DNA of 64,000 bases from Eledone cirrhosa (lineage: Eukaryota). The notes below the pieces were generated by a model that worked only from the letters and a program-made list of their open reading frames with translations, did not search any database and had not been told where the DNA came from. The position numbers and the translations under genes are program-made. Positions 1 through 64,000 of this stretch are shown here, one piece after another. Location: positions 62,001-126,000 of the forward strand of contig CAXHJY010000739.1 in the NCBI GenBank assembly GCA_964016885.1. Reading direction: 5' to 3'. Each line of letters opens with the position of its first letter. The stretch's first letter is position 1.

Positions 1-37
1 TATGTCTCTCTTTCAATCTAGTCTCTCACAACCACTA

Positions 38-41
<4 letters not shown>

Positions 42-86
<45 letters not shown>
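42..86. repeat. (CT)n microsatellite
   Basis: Pure CT run read directly. Confidence 0.95.
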
Positions 87-90
<4 letters not shown>

Positions 91-260
91 ATGAAGGTAC
101 CCGGAAAAACCCCATATCTCAGGAACCCATGTACCGATTTACGCGAAACTTGTTTTATTCCATTTGTATTCCTATTTCAGGGTCAACTTCTTCTTTTGGC
201 TGTATTACATTACAGACAAGCAAGCAAGCAATCACAGAGTTTTAGTAATATATAAATAGA
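87..260 (-). mobile_element. Possible non-autonomous Helitron-like 5' terminus remnant
   Basis: Minus strand from 260 reads TCTATTTATATATTACTAAAACTCTGTGATTGCTTGCTTGCTTGTCTG, resembling the TC-start plus tetranucleotide head of the Helitron at 33183. No 3' CTAG end identified. Confidence 0.35.
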
Positions 261-1006
261 TATATATATATCCTATTATTAATATAGGAATATTTTCTCT
301 CTGGACCCTCAAAGCTTCCAGTTACACGTGCACAATGAAAAAAAACAGAAGTACACATCCTTTCATTTGTCTATATATATATATATCAATCCATACCAGA
401 ATGGAAAAAATCAGAGTAAATAATTAAAATTGTGAGATATATATACTTATACACACACACAAATATTCATATATACATATATATATATATATAAGACGTA
501 AAATAAGAAAATTATAAAAATTAACTTACTTACTAAAATTTCACTCCAACTAATTAGTTTCTGAAAGGGAATAAACATGGTTTCCAAATGGAAAGCATGG
601 AGAAGCCGTTTCGCTATCAGGAAGTCTGTTCTCAGCTAAGTTACCAGGCGATGCGTGGACACAGGGAACTTATACAAAAATAATTCAGTGGATGGAAAAA
701 AGCAAGCGTGGACTAAATTCCAAGACATTGAAAAAATCACTGCCTACTTGGTCGGTGGCAAATTCAAAAGAATCAATCACGTGACATCGAGGTTAATCAG
801 TGAGGAGTGGGGTGTTAAAAAGACAGTAGCCGAGCCATTACTATGAACTATAGTAGCAGTTTTGGCAAATTTTTGCGCAACAAAATAATTTGGAGATAAT
901 TATAAAGAATTAGTATATCTACCAACATATATATATATATATATATATATTTCATTTCTGAATTTGTTTAGCAAGATTCTTTATATGAAAATGTGTGTTG
1001 AAACCA

Positions 1007-1360
1007 ATATTATTATGCTTTGGGAGGGTCATGTTGCCAATAAGAAACACATGCACCAGTTGCTTTCACTCCAATTTATTATAAATTTAAGAATTTATAA
1101 ATTTCCGGTTGGTTGGTTGGTTCCATAACCGGACGGTTGTTCATATATTGTCAAAGTTCTTTCGTCACACATTCTGTGACCTCTTTAGTGACTGGGGATT
1201 CTTGTGTGACGAAAGAACTTTGACAATATATGAACAACCGTCCGGTTATGGAACCAACCAACTGGAAATTTATAAATTTAATTTATAATAAATTGGAGTG
1301 AAAGCAACTGGTGCGTGCATTTCTTATTGGCAACATGACCCTCCCAAAGCATAACAATAT
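1007..1360. repeat. Long inverted repeat (~160-bp arms, 31-bp spacer), probably a Penelope pseudo-LTR foldback
   Basis: 1007-1171 is the near reverse complement of 1203-1360 (e.g. ATGCTTTGGGAGGGTCATGTTGCCAATAAGAAA / TTTCTTATTGGCAACATGACCCTCCCAAAGCAT). A short piece of the same family (CTTTCGTCACACATTCTG) recurs near 4807. Confidence 0.85.
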
Positions 1361-1480
1361 ATATATATTATTATTTTTTTTTTTTTTTAAGTAAACAGAG
1401 AACAAAAAACAGAAAAACGAAAAAACAGAAAAACAAATGTTATTATTATTAATTTCACGCTTGAGAGTGGGGGGTGGGGG

Positions 1481-1518
1481 ACGACGTTTCGGGCATAAGC
1501 CCTTCATCAGGAGAAAAG
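1481..1518 (-). ncRNA. Minimal hammerhead-ribozyme core of Penelope type, stem I apparently broken
   Basis: Minus strand reads CTTTTCTC-CTGATGA-A-GGGC-TTAT-GCCC-GAAA-CG-TC. No 3' partner strand for stem I is visible. Confidence 0.55.
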
Positions 1519-3490
1519 TGGGTAGGAAGAGATTTCCGAGGGGGTGTGGGGGAGTGGGGGAAAGACATTTAAAAAGGGAGGGGAGAAAAGGGAGGGTAAA
1601 AACATTTTTTTAGAGAGTAAAAAAATTTTTTAAAATAAAAATAAAAAGAAACAAGTGGTGAAAGGGTGTGAGGAATGTAAGGGTGGTGGTGGGTGGATAG
1701 GGGAGAGGGAGGCGGGGGGTCAGAGCAGGGAGGGCTGAAGGTGGTATGTGTGTGTGTATATGTGAATGTGAGAGTTGGGGGAAGAACGAGGTTCCATGTT
1801 CAGTTAAAAGGGAAACCGGTGTGTACATGGGGTGGGGTGTAAGTCGGTTTGTGTGTGCGTATGAATGGAGAGGGGTCAGAGGGGGGTGTGGGTGGAGTCC
1901 GGAGACTGAGTGTGTGTATGTGAGGATACGAACATGTGTGGTTTGTGTTTATATGTGGTGTGGATGTAGGTGGCGTGTTTCAAAAATAATATAAGTGTTT
2001 GTTGGTGTGTATGTTCCTAAGGTATTTCCATGGAGTGTAAGACCAGATGTTGCAGATTCTACGTGCGGTAGGATGGATAGCTGGAGCGATGACCGGTGGT
2101 GTAAAATCCTGGTGTGGTAGTGAGGAAGTGGAGAGATGTGGGGTGCGTGCGCAACAGGAAGTGGTCAGACACAAAAAATTTCAGTTCACTGTCCACATAG
2201 TTCCTTACATCAGAATATTCTATCCTGAAATATAATTTCCTATAATAGTGGATCACATGACACTTCAGAACATGATAGATATGACATTTTATAGGAGTTA
2301 ATATGAACCAAATATACTTTTGGAATAACTCTCTCCTACTGAAATAATCCCAACATGTCTTGGAGAAGAGGCCTCCCTTTTTAGAGTAATCCACACTCAA
2401 TCGTATGTTACAAGGTCTACTGAAGCTTCCCTGTTATCTTTCAGTAAACTCTACACACTAGCAGCATTTATGTGGGTCACAATGAATCTAAAGTGCTGAA
2501 ATAACCAAACAGCCTCACATATATATGTTTGCACATGTGGGTGGGTATATGTGTGTGTGTATATCTAGAGAAGGAAATCTCTAAATCTCTGATACATATA
2601 AACTCAAAGATCACCCCATTTTGGAAGGAAAGCTACAAGAATCTATAGATGTTGGTTCCAGTGTGACGTTATACAAGAAAACATGCAGTCTGGAGTTCAT
2701 ACACAGAATTATAATAACATTTAATAAATTTTGTCTTAGAGTCCTACTTGTCACAAGGTTTTGGTGCTCAGGCATGCCTTAGAACATTCTGGGTGGGTGC
2801 TCAAATTCTCTAGGGATTAAAAAAAAATTGATGTAATCACAGGTGGGAGCATTCATGTGGTTGCTGCCTGCTATGATTAAATTAAATTGTAGATGAGCTA
2901 TACCCATGACCCTTGTAGTTCCACTCAAACTGGCGAGTTTGATGTAGTTGCTATTCTGTTTGGATGTCTGTAGGCATGACATGGCTAAGGAGGAGAGTTT
3001 TGGGGTGAAATTATTAGGAGAAAAGTGGTTAGTAGCTGGCTTGTTTATAAGATGTTAAGTACATGAGCTAGGAAGACGACACATGGTATGGCAAACAAAA
3101 AGAGAAGCAGTTTAATCATGTTGAATTGAAATTAATGTAAGAAGAATTTATTATTGTCAATTTCTTTTTTGTTCTGGGTCACAGGACCTTTTATACTGAC
3201 CAACAGAAAAGTTTATTTTTGGTTTAATCCCTCTTAATGTGCAATTAAATTTCTCCAGTGCATTTGTTGATCCAGGTCCAACCTTAGACATGTAGTTTAG
3301 TGACATATTCCTAAACATTTCATATTCTATTAATAATTATCATTTATCAATGATATTACACATGTAATATAATTAAACTTAATAGCAAGCATTTATCAAC
3401 CAACAACAGAAAGAGTGTTTCCAACATATATCAAATGTTCTCCCTTCTCTAGTGAAACTTTTTCTTTATACTATGGTAATACTATGATCA

Positions 3491-3630
3491 GGCAGTGAAT
3501 TGGCAGAGTCATTAAAATGTCGGATAGAATGCTTTGCAGTATTCATTCCGGCTACCAGCACTCTCTGAGGTCAACTTTACTTTTCATCCTTTCAAGGTTG
3601 ATATAAAATGTACCAGTACTGGGATCAATT
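3491..3630 (+). mobile_element. tRNA-derived SINE (family A), diverged
   Basis: A-box-like TGGCAGAGTCATT and body GAGGTCAACTTTACTTTTCATCCTTT shared with other copies in the window. Confidence 0.7.
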
Positions 3631-4499
3631 TTTCCTCCATATATTTTTCTCAGTCTGTCTCTCTCTCCCTCTCTGGTGGAAATCTGTTGTGTTCAAATCT
3701 TGAGTGGGGATGGGTTCCGCCAAGTTTAAAGTACCCAAGATACGTTGTATATCATTACTGATCCATCAGGAGTTACGGGTATATACATCATCGTCATTAT
3801 CATTTTCGTTTTAACATCCGCTTTCCCTGCTAACAATGTCATTATCACAGTCAATACATTTTTTAAAAATCTCAGTCGTATTCTTCTGAACCGGAGTTGG
3901 GGATGTTTTTAGTATCAGGACAAATTGCAAGTACATAAAATCCTATGAGGGTGCATCTGTACCAAGAATGATGATGAATCTTTAATTCTGAAAGTTTAGT
4001 TATACAGCTTATATTAAATTACAGTTTTGATCATAAGTCATACATTTTTTTTCTGCCTGAATTTTACAGACTTCATCTGTGGTCGATTAGTACAATTAAT
4101 GAATTGCAAGTGAGAGTGCAAAAGAATTGTAGTTAAAACAGAAAACAAAAAAGAACGAACATGTTTAAATATAATGGAATATACACATATTTCTTTTTGT
4201 ATTTCTTTTGCAAGATTCCTGTTGTTCAATCATTATCATCATCATCACTATTTTACGTCTATGTGTTGAAATTTGTTATAATTTTGGGAAGGTCATACTG
4301 TCAATATACTACCCCCACCTCCCAGTGTACCAGTTGAGTTTCACTTCAGTTTTATTATCAGTTTACCCTTTCATTCTTCCAGGGTGGATAAAATAAAGTA
4401 CCAATAATGCACAGTGGTCTATTTAATTGAGTTTTTTTCCTTCCCTTCACAGTGCTGGTCTTGTACCAAATGTAGAAACAATTATTAGTTAGGTAACTA

Positions 4500-4717
4500 G
4501 GGCAGTAGATTAGGAGAATCATTAAAACGTCGAACAAAATACTTTGCAGCATATAGAGTTACAGCCCTTTATGTTCTGAGTTCAAATTTTGCAGTTGTCA
4601 ACTTTGCCTTTCCATCCTTCTTCGGTTGATAAAATAACGTACCAGGAATGTACTGGGTCGATATAGTCGGCTTTCCCCTAACAACAAACTTTTGGCTTTC
4701 TGCCTAAATTAGAAATT
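4500..4717 (+). mobile_element. tRNA-derived SINE (family A) with 19-bp TSD, inserted in the ATT tail of an older SINE (~4330-4486)
   Basis: B-box-like GAGTTCAAAT and family body. Identical flanks ATTATTAGTTAGGTAACTA at 4481-4499 and 4718-4736. Confidence 0.85.
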
Positions 4718-5282
4718 ATTATTAGTTAGGTAACTAAACTAATCTATTCTTTGGTTAGTTTAATTACTGGGTCGTTATTTAATTGTCATATTTGATAGTT
4801 AAAACTCTTTCGTCACACATTCTGCAACTTTCTCAAGGATTATTTTGCTCCTCTGTGTCTCCTCTTTGTTTTGATTTTGTTTTATTTATTCCATCTTGTT
4901 ATTCTCTATGTAGTATTTATAAAGATTATAGTTGAAATTGAAAAAAAAAGAAAGAAAGAAACTGCTAAATGTAATGGAAATTGTATTCAAATTTTGTTCT
5001 TTCCGTTTTGCTAGCAACGTATGTACACAAACAGAAAATCAGTGTATGTGTACTATTGCAATGCCATATATACACACAGGAAATAGCACAGTTTATTCTA
5101 AATGGAATGAATATTTATTAAATAAGATAGTAAAGTTTATATAATAAATAGTGAAATGAAAAAGATAGAGAAAAAAAAAGGAAGAAAAAGATAGAGAAAT
5201 TAAGAAATGAAAAAAGTAAAAGAGGGAATGAAGAAACAGACTGCTTGACATCCCAGCCTGAGTGACATGCTTTAGCTATGCC

Positions 5283-5800
5283 CAGCTGCCAAAATGGCGA
5301 AGGCATTGCTGGGGAGAATGGTCAGTGACACTCACTGTAGCAGCCACCCTACCTCACAGGGTTCCTTCCTCAGGTGAGCTTCAGTTTTCTCGATTTTGCA
5401 GAGGTAAGTAGCATTTCAGGGACTGACATGAAAAGGAAGTGGTTGATCAAGTCCCAGTATTTGGTTATTTTCCTCTCTTCTGCATCTCAGGTGGCAGAGC
5501 CCAGATTTGCAGCAGAAGCTTTATGGCTGGAGGCAGAGAGTTGCATCCCAGATTAGGGATTTACCTCCCTTGAATGTGAAGATAGTTATCCCTCCTGGGA
5601 TCTTACCATCACCATGGTCGATATCAGCTGGCTCTAGTTATGATGGGAAGTCAGTCACATTGAGATTTCTTCTGATTATGTTGTTCACAGAGACATATTA
5701 AGGGAACTGACCTGCACTATGGTGGCAGGATAGTTAGTGCAGACCGAACTGGATTGTAGCGCTGAGAAGATATGTGTCATTTCTCAATGTTAGCCATGCC
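5283..5800 (-). mobile_element. Decayed C-terminus of a CRE-clade non-LTR retrotransposon (restriction-like endonuclease region)
   Basis: Manual minus-strand translation gives VNNIIRRNLNVTDFPS*LEP, DGKIPGGITIFTFKGGKSLIWDATL, AEERKITKYWDL and WLLQ*VSLTILPSNAFAIL. These match the CRE-type DGKRPDG..LxWD / AExxKxxKY / QRISxxxQRGNA series. Confidence 0.7.
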
Positions 5801-5867
5801 CCAGTCAGAACAGGTTTACTGAAAGACAAGCTAACCATATAATAATGAAAATAATAATAATAATAAT

Positions 5868-6082
5868 GATTTCTAGTATAGGCACAAGGCCAGTAATTTG
5901 GGGGAAGGGGAAGTCGATTAAATCGACCCCAGTACGTTACTGGTGCTTTATTTCATCGACCCTGTAAGGATGAAAGGCAAAGTTAACCTCGGCGGGATTT
6001 GAACACAGACAGTAAAGGGCCGTAACTCTATGTTGCAAAGCATGGTGTCTAACTCTCCACCGATACTGCCAATCCACCGCGT
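5868..6082 (-). mobile_element. tRNA-derived SINE (family A), near full length
   Basis: Minus strand GCGGTGGATTGGCAGTATCGG (A box) and GTTCAAATCCCGCC (B box), ending TAGAAATC plus (ATT)n. Flanked by (AAT)n on both sides. Confidence 0.9.
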
Positions 6083-6371
6083 ATTTTTTAATAATAATAA
6101 TAATAATAATAATAATGCTTTCTTTATTAACCACAAGGGTTGACACAAAGTAAGACATTAAGGACAATACAGGACAATACAGGACGGTACAAATGGGCAT
6201 TTCTGCGTGTAAAAAAAAACAAAAACAGAGGATGTAACAAAACAAAAAGAAACAATGTAAAATTCCCCAATAGAGACTTCCAAGGGACATTCGTGGAGAA
6301 AGCGCATTAAAAAAGCCATGGTGACCCTGACCACCAGGGCAAGTGCCCTCTCCCAGTTTTCCACCTTCATT

Positions 6372-9300
6372 TTACAGGCACATACTCAGGGCCATTCTTC
6401 CCTCTCTCACCCATCTTTCAACAAAATGCTGGGAAGAGAGCACTTCCCTCTTTACCCTGATTTTCATTTTCAAATGAAATTTGAAAAAGTTAATCAGGGC
6501 ATCACCGAAGAGGTAAGTGCTCATCTTCAGCCCTTTCAAATGCGTCCACCATACTATCTCTTTCGCCATGGCCACCAGACAGTTAAAAACTGCCTGCCCT
6601 TCCCAGCTAAAGGAAGAGGGTGGGGCAATCCTCACGATGGACTCAGCTAATAGCCGAATCCGTCCTACACACGACAACAGGTGTTCGACATAAACCCACA
6701 AGTCAGCAATGCTCGGGCACTGGACGAGTGCGTGCAGGACTGTTTCGCCGCCCTGCGCGCATCTCGGACATGCCCAGCTGACGGCACCTCCATGCCTGTA
6801 GAGTTTATCCTGAACTGGCAAAGCCCCTCGGTAGCACTGCCAGGCCAGGGATTTCTGGAAGTTGCCCTGGCCCGAAAGTTCTTCCGAAGAGATTGGCTAG
6901 TTGATTTTCATCGACGCCTAGAGTTTCCCCAAGTACGTCGTCACTCTTCCCCTCCACTAATCCTCTATAGAATGCCAAGGTGGAGTTTCCACTGATCACT
7001 TTGCCCAACTGGTCGAGGGCTGTGAGCGCCTGAAGACATTCCAGTCTCGAAGCGCTCACTCTCGGTCTTCGCTTGACCCAGGAATGCAGCTCCGTCAAGG
7101 AGACGAGCTGGGGAAAGACACGTCTAGCAAAGACACGTCTAGCAAAGACACGTCTAGCAAAGACACGTCTAGCGACCACACCTGATCACCGTCGAGGAAG
7201 AGGTGGAGATGTTGTAGCTTGAGCGCGTGTCTGCGCATCATCAACCACGGCATGCCCAGCTCTCCACATAGCGGGTGTTGACAGCAGATGAACTGCCTGA
7301 CCATCGGAGCGTATCTCTTCCACAAAAAGCGAAAGAGAAAATGCTCCAGCGCAGTCAGGCGAGGCTTAGGACAAGGCAGTAGTAGATGACGGACGCGATG
7401 TACACATTCGCCACCTCCGCTCAACCTTTCAGGGATAGCTTCCTCTCTGCCCAATTCTGGGTGAGAGAAGCCACCCTGCTCGTCACCTCGTCCCAGTTTT
7501 TGTCCATCTGGAGGTCCGGACCGAACCAGACTCTTAGCAATTTAACCGGTCCGTCCGTCCAGTGCCCGACGACGCTGTTGGATGGCATGGACCTGCCTCT
7601 CCAGGTGCTGAGCTGCAGGCCCACCAACTTTTCCTGGTTGATCATTGCTACTGTCACCGCTTCGTATTCTCTTAGTGTAGTGCCGATTGCCTTGATGTGT
7701 TTGGCATTCGACACCACTACAGTGAGATCGTCCGCATATGCTGACACAGATCTTCCGCATCCTAGTTTGCGCGGGACCCCCCTCAACGTCTCCAGTTTGT
7801 GCAGTAATGGCTCAAGAGTCAATACGTACAAGAGGGACGAGAGAGGACATCCTTGGTGGACCGAGCGCATGATGTTGAACGGTTCCGAAAGGTGACCGTT
7901 CACTCTCACCACAGAGCAGATGTCGCTGTGCATGGCAGCTATCCAGCCTCTGAAGATGGGCCCAAAGCCAGCCGCCCTCAGGACTGTCGCCAGATAACGG
8001 TGGTCGACCCTATCAAAAGCTTTCGACTGATCTAAATTGATCAAGGACCTACCCGTGCCAGGTTCCCTAGCTACCCTCTCCACGATGTATTGCATGAGGT
8101 GGAGGTTGTCATGGATGGATCTGTCTGGAATGGCTCATGTCTGCACGTCTCCCATCAGACCACCAACAACAAGCACCAACCTTTTTGCTAGCACCTTGGC
8201 CAAAATCTTGAACTCTGTGTTTAGCAGAGTTATGGGCCTGAAATTATCTATGTTAACCCCCTTGTTCGGATCCTTTCTCAGCAGAGCCACTGCTCCTCAG
8301 CTCACAGACCTGGAAATTCTCCTGTTCTGTTGCCAGTTGCAGTAGACGTCCGCCAAGAGGCCTCCGAACAAGTCTGGCATCTGTACGTAAAGTTCATAGG
8401 GCACACCATCCAAACCAGGTGATTTACCCCTTGTGCAGCCAGTCATTGCCTCCCTTACTTCAGCGGCTGTTATCGGCTTTTCGCAACACTCCGCCTCAGT
8501 GGCCGAGAGCCGCGGCAGTCTGTTGAGGTAGGCACTAAAGTCCATCCCTCGATCTGGCCCGCCGCTGCTCCCCGAACAGCTGAGCGAAGTGTCGCTGAAA
8601 AGCTTCACACATTTGCCCGGGATCGAGTAGCATGCGCCCGTCGTGGTCCACCAAAGACCGGATCGTGGCTTTGTTGCCACGACGCGCCTCCGCCACTTGG
8701 GCCCATTGAATGGCTTTCGTCCCCTCGTGTCTGAGAGCACGCACCCTAGCTCTGACAATGCAGCCTTCGTGCTTTGCATTGAAGAATTGGTCAAGGGCCA
8801 ATTTTGCTGCAAGTACGTTGGTCACGGTGCCTTTACTAACCGCCTCGTCTAATTTTCTAACTAGTTCTCCCTCTGCTCTATTTTTCTCTATTGCTAAAGC
8901 CTTATTAAACCTAATGGACTCTATTCTAATCGCTCTTTTCAGAGCAAACCACCATTTGTTGTTGACGATGGACCCCGTCAACACCCGCTTAACTAATTCG
9001 CTAATCCGGTCTCTGTAGGCCTTGCACGCTGTTAATGACGTGTTTAGTCCCTGTCTATGAAGCCTATCTAATTCAACCTCACAGATCACGAATTTGTGGT
9101 CCGTGTAGTCGACTATTTTGAAATGTGGGCAGCCTATGCTAGACCTATCTATTTCCCTATAAAATACTCTATCTAGATATGATTGGGATGACCCGATGCG
9201 GTTTATCCATGTCCCCATTGGCACATTCGGGAAATCCAGACGGTACCTGTCAGACAGTTGAAACCGTCTGAGCAGGTTTGCGAGGCTTTTACACCCTTCT

Positions 9301-9776
9301 CCCCTATCCGCTAATCCCACACAGTCCCAGCGTGCATCTAAGATCCTGTTCCAGTCGCCCACTAACACTAAAGAGTGGGACGTTCCAAGAAAGGTCTCCA
9401 GACACCGGAAGAAATCAGGCCACCCTGCTCCTATCGGGGCATAGACGGCCACTAGCCTGAAAGCTTGCCTGTCTCCGCTAGTCACGTTCAGCACCACCAA
9501 CTTACCTTCTGGGTCCAGGAAGATGGCCCGTATGGCGAGATCCAAACCTCTCCGAAAAAGTACAGCAACTCCTCCCCCCGATCCAGGACGGCTGGGAGAT
9601 GTGTACACATCGTAGCCGCAGAAGATCAGCGCGAAGGTTCATGCTTCAGAGATTCTGGTCTCGCTGATGGCCACCACATTTATGTTTAGTGACCTGAGGT
9701 CGTTGAGCAAGTGGCCCTGCTTCCGTGACAACCTCAGGCCACGCGCATTTATGCTACCTACTCTGAGTGAGGTCAT
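6372..9776 (-). pseudogene. Tx1-type LINE ORF2 (APE endonuclease, reverse transcriptase, C-terminal CCHC finger), frameshifted
   Basis: ATG at 9776 gives MTSLRVGSINARGL. ORF fragments contain VYAP, LVGDWN, YLDR, TDHK (APE); KSPGLDG, LDQSKAFDRVDH, QGCPLS, AYADD (RT); CPRC..ETVLHALVQCP. Several frameshifts and stops. Confidence 0.93.
7114..7173. repeat. 4 x 15-bp perfect tandem (AAAGACACGTCTAGC) inside ORF2
   Basis: Read directly; translates as ARRVF x4. Confidence 0.95.
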
Positions 9777-9811
9777 GTTGAAAAGGAGTGGAAAAAGATG
9801 GTAAAGACCAT

Positions 9812-11716
9812 TTACCTCACTTCTCGTAGAGGAAGGATGGTTATTCCATCCTTCTCACTGCTTGTGGCCTCCTCCGGAAGGATGTCCTTATAAATCCTCC
9901 TGGAGAGTGTTTGTTGGAAGTCTCCGATGTCCTTGGGGAATTTTTGTTTTAGTGTCGTGAACGTTTTCTGTGAGATGCGAGTGATTTGTATGTGTGGAGG
10001 TGGTGTGAATTTTTGGGGTGTTGTGTAGTCTTTTTCTGTGATGCTGGTGTTGTGTTGGATGTAGTGTAATAATTGGTTGTTGTTCAAATTTAATTGTTTC
10101 TACTTTAGGTACAAGGCCAGCAATTACCCAGTGCATTATTGGTACTTTATTTTATCGACCCCGTAAGGATGAAAGGCAAAGTCAACCTCGGCGGGATTTG
10201 AACTCAGATCGTAAAGGGACGTAACTATGCTGGAAAGCATGGCGTCCGACCCTCTACCGATACTGCCAATCCACCGCGGTTGTTGTTCAAATTTAATGCT
10301 GTGTATTGTGTATCGTTTTGGTTGTTTTGTTTTGTTTGCGTTTGTTGTGGGTTTTATTTCTGTTTCGCATTTTGGTGATTTTTGTGGTGTTGGTGATGGT
10401 GGTGTTGGCGTTAATGATGGTGATGGTGTTGGTGTTTGTGGTGATGGGGCTGGTGATGCTGGTGTGGGTGGTGGGATAGCTGTCTTAACTTTTTTGTTTG
10501 TTTGCTTATTTGTTCCCCCCAGCAATTTGTTTTTCGAGGGCGAAGGAAGAGGATTTTTTTCTTTTTTGGGTTCTTTTTTCCTGATACAGTTTCCCACTCC
10601 TCATCATCACAATCTGGCTCCAGTTGTGATAGGTCGGGGAGTGGAAAATCCTCCACAGGCGATGGTTTTGGTTGTGGCCTGGTGGATGGTGGAGGCGCTG
10701 GTGCTAATTCTGGCGCGATGGGTGGTGATGGTGTTGGTTTTGCTACTGTTGCTGCTACAGTTGCTTCTGTTGTTGCTGCTACAGTTGTTGCTGCCATTTC
10801 TGCTGCTGGTGGTTTTGATGGTTGAGTCACTGGGGTGGGTAGGAGAAGTGGCCTCAACTTTTTAGTCTGAGGGCAGAAAGCCTTTAGGTGGGTTCCTTCA
10901 GCATAAACGACACACCTAGGCCTTCTACCCTCAATGATTACGGTGAAGTGGCTGCCGTCATTGAGGTCTATCACCTCTGGAATTTCCTCAATGTTTTTTT
11001 GGTCCACTTGGATCAGGAGCTCCATCCCAGATCCGGACCAGTTCTCCTGCTTTTCTTTTGTTACCTTAATTATTTTCGTGTTGACCTCGATGCCGGCGAG
11101 GACGGCAGCCATTAGCCAGGGAATTTCGATGGCTGGCGGAACGTGGGTCACCCTGATCTTCACGAATCTCTGACCACAATAGCTTGGGACGAGTCATCAT
11201 TTCTTAATGGGGCCATGGAGTGCTCTCTGGCTTCCTTCCTGTGGTGTTCCAAAGAACATGTCCACGGTTCCATACTTCTGCCCACGTCTGATGTGGGTTT
11301 TTTTCGCCCACACATGTCCCAAAGCTTTTTGTATTTGGGACTCGGATGCCCGTTCCACTCGGCGTGATTTTGTGTTTATCGTCCGATATGACACGGTGCA
11401 AAGGCGCCGATGCTCTATTTTATTAGATGGGGCGGGGTGTGAGGCTGACCCTGTACCCATCTTTTTTTACCATTCGCTTGGCTTCATTTAATTCATCCTG
11501 GTTTACCTCGATTGTTTCGCTTTTCTTGGCTGCTTTGGCAAACGACACATTTTGTTTTGCGCTGGTGTTGATGTTGTTGTCGTTATTCTCATTGTTGTTG
11601 TTGCTGTTGTTGTTATTATTATTTTTGTTATTGTTATTTTTAGTTTCAGTTGTGGTGGAGGTGGTCGTGGTGTCAGTGGTGTTCGGTGTGGAAGAGTCGA
11701 TTCTGGGTGAATCCAT
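9812..11716 (-). pseudogene. Tx1-type LINE ORF1 (gag-like, degenerate zinc knuckle), frameshifted and SINE-interrupted
   Basis: Fragments MDSPRID..SFAKAAKK, KIRVTHVPPAI..VIIEGRRPRC..HLKAFCP and a Pro/Thr-rich tail, directly upstream of ORF2. Confidence 0.75.
10095..10277 (-). mobile_element. SINE (family A, short-3' subfamily) inserted in LINE ORF1 with 20-bp TSD
   Basis: TSD GGTTGTTGTTCAAATTTAAT at 10075-10094 and 10278-10297; A and B boxes on the minus strand. Confidence 0.92.
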
Positions 11717-12185
11717 TTCGATGTCACGAGATAATTTATTTTTTTTGTTTCTGTTGTCGCTGTGGTGGTGGTGGGGGTGGCGGCTTTAACACCTGCAGTT
11801 ATTGGTAATGGCAGGAAATGAATGTCTGCATGTGATAAATTTAAATTATTGCCACTGCTTATATTTTTAGTGTTGGCAAGCGTAGTAATGTCTTGAATGG
11901 TGGTGGTGGGAGGTGCTGGTTTGTTAGGAAGGCTGTCAGCTTTGTGTGGCTGAGAGCCGTCCATGTTTTTTTTCAAAGAAAGTTTTTGTTTGATAATTAT
12001 AAAAGTTAAAATTTGGGGCTCAAGGCCCCAAATTTTTTAGTGTCCTTTTCAGAAAGCAATATATGTGAACTTATAAACACTTAACAACAAAAATTTTCCA
12101 TAACTGGCAATTTGAAACAACTGAAAACAACAAACCTTTTCGGAGCTCACGATAATACGATTTCCTACGTAGGTCGCCAATAATA

Positions 12186-12597
12186 ATAATAATAAACAAA
12201 GAAAAAAGATCGTGTCTGATTGTGGATGTGGCCTGCCCATTCGGCACGAGAGTGCAAGAGAAGGAGAGGGAGAAAATTAACCAATACCAGGACTTAAAGT
12301 GGGAGGTAAAAAGGATTTGGAACTGCCATGAAGTCAAAGTGATCCCGATTGTCATAGGCGCACTGGGGACTATCTCCAAAAGTTTCCAGGGATGGTTAAA
12401 GAAAATCGGCCTCTTCACGCTTTTTGGAACGCTTCAAAAGGCATGCTTGCTGGGAACAGCAAGAACCCTTCGATACGTCCTGAATATCTGAGGCTGCAGG
12501 TAGTGGCTTGATATTCATTCCAACGGACTTTCCAGTTAACTAACATCAATGACTGAGATTCAAGGAATAATAATGATAATAATAATAATAATAATAA
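12186..12597 (+). mobile_element. 5'-truncated R4/Dong-clade LINE (restriction-like endonuclease C-terminus, 3'UTR, (TAA)n tail)
   Basis: ORF 12222-12491 DVACP..EKINQYQDLKWEVKRIW..VIPIVIGALG..LQKACLLGTARTLR is a typical R4-clade RLE end. (AAT)n tail at 12566-12597. Confidence 0.85.
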
Positions 12598-12679
12598 TTG
12601 TTTCTACTTTTGGCACAAGGCCATCAATTACCCAGTGCATTACTGGTACTTTATTTTATCGACCCCGTAAGGATGAAAA
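12598..12679 (-). mobile_element. 5'-truncated SINE (family A, short-3' subfamily) between two (AAT)n tracts
   Basis: Nearly identical to 10095-10175; AAT repeats on both sides. Confidence 0.85.
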
Positions 12680-14681
12680 ATAATAATAATAATAATAATT
12701 TGGTACTCTTTAAATATTGTGGGGCTCCTGACTGAAGCCTTATCAGCACCCCAAGTTTATCGAATATGTCTAGGTGTACATTGTCCAATATGTTCTTCCT
12801 ATTTTAAAATGGTAGGGTATTATTTGGTGGCTACCTGAAAGCGACAAACACATTCACCATAATCCATGCCTGCATGTGGATCCACCCTGCATAGTTTTGT
12901 CTCTCTAACATCCTTACTTTTCCATGGGAAAAAAATATAGTCAGATACTTTTTTTGACAAACCTCATATAGAAAAAGTGTACTTGAGTTTCAGCTGCAAC
13001 CAATTGTGTGCAGTGGTCTAGATTCCTCAGATCATGTGAGGTATGTTTACTAAAATTATGCTGAATACATTTCCATAGGTGTGCCATATGGAAGTCAAAT
13101 TGAAATTCTTTGAAAAGTTTGTCATGGTAATCTGGAATATTTTTTTCTGTCGCTCTCCTGGAGGGAAACTTTTTATTCAAATTCTTACTTTAAATCATAT
13201 TTAAAACTATTTTTCAGATGTTGGAGTGGATGGTAAACATTTTAGTTTATTTCTAAGGATATACATTGCTAATGTGATTTAATTAATTTTGAGAATAAAC
13301 AAGAATATTTAAAGATTTGTTCTAATAACTAGCGTGTTCATTAAGCTGGTGTTTGGAACATAAAAACATTCTTATATAAAATATTGGTGGAAGGTTTTAA
13401 TTTACATAAGAATACATTAACACTGGCTGGCAGATTTATATATTATATAAATATAGAACAAAAGATAGTCTTAGGAAGGTTGGTGACAAAAAGATTTTTT
13501 AAATACCTCAACTTTCTCAGCTGTTGGGTGTATATATTTTAAGATCCTGCTAAATTTACATTTCAAAAAGCATTAAATATATTTTAAATTTAAATATAGA
13601 TTATATAAATTTCCTCTGTGATAATTAAAGATTTGACAGCACTGTAAACATTTGTTTTATATCTACAACACCTATCTACAACAACCAAATAAGTATATTT
13701 AACCCTTCCATGACCATATCTCTTATCAAATACACTAAGTATTTCAATTAATTTTGAAAATAGTCAAGAATATGATCACATTTAGTAAAATAAATAGCTT
13801 TTAAGTTAATTTCTACACTTAAAATGTCTAAAAAAAAATACTCAGGGACAGCTGTTGCATGAAAAATGTGCAGTGCTACTTGATGTAATGAGCCAAGAAA
13901 TTTTAATTAAAGTTATGCCTGTGTTGAGTGAAAAAAACAACAACATTAATTAATGGTTAATTCTGGTTATGAAAGTGATAATAGTAAATTGGTCGCTAAT
14001 GTAGTGAACCAATAAATTTTAATTAATTCAAATTAAAATTATAATCTCACCAAATATAGTAGTATTTTGTGAGCTTATAGTTCAATCAGTTTAGTATTTC
14101 TCAAAGTAGAGATGAAACTCATGTTTGATTGTCTCTGTGAAGAAAAACACAAAAAAAGATACATTTATATGTCAGTATATTTATTTACAAATTGACACTG
14201 TTTCAATTTAATCATGTACTATTTCCATAAAGATGTGTGTTTATCATTTATTACAGCTATTTAGAGCACAGTGTAACTCTTTGATACCAAATCACCTGAA
14301 ACTGCTCTGGTTTTATCATACTTAACTTCCCGTTTTTAAATATTCATCTTTAAATTATAACCTTCCATCAACATTTTTTTAATAAATTTTTGTTAAGTAA
14401 TATTCCTAACATCAAAGTTAAAAGGTGACATTTATAATTTTTCCCCACCCCTCATATATATATACTCATGTATAAATCACACCTTCTTTCTCAAAAATAC
14501 ATATAAAACCAAAACATGACTTATCTACTGGATCTACAAGACCTCAATTCAAAATATATGGTACATTGTATGTAAAATGAGGGTGAAACTTATCATTTGG
14601 TGCAACTTAATACCAGTATGTATAATATTTTATAATTAATTTCTTTGGATTTTTAAAATTCTTATTATTAATTATGTTTAG

Positions 14682-14890
14682 GGAGCGTATGCTGGTAGAA
14701 TCTTTAGAGTGGCAGGCAAAATCCTTTTCAGCCCTTTATGTTTTGCGTTCAAATTTCACCTGGGTCAACTTTGCCTTTTATTTTTCTGGGTTTGATAAAA
14801 TAAAGTACCAATAAAGTACTGGGATCAATATAATTGACCTTCCCTGCCCCCAAATTTCTGGCCATGCGCCAAAAGTAAAAATCCTTATTA
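14682..14890 (+). mobile_element. SINE family A, diverged
   Basis: GTTCAAATTTCACCTGGGTCAACTTTGCCTTT...GATAAAATAAAGTACCA body. Confidence 0.75.
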
Positions 14891-17366
14891 CTTGTTTCAA
14901 ATTTATGTATGCAGTTAAATTGATATTTCACAAGATTTCAAAATAAAACTGACTGAAGTTGTGTCAATGAGAATAACTAAATTTTATTTTATCAAATCAG
15001 TTTTAAAGAATTTTATTCAATTTGCAAAGAAATACTGAGAGAGTAATTTATTGTTTCCAGACAAATCTTTCATTTGTAAATTATCTCTCAAATGTTTCAT
15101 TATTTCAATAGGGGGCATTTTCTTAGAATAGAAGAAAGTTGAGTAAAATGATATCATAGCAGTGAAAGACATTCCTCATTTTGCTTAAACTTCTTTATTT
15201 TTTTTCTTTCTTTCCTTTTTTTATAGGGTAAATTACTGTCCATTGTTACTGAATCTGTAGTTTTCCCACTGCTGGCTGTGAAAGTGGAATCTGCTTAAAT
15301 TTCATTACACACACAAAATTTAGGTCATCAATAGTAGCACACAGTTTGAATGAATTCAAGTTTATCAACATGAATGGTCTACCAGGAGTGGAATTTGACC
15401 TTTAAAAAGATGGGGGCAATTGATATTTTAGTGCACAAAATTGCAGACATATAAAATTGAAGTGAACAAGTTAAAAATAGCAACTTTTTTTACTAAGATG
15501 CTGTAAAAATATTTAAGGACTGTCCAACACAATCTATAATTTTTCTGTAGTGTTATTTCAATAAATATATTTTATTCTTCACATATTGTAATTTTTAAAA
15601 AATTAAATCTATTGAAGATAAAGTAAATATTTCTTTCTCTGGTTGGGGTTGGCTAGCTGGTTGGTTGGTTCTCAGTATTTTAGAGAAGAAAGAACAACAC
15701 CAATGTCAAAATAATGTTTGTTGCTATATAAAGATATCATGGAACACTGTGGTGTATAGGACTAATTTATTTGGTGCAATAGTTGTGAGGTTAAAGTGTT
15801 GGATTACTGACTACATGGTCATAAATCTTAGAACAGTAATTGTGTTGTAGCATCCACCAAAGTACTTAACTCTGCTTACTCTAGCATCACCGACTAAACA
15901 AAAAACACACACGCTTTATCCTACTTTACAAATGAGTGGTTATGATAAGCAGGATAGATCAGGGTTGAGAGGGTAGATGGACTAGTTAACATGGGCCTAC
16001 TTGCCTCAAGTTGTAGTTCTTTTAATCTGTTGTTACTTGTATATACTTGTAACTTGTTACTATGTATATACTTGTAACTTGGTACATAATTCATATGTAT
16101 TTAGCACTGATTACTAAACGAGGTAGTTTGAAATGTGGTTTATATTTCACAAGTAGTCAAAGCTTATTACTAGCTTTGCAAGGCCATAGTGATAAGAAAA
16201 GAAAGGTCAGCACCATGCCATCCATGTAATCCAGAAAATCAGATGTAAAAACAAATTAAACAAGAGAATCCAAATGATGATATATATCTCTGACAAAGGA
16301 TTCTCCCTGAAATATTAGATTTTCCACTATCTCATGGTAAATCAATTTATTCCACTATTGAACTGTAAACAACAAAAGAATCATCCTACCTGTGCAAACT
16401 GTATAAAATTAATGTAAAACTGGATTTAAAAAGTTTCCTTAACTCTTGTTTTGTCGAACGGATTTTATCCTGAAATATTAAAGAATAATTAAACACCTCC
16501 AAGGTAACATTCCATCAACTTTATTATCATTATTCTTAATATTCAAAGTAGAAACAATTATTCTTAATATTTAATGTTCTATTTTCATTGCTGTAGCTCT
16601 CTGTAAGACACACCATTTTCTACACTTACCACAATGCTTCAAGCAAACTACATCCTAATATACAAATAAAAATAGTTTTCAGCTTTGAAATATGTTGTTT
16701 TTTTTCTTTAAAGATATTGAAAATTTGAAAACATTTATTCAAATTTATATGTGGCTCCAGGTTTGATTGCACTGTACAGCAATTATGTGTGTTCTACTAT
16801 ATTCTCTGGTTGTTCAATATGAAATTTAGTAGGTGGAAACTGCATAGAGCCATTGAAAAGCATGCATTGTGGTATTTGATCTTCGTTCAAATGCCCTTTG
16901 ATTTTCATTCTTTCAGTCCAGAGAAGTGAATTAACAGAATTGTTAGAGTGTTGAACAAAATACTTTACAATTTTTGTCTCTTAACCTTTTCATTACTGTA
17001 TCTCTAAGAACAAAACATTGCATATATGTTTCAATCAATTTTGAAAATAAACAAATTTTGAGGAATTTAATAAAATGATCAAGTTTTTCAATTAGTATGT
17101 TTATATTTAGATCATTTGTTAACAACAATTTCTAAAATAAAATTATGATGGAAAATTTTACTATACGTATATATGTGTGTGTGTATATGTTTATATAGAT
17201 GTGTATATATTTATATATGTATATATCATGTGTGTGTGTGTATATATATATACAGTATTTCCCGGCATCGAAGATGCTATTTTTTTCATAAAATAAGTCT
17301 CGAAAATCTAACATGCATCCTGGAGGACAAAGGTTGTGTTTCTCAGAGTCATATTCTAACCCCAGA

Positions 17367-17945
17367 GGTTCTGCCCACCTTTCTCATTCAATGTTAGAAC
17401 TAATGTAGGTAGGAAATGTTTAGCACTCCTAGATAAACACTTCCCCACAGAACATAAATATAGACCTATCTTCAATAGACACAGGTTGAAACTCGGTTAT
17501 TCCTGTGCTAAAAATATGAAAGTCCACATCACCACCAACCCCAACTGGATGCTCTTGCAGAAGGCCGGAAACATGCCCACTTCAACAACAATGTAACATA
17601 CCCGCAATAGTCTATGAGACTGAAGTGACATCTACTTGACCAAACCAACAACAGGAGGTCAAAACATATGTGGGTATAGCGGTGGGCCAGTTTAAAGAAT
17701 GCTTCCTTAACCATCAGATGACCGTTAGATACCTGGATAAACGGTTGTCCACAAAGCTGGCAAGCCACATATGGTCACTCAAAGATGCAGATGTCAATTA
17801 CTCCATTCAATGGAAAGTACTGACCAAATCTAGGCGATATGGAAGTTCTATTACATAATCTCTTGCAGAGATTATGTAATAGAACTTGTCTCAATTCAAG
17901 ATAGGGTTTTTTTAATCACTGAGAAATACTTTTTACATAACAAGT
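17367..17945 (+). mobile_element. Penelope-like element 3' fragment (linker and GIY-YIG endonuclease), decayed
   Basis: Manual translation FCPPFSFNVRTNVGRKCLALLDKHFPTEHKYRPIFNRHRLKLGYSC, then CRRPETCPL..C..AIVY..KTYVGIAVGQFKECFLNH..STKLASHIWSLKD..YSIQWKVL. These are hallmark Penelope motifs. Confidence 0.88.
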
Positions 17946-17995
17946 TCCCAAAGACAATCAGTCATAAATTCTTGTGGCTTTGAGGTTAATAAACA

Positions 17996-18208
17996 CGTGG
18001 ACTGAAGACAGAACTATGATGGACACCTACTTGCACATTGAATTCTTCACTAAACTCATTGCCTACTCTTACTATGATGACAACATCTCTATACATTGCT
18101 TGCACTGCTCTCACAAGCTACTCATTTATGCCTTGCTTTCTTAAGAACCACCAGATAACAGATTGTGGTACTCTGTCAAAGGCCTTTTCCAGATCTACAA
18201 AAGCTAGC
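17996..18208 (-). mobile_element. RTE-clade LINE reverse transcriptase fragment
   Basis: Minus translation LAFVDLEKAFDRVPQSVIWWFLRKQGINE*LVRAVQAMY..EEFNVQVGVHHSSVFSP. Confidence 0.8.
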
Positions 18209-18229
18209 TGAAAGGAGCTGAAAGATTCA

Positions 18230-19100
18230 CGATTCAACTATGAGGTGACAGCAGAGAGGAAAACCCATGATCGATGATCTGATGGTGTCAGATGCTGGAG
18301 TTTGTCACTGAAGTCCAGGAGATCATCAACAATTATCCCAGCAAGTCGATCGTGCCATTGCAAGAGAAAAGTGTGGATGAAAAGCTCATCAGGCTGGTGG
18401 TACATGAGGACATTTGCTATTTTTCATACAAAATGAGGAAGGGACAATTTCTGCCCAAGGCATTGCAGGAAAAGCAATTCAAACGCATCAAGAAGCTGAT
18501 CAACAAGTTGAAACATCCACTGGAGTTAGACATGCTGTGGTTCTTCTCCGATGAGAAGAACTTCTGCCAAGACCAGAAGATCAATTCCCAGAACAAGAGT
18601 TGGCTTGCTGTCTCACTGAAGGGCATGTACAGAGTCATGCAGACAAAGTTCCCAGCAACAATCATGGTCTTTGATATCGTCAGCAGTGAAGGTGATGTCA
18701 TCCTCCAACACTTTTTCCATGAAGGCCTCAGGTTGAATACTGATGGCTATATCCATGTTCTGAGTGAGGTGGTGAAGCCCCGGATCAACTGGGTAACTGC
18801 AGGGTGGTTGTACGTGAGGCAGCAAGACTTGGTGCTCTTCCATATTAGCCAGAAGACCCAGGCCTGGCAGTTGGAGAACTTCTTCGACCACCTGAAATTT
18901 GGCCTCCTAACTTGCCTAATTGCAACTCCCTTGACTTCTTTGTGTGGGGCACAGTGGAATGAGAGACCAACAGATTCAGTGGCAACACTAAGGATGAGCT
19001 GAATGCTAGGATCACCAGGGCCTAAGTCAAGAGACAGTGAAGAAGGCCTGTGGCTAGTTCCGAGGCAGCCTCAAAACTAAAGGTGAGTTCACCATATGAG
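18230..19100 (+). mobile_element. Tc1/mariner-superfamily DDD transposase pseudogene
   Basis: ORF 18292-19002 contains WFFSDEKNF, TKFPATIMVF, GLRLNTDGY and RQQD..HIS. A frameshifted WPPNLPNCNSLD follows (cf. WPPxSPDxNPLD). Confidence 0.88.
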
Positions 19101-20769
19101 ATCCACAGAACATGTTATGAAGACAAACAGACTCAAGTTTGGCGAATATATCTAAAAAAATAAAAACACTGTGCTATTTTTTCCCAGACAGTAATCTTAC
19201 AAATGAATACAACCTGAAACTGTAAAAAAAAACAAAAAAAACACAGGCATAGTGTTTGGACTATCTGAAATGGTCTGTACACTAATGGCCTGGTTTTTAA
19301 TATAATATAACCATATCTTTGATTGACCACGGATCCAATAGGTTTCTGAAACTGTTCAAGTAGTTTTTATTGAAAACTTACCAAATATATTCAAGGTTAT
19401 GATGTCAATATTATCATTCTATAGTAAGGCTAAATATATTTTAACCCTTTCTAATGAAATACAGTGCATTTGAATTAGTTAATGAAGAATTTGGTGGGAT
19501 TTACTAAAATTACAAATTATTTCATTAAGGTGGTATTTGCAACATAAACAATTTTTGTATAAAACTATGTTGGAAGATTTTAATTCAAATAGGTACCCTT
19601 TACAATGAATTGTTTCCTAAAAACAGAAGCAGTTTTTGGCTGGTTGATGACAGAATTTGACAAAATTTGATGTGGTATTTTATTGTCTACTTCTATATTC
19701 AGAACTCAAATCTTGCTATGATCAACATACTTTTAAAAAAAAAAGTCAAAAGGGTTTTCATATGACCTTGAGAGAGAAGTTTGAAGCCCTAACCAACATT
19801 TTCTCTATTGACTGAGAAATGACATATTGAAGTGTGTGTCTGGTTTTTAACCTTGCTACTATATTTTAAAGTGTTTATCATTATCACCATCATTTTAAGT
19901 TCACTTTTCCATGTTTGCATGGGTTGGACGGGTTCCAGCACAGCATCCCTCCATTCGTTGTGTTCTTTGCTCATCTCCTCTGTGAATATTAACGATTTGA
20001 GATAAGCTTTCACCAACACTGTCCAAGACTTCCTCAACTGCAGCTACTTTATATAAAACTCTTTCATCATAATTCTATGTAAGAACCTTTGTTATATTCA
20101 AAACACCAACTTAATAATAACAAAGTGAGTTATTTGACTAACCCCACCACCAAAATAAAAAAAAATAAAAAAATTGACTATTTTCAAAATTATTTGAAAA
20201 TCATAGGCTGTATCTTTTCATTAGAAATATGGTAATGAAAGAGTTAAAATTAAGAGTCAGGTGAGAAGACAGGCCGAACTGGTATATCACACACCTGCTT
20301 ACAGTACCTCTTCCTTATGACAATCTTAGAAATCAATATGAAATATGACTTTATACCAAAAATAACAATTATTCAATAATTTTAAATGAGGTGGTGTCAT
20401 TAGAACATCAGATAGTATGCTCTACAGCATTTGTTCTGGATCACTGCACCCTAGTTCAACCTTGCCTTTCATTTTTCAAGGTTGATAAAGATAGTACTAT
20501 TCCAGTACTGGAGTGGATTCTTCCTTTATATCTCTTTCACACCTCTCCTCATGAAGATAGTAGTTGTATTCAAACCTGGAGAGGCATGGGCTCCGCTAGG
20601 TTTAAAATGTCCCTATGGTGCCCCTACAACTCCAAAAGGAGTTACAGGTTCAGATATATGTAGATTAATTTCAAATCCTAGATTCCCCTTTTTTAAAATC
20701 TAGGATTCAGCCCTCCTCAATTTGTGCAACCAGAAGATATATCTGTTATACATTTGCGGTAATTCCAAT

Positions 20770-21960
20770 TTAAACAATCAATCTGGTGTGGCACCAGAAA
20801 AGATTGCACAGGTGGGTGAGGAGATACTCCCAAACCCTCAGTTGTCGGAGTGTTATGAACTGGATCCCATTGGGAGGGAGGATTTGCCTGTTGAAGCTTA
20901 GGCTGAAAGAAAGATCTCCCTGGGTGACACAAGTTTTTGCACCAAACAGAAAGCCCGAATATAGATCTTTTCTTGATGAAGTAATGGCAGTGTTAGATGT
21001 AGTTAAGACTGAGTTATATATCCTAATGGGAGACTTCAATGCACATGTTGGCACTGACCACATGTCATGGATAGGAGTGAATGGAAGGAACAGCAATCAC
21101 AATCTAAATACAAATGGCGAGGCCTTATTAGACTTATGTTCTAGTATCAGGCTCTCTATTAAGAACACCTTCCAGCACAAAGACATCCATAAATACACAC
21201 GGTATAGAGATCAATAATTGATTTTATTGTCTCTGATCTCATTGTTTAAGATGGAAGTTCGTGTTAAGAGAGGCACTGGATTGTCAACTGATCAGCACCT
21301 AGTTACCTGCAGCCTGAGACTATCAAAAGCCAAGAGAGCCCACAAAACTAGCAGGACCAGCTTGACCTACAGGATAAAGTGGAACGGTGATTACCAACAT
21401 GCGTTTGATGAGTTCGCTGCAGAGTGATGTACGGCAGGATTGAAAATCATTGCTGTGAAGACCAAGACACTTGTCCTTTGATGGCAGCCCATGTAGTGCA
21501 CTCTACATGCGAGTGAAGTTCCATTGAAGCAGTTAAAGTATCTAGGCGCAGTAATGCATTGGCATCCAGTTATCAGAAGGGAGGTAGGTGTAAAGGCCAA
21601 ACTCACTATCTTCAATTCGGTATTACTAAAAGGATATGGTTGCAAATACAAACAGCCAGAATGGGGTTCCTTCGAAGAGTCTTTGGAGTAATGTTACTAT
21701 ATAGAGTGCGTAGCTCAGAGACTAGAGATGCTACTTCTCCAAATTGAGAGATCACAGCTGTTATTACAGACATATGGTAAGAATGTCTTAGGAAAGAATT
21801 GTTGGACAGATTTTACAGGCAAAACCAGCCAGCAAGAGACCTAGGGGTAAATCTCAAGCAATGAGCTTGCCTAGGGATCCAGCCAAATCAATTGGAGACA
21901 GTTGTTATTAACAAGGACCCGCTGGAAGGCAAGCTTGAAGACTCTGCCTCCATGACCTTT
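20770..21960 (+). mobile_element. Internally deleted RTE-clade LINE (APE fragment joined to the RT C-terminus)
   Basis: VFAP, LMGDFNAHVG, HKYTRY and STDQHLV (APE), then directly GLKII..KT, KYLG and RMGFLRRVFG (end of RT and C-terminus). The RT core is missing. Confidence 0.8.
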
Positions 21961-22398
21961 CTAAGAAGAACTATTATTAATATTTGTTTTTGGGGGTGAA
22001 TATGGCAACAAACCTTTTGTATGCGATAAGCTGACAAAGGCACAAGGCTTCAAATTTGGAAGTCAAATAAACAACCTCAGAATTTGTTATAAAAATATTG
22101 ACAAATATTAAGAAGTGAAATCTGTTATATTTTATGAAGTATAACAGAATATAATATATTTTACAGTGTGTAACGTTTTTAGGACCATTGCTAAATACAT
22201 TTATTCAAGAATGCCTTCAGGGGCCACATATCTTTTATCACAACTTTTAATCTTTGCATTGATAAGAAGCTTGGTAAAGTTTAGAAATATTTGTTATCTG
22301 TCTACATATGTAGGTTCATATGTTAAGAATATAAAACATCAGCTAATTTTTTATGCATACACACCTGTGTATATAAATCTACATATATGTTACGAGTG

Positions 22399-22680
22399 AA
22401 GGCGCATAGCTTAGTGGTTAGAGCAGTAGGCTTGCAATCAAAAGGTTGTGAGTTAAATTCTCGGACTGAGTGATGTGTTGTTTCCTTGAGCAAGACACTT
22501 TATTTCATGTTGCTCCAGTTTACTCAGCTGAAAATGAGTACCAGCAATAGCTGGAGGTTTAACCCTGCGATGGACTGGCGTCCTGTCCAGGGGGGGAGTT
22601 TTGTACTCTCAGTTGCTTCACGCCATGAAACCGGGATAACACTGGCCAAATGAGCCTTCTGGCTTAAGACAGACTTTAGA
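22399..22680 (+). mobile_element. tRNA-derived SINE (family B)
   Basis: GGCGCATAGCTTAGTGGTTAGAGC head and TCCTTGAGCAAGACACTTTATTTC core. Sibling copies at ~23020-23220 (+), ~34760-34960 (+), ~35745-36000 (-), ~37810-38045 (-). Confidence 0.85.
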
Positions 22681-23019
22681 CTTACGGCCTGCCCACCCAG
22701 CCAGTTGAATGGCATCATCATATGGATAAATATCATGTGCTAAATATCAACAGGTATTTAAAATAGCTGAACTATTAACATACATAGATGCAGGTGTGTG
22801 TACTTTATACATACATATATTAATCTAAATCATTTGCTGAACAATACACACATATATATATATATTTGACTCTACAAATACTATGAGCCTTTCATTCAAA
22901 GCATGTTTAATGAATTTATTACACAATTTTTATAAAACAAGCAAATATATATATATATATTTAAACAATGTATGAAACTGAATTTTCGGCTTGTGAAGCA
23001 CTAAGAATATATGTATGTG

Positions 23020-23220
23020 CATGGCTTAGTGGTTAGAGCATTGGCCTTGCAATTGACAGGTTGTGAGTTCGATTCTCGAACAGGGTGATGCGTTGTGTCC
23101 TTGAGCAAGACACTTTATTTCACATTGCTCCAGTTTACTCAGCTGTAGAAATGAGTTGCAATGTCACTGGTGCCAAGCTGTATCGATCATTGCCTTTCCC
23201 TTGGACAATATCGGTGGAGA
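23020..23220 (+). mobile_element. tRNA-derived SINE (family B)
   Basis: TGGCTTAGTGGTTAGAGC (A box), GAGTTCGATTC (B box) and the shared core. Confidence 0.85.
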
Positions 23221-25809
23221 GTTTGGCATTAATATAATGAAATGAAGTTTACAGTTCACACATATGTAGGTTCAGCTGTTCTTCACAGAGGCTGTATCTC
23301 ATAGGAGCCCCAGTCCTATCATGAAAAGCAACATTATGATTGTGAGTCCACAAACCTAACAACTAGGCCACATAATATATATATCAAATTAAAAAATGGA
23401 GTTAAAGACTCACATTTACATATAGTGAAATGGTTGGCATAAAGCTATATGAAATATGCCAGAATGGAACATTTGAGTGACATAATCTGACCTGCCTAGT
23501 GCTAAGAAAATGACAACCTGTTAAACTCATGCAAACATGGAAAATAGACGTAAAACTACGATAACACATGCACACATAAAGGTTTGTGAGCACATGCATG
23601 TACACGTACGTAGAAGAAATCTGATACATTTATGGAAAAGAGCATCGAATGAAGGTTTTATTGAACAAAGGAGGCTGTGAGATTGGGGTAGGGACAGGGC
23701 TGGGTGTGGTAGAGATTTTGATAAAATTCCAAGGGAGTTCACAAATCACAGTTGTTTTTTTTTTCTTTTTCCCTTCTTCTGTGGAGGGGGTCAATAGAGA
23801 GGGTGAAAAGGGAGAACAGGTAAGTACAGCTGATGCCCAATGAAACACATCATTGTTACTAGCATAGTTATATGTTGTCTACTGGTGTATTACAACAACA
23901 ACAGTAATAATAAAAATAATTCATAATAATAATAATTAAAAATGATAATTAAAAATAAATAGTTTTAAAAAAATTATCAAACATGATATTAATTGAAAAG
24001 TTAACAAGTAACATCATACATACACACACGCACACACATATATACACACATTTATAGTTATACAGAAATATATATACACACACACACATAAATATTGTGT
24101 CATCTCATATATAATGCAGTTTTTTTCAACTGCATGCAATAAAAATAAGAGGGGGTGGGGGTAAACACCTGCATAAACTTTCGATAAAATCAGGTATTAA
24201 CTTCACCTTGTCCACATTCTTTGAAAAGTGCAGTTTATCTTAATTTTTAAAAATAAAATAAATAAAAAAAAAAAAGCATTATTTATGGGATGTCCCAATA
24301 TATACATACACATACAATTGTGTGTGTAATTATATATATACAATAAAATTAAAATCTAAAAAAAACTAAAACAAAAAAAAACAGGATAAACACTAAAAAA
24401 TAAAAACATACAAACAACAACAAATACACCAATTAAAGACAATCGCAGTGAATAGATAAAAAATAATTGGAAATAAGACAAAAATAATATAAACTAATCA
24501 AGATGTACATTAAAAGATGAAGGAGTCTGTTTAAATATTAGAATGTAGGAAGTGAACCCACGAACTGGTTGTTAACAGGAGAATGCATTCAAATCAGCAA
24601 TTATCGGTTCATTATTATTATATTTTTCATTGGTTTGTCTCTCCATATCTTTAAGTCTCAATATCATGTATGTATGTTTTTGTGTGTGTGTGTATATATA
24701 TATATATATGTATAATATATATATATATATTATATATACATATAAAAAAGCCACATGTACACACACATACATGATACACACATAATGAACAAAAAACAAA
24801 AATAAAACAAAGTAGAATAAGATACTATATGTATACATATATATATTATATATGTATACATATATATAATATATATATATATACACACACACATGAATCA
24901 CTCAATTTGATATTGTATAACTTAATGTTTATCTTCTTCACAAACGTGTATGTGCATGATTTAAACATAAGGCCATATGACAAGTGAAATTACACATACA
25001 CACATATGAGTGTGTGTATATATATATATACAGTATCTGATATAAGTTTTCCTACAATAACAACAGTAAAATAATTAATGATTTTAATAGTAATAACCAA
25101 TCAAATTTACTGTATATTTTTCGTTACTCATGCAGTCCTCGACTACATTATCCAATGCAACCTTCCTCTCTTGAGGAAGCTTTAGCCGTTGTTTCTAGCA
25201 GGTCAAATGGCTACATAGTCTCCCTCATTGTTGACATCTCAGGTAAGCCATACCAAAGCTGTGGCTATACCATTATATTTTTGTCTGTACTTAACAAGTA
25301 CAAGGCTTGATGGTGGTAAGAAGGAGCACATTTTGAACATTAGATTGGTATACAGCAAATTTGGATGCGTTTATTTAATAAAAATTATACAGTATAATAA
25401 TAATTTCCCAGGTCAGTTTTTGGTAGCATGTTATCATATGTTAACAACTTATAGTACACTGCATATATGTGTGTGAGTGTGTGTATATATATACACACAC
25501 ACACACACACTTATATATATACACACACACACACACACTCACATATATATATATTTACATGAAACTCTGAGGAAGGCCAAGGTGTTTGACAACGAGGAGA
25601 GCGCAAAGTGTTATTAGATTGGAGGGAAGACACATCCATAGATGTGTATACATATTAGATTGTGTAGTAAGCAATTTTGTTATTGAAGTCATCATCATCA
25701 TCATCATCATTAATGTAACCCATACCAAGTGCACAATGCATCTTATTAGAACTCACATAAGCTTATTTATCTGGCTTTCATTGTCTTCTACAGAACATCT
25801 CATCAGGGG

Positions 25810-25995
25810 GTGTTGCTGTTTACTCTATGTGATTGTGTATGTGTTGCTGTATATGTAATAGTGTGCACGTCTTGCAGTTTATTCTACATGTGATAGTGTG
25901 TACATCTTGCAGCTTACTCGATATGTACTAGCTGTGCATGTGTTGCAGTTTACTGTATATGTGATAGTGTGTGTTGTGGTTTACTCTATGTGTTT
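25810..25995. repeat. Degenerate ~35-bp minisatellite
   Basis: Recurrent TTGCAGTTTACTCTATATGTGATAGTGTG variants, about 5 copies. Confidence 0.65.
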
Positions 25996-27601
25996 GTTTG
26001 TATTGTAGTTGCATCACTCCAGGTTACTCAGATCCAGTCAACCATGTTTCCAACAGGCAGTGGTGAATTTTATGGAATGCAATATGACAGTTTCAAAATG
26101 TTGCATTCACTCCAATGTGCAGTGGATTTCTGTATGCTAGTTGATTCTGCCAGAGGTAGGCAAGATGGACTGAGACAGAGTACAACAGTTGCTGTTCCTC
26201 CTGCACCAAAAATTGGTGTTGTGCAACCCAATACAGTGAATGAAGGCTAATGGAGGTTATTGATGCTGTAATAACTATTTGTGTGGATTTATCTGACCTG
26301 TGTAGGAGAGACAGTGTCTTTAGGATGTTGTAGTAATGTTTTTGGGTGTTGAAGACGTGTCTAGGTGTTTGGAGGTGGGTTCCCATGTGATGTCCTAGAC
26401 TAGTCTGGGTCCTCACATGTCCAGTTTATATGGTGTGCCTATGTGTGTGAATGGTGGAATGTGGGCGCTGGGAGGTGAATGCAAAGAAGTTTACCAACAG
26501 TTCATGTGTATGTATGTTGGAGGGTGTGCATAGTGTAAAACAAATAGAGGAAGGTGGACAAGGTAGAACCTATATTGTGTGGGAGCAAAAGGAGGAAGGG
26601 CATTTAAGAGCAGAAAGAGGTCAGTGGGAGTGATGACAGAGCTTAGAAGAGGGCTAAACAGAAGCGTAGTGGGTCGGATGGAGCAGATAATCGCCATAAA
26701 GAGTAGACTGAAAATATACAGGAAGATGGAAACACAAGAATGGAAGGAAGCTATAAAGGTCTTAGGTTCTAACCTTACATGTTGCTGTAAATAGTTATTT
26801 CTCCAAAGTTACTCATACATTTAATCCTAATTGTCATTTGTACATATATGCTAAACATTAATGTAATTATATCCTAGAAATAAAATATTGAAGTATAATT
26901 TTTATCTTTAATCATTTCCATGTGTCAGCAATCAACATACACTATAGAGTTTTTCTTATGTAAACTATAAATTTATCAAAATGAAAATTTCCAAGTTTGT
27001 ATGATTGCTCATATAACTAGCAATCCTGGTATATATGGCAAACCTATACCAGGCTTATAAAAAGTGTGTTATCTGGACCCACAATGACATATCTGCAGAG
27101 AACAGTATGGATACTGCATCTGCTTTGCCATTTTACTTCTTTTTACATCCTGGTGAATGGTTGGGATGGTTAAGCCTGATCAAAGCTTATAATAATTCCA
27201 AGTTAGATGCAAAATGCAGGGTTCCAAACTAGTTAGTAACAGGTTCCCAAAACTGGTAACAGGCCCAGGCCAGAGATGTAAAATGTAGGCGTCATTTCAA
27301 ACTGCTCTATTTATGTATGAGTTTATAAACATATACTAGCCTACTTAGCCTCTTCCTACATTTTGGCATGGATATATTAAGAAAATTATTGAACAGGAGA
27401 TGAGATAACAGCAGAGTTGCTACAGCTCTTTTAACTATTTTCAGACATAATAAAATAAACACTTTTATCTCATAGAACCAGGAGCTGTTTGGTATCAAAA
27501 GGTCAAAGATATCAAACACATTGCAATAATGGATACATATTACTATAGATTTTCACATCATTTTAAGATCAACACTATAACGTTGATACATTTTGGCTTG
27601 T

Positions 27602-27727
27602 GTCCTCATATGGTTGTTATAGCCACAATGTTACAGCCATTATATCTGCTGGATATGACATGCACCTGAAGAAAGTTGGAAGATATAACAACAAAAACGT
27701 TGGGATTATAACAACCAAAGTGAGGAC
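27602..27727 (+). mobile_element. Small palindromic Penelope-derived element with a decayed hammerhead core
   Basis: GTCCTCATATGGTTGTTATAGCCACAATGTT is an imperfect reverse complement of AACGTTGGGATTATAACAACCAAAGTGAGGAC. Internal CTGAAGA-AAGTTGG..ACAAC-AAAAACGTT, with the GAAA box mutated. Confidence 0.55.
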
Positions 27728-29504
27728 TCTAGATCAACTGTATCAGAAATCCAGGTAAAATTTCGAGATCGAGTCCTATTTCTTTTTTGTATTATTTAGT
27801 GAAACAATGGCAGTGGATGAAAGAATCAGCAGAGACAAATACAATTTGGTTAGGTCCTTTAACATCATGAGTTCAAACCCTTTAGGGTTCAACTCTTGCC
27901 TTTCATTCTTCTTGGGGTTGATAAAATGAAAATACTAGTTAAGTAGCATGCTGCCATGACCAACTATACAATTCTACTTCTCTATATATTAGAAATCATT
28001 ATTTAGTTCAATGGTGCAATGGATGGGCAGAATCGGCCCCTCCCTCTCAATTACTGGGTTTAACCCTAAAGTAGAAATCCTTACTTTATTCAATGCAAAA
28101 AAAAAAAAAAAAAAAAAAGGGAATAGGTGAGTGAATGCATCATCTGATGGCCTCTGCGAACCCTCATAAAATGATGATGTTAATGCATTAATGTTTAGCT
28201 TGAATTCTAGTATATCAGTGTATAAAGGGAAAATACTGACCTAAGGGGTTCTTGGAAGAGAGAAAGGATTGGGTTGAGTGATCATAGTGGTCATTGTTGG
28301 GTCTGAAACTAGAAATAAGTTTTCTTTTAACTGCTTTGCAGAAGCTGGAAGGGTGGGGGGCAGTACCATGACTCTTTCTTTCTAGGGTCTCTAAGACTGG
28401 TTGGTGGGAGGGAGGAAAGTACTTCCAAACCAAAGACCTGGTCCAAATGCTTGCCATAGAGTGGACTTCACTAAAAACACCTAAGGGCCAAGTGGTCATC
28501 TTAAACTGGGCAATTGATTACATCTAATGAGAAGAGGGGACAACAAACATTTATTGCAATTTCAGAATATTTTAATTGTGTAAACTTTATAAATTATTGA
28601 AGTACTGAGATTGCTGGAATTTTAAAAATGCGCGAGTCCCAAACACAGATAAAAACTGTAATAACAGTTGATCACTATAAATAGCTGAATGCTCACCTTT
28701 TGAAGGTATGTGAGTGTAAGTGGTCAATAAAAACTAACAGTAATACTTCTGGAACTATTACCAGAAGTAATATTACTAATGATATTAAATTGAGCACTAA
28801 GCAGCTGAAATATACTATAAATATACATAGCTGTTTAGAAATAGTGCTAAATTTAACAGAAGCTGTGTAAATATATAAGTAAATGAGTGTCTATTTTACA
28901 TATTTCTCTGTTAACCCCCCCACCCACCAAAAGCGAATGGTTTGACTCGAATTTGAAGTCTAGATGGATTCACTATCAGAGATTGTGTACATCCATCTGT
29001 CCACAGAGAAACACACAAATAAATAACCTTATAAGTCCACCAAATATGGTTGTATCCGCCAACAGGGATATACTTATGTCACACACATGGCCATCAAATC
29101 TTGTCTTGCAGAAACAGACCATCAGTTTTAGTGATCATACTTTTAGGGACAGTATATGATTTGTTAGCTACAGACACAGTTAATTTCTAACTGAAATATG
29201 AAGTCTTTGTAAGTAAAAAGTTTTAACTTTCTAAATCCAACCAATCCAAAGGGAGTAGTGTCAACTACACATAAATAACATGTGATAAAGAAAGGTGGAG
29301 AAGGTTACATATATCCTACAATCAGGTTTCAGTCAGTTAGGCTTTTTTGTGTGCTTCCTCAATAAACCTAGTGTATAACATTGTAAACAACACACAACTA
29401 GCACATGGCATTGTGCAAGGTTTTATTCTTAATTAGTCAAAGAGGAAGGGGTAACAAGCATAATTGCAGACACATTCAAACAGATGAGGTCATGAACCTG
29501 TACA

Positions 29505-29619
29505 AGTTGGGTTTTTTTTTAGGGGCCCAGTAGATTGGAGTAGTGGGGAGAAAGTATTGGGCAGTTGGGGGTTTTTTAGGGGACCAGTAGATTGGAGTAG
29601 TGGGGAGAAAGTATTGGGC
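29505..29619. repeat. ~57-bp direct tandem duplication
   Basis: CCAGTAGATTGGAGTAGTGGGGAGAAAGTATTGGGC occurs twice. Confidence 0.9.
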
Positions 29620-30153
29620 CTAGATTTTAGTGCATGGTTTGGTAATAGAGGAAATGGGAATTTGTAGGATCAGAGAGAATATAGTTGGGAGTGTGCACTA
29701 AACGTTTGGGAATTTGTAGTAGCATTATGGGGCACAAAGCAGAATTTAAAGCTTAAGCTTAAATTTTACTGATCTCAATTCCTGAGAAGTCAGAGTTCAA
29801 ATGTGAATGTTCAACCTCTATATCATATTTTGCATTTTCTGTTGGTAAAAAACTTCATAATACTGTAGTTGTTATGTATGTATATGTGTGTGCGTATATT
29901 TATATATATATATGTGCCTATACCAATGAGTGAATATGAATGTGTGCCAGTGCGCATACATATAATTATATATTTTCATATACCCACACACACATATATA
30001 TATATATATACACATACACATATGGTAAGCTGCAACTAAACGCGAGGCAAACATCTAATCTATCAACACAATTCAACAATTCCGACTATAACTGCCAGAA
30101 TTCTTCATGTCAGGATTGCTAGAACCTTCCACCAGTCTGTATCAGTGAACAGT

Positions 30154-32445
30154 TCAGATGGAAGGTTTGTGTTTATCAACCCCACTAGAGCCAACACTGT
30201 TGCCACTTGCACCTCTCTTGCTCTGCTTCGGCACAACATTGCAGGAGAATGCACTCTGTGTGTTTGAGCTGTTGTTAGGCCCCCACCCTGGTGAACCCCA
30301 CTGGGATGACATCGGGAAACCCCTTGGCCAGCTACCGTAGTTACCACCCCACGACTGCATCATCTGGTGGTGTGTGTATGACGAAGGGATCGAGAGCGGT
30401 TGCAGTCGTAAGGCTGCAGCAGCTGCAGCAGATGTATGGTGCGGGGAGATGGAATGGGGAGGGTGTGGGGACTGAGTGGGAGGTTGAAAACTCCTGTTGT
30501 GTGAGTGCGACTCATCTGCTGAGGTATTGTGTTGGTGCTGAGATGAATGAGGGAGGGGTTGATGTGGGGAGTGTGGTGATGGAGAAGACGACGGTGTATG
30601 CTGTTGTTGCTGGTGATGAGGTGAGGGTGAGTGATGAGAGTGGTGCAAGGGGGGAGAGGTGGCTGTCTGAGGTGGATGGATGCTAACTCTGGCTGAAGAT
30701 TTTCCCTTCCCTGAGAGAGGAGCTTGCTGACACAGTCCACTTGTGGAAGCAGACCCAGTGCTATCAGGAGTATTAGAACCACTACCTCCATTAGTATTGT
30801 TATTATTATTGTTGTTGTTGTTGTCATTAGTGTTGTTGGGTGTATTAGTTGTGTTGTTAGGAATTTGTTTGTTTTGGCTCAATGCTTTAGCACTAGCGGC
30901 CTGAGCACAGGCATGGCTTTGTAGGTTGGCTCTTTGAGCAAACCCCTTTTTACAAATGTCACACGTATAAGGTTTTTGAATGAGTGGCGGTGGCACTACA
31001 GGTATCCGAATACATTCATGATGATTTAAGTTAGACCTCTGACTAAATGACTTCTTGCACACACCACACGTATATGGCTTAATGCCAGTGTGTGTGCGCT
31101 CATGGATAGTAAGGTTAGCTTTTTGAGGAAATGTTTTTTCACAGTAAGAGCATTGATAGGGCTTCAGCCCTGTATGAGTGCGCTCATGTATATCCAAGTT
31201 AGCTCGCTGAGAGAATGACTTGTCACACACAGAACATCTATACGGCTTCAGGCCTGTGTGTACACGTTCGTGAATGTTTAAATTTGCACGCTGGCTGAAA
31301 CCTTTCAGACATATTGCACATGTGAATGGCTTTTCTCCTGTATGAGTGCGCTCGTGTATGTCCAGATTTGCTCGCTGTGGAAATGCCTTACGGCAGTATG
31401 AACACTGAAACGGTTTCTCACCAGAGTGCGTGCGTTCATGTATGTCCAAGTTAGCACGTTGGCTGAATGACTTGGTACATACTGAACATGCGAACGGTTT
31501 CTCCCCAGTATGTATACGTTCATGGATGTGGAGGTTTGCCCGGAGAGAAAACGCCTTGTCGCAGACAGAGCACTTATAAGGTTTAACACCTGTGTGGACA
31601 CGTTCATGAATATTCAAATTAGCTCGTTGGCTAAAACTTTTTTTGCAAATACCACAGACGAACGGCTTTTCTCCAGTGTGTGTACGTTCGTGGATATTCA
31701 GATTGGCTCTCTGAGGAAATGATTTGGGACAGAATGAACACTGAAACGGCTTTATCCCCGTATGTGTGCGTTCGTGGATATCCAGATTTGCACGCTGGCT
31801 GAAGCTTTTTTGGCAAAAACTGCAGCTAAATGGTTTCTCTCCAGTGTGGGTTCTTTCGTGAATCTTCATGTTTGCCTTCAGAGAAAATGATTTTGGACAA
31901 TAGCTACATTTGAATGGTTTCTCTCCGGTGTGAGACCTTTCATGTATGTGTAGATTAGCACGCTGCGCAAATGCTTTCCTACAGAATGTACAGTTGAAGG
32001 TCTTCTCCGTTGTGCTGGCTGAAATAGTCCCAGAACCTCGGCCACGACCCCTCCCTCCACCTCGACCCACCCCCTGGTTAGGGTGGGAGTTCATATGGGG
32101 TAAGAGGTGGGAGTGGCCGAGTGAGTGAGAATTGGAATGAATCGCATCTGCATTGGGTACATTGAGGCAGTTCTTGAAGTTGCTGCCATTTTTGCCAGAT
32201 TCCGGAAACGGCTTCCAGCACATACTGCCGTTGTCGGGCAACACCTGCTTGTGGTCAGTTGAATGCTGAGAGTGTGGCGACATTGGGCCCTGAGGTGTTG
32301 TTGAGGTAGGGGGATGTGTTGAAGGTGCTGATCCATTGTCATTGCAGCCATTCAAGTGATGATGGTCAATCTGAGAGAATCCTCGGTTGCAGATATCATA
32401 GTCGAAAGGTCTATCCACTGGGTACATGGACTGTACCGGGTACAT
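30154..32445 (-). CDS. Tandem C2H2 zinc-finger protein, 763 aa, single coding exon (11 C2H2 + 2 C2HC fingers; RGG-like patch; Asn, His/Pro/Ser and Ala low-complexity C-terminus)
   Basis: Uninterrupted ATG-to-stop ORF with repeated CxxCx3Fx5LxxHx3H and TG(E/I/L/V)KP linkers. Confidence 0.95.
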   Translation of the reverse strand: MYPVQSMYPVDRPFDYDICNRGFSQIDHHHLNGCNDNGSAPSTHPPTSTTPQGPMSPHSQHSTDHKQVLPDNGSMCWKPFPESGKNGSNFKNCLNVPNADAIHSNSHSLGHSHLLPHMNSHPNQGVGRGGGRGRGRGSGTISASTTEKTFNCTFCRKAFAQRANLHIHERSHTGEKPFKCSYCPKSFSLKANMKIHERTHTGEKPFSCSFCQKSFSQRANLDIHERTHTGIKPFQCSFCPKSFPQRANLNIHERTHTGEKPFVCGICKKSFSQRANLNIHERVHTGVKPYKCSVCDKAFSLRANLHIHERIHTGEKPFACSVCTKSFSQRANLDIHERTHSGEKPFQCSYCRKAFPQRANLDIHERTHTGEKPFTCAICLKGFSQRANLNIHERVHTGLKPYRCSVCDKSFSQRANLDIHERTHTGLKPYQCSYCEKTFPQKANLTIHERTHTGIKPYTCGVCKKSFSQRSNLNHHECIRIPVVPPPLIQKPYTCDICKKGFAQRANLQSHACAQAASAKALSQNKQIPNNTTNTPNNTNDNNNNNNNNNTNGGSGSNTPDSTGSASTSGLCQQAPLSGKGKSSARVSIHPPQTATSPPLHHSHHSPSPHHQQQQHTPSSSPSPHSPHQPLPHSSQHQHNTSADESHSHNRSFQPPTQSPHPPHSISPHHTSAAAAAALRLQPLSIPSSYTHHQMMQSWGGNYGSWPRGFPMSSQWGSPGWGPNNSSNTQSAFSCNVVPKQSKRGASGNSVGSSGVDKHKPSI

Positions 32446-32615
32446 TTTTGCCCTTCAAGTAACAGAAAAAGGAGAGAACATTTAGGCTACATCTAATCCA
32501 TTTGGATCACAGATCTTCCATAGAGTGAAGGATTATCTTAAATCCCCTCCCTCAAACTCTATTCAGCAGTAACTCACAGATTATTGTGTTCTTTGGTGTT
32601 CTTTCCTCACGTCTT

Positions 32616-32640
32616 CTGCAAAACAAAAAAGAATAAATAA
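32616..32640 (-). other. Splice acceptor upstream of the ZnF start codon (exon begins at 32615)
   Basis: Minus strand TTATTTATTCTTTTTTGTTTTGCAG|AAGAC: polypyrimidine tract plus CAG, 170 nt upstream of the ATG. Confidence 0.65.
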
Positions 32641-32697
32641 ATAAATATATAAACCATGAATATGAGAAAACAGTTAGGAAATAAACAAATAATCCAT

Positions 32698-32870
32698 TCC
32701 TTCTAACATTGGTACAAGGTCAGCAATTTGGCAAAAGAGGGAAGTTGACCCCAATACTTAACCAGTACTTTATTTTATTGACCCAAGAAGGATGAAAAAC
32801 AAAGCTGTAATTAAGTACCACAAAGCATTTTGTCCAAATGCTCTACTGATACTGCTAATTCACCCCCTTC
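32698..32870 (-). mobile_element. SINE family A, diverged
   Basis: TTCTAACATTGGTACAAGG..CAGTACTTTATTTTATTGACCC..GGATGAAAA, shared with other copies. Confidence 0.7.
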
Positions 32871-33182
32871 AAAGAAACAAATAATAATAATAATATGCCA
32901 TACAGCACCACAACTTACATAACACATTCTACACAAGTGTTACTCAATAATATAATAAAATCCACAAACCAAAGAAATAGCCTCTATATATAGTCACTTG
33001 ACCTGCTAGAAATAACAGACAAACACTCTCAAATCATACTAAAATCTTGAAAAATAATTGATACATTATATACTATAAGTCTTCATATACAGTAGTTAAA
33101 TTGGAACACCTATGATTATAAGCTTGCCCAATCAGGGCTGAATGGGGCTTAGGCAAAAATAAACAACAACCCACACAGCATA

Positions 33183-33947
33183 TCTATATATATAAAACTG
33201 AGGATGTCTGTGTGTGTGTGTGTTTGAATCCCTAAAACTCGAGAACCACCCAACCAACTGTTTTCAAACTTTACACATGTAATACTTATGTTTCAGGGAG
33301 TGTTCTGAGCAAAAACAATTCCAAATTGTCAATGCCCTAGGGACCGCATTAGGCGATTTAGCGACCTCTCTCTATAATTCTTAGTCTTTCTCTTTTTAGA
33401 TAGATACATACATATAACGTCGCGCCCTTATAATATCTGTCTGTATGTCTGCATTACATCACTTCCCTGAGGATGTCTGTCTGTCTGTGTGTGTGTGTGT
33501 GAATCCCTAAAACTCGAAAAGTACCCAACCAATTTTTTTCAAACTTTACATGTGTATTACTTAATGTTTCAGTGATATGCACATAAAAAAAAAAAAAAAA
33601 AAAATCAACATTTTGATATCCTTGGGCCCGCATTAGGTGAAAAACTGCATTTTAAAAGCTCTTTAGGGCTTTTTGGCGATTTTTTTCTAGCCGATTTTCC
33701 CGAAATTACAAAGCATATTATGCACATAAAAAAATTCATCTTCTTGATCCCCTAGGGCCCGCATTAGGTGAAAACCTGCATTTTTCCTTCTTCATCGAGG
33801 AAAATCTTAAAGATTATCCAGCCATCAGAGTATTCGGTTTATTTTCTTTACATATTGTCCAAGCATGCAGTTTTTCCACGATTAGGTCTGTTGGCGACCC
33901 GCGTTCCAAAATACCTTATCCCGTGCAACGCCAGGTACCACTGCTAG
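33183..33947 (+). mobile_element. Non-autonomous Helitron (765 bp)
   Basis: Starts A|TCTATATATATAAAA and ends with subterminal hairpin-like CCCGTGCAACGCCAGG..CTAG|T, so it is inserted between A and T with no TSD. Internal duplications CTGAGGATGTCTGT..GAATCCCTAAAACTCGA and CCGCATTAGG x3. Confidence 0.88.
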
Positions 33948-34002
33948 TACTCTATACAATCACCACCCAACACTATAACATATACCACAGCATACTCTAT
34001 AC

Positions 34003-34287
34003 CAGAGGTTCTCAAACTTTCTGGGCCACTGCCCCCATCATGGCCATGTAATACCCTTAACACCCCCAATCCTATTTCCAGAGAGACCTGCCTACACGCA
34101 AATTGTAAATAATATATAATAGATAAAATTGTTAACATATATATAAATAATATAATATATACTATGTATAAATAAATATTATATATTTTTTATTTTACTA
34201 TATTTATAAATAATATGTATCATTTGATGTTTAATATACCATTATATCATTTCTACCTAGCACCAGCGCCCACTTTGAGAACCTCTG
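34003..34287. mobile_element. hAT (Charlie-like) MITE
   Basis: 14-bp TIRs CAGAGGTTCTCAAA / TTTGAGAACCTCTG; 8-bp TSD CTCTATAC / CTCTATAA. Confidence 0.88.
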
Positions 34288-34661
34288 CTCTATAACATAT
34301 ACTACAACATACCCTATATAACCACCACCTAACACATACCACAACATACTTTATATAACCACCACCTAACACTGTAACACATACCACAACATACTTTATA
34401 TAACCACCACCTAACACATACTACAACATACTTTATATAACCAGCACCTAACACTGTAACACATACAACATACTTTATATAACCACCACCTAACACTGTA
34501 ACACATACCACAACATACTTTATATAACCTCCACCTAACACTGTAACACACACCACAACATACTTTAAATAACCACCACCTAACACTGTAACACATACCA
34601 CAACATACTTTATATAACCACCACATAACACTGTAACACATACCACAACATACTTTATATA
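34288..34661. repeat. 45-bp minisatellite (~8 copies; a diverged unit also at ~33955-34002)
   Basis: Unit ACCACCACCTAACACTGTAACACATACCACAACATACTTTATATA. Confidence 0.92.
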
Positions 34662-36269
34662 ATGACTACCCAATGAAATAACATAACTCACATTACAGAT
34701 GAAACAGAAATAACTCTTGAAAAAATAAAATAAAACATGTATACAAACACAATCAAATGTAAAGGCATGTGCCTTAATGCTTAAGGTGTTCAGCTCACAA
34801 TCATAAAGTCACAAGTTCGATTCCTGGCAGGGTATTGTGTCCTTGAGCAAGTTACTTTATTTCATATTGCCCCAGTTCACTCATCTGGCAAAAAAAAAAA
34901 AATGAATTACACCTGTAATTCAAAGGGCTAGCTTTGTTACTTACTGTGTCATGCTCAGCCACATGTACAGTAATTTCATGAGTAGACTGTTCTGTTGTCT
35001 GAATCAACAGAGGCACAACACATTCTCAAAAGACAATGTTGGATACAGGTTAGGAAAATGGAGGTGCAGAAGGGGACAGTAGAAGCTTGCAAGAAACTTG
35101 TTGAAAACATAACACTAATAATAATTTCTAATGTAGTAAGTAAAAGCATTGTCCTGATACATGGCATGCCTTGGGTATTTTAAACTTTGCAGCGCTCACT
35201 CTTTCTAGCAAAGAATACAGCTGGTTTGTGTGTGTGTATTTGAGACAAAGAGAGAGTCAATTCCAGTAATGGACTGGTACTTTATTTAGCGACCTAGATA
35301 CAATGAAAGACAAAGCTGACCTCAGCAAGATTTAAACTCAGAGTGCAGTGAGTTAGAGCAAATATCTAGGCATTCTTAATCCAACACCTTAACAGCTCTG
35401 CTAACTGTTCTGGGAGCAGGGACATACGTAATATCAAGCCATTGGATGGATGAAAAGCCAAGCCGGTTTGAACTCAGCACAGAATACTGGAACAAATACC
35501 ACTAGATATTCTATACAACATAACAATAGGTTTCCTAAATTTCACACATATGATCACAGTTTGGGGTGGGAAATGGGTGGAGTCAATTCAACCAACAACT
35601 CTCATTATACTAAAGGTATTTTTAAAAAAAATCAACTCAAGAAAAATGGATAGCAGAGTCTGAACACAAACCAGAAATAAAAAGGATGTGGCTAGAATAC
35701 TGTAAGGAATTTTCTTTAAGTCTGTCTCAAATCCTGAGACTTATTAGGCCAGTGCTTATCCAGGTTTCCTTGGTATTGAGGGACTGAGAGTACAAGATTC
35801 ACCCCTGGATATAACACCAGTCCATCGCAGGGTTAAAACCCCAGCTTCAGCTGATACTCATTTTCAGTTGAGTATACTGGAGCAATATGAAATGAAGTGT
35901 CTTGTTCAAGAACACAACACACAACCCAGTCCAGGAATTGAACCAACAACGTTATAATTGCAAGTCCAACATTCTAACTACTAGGTCACGAACCTTCAAC
36001 CATTTTCTTTGAGGCTTTACCAATTTGATCACCCATCACTTTCACAACAACAGTTTCTAACTTAGATACAAGACCCACTAATTTGAGCATATAGGTGATT
36101 TATGTGTCCTCTCTATTTATATATTATGTAATTTGTGAAGAAGCTGACCACTGGTTTACAACATGTCTAATGGCAACAGTGGCTTAGGGAAAATCTGAAA
36201 CTATAGTGGAATATACTATAAAGGTAATTTTTGTTTGACACGCTGCTTTATGACTAATTTATACACACT

Positions 36270-36560
36270 CTCTCCTACCATGGTACCACCTTATTGCACA
36301 ACATCCTAACACCATGTCCCCCCTCCCTTCATACTTATGCTTTCTTCTACCATGATACAAATCTTTTGTGCTACATCCTAATAACATGTCCCTTCCCTAT
36401 TTATCCTCTCCCACCATGATACAACCCAATTACGTAACATCCTAACAACAACCAACATGTCCTCAACTCACCTCTGCCCCCCCCCCCGCGTTCATATTTT
36501 CTATTATCATACAGTATTGCACAACATTCTAACAACAACCAGCATGTCCCCCTCCACTCA
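36270..36560. repeat. Degenerate ~70-bp tandem repeat
   Basis: Recurring CCATGATAC..ACATCCTAAC..CATGTCC motifs, about 4 copies. Confidence 0.55.
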
Positions 36561-37190
36561 CTTTATTATTGAACTTCTTCTTACTCATATTCATAGTGAC
36601 TCCTCAATTAACATCTTGGCCATCACTTCCCCTCAAAATTAGATTCTCAGGTAGCTTTGCTTTATAAGAACATAGACATTGTCATACAGGAACAAAGCAA
36701 CTCCTCTTATGTCGGTGCCACAATAAAATGCACCAAGTTCACTCTGTAAAGTGGCTGACGATTGAATAGACAACATAGGGCAGGACGCTCTAATCATGTT
36801 GAAGATTCGACAACCTTTCTAGTGTTGGTGTCATGATAAAATGCACCTAGTATCCAGCTGTACAAACCATGCTACAAGTAGTCAATCACTATAAGTTATA
36901 GTTGAGAATCTATCAGGTAAAGTATCCATGGAGATGGAAAAAAAGTGGGCAGAGATGAGGAAGCTATGAGGAACCAGATGCTGGGCGAGTGCGTTAAACA
37001 ATATGCTAAAAAGGTGCTGGTCACCAATTCCATCTTCTCAACTATTATCTATAGTGATCCGCTATTATTATGTTCAAATGCATTGGGATGTACACATTTT
37101 GAATTTTTCCCAATGCTTCTTAAGACAACTTCGTTTATACTTCCAGCTACAAACTTAAAATCTTCTGAAAATATGAAATTAGTGGCTGGT

Positions 37191-37263
37191 GGCTGTTTAG
37201 TGTAATGGTTAATGCACTTGCCTGGTATGAGAGATGATGGGTTAGATTTCTCATAGACACGCC
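37191..37263 (+). pseudogene. tRNA-like pseudogene or SINE head within a degenerate ~200-270-bp tandem (37023-37530)
   Basis: 73 nt GGCTGTTTAGTGTAATGGTTAATGCACTTGCCTGGTATGAGAGATGATGGGTTAGATTTCTCATAGACACGCC followed by a T7 run. Second partial copy at ~37440-37475. Confidence 0.45.
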
Positions 37264-38759
37264 TGTTCATTTTTTTCAATCTCCAGGGGTACTTTACCCA
37301 ATTTTCTCAACTATTATTATAATCATTTGTATTGGGATGCGCACATTTAAAATGTTTCTCATTGCTTCTTTTTGAACCGTTTTGTTTTCACTTCTAGCTA
37401 CAGGTTTAAAACCTGAAAGGATGAAATTGGTGGCCAGCAGCTGTTTAGTGTAGTGGTTAATGCACTTGCCTGACATCTGATCAAATTTTCCTTATTATTT
37501 ATAGTGATCAACTATTGGAATGCACACATTTCAAATTTGAACAATAATATTTTGTTTAATCAGTAAGTTTAGATATCATCAAGAATGCACTTTTTTAAAA
37601 TTTGGAACAAGTGGTCTTCATTTCTTTCAATATTTCAGTATTCTCGGCCCATAGACATAAGACAAGAAGAATAAAAGATTGCACCTGATTAATTCATTTT
37701 TTATTCATACAACATTTCTAGCAATTTTCCTCAAAATCAAACCAAATTTATGCATGTGTATATTGGACATCCCTCAGCTTTGGTGAGTGTTGCAGTTGTT
37801 TAAAATAATGAAAGTATGCTTGTGAAATTAGTATGCAAGTGGCTGAACATTCCACAGACATGTATACTCTTAACATAAGCTCTCAGGGAGATTCAGCATG
37901 ACAGAGTGAGTGATAAGGATGGCTCTTTGAATTACAACTCATTTTTGCTAGGTGATTGAACAGGAGCAATGTGAAATAAAGTGTCTAGTTCAAGGACACA
38001 ACACGATTGAGAGTTGAGCACCCTAACCACAAGGCCACATGCTTTCACAACAAAACAGAATAACAGTTTTATTTAAATGAACGCAAAATCTTTATTTTTA
38101 AGGGTAGATAAAAATGGAATTTGAGACATTTATATTTTCTCCAAGAACCAACAAAGTAGTTTCTAACAGTAGCCTGTTCTGCTCGAAATAGCAGTCAAAT
38201 TCACCTCAAACCAAATCTTACTTAAAAAACATTGGATAATGCAATCCTGAACACACGGTCTGAGAATATGATAGGTTACTCATTGTTGGAACATTCTGTT
38301 CCTAGATCTGCTTGATTAGAGCTGACCTGGGTCTAAACAATGAAATTAGGAATGTGGAATGGTTCAAGTAGGAGCTGAACTGAATCAGAATTTTCCATAA
38401 TTTTTTTATGTTTACTTTCCAAGCTAGTATAAGTTGAATGAATTGTTATTGTCCTCCTAGACAGGTCAGGGGACCATGTCATGTTCGTATGTTCCAATTT
38501 TGGCATGATTTCTATGCTTGAATAAGGTGCTAAATGTGTTTCAGCACACTGTCAGTTTTTTTAAAGTTAAAAAAAAGCAAGCATTAAAAAGTTTTAAAAT
38601 AATGACAGGTGCATGTAATGTATTTTTCCTCAAAAGAAGTACACATCATGATAAGATTGAGGGTTGGGGGTTATCATCAAAACACTTAAGATATTTCCAT
38701 TTAGATACCTCATGGGTGACACCCTACATCATGAGTACAGAACTCAGTTCCTGGAACTT

Positions 38760-38930
38760 TTTCCATGTACATCTCATTCTAAATACTGTCCCAGAGTTTG
38801 ATCCACCTTCTCTATTCAATATGTCATCTAGGTAACAAAACACATTCACATCTCCCATCATCTACATCTGTAGCTCTCTCCATACACACTTTGTACTTAA
38901 CTTTAGTTGTCACATTGAAAATAATCCCTG
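38760..38930 (-). mobile_element. RTE-like LINE fragment
   Basis: Minus translation VNVFCYLDDILNREGGS, similar to the VxxFCYLGDxI..GG motif downstream of RT. Confidence 0.45.
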
Positions 38931-40434
38931 GTGTGAGTTCACAACAGCAATACACATGCAATGAAGCTGTGTATTAAAAATATTCTTAAATACTAGACCT
39001 TTTTACAACTTTGTGCCATAGAACAGCAGTTAGAAACATCTGATGAAGAGGGACAAAATTATATAGCACAAGGCATTATAATTTCTATCTCCTGCCCACA
39101 CAATAACAAGGATTTCTAACTTTCACACAAGAGCACAAATGAATTAAATTGATCCAGTAAATAACTGGTAATTATTTGATCACTTTTGGAAAGACAAAAC
39201 GTAAAGTTGAACATGTCTGTCGCTCCATTGCTTTAATAATAATTTCAAAATTAGATATAAGGCCACACATTTTTGGTAGGGAGAGGAGTTAGTAGTTTAA
39301 ATCACCCCTGGTGCTTAACTGACACTATAATAAAAATAATAATCACTCATTTTTTTTTTTTACATATGGTGTGCGCGTGTGTGATTTCAATTGAGTTCCA
39401 GTACATGACTGATACTTAATTCATTGACTCTGCAAGACAGTAGTGATGTATTCCTAGCTGATATGACATTAAAGTACAGTTTACCTGGCTGTGTGTAATG
39501 TAGTCTACTTAACAGTAAGTACTACAGTGTTCTTAGCTGTATTTTCATCAGTCAACGTTTTTGTAACAAAATATTTTTTTTACAGAGTGAAGTTGTGCAC
39601 CCACCACCCTGACACCTGTCCAGCTTTGTGCCAGGGTTAATACTCTTGCTGGTATAGCTTTCATGAGTTACAGACACACACACATGCCCTCTCCATCATG
39701 GAAAAGTATCACCAAGAACTGGCTACAATGGTGTAGTCCTTGAAATAAAACGTTTTAGATAGCTAGGGTATATATTAGGAATAGACAAAAACACTAGTAA
39801 GTTAAAGGCTCTTAAATCCTAATGGAGGTGTATGGGTGTCGTCCTGACACATGGCAGTATTGAACTGGTACTTTATTTATCGATCTAAAAAAATGAAAGG
39901 CAAAGATGACCTCAGTGGAATTTGAAGTCAGAGTGAGTTTGAAACAGATACCAAAGCATTTTTAATCCAGCACCAAGGGGTGGAGGTGCAGGACGAACCA
40001 AACTCATCGCCATGTAGTTATCACTGGAAAAGTATTTGTTATAATGCTTTGTTAACAAGGCTCAGTGCATGGAAAAATATGTTGATGAACGATAATAATT
40101 TACACACATATATGCTATTCATTGCATATTTACTGACCATCAGACAGGAAGTGGCATAAAAATAAAGAATAGATCAAGACAGGATACTAAAGGTAACGTA
40201 AGACAGACACCGCCTGCAAAATGAAAGCCTGGACAGTCAAAATACACCTGGTGTAAAACAGTTGAAGGCGAATTGAGAGAACTGCAAGGTTACAGGCGGC
40301 AAGACATAGAGAGTTGCTAAAGACTAGTCTGGATGGTGTTGAATCAGCAAAGATTCTCAATCAGAAAGAAGAGAATTATTAAGTTCAACCCATCCAAGCA
40401 CGGAGAGGCAAACGTAAAATGGTGATGGTAAATA

Positions 40435-40750
40435 ATTTCTAATTTAGACACAAAACCATCAATTTGTGGGAAGCGGAAAATTGACTATATCGACTCAGGT
40501 CGTTTACTGGCCCTTTGTTTTATCGACTCCGAAAAGACGAAAGTTGGCTTCGGCCGGATTTGAACTCAGAATGTAAAGAGCCGCAACTAAATACTGCATA
40601 GCATTTTGTCCATCGCTCTAACAGTTTTGCCATAAATTAATGATTGTTTCTACCTTAAGTACAAGGCAAGCAATTATCCCAGTGCATTACTGGTGCTTTA
40701 TTTTATCGACCAAGTATGGATGAAAGGGAAAGCTAACATCTGAGGGAGTT
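40435..40750 (-). mobile_element. Two head-to-tail SINE family A copies (40435-40632; 40644-40750)
   Basis: Both carry family A bodies. The second has the short-3' CAATTATCCCAGTGCATTACTGG variant. Confidence 0.8.
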
Positions 40751-41040
40751 GAACCGCGGTTCACGAGCAAATCGGTTCATGAACAATTTTTCCGAACATA
40801 AAACGTCTCGAGTAATGAACTCGCAAACCAGCAACAACAGTTAGCGACAAGCTGGGAGTATCGACGGGAAAGCATCACTTGCTGTGTATTTAGTTACTAT
40901 GGTGATATCTATCTGTCTTTCACAGACAGTCTCTCTCTCATTGTATTTCTCTTTCAACATTTCGTATAGGGAAAATAGTTTCGGCTTACGAATATTTCGG
41001 TCGATGAACGGCCTTCAGGAACAAATTAAGTTCCAATGTA
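40751..41040. mobile_element. Pogo/Tigger-like non-autonomous DNA element remnant
   Basis: GAACCGCGGTTCACGAGC..TCGGTTCATGAAC head and TCGGCTTACGAA..GGAACAAATTAAGTTC tail resemble Tigger-type subterminal repeats; termini damaged. Confidence 0.45.
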
Positions 41041-44000
41041 ATTAACTGTAAAAAAGTACCATAGTGAGACAGTCCAAAGTATTACTGGTATGTTAATCTC
41101 GGTATATTACTGGTTGGAGCTATTCTCGGTGTATTACAAGTTTTTATCTTCAAAACTTGAGATATTGAACTTTAATTCTGACGCCACACAGTTATTTCTG
41201 GATTTGTGTTGGCCATGGGCAATGCCCAGTTTTCGGAAACTAATAAATAAAATAAAACTGCTAGAGCATGTCTAAATACAATGCTAGTGCAGTATTATAA
41301 GATAGTAAACACTGGCTTAAGTCAGTGTCAATAAAAAGCATCAAATAGTAAACATACTTCTAAATATATTTTTTAAAATGATAAAAATGACAGCTCTGCA
41401 AGATGTATCTTTTAAAAATACATTACAAGTGATAGAGAACCAAGAGAAAGAAAAAGAAAAAAAAGCACCAATTAAAATAAAAAGTCCACCGCCGAAAACA
41501 GGGAAGTGCCTTGTTCATCCACCCACAAGGGCACCCATAGGTAGCAGCTGCAGCACAGTTCATATCTGGCACGAATGCCATTTAAGAAGGAAAGGAAAAA
41601 AAAGGAGGGGAGGATTGAACGAAGTGATTGGTGTTAAAAGTTTATTTTTTTGCTTGAACCTAGCATTACTGCACAAAATAGGACGAACTCAGTTTTCGTG
41701 CCTGTCTCCGGTACTACTGCTGCTTTAAATATGTAACAGAGGAACTTAATGCATGATATAAAGGGTTGGTGTGGTGGAGGTGAATTTGTGGGTGGGAAAT
41801 CATGCTGGATCTCACACTCACATTTATATAAATATGAATGTGTTGGAATTATATATATAGACAGGTGATAGTGAGTTATTAGATGTATGTCTGTGTGTGT
41901 GTGTGTATATATATATATACACACACACACATCTAATAACTTATCACCACCTGTCTATGTAGTTCCAACTGTATATTTAACACCCTAGATGACATTTTCT
42001 CTCATTCTTTCGCCACACACATACATCGACATATATGTGTGTGCATACACATCTCTCCATATCTAATTCACTATCTCTTTTTACATCTATTCGTCTACTT
42101 AGCACTCATACATACGGAACTTTGTATATGTTATGTATGAAAAAAACAAACAAAAAAGAAAAACAGCAATAATGTATATGAAAGAAAGGCACCAGTAAAT
42201 GTGCACTGACGTCAAATAAGATTAGACAACAGCTCAAGAGTTGAAATCTGAAGCTTTTACGACATGTGTATGTGCTGAAAGAATTCTTTTCACGAAATTG
42301 CCTGCTAAACTTGCCAGAAGAGAATAATTTAAAATACTTTAGGCACCATCTTGCTAACGTCTTGAAGTGTGTAAGAGAGGGGAAAAAAGAAGTTCTTTGG
42401 TTTCTTATAACTTAATTAAGGTGATTTAATTATAACTACAACGCACACTTTTGGAGTAATACTCTATATACTAACACCTTTAGATAAACTAAACTATACA
42501 CGTACACACACATATATACATGTATGTATTGTATATTATTCAATATACAATACATACATATATGTGTTGCTACTCTGAGCTATTTACACACACATACACT
42601 ACGGAAGAAAAAGATTCAGTAAGACTAGCAGACTGAGAAAAGTTCAGTGTCCTGGGCTAATATGTAATAGACATTGTAAACAGCAGTACAGTCGACCGAC
42701 CAGGAAGGAGAGACAGACACAGATTACAGGAGAAGAAATAGATTAAAAAAATTTTTTTTAAAGTCTAGTTAAATGGCTAGGGCAGTGTTGAGAGAAAACG
42801 AAGCAGTAAAAGCACTGGTTTTGAGGTCGATAACATTTTTCTCAACTGTCACTCAGTATTTTGTTGATCTATATTTTACTGAAACTATTTTTTTCTCTCT
42901 TCTCCGCTCACTCTATCTGCGATTCTTATCGATAATTCCACCAAAGACAGTCAGCTCACGCCTCTCTTTCTAACAGTTCACACACACACACACACTCTCT
43001 CTCTATATATATAATTATAACACATTTTACTTCCATTATACACGAAAACATTTTTTTTTTCAGAAAATGCACCAACGAAGAATGATAAAGTCATTCTCAC
43101 CTATTAGGTAGCTTACACTTACCTATATGTAGGTGCGTGTGTGTATATATATATATAATGTATAGTGCCAAGACACCTGTACATATATATCCTGCGTATA
43201 TGTAGGCATACGTCTCTATATAATGCGCCTGTATGATTATATATATATATATATATTTAATTAGAAAGTGAACAACACAAAATTAAATAGCTCTGTTCTA
43301 TACATACAGTACTCTTTTTTTCCTTTGCTTTTCCTTCGGAATTACCTAACATGTATATATATACTGTAAGATCACACCTGTTTATATATTTATGCCTACA
43401 ATCGTATACACATAAGGCATATTACACACACACATATATATATATTTGTTTGTAAGTCTATACATAGATTTGTAAACGGTACAGTGTATGTTTATCATGA
43501 TTTTGTAATATCACGTCTTGATATAAATACATATGTAAAACCATACACAACACTCGCACATATACACTCACATATATATATATATATTACACACAACAAA
43601 AAAAACAAATCTATATAAATTACATAAAACCAACGTCTCGAGAGATTATATATATATATATACAGCCACGGCAACGGAGCAACTATCGTAGCACAAGAAC
43701 AACAACAACAAAAATACTAAAAAAGTACACCATTTCCTTTTTACCACGGCTTCTCCCTCCTTCCCCCAACATCATCAAAACAGTCACACCAATTCAGTAT
43801 ATTCGTTTTTTAAACGAATTTTTCAAATCTCGGTCGATCAAGCAATGAATTATCAGATTTTACTGAAATCACACATTTTTAGCCCCTCATTACCGAAAAT
43901 TCTTTTTTCTTTTAAAAAATACTGCATTTTCTCTTGATCTCCCCATCGCCAACATACATTATTCCATATATATTTTAAAAGAGATGTAGTTTTTTGAGAA

Positions 44001-44742
44001 ATCGATGCGAATATTTTTTGTGGATGGTGCGAGTTGTCGTTAAATAGTTGCAGTGCAAACGTGGTCAAAAAAATATATATAAGAAGGAAATAAATAAGAA
44101 ATATATAAAAGATCCATAGCCATTAATAGATATATTTTTTGCTATTTCTTCGATGACCAAAGTTAAGAGCGCTAAAGCTTCATTTTTACACGTTTAGATT
44201 ATAAAGATAGAGAGAGCAGAACAGAAATGTGACGATGGATGTAAATAAACAGCGAGCAGAAATTATTAAATAAAGATACATGACTTTATAGTGTATATAA
44301 AGGAAGATACAGAAGAGAGAGAGAGAAGGAGAGATGTAGAAAGAGAGGGATACATGAGGTAGAAGAGATTAGGCATTAATTGAAAGTGCGCGTATCGATG
44401 TATGTGTGAACGTGTGCAATTACGTGTGTGTGTGTGCGCTAATAGTACTTACATCCATAAATATATATATAGAGAGAGATAGACTGTATATAAACAGAGT
44501 GACATATACATGAGATAAATACATAGATGTATACGCATGCACATTTATATAAATGTATACAGAGAGAGATAGAGGTAGATACAGTGAATATATATATACG
44601 TGTGTGTGTGGATGTGTACGTGCGTATAAATATCTCAAAAGTGGTATGTCCAATTGTGAAAGAGCGAAATATATTCCATCTATCTCTCCCTCTCGCTCTA
44701 TCTTGCTTCCCTCCAGTCGGTTATTGTCTTTGTAACACTTAC

Positions 44743-44900
44743 CTTTGAGTGTAAGAAGGAGAGACAGAAACATAAGAAATCGGTGAGTCTGTCTGCGAGA
44801 AGGTTGCCTGTCTTGTTTGGACATCGGGCCAAGGGGAGGTAATCTGGGGCCGAGAGAACTATGGATGGTAGCCGATGGTGTCGGCGAGAAGTAGAGGAGG
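44743..44900 (-). other. Candidate non-coding first exon of the ZnF gene
   Basis: Perfect donor AAG|GTAAGT on the minus strand (GT at 44742-44741) at the edge of a locally CpG-richer segment. Implies a ~12.1-kb 5'UTR intron to 32616. The upstream boundary is a guess. Confidence 0.45.
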
Positions 44901-46167
44901 AGGAAGTGCTATTAGAGACAGAAAGAGAAGTGTGAAAAAAAGGGAGGAAGTAGAAAAATAATAGAGGAAAGAGAGGGAGGAAAGTATGGCAGATTATATC
45001 TTAACATATGCTAACACACACATATATATAATAGACAGAGAGAGTTAGAGAGAGAAAGATAAAGGTGCAAAAAGAATGACACATACACAGTGAAAAGTAC
45101 ATGAACTAAATGTGATAAAGAGAGACTTTCTAAGACAAAAAGAATAAAGGGAAAGGCACAAGAAGCGGAAGAAAGAAAGACAGATAGAAATAGTGAGGAG
45201 GTGTGGAAAAAGATAGATACAAGGCGGCAAAGGCAGAGAGAGAAGGAGGAAGGGTAAAGTGAATTAAAAGAGGAGAAGTAGTAATCGAGTAGGGGGAAGG
45301 TGACGAGAACTAAAAGAAGAGAACAGTAATCGAGAAGGAGAAATGGTGATGAGAATTAAAGAAAGAGAAGGAAAAATCGAAACGGGAGTGAAATCATCAC
45401 AACCACCACCATCATTAACCAACAACGAACAAACACACTAAAGAAGACAAAGAAAGAATACAGCGACGTCACACACACACACACATATATAGACATTACA
45501 CAGCCGTAATGGATGCTGCTTCACAGCAAACATAGAATCGAGGTTTGTTCTTTTTATTCACTTATATATCTCACACCATGGGACTTTCATGGCGTTCCAA
45601 ATAAGGGGAGGAAGAAGACGGATGGAGGAAAGAAAAGAATTTTGGTTTCAACATATTGAATATGATTAGACCGAGTATTGTATATAAATACATACACACA
45701 CACACACATATATATATATATGTATGTATATATATATATATAAATGAAGCTACACACACACACACACATATATATGTGTGTGTGTACGTGCGTGTATTTA
45801 TATATATATATTATTTGTATCATGTGTGTCCTATTGGAAGCACCCCTCCCCTTTTACGATTTTATTTTTTGTAACTTAATAATTGCACTGGTAATTATGG
45901 CCATTGGTAAAGGGAGATAATTAGTAAAGTAGACACTGGTTGTCTCTTGTGCTTGGTTTGTATAAGCATGACACTTCTTTTTATAACCAATACTGATTTT
46001 TAAAAATTGTTTCGTACTCCTATTTAATCTTAAATATTTGTTATATAATTGCCAATTATTAGTTGTAAAAATAACATTACGTTACAGTATAAAATGTATT
46101 ACATTATCGAAAATGTTCGAGCAATACTGATTGTGTGTAAATTCATCTGTAATTGTATGTTTGTGTG

Positions 46168-46199
<32 letters not shown>

Positions 46200-46724
46200 C
46201 TGACCCCCCCCCCCCCCCCCTCCCCCAAATGGATACACACTTCAACAGCATTCTAATAAATATTGCCTGTACAGGTAATCAAAGTCTGTATACATTTTTT
46301 TTTAGGACACCCTGTATACATAAAGTGAATGTAAAATGCACGCGTGCACATTTATACATATATTTATTAGTCAACTTTAACAATAATACACACACGCATA
46401 TATAGTGGTAAAATTGGCAGATTTTGTTATGACTTTTTAATAAAATAAACTGAGAATGTTGAAGTATAAATTCATCTATATATATATATGAGATAGATAG
46501 GTGCAAATGTGAGTTTATGAATATATATATATATGTTCAGTTTAACTAAGATGTGTAAGCAACCACTGCTGTTATAAGAACTGGTTATGTGTTCATCTAG
46601 ATGAATGTGTGTGTTTATGGGAGTGTGTATATATATATATTATACATACACGTATTGATGGTTGAGGAATTTACTGTGGGTGTGAAACGCTACGTTAGCA
46701 CTATTTCACACTAGTGTTACACAT

Positions 46725-46765
<41 letters not shown>

Positions 46766-48483
46766 AATGTTTACACCGATTACCATCTTATATTCGCAAG
46801 AAACTGTTGCAGAACCCAGAGCTGATCAACTCAACTGTCCTGTCCTATCCAACACATGTATGTGTGTGTGTGTGCGTGTTTACAGAGCCTTTGAAATATT
46901 TTGCAAGGCAGAACAAGATTGGTTATCTGAGGCGGGAGTGTGGTGATCTCTGTAAATTCAAGGAAATTGTGATTCCTTTTTAGGCTGGTTGTGAGGTATT
47001 CACGCGCCTCTTCCTTGATTCTCCGACCCTGGACAGATGTACTTGCTGAACTCCACTTTTATAGGCCCAAAATATACACTTCAACACGAAGTGTCACAAG
47101 CTCTTTATTTTCGCGCCGTGCCATTACACGAGTTTCTCCAAATCGCAGAACCCATACCTTTATTTTACCTACTATCGCCACCACCCTGATTTTAATAAGT
47201 CATTAAATTAAACAAAAATTGGGTATTATCACACCCTTTCTCAGACAGGTGTTATGGCGTTCTCTGGCGGAGGAGCCACAAAAAACGAATAATTTACAAC
47301 GGCTTTAAAGCCATATTCGTTCAAAACAAAGATTTCATTCGAAAAACAAATTTCACCTTCAAAATTCTAACCAAAACTACCAACTAACTACCCTTAAAAT
47401 TAAAAAGAAATGTTTCAGATTTAATTCATTGATATATATGCGGAAGCCCAGAATTTCACGAAAGCCTCTTTGAGAAATACTGTCTGTTAATTTAATCTCA
47501 TCAATGTTGTGATTTTGTATAAACAGTAGTTAAAACTTGACCGTTTTAAATATCCCAACTTTTGCTATCAAACACTAAAACGATCTCAATAACTAGACGA
47601 TGATTACAGTAATGATGATGCTAGTTCGAGAAGTTAATCTTTGTGACTAAGACATTAAAAACAAATCCCACTAAACATCTGTCAAGAGAAAGCATGCACG
47701 TGTGTGTGTGTGTGAAAACTTTAAGAGTACTGCAATCGCTTGTCATATTATAGAGTTTGATGCACTTTTAGGCTACGTCCAGCCACACAAACCTGTAACA
47801 TATAATGAATAATGAGTGTGCTTTGAAGGTTTCTTTAAGTAGGGAAAGGCCTTGCACTCGACTAATCCCACTCTCTGAGCATCGAAAAGACTACCCGAAA
47901 AGGAGAACTTGTCAACATCATGTGTGTATATATATATGTGTGTGTGTGTGTATATATATATATGCATGTATGTATATTTATGCGCGCGCATATGTATATA
48001 TATATATATTATGTGCTACTGGTAACATGTAACCCAGTACAACCTGTGCATCAAGCTTGCTTGGTGAGGAGTGTGATTTTGGATACCTGTAAGATGAACA
48101 AGAGCTGTCAAAGGGCAGAGGAACTCGGGAGCGACAACGGCCATCCAATAAAGTTTTTTTTTGTTTTTTTTTTGTGGAGTGAGTGACTCCTAGTCTTCAT
48201 TAATAATCTCTCTAGGAGAAGTTTACTCTGATATAAAACTGCGACTTCATTTGCATCCAATGATGGAGACCAGTTCTTCTTTTTGGGCAAATGCATTTGT
48301 TCAAAGAGTGGGATAGGCTCCATGCAAAGCCTTTCCTCACATAAAAAAAGCTTCAAACCCAAGCATTGTTTGATATGACATTTTTTGCAATGCATAGTAT
48401 TGCTGGCCATAGGCAAGTCCCTAGCAGGACTAAAAAACCTCGTATCAAGCGATGGCATTACTCGAAATCTAGTTGCATCCATC

Positions 48484-48665
48484 ATATATGTATATATAAT
48501 GTATATATGTATGTATACATATGTATGTATACATATGTATGTGTATATATATATGTATGTATATATGTATGTATGTATATATATATATGTATGTATGTAT
48601 ATATGTATGTATGTATGTATATATATATATGTATGTATATATATATGTATGTATGTATAATATAT
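48484..48665. repeat. (TA)n/(TATG)n microsatellite
   Basis: Read directly. Confidence 0.95.
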
Positions 48666-48824
48666 AAGAACAAAAGATGGTTAAAAGAGTTCCATGTATT
48701 TTATTATGCGCATTTCAAAAACAAATATCATCATGCAATAATATTTGTGTTTTCATCAGAAAAAGCAGGAAGACATGATATGAAGATTAAAAAACACTTG
48801 TGGATAGTTCAGTTTTAAATGAAC

Positions 48825-56170
<7,346 letters not shown>

Positions 56171-57755
56171 ATATAAGTATGTACACGTACATACATATAT
56201 GTATACCGACGTACAGTAGTATGTATATATATATATATACATACATGCACACATATATACATGCACGTATGGATTCACCGAACATTTATTATAATGCTCG
56301 GTGTGTTTGTAAACAAACATCCCGTATTAAGCCGTAGTGTCTAGCAACCACCGTTGCTCGTTTGTTCAACACTGACAAAGGAACGCTGTACTAGTTTCAA
56401 GCTTGTTCAGCTATCGTCAGCAACGTATACCTTCCTGCCAGATTGTTGAACGTATATACTTACCTTATGCATATTAACGGCTGAGTAGCCCAATATGCAT
56501 ATCGAGTGGGTTAATCGGCCGGGTGCACCGAAAACGATAAACGGAAAAAATGAAACGATATTTCATTTCCCACTCTTAGTACGGTCGTTACTTAAATATA
56601 AGTATGTACACGTACATACATATATGTATACCGACGTACAGTAGTATGTATATATATATATATACATACATGCACACATATATACATGCACGTATGGATT
56701 CACCGAACATTTATTATAATGCTCGGTGTGTTTGTAAACAAACATCCCGTATTAAGCCGTAGTGTCTAGCAACCACCGTTGCTCGTTTGTTCAACACTGA
56801 CAAAGGAACGCTGTACTAGTTTCAAGCTTGTTAGCTATCGTCAGCAACGTATACCTTCCTGCCAGATTGTTGAACGTATATACTTACCTTATGCATATTA
56901 ACGGCTGAGTAGCCCAATATGCATATCGAGTGGGTTAATCGGCCGGGTGCACCGAAAACGATAAACGGAAAAAATGAAACGATATTTCATTTCCCACTCT
57001 TAGTACGGCTGTTACTTAAATATAAGTATGTACACGTACATACATATATGTATACCGACGTACAGTAGTATGTATATATATATATATACATACATGCACA
57101 CATATATACATGCACGTATGGATTCACCGAACATTTATTATAATGCTCGGTTGTGTTTGTAAACAAACATCCGTATTAAGCCGTAGTGTCTAGCAACCAC
57201 CGTTGCTCGTTTGTTCAACACTGACCAAAGGAACGCTGTACTAGTTTCAAGCTTGTTAGCTATCGTCAGCACGTATACCTTCCTGCCAGATTGTTGAACG
57301 TATATACTTACCTTATGCATATTAACGGCTGAGTAGCCCAATATGCATATCGAGTGGGTTAATCGGCCGGGTGCACCGAAAACGATTAAACGGAAAAAAT
57401 GAAACGATATTTCATTTCCCACTCTTAGTACGGCTGTTACTTAAATATAAGTATGTACACGTACATACATATATGTATACCGACGTACAGTAGTATGTAT
57501 ATATATATATATACATACATGCACACATATATACATGCACGTATGGATTCACCGAACATTTATTATAATGCTCGGTGTGTTTGTAAACAAACATCCCGTA
57601 TTAAGCCGTAGTGTCTAGCAACCACCGTTGCTCGTTTGTTCAACACTGACAAAGGAACGCTGTACTAGTTTCAAGCTTGTTAGCTATCGTCAGCAACGTA
57701 TACCTTCCTGCCAGATTGTTGAACGTATATACTTACCTTATGCATATTAACGGCT
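56171..57755 (-). repeat. Hammerhead-containing 424-bp satellite, left (inverted) arm, ~3.7 units
   Basis: TCGTCAG (reverse complement of CTGACGA) at 56414, 56838, 57263 and 57687; units are reverse complements of the right arm. Confidence 0.97.
56364..56451 (-). ncRNA. Type I hammerhead ribozyme (representative of 4 minus-strand copies)
   Basis: Reverse complement of the 58077-58163 motif; this copy has one extra base in loop II. Confidence 0.85.
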
Positions 57756-60700
57756 GGTTGCTAGACACTACGGCTTAATACGGGATGTTTGTTTACAAAC
57801 ACACCGAGCATTATAATAAATGTTCGGTGAATCCATACGTGCATGTATATATGTGTGCATGTATGTATATATATATATATACATACTACTGTACGTCGGT
57901 ATACATATATGTATGTACGTGTACATACTTATATTTAAGTAACAGCCGTACTAAGAGTGGGAAATGAAATATCGTTTCATTTTTTCGTTTATCGTTTTCG
58001 GTGCACCCGGCCGATTACCCACTCGATATGCATATTGGGCTACTCAGCCGTTAATATGCATAAGGTAAGTATATACGTTCAACAATCTGGCAGGAAGGTA
58101 TACGTTGCTGACGATAGCTAACAAGCTTGAAACTAGTACAGCGTTCCTTTGTCAGTGTTGAACAAACGAGCAACGTGGTTGCTAGACACTACGGCTTAAT
58201 ACGGGATGTTTGTTTACAAACACACCGAGCATTATAATAAATGTTCGGTGAATCCATACGTGCATGTATATATGTGTGCATGTATGTATATATATATATA
58301 TACATACTACTGTACGTCGGTATACATATATGTATGTACGTGTACATACTTATATTTAAGTAACAGCCGTACTAAGAGTGGGAAATGAAATATCGTTTCA
58401 TTTTTTCCGTTTATCGTTTTCGGTGCACCCGGCCGATTAACCCACTCGATATGCATATTGGGCTACTCAGCCGTTAATATGCATAAGGTAAGTATATACG
58501 TTCAACAATCTGGCAGGAAGGTATACGTTGCTGACGATAGCTAACAAGCTTGAAACTAGTACAGCGTTCCTTTGTCAGTGTTGAACAAACGAGCAACGGT
58601 GGTTGCTAGACACTACGGCTTAATACGGGATGTTTGTTTACAAACACACCGAGCATTATAATAAATGTTCGGTGAATCCATACGTGCATGTATATATGTG
58701 TGCATGTATGTATATATATATATATACATACTACTGTACGTCGGTATACATATATGTATGTACGTGTACATACTTATATTTAAGTAACAGCCGTACTAAG
58801 AGTGGGAAATGAAATATCGTTTCATTTTTTCCGTTTATCGTTTTCGGTGCACCCGGCCGATTAACCCACTCGATATGCATATTGGGCTACTCAGCCGTTA
58901 ATATGCATAAGGTAAGTATATACGTTCAACAATCTGGCAGGAAGGTATACGTTGCTGACGATAGCTAACAAGCTTGAAACTAGTACAGCGTTCCTTTGTC
59001 AGTGTTGAACAAACGAGCAACGGTGGTTGCTAGACACTACGGCTTAATACGGGATGTTTGTTTACAAACACACCGAGCATTATAATAAATGTTCGGTGAA
59101 TCCATACGTGCATGTATATATGTGTGCATGTATGTATATATATATATATACATACTACTGTACGTCGGTATACATATATGTATGTACGTGTACATACTTA
59201 TATTTAAGTAACAGCCGTACTAAGAGTGGGAAATGAAATATCGTTTCATTTTTTCCGTTTATCGTTTTCGGTGCACCCGGCCGATTAACCCACTCGATAT
59301 GCATATTGGGCTACTCAGCCGTTAATATGCATAAGGTAAGTATATACGTTCAACAATCTGGCAGGAAGGTATACGTTGCTGACGATAGCTAACAAGCTTG
59401 AAACTAGTACAGCGTTCCTTTGTCAGTGGTTGAACAAACGAGCAACGGGTGGTTGCTAGACACTACGGCTTAATACGGGATGTTTGTTTACAAACACACC
59501 GAGCATTATAATAAATGTTCGGTGAATCCATACGTGCATGTATATATGTGTGCATGTATGTATATATATATATATACATACTACTGTACGTCGGTATACA
59601 TATATGTATGTACGTGTACATACTTATATTTAAGTAACAGCCGTACTAAGAGTGGGAAATGAAATATCGTTTCATTTTTTCCGTTTATCGTTTTCGGTGC
59701 ACCCGGCCGATTAACCCACTCGATATGCATATTGGGCTACTCAGCCGTTAATATCGCATAAGGTAAGTATATACGTTCAACAATCTGGCAGGAAGGTATA
59801 CGTTGCTGACGATAGCTAACAAGCTTGAAACTAGTACAGCGTTCCTTTGTCAGTGTTGAACAAACGAGCAACGGTGGTTGCTAGACACTACGGCTTAATA
59901 CGGGATGTTTGTTTACAAACACACCGAGCATTATAATAAATGTTCGGTGAATCCATACGTGCATGTATATATGTGTGCATGTATGTATATATATATATAT
60001 ACATACTACTGTACGTCGGTATACATATATGTAGTACGTGTACATACTTATATTTAAGTAACAGCCGTACTAAGAGTGGGAAATGAAATATCGTTTCATT
60101 TTTTCCGTTTATCGTTTTCCGGTGCACCGGCCGATTAACCCACTCGATATGCATATTGGGCTACTCAGCCGTTAATATGCATAAGGTAAGTATATACGTT
60201 CAACAATCTGGCAGGAAGGTATACGTTGCTGACGATAGCTAACAAGCTTGAAACTAGTACAGCGTTCCTTTGTCAGTGTTGAACAAACGAGCAACGGTGG
60301 TTGCTAGACACTACGGCTTAATACGGGATGTTTGTTTACAAACACACCGAGCATTATAATAAATGTTCGGTGAATCCATACGTGCATGTATATATGTGTG
60401 CATGTATGTATATATATATATATACATACTACTGTACGTCGGTATACATATATGTATGTACGTGTACATACTTATATTTAAGTAACAGCCGTACTAAGAG
60501 TGGGAAATGAAATATCGTTTCATTTTTTCCGTTTATCGTTTTCGGTGCACCCCGGCCGATTAACCCACTCGATATGCATATTGGGCTACTCAGCCGTTAA
60601 TATGCATAAGGTAAGTATATACGTTCAACAATCTGGCAGGAAGGTATACGTTGCTGACGATAGCTAACAAGCTTGAAACTAGTACAGCGTTCCTTTGTCA

Positions 60701-63078
60701 GTGTTGAACAAACGAGCAACGGTGGTTGCTAGACACTACGGCTTAATACGGGATGTTTGTTTACAAACACACCGAGCATTATAATAAATGTTCGGTGAAT
60801 CCATACGTGCATGTATATATGTGTGCATGTATGTATATATATATATATACATACTACTGTACGTCGGTATACATATATGTATGTACGTGTACATACTTAT
60901 ATTTAAGTAACAGCCGTACTAAGAGTGGGAAATGAATATCGTTTCATTTTTTTCCGTTTATCGTTTTCGGTGCACCCGGCCGATTAACCCACTCGATATG
61001 CATATTGGGCTACTCAGCCGTTAATATGCATAAGGTAAGTATATACGTTCAACAATCTGGCAGGAAGGTATACGTTGCTGACGATAGCTAACAAGCTTGA
61101 AACTAGTACAGCGTTCCTTTGTCAGTGTTGAACAAACGAGCAACGGTGGTTGCTAGACACTACGGCTTAATACGGGATGTTTGTTTACAAACACACCGAG
61201 CATTATAATAAATGTTCGGTGAATCCATACGTGCATGTATATATGTGTGCATGTATGTATATATATATATATACATACTACTGTACGTCGGTATACATAT
61301 ATGTATGTACGTGTACATACTTATATTTAAGTAACAGCCGTACTAAGAGTGGGAAATGAAATATCGTTTCATTTTTTCCGTTTATCGTTTTCGGGTGCAC
61401 CCGGCCGATTAACCCACTCGATATGCATATTGGGCTACTCAGCCGTTAATATGCATAAGGTAAGTATATACGTTCAACAATCTGGCAGGAAGGTATACGT
61501 TGCTGACGATAGCTAACAAGCTTGAAACTAGTACAGCGTTCCTTTGTCAGTGTTGAACAAACGAGCAAACGGTGGTTGCTAGACACTACGGCTTAATACG
61601 GGATGTTTGTTTACAAACACACCGAGCATTATAATAAATGTTCGGTGAATCCATACGGGCATGTATATATGTGTGCATGTATGTATATATATATATATAC
61701 ATACTACTGTACGTCGGTATACATATATGTATGTACGTGTACATACTTATATTTAAGTAACAGCCGTACTAAGAGTGGGAAACTGAAATATCGTTTCATT
61801 TTTTCCGTTTATCGTTTTCGGTGCACCCGGCCGATTAACCCCACTCGATATGCATATTGGGCTACTCAGCCGTTAATATGCATAAGGTAAGTATATCGTT
61901 CAACAATCTGGCAGGAAGGTATACGTTGCTGACGATAGCTTAACAAGCTTGAAACTAGTACAGCGTTCCTTTGTCAGTGTTGAACAAACGAGCAACGGTG
62001 GTTGCTAGGACACTACGGCTTAATACGGGATGTTTGTTTACAAACACACCGAGCATTATAATAAATGTTCGGTGATACGTGCATGTATATATGTGTGCAT
62101 GTATGTATATATATATATATACATACTACTGTACGTCGGTATACATATATGTATGTACGTGTACATACTTATATTTAAGTAACAGCCGTACTAAGAGTGG
62201 GAAATGAAATATCGTTTCATTTTTTCCGTTTATCGTTTTCGGTGCACCCGGCCGATTAACCCACTCGATATGCATATTGGGCTACTCAGCCGTTAATATG
62301 CATAAGGTAAGTATATACGTTCAACAATCTGGCAGGAAGGTATACGTTGCTGACGATAGCTAACAAGCTTGAAACTAGTACAGCGTTCCTTTGTCAGTGT
62401 TGAACAAACGAGCAACGGTGGTTGCTAGACACTACGGCTTAATACGGGATGTTTGTTTACAAACACACCGAGCATTATAATAAATGTTCGGTGAATCCAT
62501 ACGTGCATGTATATATGTGTGCATGTATGTATATATATATATATACATACTACTGTACGTCGGTATACATATATGTATGTACGTGTACATACTTATATTT
62601 AAGTAACAGCCGTACTAAGAGTGGGAAATGAAATATCGTTTCATTTTTTCCGTTTATCGTTTTCGGTGCACCCGGCCGATTAACCCACTCGATATGCATA
62701 TTGGGCTACTCAGCCGTTAATATGCATAAGGTAAGTATATACGTTCAACAATCTGGCAGGAAGGTATACGTTGCTGACGATAGCTAACAAGCTTGAAACT
62801 AGTACAGCGTTCCTTTGTCAGTGTTGAACAAACGAGCAACGGTGGTTGCTAGACACTACGGCTTAATACGGGATGTTTGTTTACAAACACACCGAGCATT
62901 ATAATAAATGTTCGGTGAATCCATACGTGCATGTATATATGTGTGCATGTATGTATATATATATATATACATACTACTGTACGTCGGTATACATATATGT
63001 ATGTACGTGTACATACTTATATTTAAGTAACAGCCGTACTAAGAGTGGGAAATGAAATATCGTTTCATTTTTTCCGTT

Positions 63079-63081
<3 letters not shown>
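57756..63081 (+). repeat. Hammerhead-containing 424-bp satellite, right arm, ~12.6 units (putative non-LTR retrozyme array)
   Basis: CTGACGA at 58108, 58531, 58955, 59379, 59806, 60229, 60654, 61078, 61503, 61929, 62350 and 62774 (spacing 421-427 bp). Confidence 0.97.
58077..58163 (+). ncRNA. Type I hammerhead ribozyme (representative of 12 plus-strand copies); predicted cleavage after GUA at 58138
   Basis: Stem I ACGUUG (58102-58107) / CAGCGU (58139-58144), extended by CUGGCA..AAGG / CCUUUGUCAG and GUUCAACA / UGUUGAAC. Core CUGACGA 58108-58114. Stem II AGCU-AACA-AGCU. GAAA 58129-58132. Stem III palindrome ACUAGU. Confidence 0.88.
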
Positions 63082-63109
<28 letters not shown>

Positions 63110-63138
63110 ATATATATATATATATATGTATATGTATA
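63082..63138. repeat. (TA)n microsatellite, right flank of the satellite array
   Basis: Read directly. Confidence 0.9.
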
Positions 63139-64000
63139 TTTACTCTTTTACTCTTTTACCTGTTTCAGCCATCCGGCTGAGGCCATGCTGGGGCACCGCC
63201 CTTGTTGCTACACATTTTATCTCCAGCCTGTATAGGTTGGCCACTGGTGTAGGAGGGAGTTTGTTGCTGCTGCCCTTAGGTTTCCCTCGTGTCTTGCTGT
63301 GGGCTCATCCGGGATCCTGGATAACAAGGTGTCGAGATGTTTCTTAAAGACATCCACCTCCACGTCATGCAAGTCTCGCAGATGCCTCGGCAGCCTGTTG
63401 AAGAGTTGAGGGCCCTTGAATCCCAGGCTATTGCAATACCTGCTCCTTATTCTAGATGTGGAAGACGGGACCTTTGGCACCACACAGTGACGTCCTGTTC
63501 GACGGTTGGTCCAGCTCCCAATGCCAAAGTTTGGTGCTAGTCCCTCCAGGATTTTCCACATGTAGATCACTGCGTATCTCTCCCGTCTTCGCTCCAAGGA
63601 GTAGAGGTTCAGTTCCTTCAGCCTCTCCCAGTAGCTTGTCTCCCTCATCTTGGCAATCCTCTTGGTGTAGCTTCGCTGGATTGCCTCAAGCTCTGTGGTT
63701 AGTTTGACACTATGGGGTGACCACAGCTGGGAGCAGTAGTCCAGGCGGCTTAGGACAAAAGTCCTCCACAGTGTCAACATGGTGTCTCGATCTCTTGTAA
63801 GGAAAGTCCTCAAGATCCAGCCAGCGAATCGTCTACATGCTGTCGCCACCTTCATGATGTGTGAAGAAAAAGATGCATCATCGCTCATGTCTATGCCCAG
63901 GTCTCGTATCGATTTTGACACGGGGATATCGGTCCCTCCTGGTCCTGTGTAGCTGTGTTCCGCTATATTTGTGTTTGTGTTTGCAGGTTTGTATTGTAGG
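63139..64000 (-). mobile_element. CR1-clade LINE 3' end (C-terminal ORF2 region, 3'UTR, short repeat tail); continues beyond the window
   Basis: ORF 63217-63921 IRDLGI..FSSHI, SRLDYCSQLWSP, LEAIQR..Y.ERLKELNLYSLERRR. 3' end GGCGGTGCCCCAGCATGGCC..CTGAAACAG followed by (GTAAAAGA)n. Confidence 0.88.

Follow-up and report, generated by a model that had tools for sequence, protein, structure and literature searches.

Retrozymes and Penelope-like elements

Animal non-LTR retrozymes, found in coral, mussel and axolotl and including the newt satellite 2 class, consist of 150-450-bp tandem units that each carry one type I hammerhead. The main text of PMC7229834 further characterizes them by a GC content below 50%, the lack of an LTR, PBS or ORF, thousands of copies, and a predicted circle that is strongly self-paired. 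For their return to the genome, reviews propose an unidentified reverse transcriptase (RT) that copies the circle into tandem cDNA, with Penelope-like elements (PLEs) as candidates (main text of PMC7229834; PMC7761336). Vertebrate retrozymes have been proposed to be non-autonomous PLE derivatives; in Xenopus, 24 of 57 retrozyme families match transposons, nearly all of which are PLEs, and in vitro cleavage was seen in one of nine dimers (10.64898/2026.07.22.740005).

Passages of PMC8557442 and PMC3846280 describe PLE insertions with an inverted, 5′-truncated copy and a tail at one end. The tail is defined by two internal sites from which the PLE protein starts; in AT-rich DNA, the protein nicks and extends each of the two strands (PMC11167929). 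Non-autonomous elements are known among the Chlamys PLEs, such as MRC1, where the PLE machinery produces multicopy head-to-tail insertions (passages of PMC8557442).

The Eledone cirrhosa family presented here fits the known class of animal non-LTR retrozymes. Its filing there by the original prediction stands, given tandem 424-bp units with a type I hammerhead, 38% GC, no ORF, dispersal and a conserved fold. RNA expression has been demonstrated for the retrozymes in the main text of PMC7229834. That text mentions no inverted insertions, octopus or cephalopod, and does not describe two-arm insertions with fixed ends. The new point of the Eledone family is its insertion ends: two fixed 3′ ends, with a tail on one side only. 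Vertebrate retrozymes likewise have a PLE link, co-occur with PLEs and form multimer arrays; however, their link to PLEs is drawn from pLTR homology, with local amplification assumed and no mollusc sampled (10.64898/2026.07.22.740005), whereas in Eledone it is drawn from insertion geometry.

The Eledone cirrhosa locus

The locus lies in a 64,000-nt stretch of Eledone cirrhosa DNA, here called the window. The cephalopod host proposed in the original prediction is supported by a single host exon, which matches only an Octopus protein, at 73%. Sixteen hammerhead motifs in a 424-bp tandem array had been predicted at 56171-63081, and the motif is indeed present in all 16 copies of a 424-bp unit. 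The units are tandem, but they do not form a single array. Instead, the locus is made up of two opposite-strand arms that are joined head to head and inserted in (TA)n, with four and 12 ribozymes; therefore, no single transcript carries all 16. With unit base 1 defined as the first base after the predicted cleavage site (natural copy 58562-58985 = 1-424), the features are as follows.

48825..56170, no strand: left target flank, a 7.3-kb (TA)n-type microsatellite
56171..57756, minus strand: left arm, 3.7 units with 4 hammerheads
57755..57756, no strand: head-to-head arm junction, a 2-nt overlap (microhomology)
57755..63081, plus strand: right arm, 12.6 units with 12 hammerheads
58562..58985, plus strand: reference monomer from cut site to cut site, 424 nt, a predicted linear or circular RNA
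58680..58769, plus strand: long TA-rich hairpin (unit about 119-208), in each unit, its length differing between subfamilies
63023..63081, plus strand: 59-nt tail (unit 219-277), at the right end and missing at the left end, containing a hairpin
63082..63139, no strand: right target flank, a short (TA)n tract

The left arm passes into (TA)n at unit base 218, its outer (3′) end, and has its inner (5′) end at base 331. The right arm starts at base 39 and passes into (TA)n at base 277. "Tail" is used in the sense of PMC11167929 and passages of PMC8557442, and the 59 nt would be situated between two reverse-transcription start sites. Hammerhead cores on the minus strand start at 57693, 57269, 56844 and 56420, while the 12 plus-strand cores run from 58108 to 62774. 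The plus-strand cut sites, predicted 3′ of 58138 and every ~424 nt from there, are found at these positions with a spacing of 420-427 nt. Three of the 14 cut-to-cut units of the window have the majority sequence, and the others differ from it almost only by small indels.

The unit and its hammerhead

A coding or tRNA origin of the unit was rejected, since its longest stop-free frame is 62 aa and a tRNA search of the window returned no tRNA. A tRNA-derived SINE was rejected as well, there being no tRNA-like Pol III head. No LTR is present, the (TA)n directly adjoining the ends. A T6 run on the sense strand would be expected to stop read-through by Pol III.

The unit features the CUGANGA and GAAA boxes, NUH triplet, three helices and open stem I of a type I hammerhead. 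The parts of one example copy are given below.

58500..58586, plus strand: complete type I hammerhead domain, predicted from sequence and folding
58531-58537, plus strand: hammerhead core CUGACGA
58538/58551, plus strand: U-U mismatch at the base of stem II
58539-58550, plus strand: stem II
58552-58555, plus strand: GAAA box
58556-58559, plus strand: palindromic CUAG
3′ of 58561, plus strand: predicted cleavage, the cut site being spanned by stem I and three extension helices

The 6 bp expected for stem I are present, and it is extended by three helices rather than the two first reported. The hammerhead has two weak points. In the hammerhead consensus, stem II is closed at its base by a G-C pair, whereas the unit has a U-U mismatch there, the first U of which is invariant in 24 copies. 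Stem III has only 1-2 bp under the palindromic CUAG cap; an intermolecular duplex through this stem is computed at -6.8 kcal/mol. Additionally, loop II or stem I is altered by a 1-nt indel in 3 of the 16 copies (56420, 57269, 61929). According to the main text of PMC7229834, HHR_Amex1 likewise has a weak helix III with a palindromic tetraloop, and HHR_Amex2, which cleaves 22% as a monomer and more as a dimer, has a U-U at the base of helix II. The Eledone unit differs from both in combining these weak points in one ribozyme.

The proposed check against Rfam hammerhead models gave no match. A 201-nt stretch had no hammerhead match and one unrelated match (E=1), and none of the matches listed for 54000-64000 (150 of 226) is a hammerhead; these include miRNA-like noise from the unit and its flanks, the spurious miRNA matches being due to the TA-rich hairpin in the unit. 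At the gathering score, Rfam also misses a sister family whose stem II is fully paired, so that its null result says as much about the coverage of the models as about the motif. A custom type I descriptor matches the unit once, compared with one match in 20,000 dinucleotide-shuffled units.

Comparison of 24 copies with 76-100% identity suggests that the ribozyme is under selection. N7 is the sole core position that varies between subfamilies, and four pair types occur at one pair of stem I. Two-sided changes are found in 64 cells compared with 25 in shuffles, and none of 500 shuffles reaches 64, although this control overstates significance since the covariation comes from few related subfamilies. 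Folded as a circle, the monomer has an MFE of -144.1 kcal/mol; compared with 60 shuffles, z is -8.0 for this strand and -6.6 for the antisense strand, with both z scores inflated by the TA hairpin. No RNA run was listed as containing the family among 24 sequencing runs. In one run presumed to be RNA, the unit is matched over only 36-39 TA-rich bases. Four sequencing runs that were searched contain contigs of depth 2-31 only, too shallow to show the family in other species.

Dispersal and insertion ends

The family is young and dispersed, with 23,062 exact ribozyme cores genome-wide and arrays on many contigs, including long ones. A total of 195 arms were examined, yielding 69 divergent pairs (138 paired arms). 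Both ends could be classified in 43 of these pairs, 18 of which come from loci selected without regard to ends. The order is 277|218 in 23 pairs and 218|277 in 20, while two like ends (218|218 or 277|277) occur in 0 of the 43. Thus, the two arms of an insertion end at ~218 and ~277, leaving the 59-nt tail on one side only. The outer 3′ ends are fixed, and the inner (5′) junctions vary in position. Exact ends next to (TA)n number 451 at 277 and 1,409 at 218 across the genome, with 0 in reversed controls. The same one-arm-per-end rule is followed by all four insertions examined of the sister family, whose unit is 466-469 bp, and by the single complete insertion examined of an unrelated 310-bp family. 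The tails of the retrozyme families measure about 59, 70 and 35-45 nt.

The term "satellite" used in the original prediction is too weak for dispersed insertions with fixed ends. Three other readings are barely credible, namely an ordinary satellite, an assembly artefact (in either case with a motif that is dead or due to chance), and an insertion made by L1-type twin priming. The lack of an Rfam hammerhead match would suit the first two, as would the position of the window on a short, probably unplaced contig and the indels resembling read errors in its copies. However, the same anatomy recurs on many long contigs, and the other genomic loci with their exact cores, the covariation and the rarity of the descriptor in shuffled units speak against a chance or dead motif. 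L1 twin priming gives a variable second end, whereas here the second end of the insertions is fixed, and poly(A) is absent.

Head-to-head arms, a one-sided tail and the AT-rich or (TA)n target instead support mobilization by a PLE. EN+ PLEs, such as Poseidon of Anolis, likewise use an AT-rich or (TA)n target and two internal start sites, though their reported tails are 30-40 nt compared with 59 nt here, and the Eledone element has no RT/GIY-YIG ORF and forms many-unit concatemers in both arms (PMC11167929; passages of PMC8557442 and PMC3846280). The mobilization in trans that had been predicted is strongly supported by this anatomy. The element is very probably a non-autonomous retroelement, a non-LTR retrozyme, inserted by a PLE.

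Search for the PLE partner

Since it lacks an RT/GIY-YIG ORF, the element was rejected as an autonomous PLE. The partner search used ORFs taken from the genome and sampled three PLE families, a minority of those it contains. These are an 834-aa family (30 loci), a 775-aa family with older relatives (16 loci), and a 713-aa family (one full copy and fragments). The unit profile has no homology to any of these three. The short end of the 775-aa family resembles the retrozyme 277 end (16 of 2,000 shuffles, versus 987 and 1,225 for the other two families), a likeness that is post hoc, AT-rich and out of register and is therefore kept as a lead only; the tail of this PLE lies downstream of the short end compared. 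One candidate for the enzyme is a 775-aa PLE that is young and intact and carries a ~60-nt tail. The examined part of the 775-aa element contains no hammerhead, and its protein has no matching solved structure. In MRC1-type Chlamys PLEs, by contrast, the 3′ end is like that of the autonomous partner and the group is without canonical hammerheads (passages of PMC8557442), whereas the Eledone hammerhead is conserved.

Arm length and the RNA template

The cleavage site is crossed by 95 of the 138 paired arms, and 364 of 388 cut-site contexts are identical to the reference, with most of the others being point variants. Therefore, a linear monomer cannot be the template as such. Multimers could still be built from cleaved linear monomers if the enzyme, on reaching the 5′ end of one RNA, repeatedly switched to the 3′ end of another, but this is very improbable, given that template jumps are expected to add or lose bases at junctions and the cut-site junctions are clean. 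Such jumping would account for haplotype switches, as in L033, and for a weak excess of inner junctions within unit bases 1-20 (13/138; p 0.014 in a post hoc test that counts duplicates).

Units of opposite arms differ by a mean of 0.36 substitutions, compared with 2.98 between different loci, and private variants are fixed through both arms of L042 (18 units) and L103 (7 units). This requires a monomer bottleneck, which counts against an uncut linear multimer transcript serving as the template for two-strand PLE insertion, with circles, if made, as by-products. The uncut multimer is unlikely, though it has several points in its favor. The ribozyme is weak on paper, and the anole PLE used mainly uncut RNA in vitro, with the hammerhead being dispensable (PMC11167929). 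Furthermore, one variant switches part-way through the 16.6-unit arm of L033, which cannot be obtained from one circle without a template switch or mosaic assembly, and in L102 two variants are common to one unit type and the partner arm; both fit a mixed template. However, arms of up to 16.6 units and an array of the sister family with 31 consecutive motif matches would need as many uncut ribozymes. Sporadic variants are not seen copied between young arrays, with the exception of the N7 change (low power), and the conservation of the ribozyme would be left unexplained.

It is also improbable that insertions began with 1-2 units per arm and that unequal crossing-over or slippage then lengthened them in situ while preserving the ends. 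Local expansion after insertion is demonstrated for the old array L102, where one arm has an ABAB order of nearly identical blocks that differ from the partner arm at 18-23 sites, and is possible for L153, which also has an ABAB arm. Later growth is the favored model for vertebrate retrozymes (10.64898/2026.07.22.740005), and the median arm of the end-selected sample is only 1.1-1.5 units. Against it, more than one unit is present in 50 of the 78 arms taken from end-selected loci, and length is greater, not smaller, in younger arms (rho 0.35, p 0.002). Both arms are often long and almost undiverged, as in L042 (12.9+ and 7.2 units), L031 (5.0 and 11.7) and L041 (6.4 and 5.7), the long arrays coming from a best-match-biased search in which 39 of 572 candidates were scored. 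Neighboring units in young arrays have few variants in common, and even later growth still requires a template of more than one unit.

A model for insertion from an RNA circle

Taken as a whole, PLE insertion from a circular RNA template is on balance probable. The weak hammerhead, which probably acts as a dimer formed through the CUAG palindrome, would cut array transcripts, and the resulting 424-nt monomers would be ligated into circles. The PLE protein, probably a dimer, would bind the RNA at the tail hairpin and nick both strands of a (TA)n tract. Reverse transcription would be primed by one of these nicks at unit base ~218 and by the second at ~277, and the number of turns that each enzyme made round the circle would vary. 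Joining of the far ends of the two cDNAs through a few bases of microhomology would then yield a head-to-head insertion that carries the tail on a single side.

More tentatively, and with the balance leaning somewhat against it, one insertion could be the footprint of one PLE dimer on one RNA circle, with an RT at each edge of the tail, each primed by a different nicked strand, and both rolling. In that case, the length of the PLE tail would show how far apart the two active sites sit on the RNA. Self-priming on an antisense template would not be required for PLE insertions in head-to-head orientation, and the retrozyme arrays of animals would arise at full length as natural products of rolling-circle reverse transcription.

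Implications

As a mere new retrozyme family, the finding would be modest, for the class is already described. The arrangement of the copies, however, suggests how Penelope-like retrotransposons copy such RNAs into DNA. The Eledone family provides a genomic signature for the reverse-transcription step, with start sites to the base, and sharpens the qualitative remark on a one-ended PLE tail into a strict rule of one arm per site. For reconstitution, it also offers a small RNA, a simple target and a candidate enzyme.

Array Organization and Hammerhead Motif

The original prediction placed 16 type I hammerheads in one 424-bp tandem array. All 16 copies of the motif are found in 424-bp units across 56171-63081, but the units form two oppositely oriented blocks with their 5′ ends inward rather than a single array:

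56171-57756, minus strand: left block, 3.7 units, 4 ribozymes
57755-63081, plus strand: right block, 12.6 units, 12 ribozymes

The blocks overlap by 2 nt, and (TA)n flanks both sides. A 7.3-kb (TA)n-type tract with G nearly all on one strand (48825-56170) abuts the insertion directly. Unit numbering starts at the base 3′ of the predicted cut, with the natural copy at 58562-58985 as reference. The majority sequence is that of 3 of the 14 cut-to-cut units, and nearly all differences between units are small indels resembling read errors.

Both core boxes, the 4-bp stem II, the GUA triplet, and the 6-bp stem I are present as predicted, and three further helices extend stem I. A simple type I descriptor of our own matched 1 of 20,000 shuffled units. 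Rfam gave one unrelated match and no hammerhead on a 201-nt stretch, gave no hammerhead among the matches listed for 54000-64000 (150 of 226), and also missed, at gathering score, the hammerhead of a sister family of retrozymes. Two features weaken the motif. Stem II has a U-U at its base, and stem III is only 1–2 bp long and is capped by a palindromic CUAG able to pair between two copies (computed, -6.8 kcal/mol). For each feature there is precedent among axolotl retrozymes whose monomers cleave poorly and whose dimers cleave well (PMC7229834, in part). Covariation was scored in 24 natural copies of 76–100% identity (23 of 42 cluster representatives plus the window). Between subfamilies the core varies only at N7, with private hits in single copies; one stem I pair appears as U-G, G-U, A-U, and C-G, and another hairpin shows two-sided change in 5 of 9 pairs. 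The total is 64 cells against 25 in shuffles (0 of 500 shuffles), the copies falling into few subfamilies so that few events are counted. From sequence, we infer that the window hammerhead would be active. At ~1480-1510 (minus strand) lies another, minimal hammerhead-like motif whose stem II has 4 bp, of a kind known from Penelope-like elements (PLEs).

Family and Host

The exact 34-nt core occurs 23,062 times in genome G000 (3.0 Gb), with a reversed control count of 0, and arrays nearly identical to that of the window are found across many contigs (39 of 572 candidates gave 440 matches). Older subfamilies have units of 420–540 bp. The sister family, with a 466–469-bp unit homologous to the 424-bp unit (profile E 2e-21), has 9,717 motif hits genome-wide, a fully paired, covarying stem II, and 31 consecutive motif hits along one arm (a run of same-orientation units). 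An unrelated 310-bp tandem hammerhead family is also laid out head to head, with unlike ends in (TA)n. Loci of G000 carry the prefix L:

L173, L172, L174, L175, L045:1-735, and contig interval G000:C1:5738326-5752444: sister family
L066:1602-4139 and L141:4634-7000: 310-bp family

L021-L106 contain more than 10 further families of type I hammerhead motif, the genome being very rich in such motifs. One host exon has a single match among 296 candidates, a protein of Octopus vulgaris (73%, covering 69% of the query), which supports an octopus-like host as far as one exon can. At 30154-32454 (minus strand) of the window, one open frame of 766 aa encodes a C2H2 zinc-finger array and is probably an exon of a host gene. 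The window also holds LINE-type fragments with endonuclease, RT, and zf-RVT matches (5937-9638, minus strand, and 20774-21217) and a fragment that is LINE-like by eye, without a Pfam match (63217-63999).

The window family belongs to the known retrozyme class. Neither a cephalopod retrozyme nor two-arm retrozyme insertions were found described in the openly available papers searched. The main text of the principal retrozyme paper has no mention of octopus, cephalopod, or inverted; its supplement holds further invertebrate examples, among which there may be a cephalopod (PMC7229834).

Insertion Ends

The 85 loci and the window yielded 195 arms and 69 head-to-head pairs. Outer (3′) arm ends fall at two sites, unit bases ~218 and ~277, both entering (TA)n with a 3–5 nt TA overlap. 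Both ends could be classed in 43 pairs, including two local duplicates (L050, L076): 23 are 277|218, 20 are 218|277, and none has like ends. Eighteen of the 43 come from loci chosen by identity with no end criterion, and the others were chosen by one end with the other free. The remaining 26 pairs are cut by a locus edge (6) or have an end broken by divergence or rearrangement (20). Inner junctions are scattered over the unit, mostly with 1–7 nt overlap or short filler, and single-arm insertions occur too. Genome-wide, exact ends adjoining (TA)n number 451 for the 277-end and 1,409 for the 218-end. The unlike-ends rule is kept at homologous positions in 8–9 insertions, judged by eye, of an older ~480-bp subfamily, in 4 of 4 examined insertions of the sister family (469 bp), and in the one complete insertion examined of the 310-bp family.

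PLE insertions often comprise an inverted 5′-truncated copy and a 30–40-bp tail at one end only (PMC8557442, PMC3846280, both in part). The end geometry of the window retrozyme is this PLE insertion signature with a 59-nt tail. When purified, an anole PLE protein, a predicted dimer, nicks AT-rich DNA on both strands and extends each of them. It begins reverse transcription at two internal positions of the RNA, and the tail is the interval between these (PMC11167929, in part). Because internal initiation needs no free RNA 3′ end, a circle would be usable as template.

Template and Array Growth

Since 95 of 138 paired arms extend beyond the cut site, and 364 of 388 cut-site contexts are identical to the reference, a linear monomer template is excluded unless jumps are seamless. 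Unit pairs from the same arm differ by 0.72 substitutions on average, those from opposite arms by 0.36, and those from different loci by 2.98 (262 full units, 33 loci); in L042 and L103 private variants are fixed throughout both arms. Of 78 arms at end-selected loci, 50 are longer than one unit and 12 reach two; the younger the arm, the longer it tends to be (rho 0.35, p 0.002), though old arms may be under-measured. The pattern agrees with a monomer bottleneck and subsequent repeated copying as the element inserts. Against it stand L033, in which one arm changes variant along its length, and the alternating arrays of L102 and L153 described below. PLE-type internal starts on a circular RNA copied repeatedly would give multi-unit arms at insertion, and circular RNA is, on balance, the probable template. 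An uncut multimer RNA is rather unlikely to have served instead; in vitro the anole enzyme did use uncut RNA (PMC11167929, in part). Growth of arrays mainly in place is improbable, although the arm in L102 did grow after insertion and the array in L153 may have. Both consist of strictly alternating A/B units ~3% apart (higher-order repeat):

L102:21-4030: ABAB array
L153:2337-4273: ABAB array

Candidate Partners

According to part of a review, retrozyme repeats show no motif indicating a partner (PMC7761336). A 2026 preprint, in the part covered, ties vertebrate retrozymes to PLEs by homology to the PLE terminal repeat (pLTR) and assumes local amplification. The genome carries at least three PLE families whose frames are intact (834, 713, and 775 aa), and no profile homology to the unit was found in the portions examined:

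L170, 1147-3471, minus strand: 775-aa PLE, intact frame, ~60-nt tail
L135:538-3039 and L171: 834- and 713-aa PLE families, intact frames, YRDD motif

The 834-aa element has an Asn/Thr-rich insert after the RT core, and the 713-aa family a tail of about 90 nt. The 775-aa protein carries RT, thumb, and GIY-YIG, and from its motifs we take the family to be Neptune-like. It is young, inserting in (TA)n in many near-identical copies, and its two ends lie 59–63 nt apart; each of the two-arm loci examined, two in all, has a short end and a long end. The portion of the element examined holds no hammerhead. This family is put forward tentatively as a possible partner of the retrozyme. The insertion anatomy of the window family makes the unproven step of retrozyme mobilization directly testable.

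Follow-up and report, generated by a model that had tools for sequence, protein, structure and literature searches.

The DNA window analysed here, a 64-kb stretch of the Eledone cirrhosa genome, carries at positions 58108–58144 a type I hammerhead with a U10.1·U11.1 mismatch at the base of helix II and the sequence ACUAGU as helix III. We read it, with a probability of about 0.68, as a canonical type I retrozyme hammerhead that would cut efficiently only as a double hammerhead, through the paired ACUAGU segments of units in a multimer, and the U10.1·U11.1 mismatch is likely a known variant that is tolerated. The sequence-only reading of this DNA had pointed out that ACUAGU, directly after the core GAA, is self-complementary, and the letters bear this out; the computed duplex is worth −4.8 kcal/mol.

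All elements of the type I core consensus (C3UGANGA9, G12AA14, A15.1-U16.1 and H17) are present in the motif, with N7 being the sole core-strand base that varies between families. Its parts are arranged as follows, the core strand, U10.1, the AGCU strands, loop 2, U11.1 and A17 being read from the letters:

58078–58107, plus strand: extended 5′ strand of helix I, comprising distal stems, the 5′ side of loop 1 and the proximal strand
58098–58101, plus strand: 5′ side of internal loop 1, GUAU
58102–58107, plus strand: proximal 5′ strand of helix I, ACGUUG, pairing with CAGCGU at 58139–58144
58108–58114, plus strand: catalytic core strand CUGACGA (C3–A9)
58115, plus strand: U10.1
58115–58128, plus strand: helix II, with the U10.1·U11.1 mismatch, four pairs (AGCU/AGCU) and loop 2 AACA of the RNnA type
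58116–58119 and 58124–58127, plus strand: the two AGCU strands of helix II
58120–58123, plus strand: loop 2, AACA
58128, plus strand: U11.1
58129–58131, plus strand: core GAA (G12–A14), invariant in alignment A1 (described below)
58132–58137, plus strand: palindromic helix III, ACUAGU; 1 bp and a tetraloop in the monomer, a predicted 6-bp duplex between two units
58138, plus strand: A17
58138/58139, plus strand: predicted cleavage site A17/C1.1, after the GUA triplet, placed by hammerhead numbering
58139–58162, plus strand: 3′ strand of helix I, comprising CAGCGU (58139–58144), the 3′ side of loop 1 and distal stems
58145–58148, plus strand: 3′ side of internal loop 1, UCCU

Folding of positions 58078–58168 (z −2.51) gives helix I six proximal pairs, the internal loop UCCU:GUAU and further distal stems. 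By sequence match, loop 1 (UCCU:GUAU) fits the tertiary motif UNmYN and loop 2 (AACA or AAUA) fits RNnA; both loop motifs are kept across families, and the nearest printed example of loop 1 is UCCA:GUAC of S. mansoni (PMC2632901). No Rfam hammerhead model matched the window motif at its gathering score or at E ≤ 10; a match to an Rfam model is not a defining feature of the type I class. A snoJ33 match in Rfam (E 0.93) was dismissed as chance, and a pattern scan of both strands found no ribozyme on the opposite strand of the 424-bp unit.

The motif lies in one of two opposed arrays of this unit, for which the landmarks in the window are:

57749–63081, plus strand: plus arm, 12.6 units of 424 bp with 12 hammerheads
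56171–57756, minus strand: minus arm, 3.7 units with 4 hammerheads
57749–57756, no strand assigned: head-to-head junction of the two arms, a short shared sequence
58690, plus strand: private G, where 16 of 16 other loci with the same context have A; U on its 5′ side

Scanning both strands, we found 16 hammerhead copies in the window, 12 on the plus and 4 on the minus strand, and both ACUAGU and the U·U mismatch are kept in all of them, so that the conservation of U·U across copies claimed earlier holds within the window. The same reading had described an extra base in stem II of one copy; such a base does occur, at the border of stem II and loop 2, but in two of the 16 copies (+61929 and −56420). 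These extra bases are probably consensus errors, because 10 of 14 window units differ from the reference unit by short indels, almost without substitutions. Unlike the window units, the units of a second family (family B, below) in two arrays placed on chromosomes (L196 and L197) show no gaps at all. The 3′ end of the plus arm falls at unit position 277, after the cut, and adjoins (TA)n, while that of the minus arm falls at about unit position 221 and adjoins a 7.3-kb (TA/TG) microsatellite. The private G at 58690 is found in both arms, in all 15 window units that have its context; as one site, it could stem from RNA editing or from a point mutation.

The repeat has the hallmarks of a retrozyme: tandem units within 150–450 bp, a GC content below 50% (0.39 for the 424-bp unit), a type I hammerhead in every unit (16 of 16), and a non-coding, dispersed sequence of high copy number, as seen in the array, which contains no ORF of 150 aa, and in genome-wide pattern matches. 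As a monomer circle it is predicted to be highly self-paired (71% of bases, z −8.0 against 60 shuffles). Judged by sequence, it is best classed as another member of the metazoan non-LTR retrozymes, each flagged feature of which is already published. The term ‘atypical’ in the sequence-only reading thus does not apply, since a short palindromic helix III is canonical for metazoan type I hammerheads (PMC4209133) and natural U·U mismatches have been published (PMC3088659, PMC7229834). The canonical form is described with a helix I of 6 bp, a helix II of about 4 bp and a helix III of 1–2 bp closed by a 2–4-nt palindromic loop, and the dimer fold, together with the idea that multimers are cut and circles spared, is already stated in the same source (PMC4209133). 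Newt satellite 2 falls within that definition (PMC4209133, PMC6155905), as does the window motif, and palindromic stems III are reported to be common in repeat-type ribozymes (Perreault et al. 2011, PMC3088659).

Similarly, the axolotl HHR_Amex1 and HHR_Amex2 (PMC7229834) are type I hammerheads in tandem units, theirs of 330–350 bp; Amex1 shares with the window motif a 1-bp helix III with a palindromic tetraloop, and Amex2 shares with it the U·U mismatch at the helix II base. Amex1 and Amex2 are reported as weak monomers and efficient dimers, the Amex2 monomer reaching 22% cleavage in one hour (PMC7229834). In comparison, the window motif combines the helix III of Amex1 and the U·U of Amex2 in one ribozyme; its genome is AT-rich and of the invertebrate type, its unit is 424 bp long and arrayed in two opposed arms, and both positions vary among the sister families. 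A literature search found no single ribozyme with both weak features, though supplements or figures of the sources may hold one, and a search for hammerhead ribozymes and octopus returned nothing on retrozymes by title. Penelope-associated minimal hammerheads (PMC4209133, PMC6765202) share with the window motif a palindromic helix III of the dimer type. Membership in that group is ruled out, as there is no extra unpaired base between A9 and 10.1, and in place of G10.1-C11.1, a long helix II and a short helix I we found U·U, 4 bp, and 6 bp with a defined loop 1. The window motif further differs from this group in its full helix I and its tertiary loop motifs, in a short non-coding unit.

Searching 3.0 Gb of genome by patterns, we obtained 44,443 matches to U·U with AC-NN-GU-H, compared to 12 for a reversed control, and 16,877 matches with another base at 10.1 (control 287); a fixed-length pattern gave 59,706 related cores (control 2). 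U·U is the commonest class and includes very young, dispersed insertions. The repeated families, in terms of 10.1·11.1, helix III and unit, are:

family A (the window’s): U·U, ACUAGU, GUA, 424-bp unit
family B: U·U or A-U, ACGCGU, 310 bp
family C: G-C, ACUAGU, 466–469 bp
family D: C·A or C-G, ACUAGU
family E: A·A, ACAUGU, dispersed
family F: G·U or similar, ACAUGU

Homology extends over the unit between families A and D (77–86%) and between A and E (69–74%), and weakly to C, while family B resembles the other families at the ribozyme alone. A large number of the genomic copies stand alone or occupy opposed arms that hold a single hammerhead apiece. Subfamily variation is visible in four runs of sequencing contigs of unstated kind, which do not bear on expression. 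The palindrome does not act as a family code, ACUAGU being common to families A, C and D.

Across the 59,706 cores, the centre of the palindrome is UA in 39,656 and GC in 18,516, together 97.4%, and a self-complementary centre is kept in at least this share; 662 cores have an AG, AT, CG or CT centre, 449 have UC, UG or UU, and 423 have others. Among the first 100 of the 662, counted by eye, 88 were AU, eight CU, four AG and none CG, and the AU centres belong mostly to an older family. The non-palindromic centres listed were scattered single mutants, local arrays or duplications; V-D centres among the U·U cores number 287. UA, GC and AU each mark a family. One family alone would be weak evidence, since only two centre bases are free (A15.1/U16.1 and C15.2/G16.2 being helix III itself) and 4 of the 16 dinucleotides are self-complementary; the chance of three distinct centres all being self-complementary is 4/560, or 0.007. 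Because homology between families A (UA) and E (AU) spans the unit, the double change lies within one lineage; one family-A array also has an AU centre, in four copies.

The check for covariation in homologous loci that the sequence-only reading had proposed yielded these three self-complementary centres, along with changes on both sides in six of six helix I pairs. The latter count comes from alignment A1, a gapless alignment of 11 representatives picked by hand from 139 loci, in which helix I is 98.5% paired, four of five helix II pairs change on both sides, and the centres are UA in five, AU in four and GC in two. A1 leaves out sporadic non-palindromic mutants, F1 and F2 (with decayed helix I), and eight duplicated ACCUGU copies (L130–L137), in place of which their palindromic relative L138 was used. 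Since adjacent bases cannot pair within one strand, the covariation of the centre points to pairing with a second copy and supports pairing between units, on the basis of three states and hence two or three independent events. With a monomer helix III that is too short, yet self-complementary, and a covarying centre, the motif is probably of the dimer type.

The pair 10.1·11.1 is unpaired in 7 of the 11 A1 representatives, and the repeated families show U·U, G-C, A-U, C-G, G·U, C·A and A·A at this place. In family B, both U·U and A-U arrays were amplified, with no divergence between units. U·U makes up about three quarters of the genome’s cores, whereas 10.1·11.1 is usually G-C in the published canonical metazoan type I hammerheads. 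The view of U·U as a conserved signature was not sustained, as it is ruled out by free variation among sister families (G-C, A-U, C·A, A·A and G·U); U·U is tolerated rather than required. Mechanistically, it would be a tolerated weakening of helix II, neither a switch nor an inactivating lesion. Natural U10.1-U11.1 has been reported, and described as the best tolerated and most active mismatch (PMC3088659); compared to the U·U hammerheads of that report, we additionally find A·A in family E and C·A in family D. A literature search retrieved no A·A or C·A at 10.1·11.1, though supplements or figures of the sources may hold cases, and compensatory changes at 10.1/11.1 are reported for cave crickets (PMC2837043). 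In crystal structures, N7 of G10.1 is a metal ligand (PMC6961537); G10.1, and hence this metal-binding N7, is absent from the window motif.

When the unit is folded as a circle, helices I and II form, helix III has a probability of 0.00, and in families A and C, not in B, a predicted pairing joins the core CUG to the palindrome's UAG; a competent single fold in the circle costs 5.8–7.6 kcal/mol. For two-unit stretches, the double hammerhead lies 0–8.5 kcal/mol above the minimum free energy (MFE) compared to 13.4–20.3 kcal/mol for two single folds, in energies that omit core and tertiary contacts. It is cheaper than two single folds by at least 6.3 kcal/mol in all 24 of the family, flank and temperature settings tried; together with the covariation of the centre through UA, GC and AU, this supports the inter-unit palindrome pairing that had been suggested from the sequence. 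In family B with short flanks the double hammerhead is itself the MFE. In the window’s family it never is, lying 1.9–8.5 kcal/mol above across all settings, and the palindrome-palindrome pairing probability is 0.00. The double fold would pair the downstream helix I strand of a unit with the upstream strand of the next, which is also the pairing of the released monomer, and two cuts would leave the ends of that monomer side by side. Such a fold demands a long helix I exchange, for which a chaperone may be needed. Cleavage may need two adjacent units, as the sequence-only reading proposed.

It is unlikely that the motif instead cleaves well as a single hammerhead, with tertiary interactions of loop 1 with loop 2 offsetting a helix III of 1–2 bp, the palindrome secondary and the circle protected otherwise, for example by protein. 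With long flanks one single fold does cost about the same as the double fold (6.8 vs 7.3 kcal/mol for the window’s family with 150-nt flanks), and a C-NN-G loop with a 2-nt turn is sterically possible, as in the CUUG tetraloop. The loops UCCU:GUAU and AACA match UNmYN/RNnA, as kept across families (PMC2632901). Coral and mussel monomers are reported to cleave readily, at 0.8 and 0.1 per minute, their helix III sequences not being compared here, and axolotl monomers reach 6–22% in one hour (PMC7229834). However, single-hammerhead cleavage would be expected to let non-palindromic centres, including CUUG, found families, and these were seen scattered or local (449 U-B centres among the 59,706 cores); the 5′ ends of insertions, moreover, show no enrichment at the cut.

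The ends of the insertions are informative about the template. Arm 3′ ends cluster at unit positions 215–221 and 274–277, adjoining (TA)n, with 45 of 64 falling in three 5-base bins among loci chosen for holding a ribozyme, and arm 5′ ends are scattered; those mapped close to position 127, and to position 1 in either the window or L017, are alignment artefacts due to a microsatellite or a finite query. Genome-wide, 5′ junctions were not enriched at the cut, with 38 there compared to 54 five bases downstream and 22 ten bases upstream, where a random upstream triplet passes the junction filters at about 0.42 at the cut and at 0.28 and 0.42 at the two controls. Run-off ends were consequently rejected as proof of cleavage. 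On inspection of 30 cut-site loci, six still had the hammerhead upstream and owed their match to a small deletion or replacement. Loss of base 17 was also rejected as a ligation scar, being seen at 4 of 30 loci compared to one-base losses at 2 of 10 at the control site. As there is no 5′ excess at the cut, the templates were therefore circles or uncut multimers rather than cut linear monomers, and the arms continue past the cut site, as many as 12 units in a row, without stopping there. That 5′ ends do not gather at the cut fits a spared circle, and also uncut multimer templates.

A young, single-armed family-A array with six hammerheads (L190, G000:C2:78931500-78941400) bears on processing in vivo. 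In all five of its complete units, it shows the same nine sense-strand A>G differences from the window’s unit and no T>C (P 0.004); seven of the nine sites have a 5′ U (P 0.049), and one lies inside the palindrome. Repeated copying of a single edited RNA circle would give such a pattern, whereas an edited multimer would not show identical changes in each unit, and the U·U lineage is therefore probably processed in vivo, although the edited array is a single locus for which a DNA-level route is also possible. The circle sparing that the sequence-only reading had put forward fits both the lack of 5′-end excess at the cut and an array apparently copied from a single edited unit. Additionally, at 5 of 22 loci with A>G in the family-A palindrome, stem II has a further A>G, compared to 1 of 46 for other centre changes (Fisher P 0.012), counted by eye among family-A rows with UC, UG or UU centres and with arrays counted once.

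We hold it to be quite unlikely that dimeric cleavage takes place in trans between separate RNAs, or only with the help of a protein chaperone, rather than between adjacent units. In its favour, a palindrome can serve just as well between separate molecules, solitary copies and opposed arms holding a single hammerhead apiece are frequent in the genome, folding predicts that swapping helix I is costly in long transcripts, and cofactors have been suggested for weak dimer ribozymes (PMC4209133). Cleavage in trans would, however, cut circles too, yet arms go on past the cut for as many as 12 units, and axolotl dimeric constructs are reported to cleave during transcription without protein (PMC7229834). 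That the U·U lineage is catalytically dead, its arrays being a DNA-amplified satellite or copied from uncut multimers, is very improbable. In its favour, genomic run-off ends at the cut are lacking, the older arrays L191 and L192 show higher-order repeats typical of DNA-level turnover, and the G10.1 N7 metal ligand (PMC6961537) is missing. Against it, U·U cores are the commonest (44,443 vs 16,877) and include very young dispersed insertions, families whose other parts differ have retained the core, the helices and the loop motifs, the L190 pattern requires a unit-length edited template, and U·U ribozymes are reported to be active elsewhere (PMC7229834; PMC3088659).

According to the preferred reading of cleavage by paired adjacent units, the array would be transcribed as a multimer, in which two neighbours would exchange strands of helix I while their palindromes join as a 6-bp helix III, creating two active sites. 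The released monomer would be ligated by an RtcB-type ligase, for which there is in vitro precedent. The resulting circle would be largely spared, since its helix III has just 1 bp and its core CUG is predicted to pair with UAG of the palindrome. A borrowed reverse transcriptase, probably that of a Penelope-like element, would then copy round the circle into (TA)n sites. Copying of retrozymes by a Penelope-like reverse transcriptase has been proposed (PMC7229834; bioRxiv 10.64898/2026.07.22.740005), and by analogy Penelope-like elements are the probable source of the mobilising enzyme here (bioRxiv 10.64898/2026.07.22.740005). Against the preferred reading, just one of nine Xenopus dimers is reported to cleave in vitro (bioRxiv 10.64898/2026.07.22.740005).

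Relative to the literature examined, what the genome adds is that the palindrome centre covaries across retrozyme families and that 10.1·11.1 need not pair. How metazoan circles escape self-cleavage is a question left open in PMC7229834, and the covariation seen in these sequences favours a dimer gate as one answer to it. If dimer gating is true, it would explain the persistence of retrozyme circles despite an apparently foldable ribozyme, and the families would offer ready-made compensatory variants for testing it. A wider proposition is tentative, with the odds somewhat against it: that the whole retrozyme radiation is strictly pair-gated, the gate sparing circles, and that G10.1-C11.1 and its metal-binding N7 have been dropped, with U·U, A·A, C·A and G·U all supporting spread. 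Were it true, the genome would offer tens of thousands of natural variants as a test panel for the dimer gate and for the role of the G10.1 metal site, and edited circles fossilised in DNA would provide an in vivo read-out.

Across the retrozyme families compared, which represent few lineages, cleavage is predicted after GUA where positions 10.1 and 11.1 are U·U (family A, that of the window's unit, and its sister family B) and after GUU or GUC where they are G-C, C·A or A·A (families C, D and E, respectively). Between family A and its 86% relative D, positions 10.1, 11.1 and 17 all differ together. Family E is homologous to the window's unit at ~70%.

Each arm of helix II in the window's hammerhead (58115-58128) is itself a six-base palindrome, UAGCUA and AAGCUU, found in family A only; these could permit unproductive pairing between units. 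At two other loci, motifs of the form CUGANGA-NN-GAAA, with a helix II region of two bases, were repeated (L008, 2005 plus and 1160 minus; L014, 1946 minus), their flanks being unrelated.

Further features of the window
1487-1518, minus: motif resembling a Penelope-type minimal hammerhead, separate from the family-A array
6372-9638, minus: fragmented non-LTR retrotransposon in which parts of an endonuclease (PF03372) and of a reverse transcriptase (PF00078) are recognised
18283-19002, plus: open frame
30154-32454, minus: open frame of 766 aa, C2H2 zinc-finger array (PF00096, 10 stretches)
48825-56175: (TA/TG)n microsatellite of 7.3 kb, adjoining the 3' end of the array's minus arm
63217-63999, minus: open frame

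The second hammerhead-like motif has an additional A following A9, a G10.1-C11.1 pair and the palindrome ACGU without a loop; it lacks a good helix I, and is probably a decayed fragment. Neither the 18283-19002 nor the 63217-63999 frame matched Pfam at E 0.001; we take the former to resemble a fragment of a mariner-type transposase and the latter a LINE 3' end.

Retrozyme loci elsewhere in the genome searched (G000)
G000:C2:78931500-78941400 (L190): family-A array, at 3247-5699 within the locus
G000:C1:319893994-319896433: family-A array
G000:C1:14042500-14052400 (L191): older family-C array
G000:C1:95664000-95673900 (L192): older family-C array
L113-L128, L138, L139: family E, older and dispersed, A10.1·A11.1, palindrome ACAUGU

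In L190, all five complete units have nine sense-strand A>G changes in common, which fall, among other places, in the palindrome and in both loops, 1 and 2. In the family-A array at G000:C1:319893994-319896433 the palindrome centre has changed from UA to AU in at least four copies, on both strands. The two family-C arrays show higher-order periodicities of two and six units, with a non-palindromic mutant recurring, a pattern typical of turnover at the DNA level following insertion.
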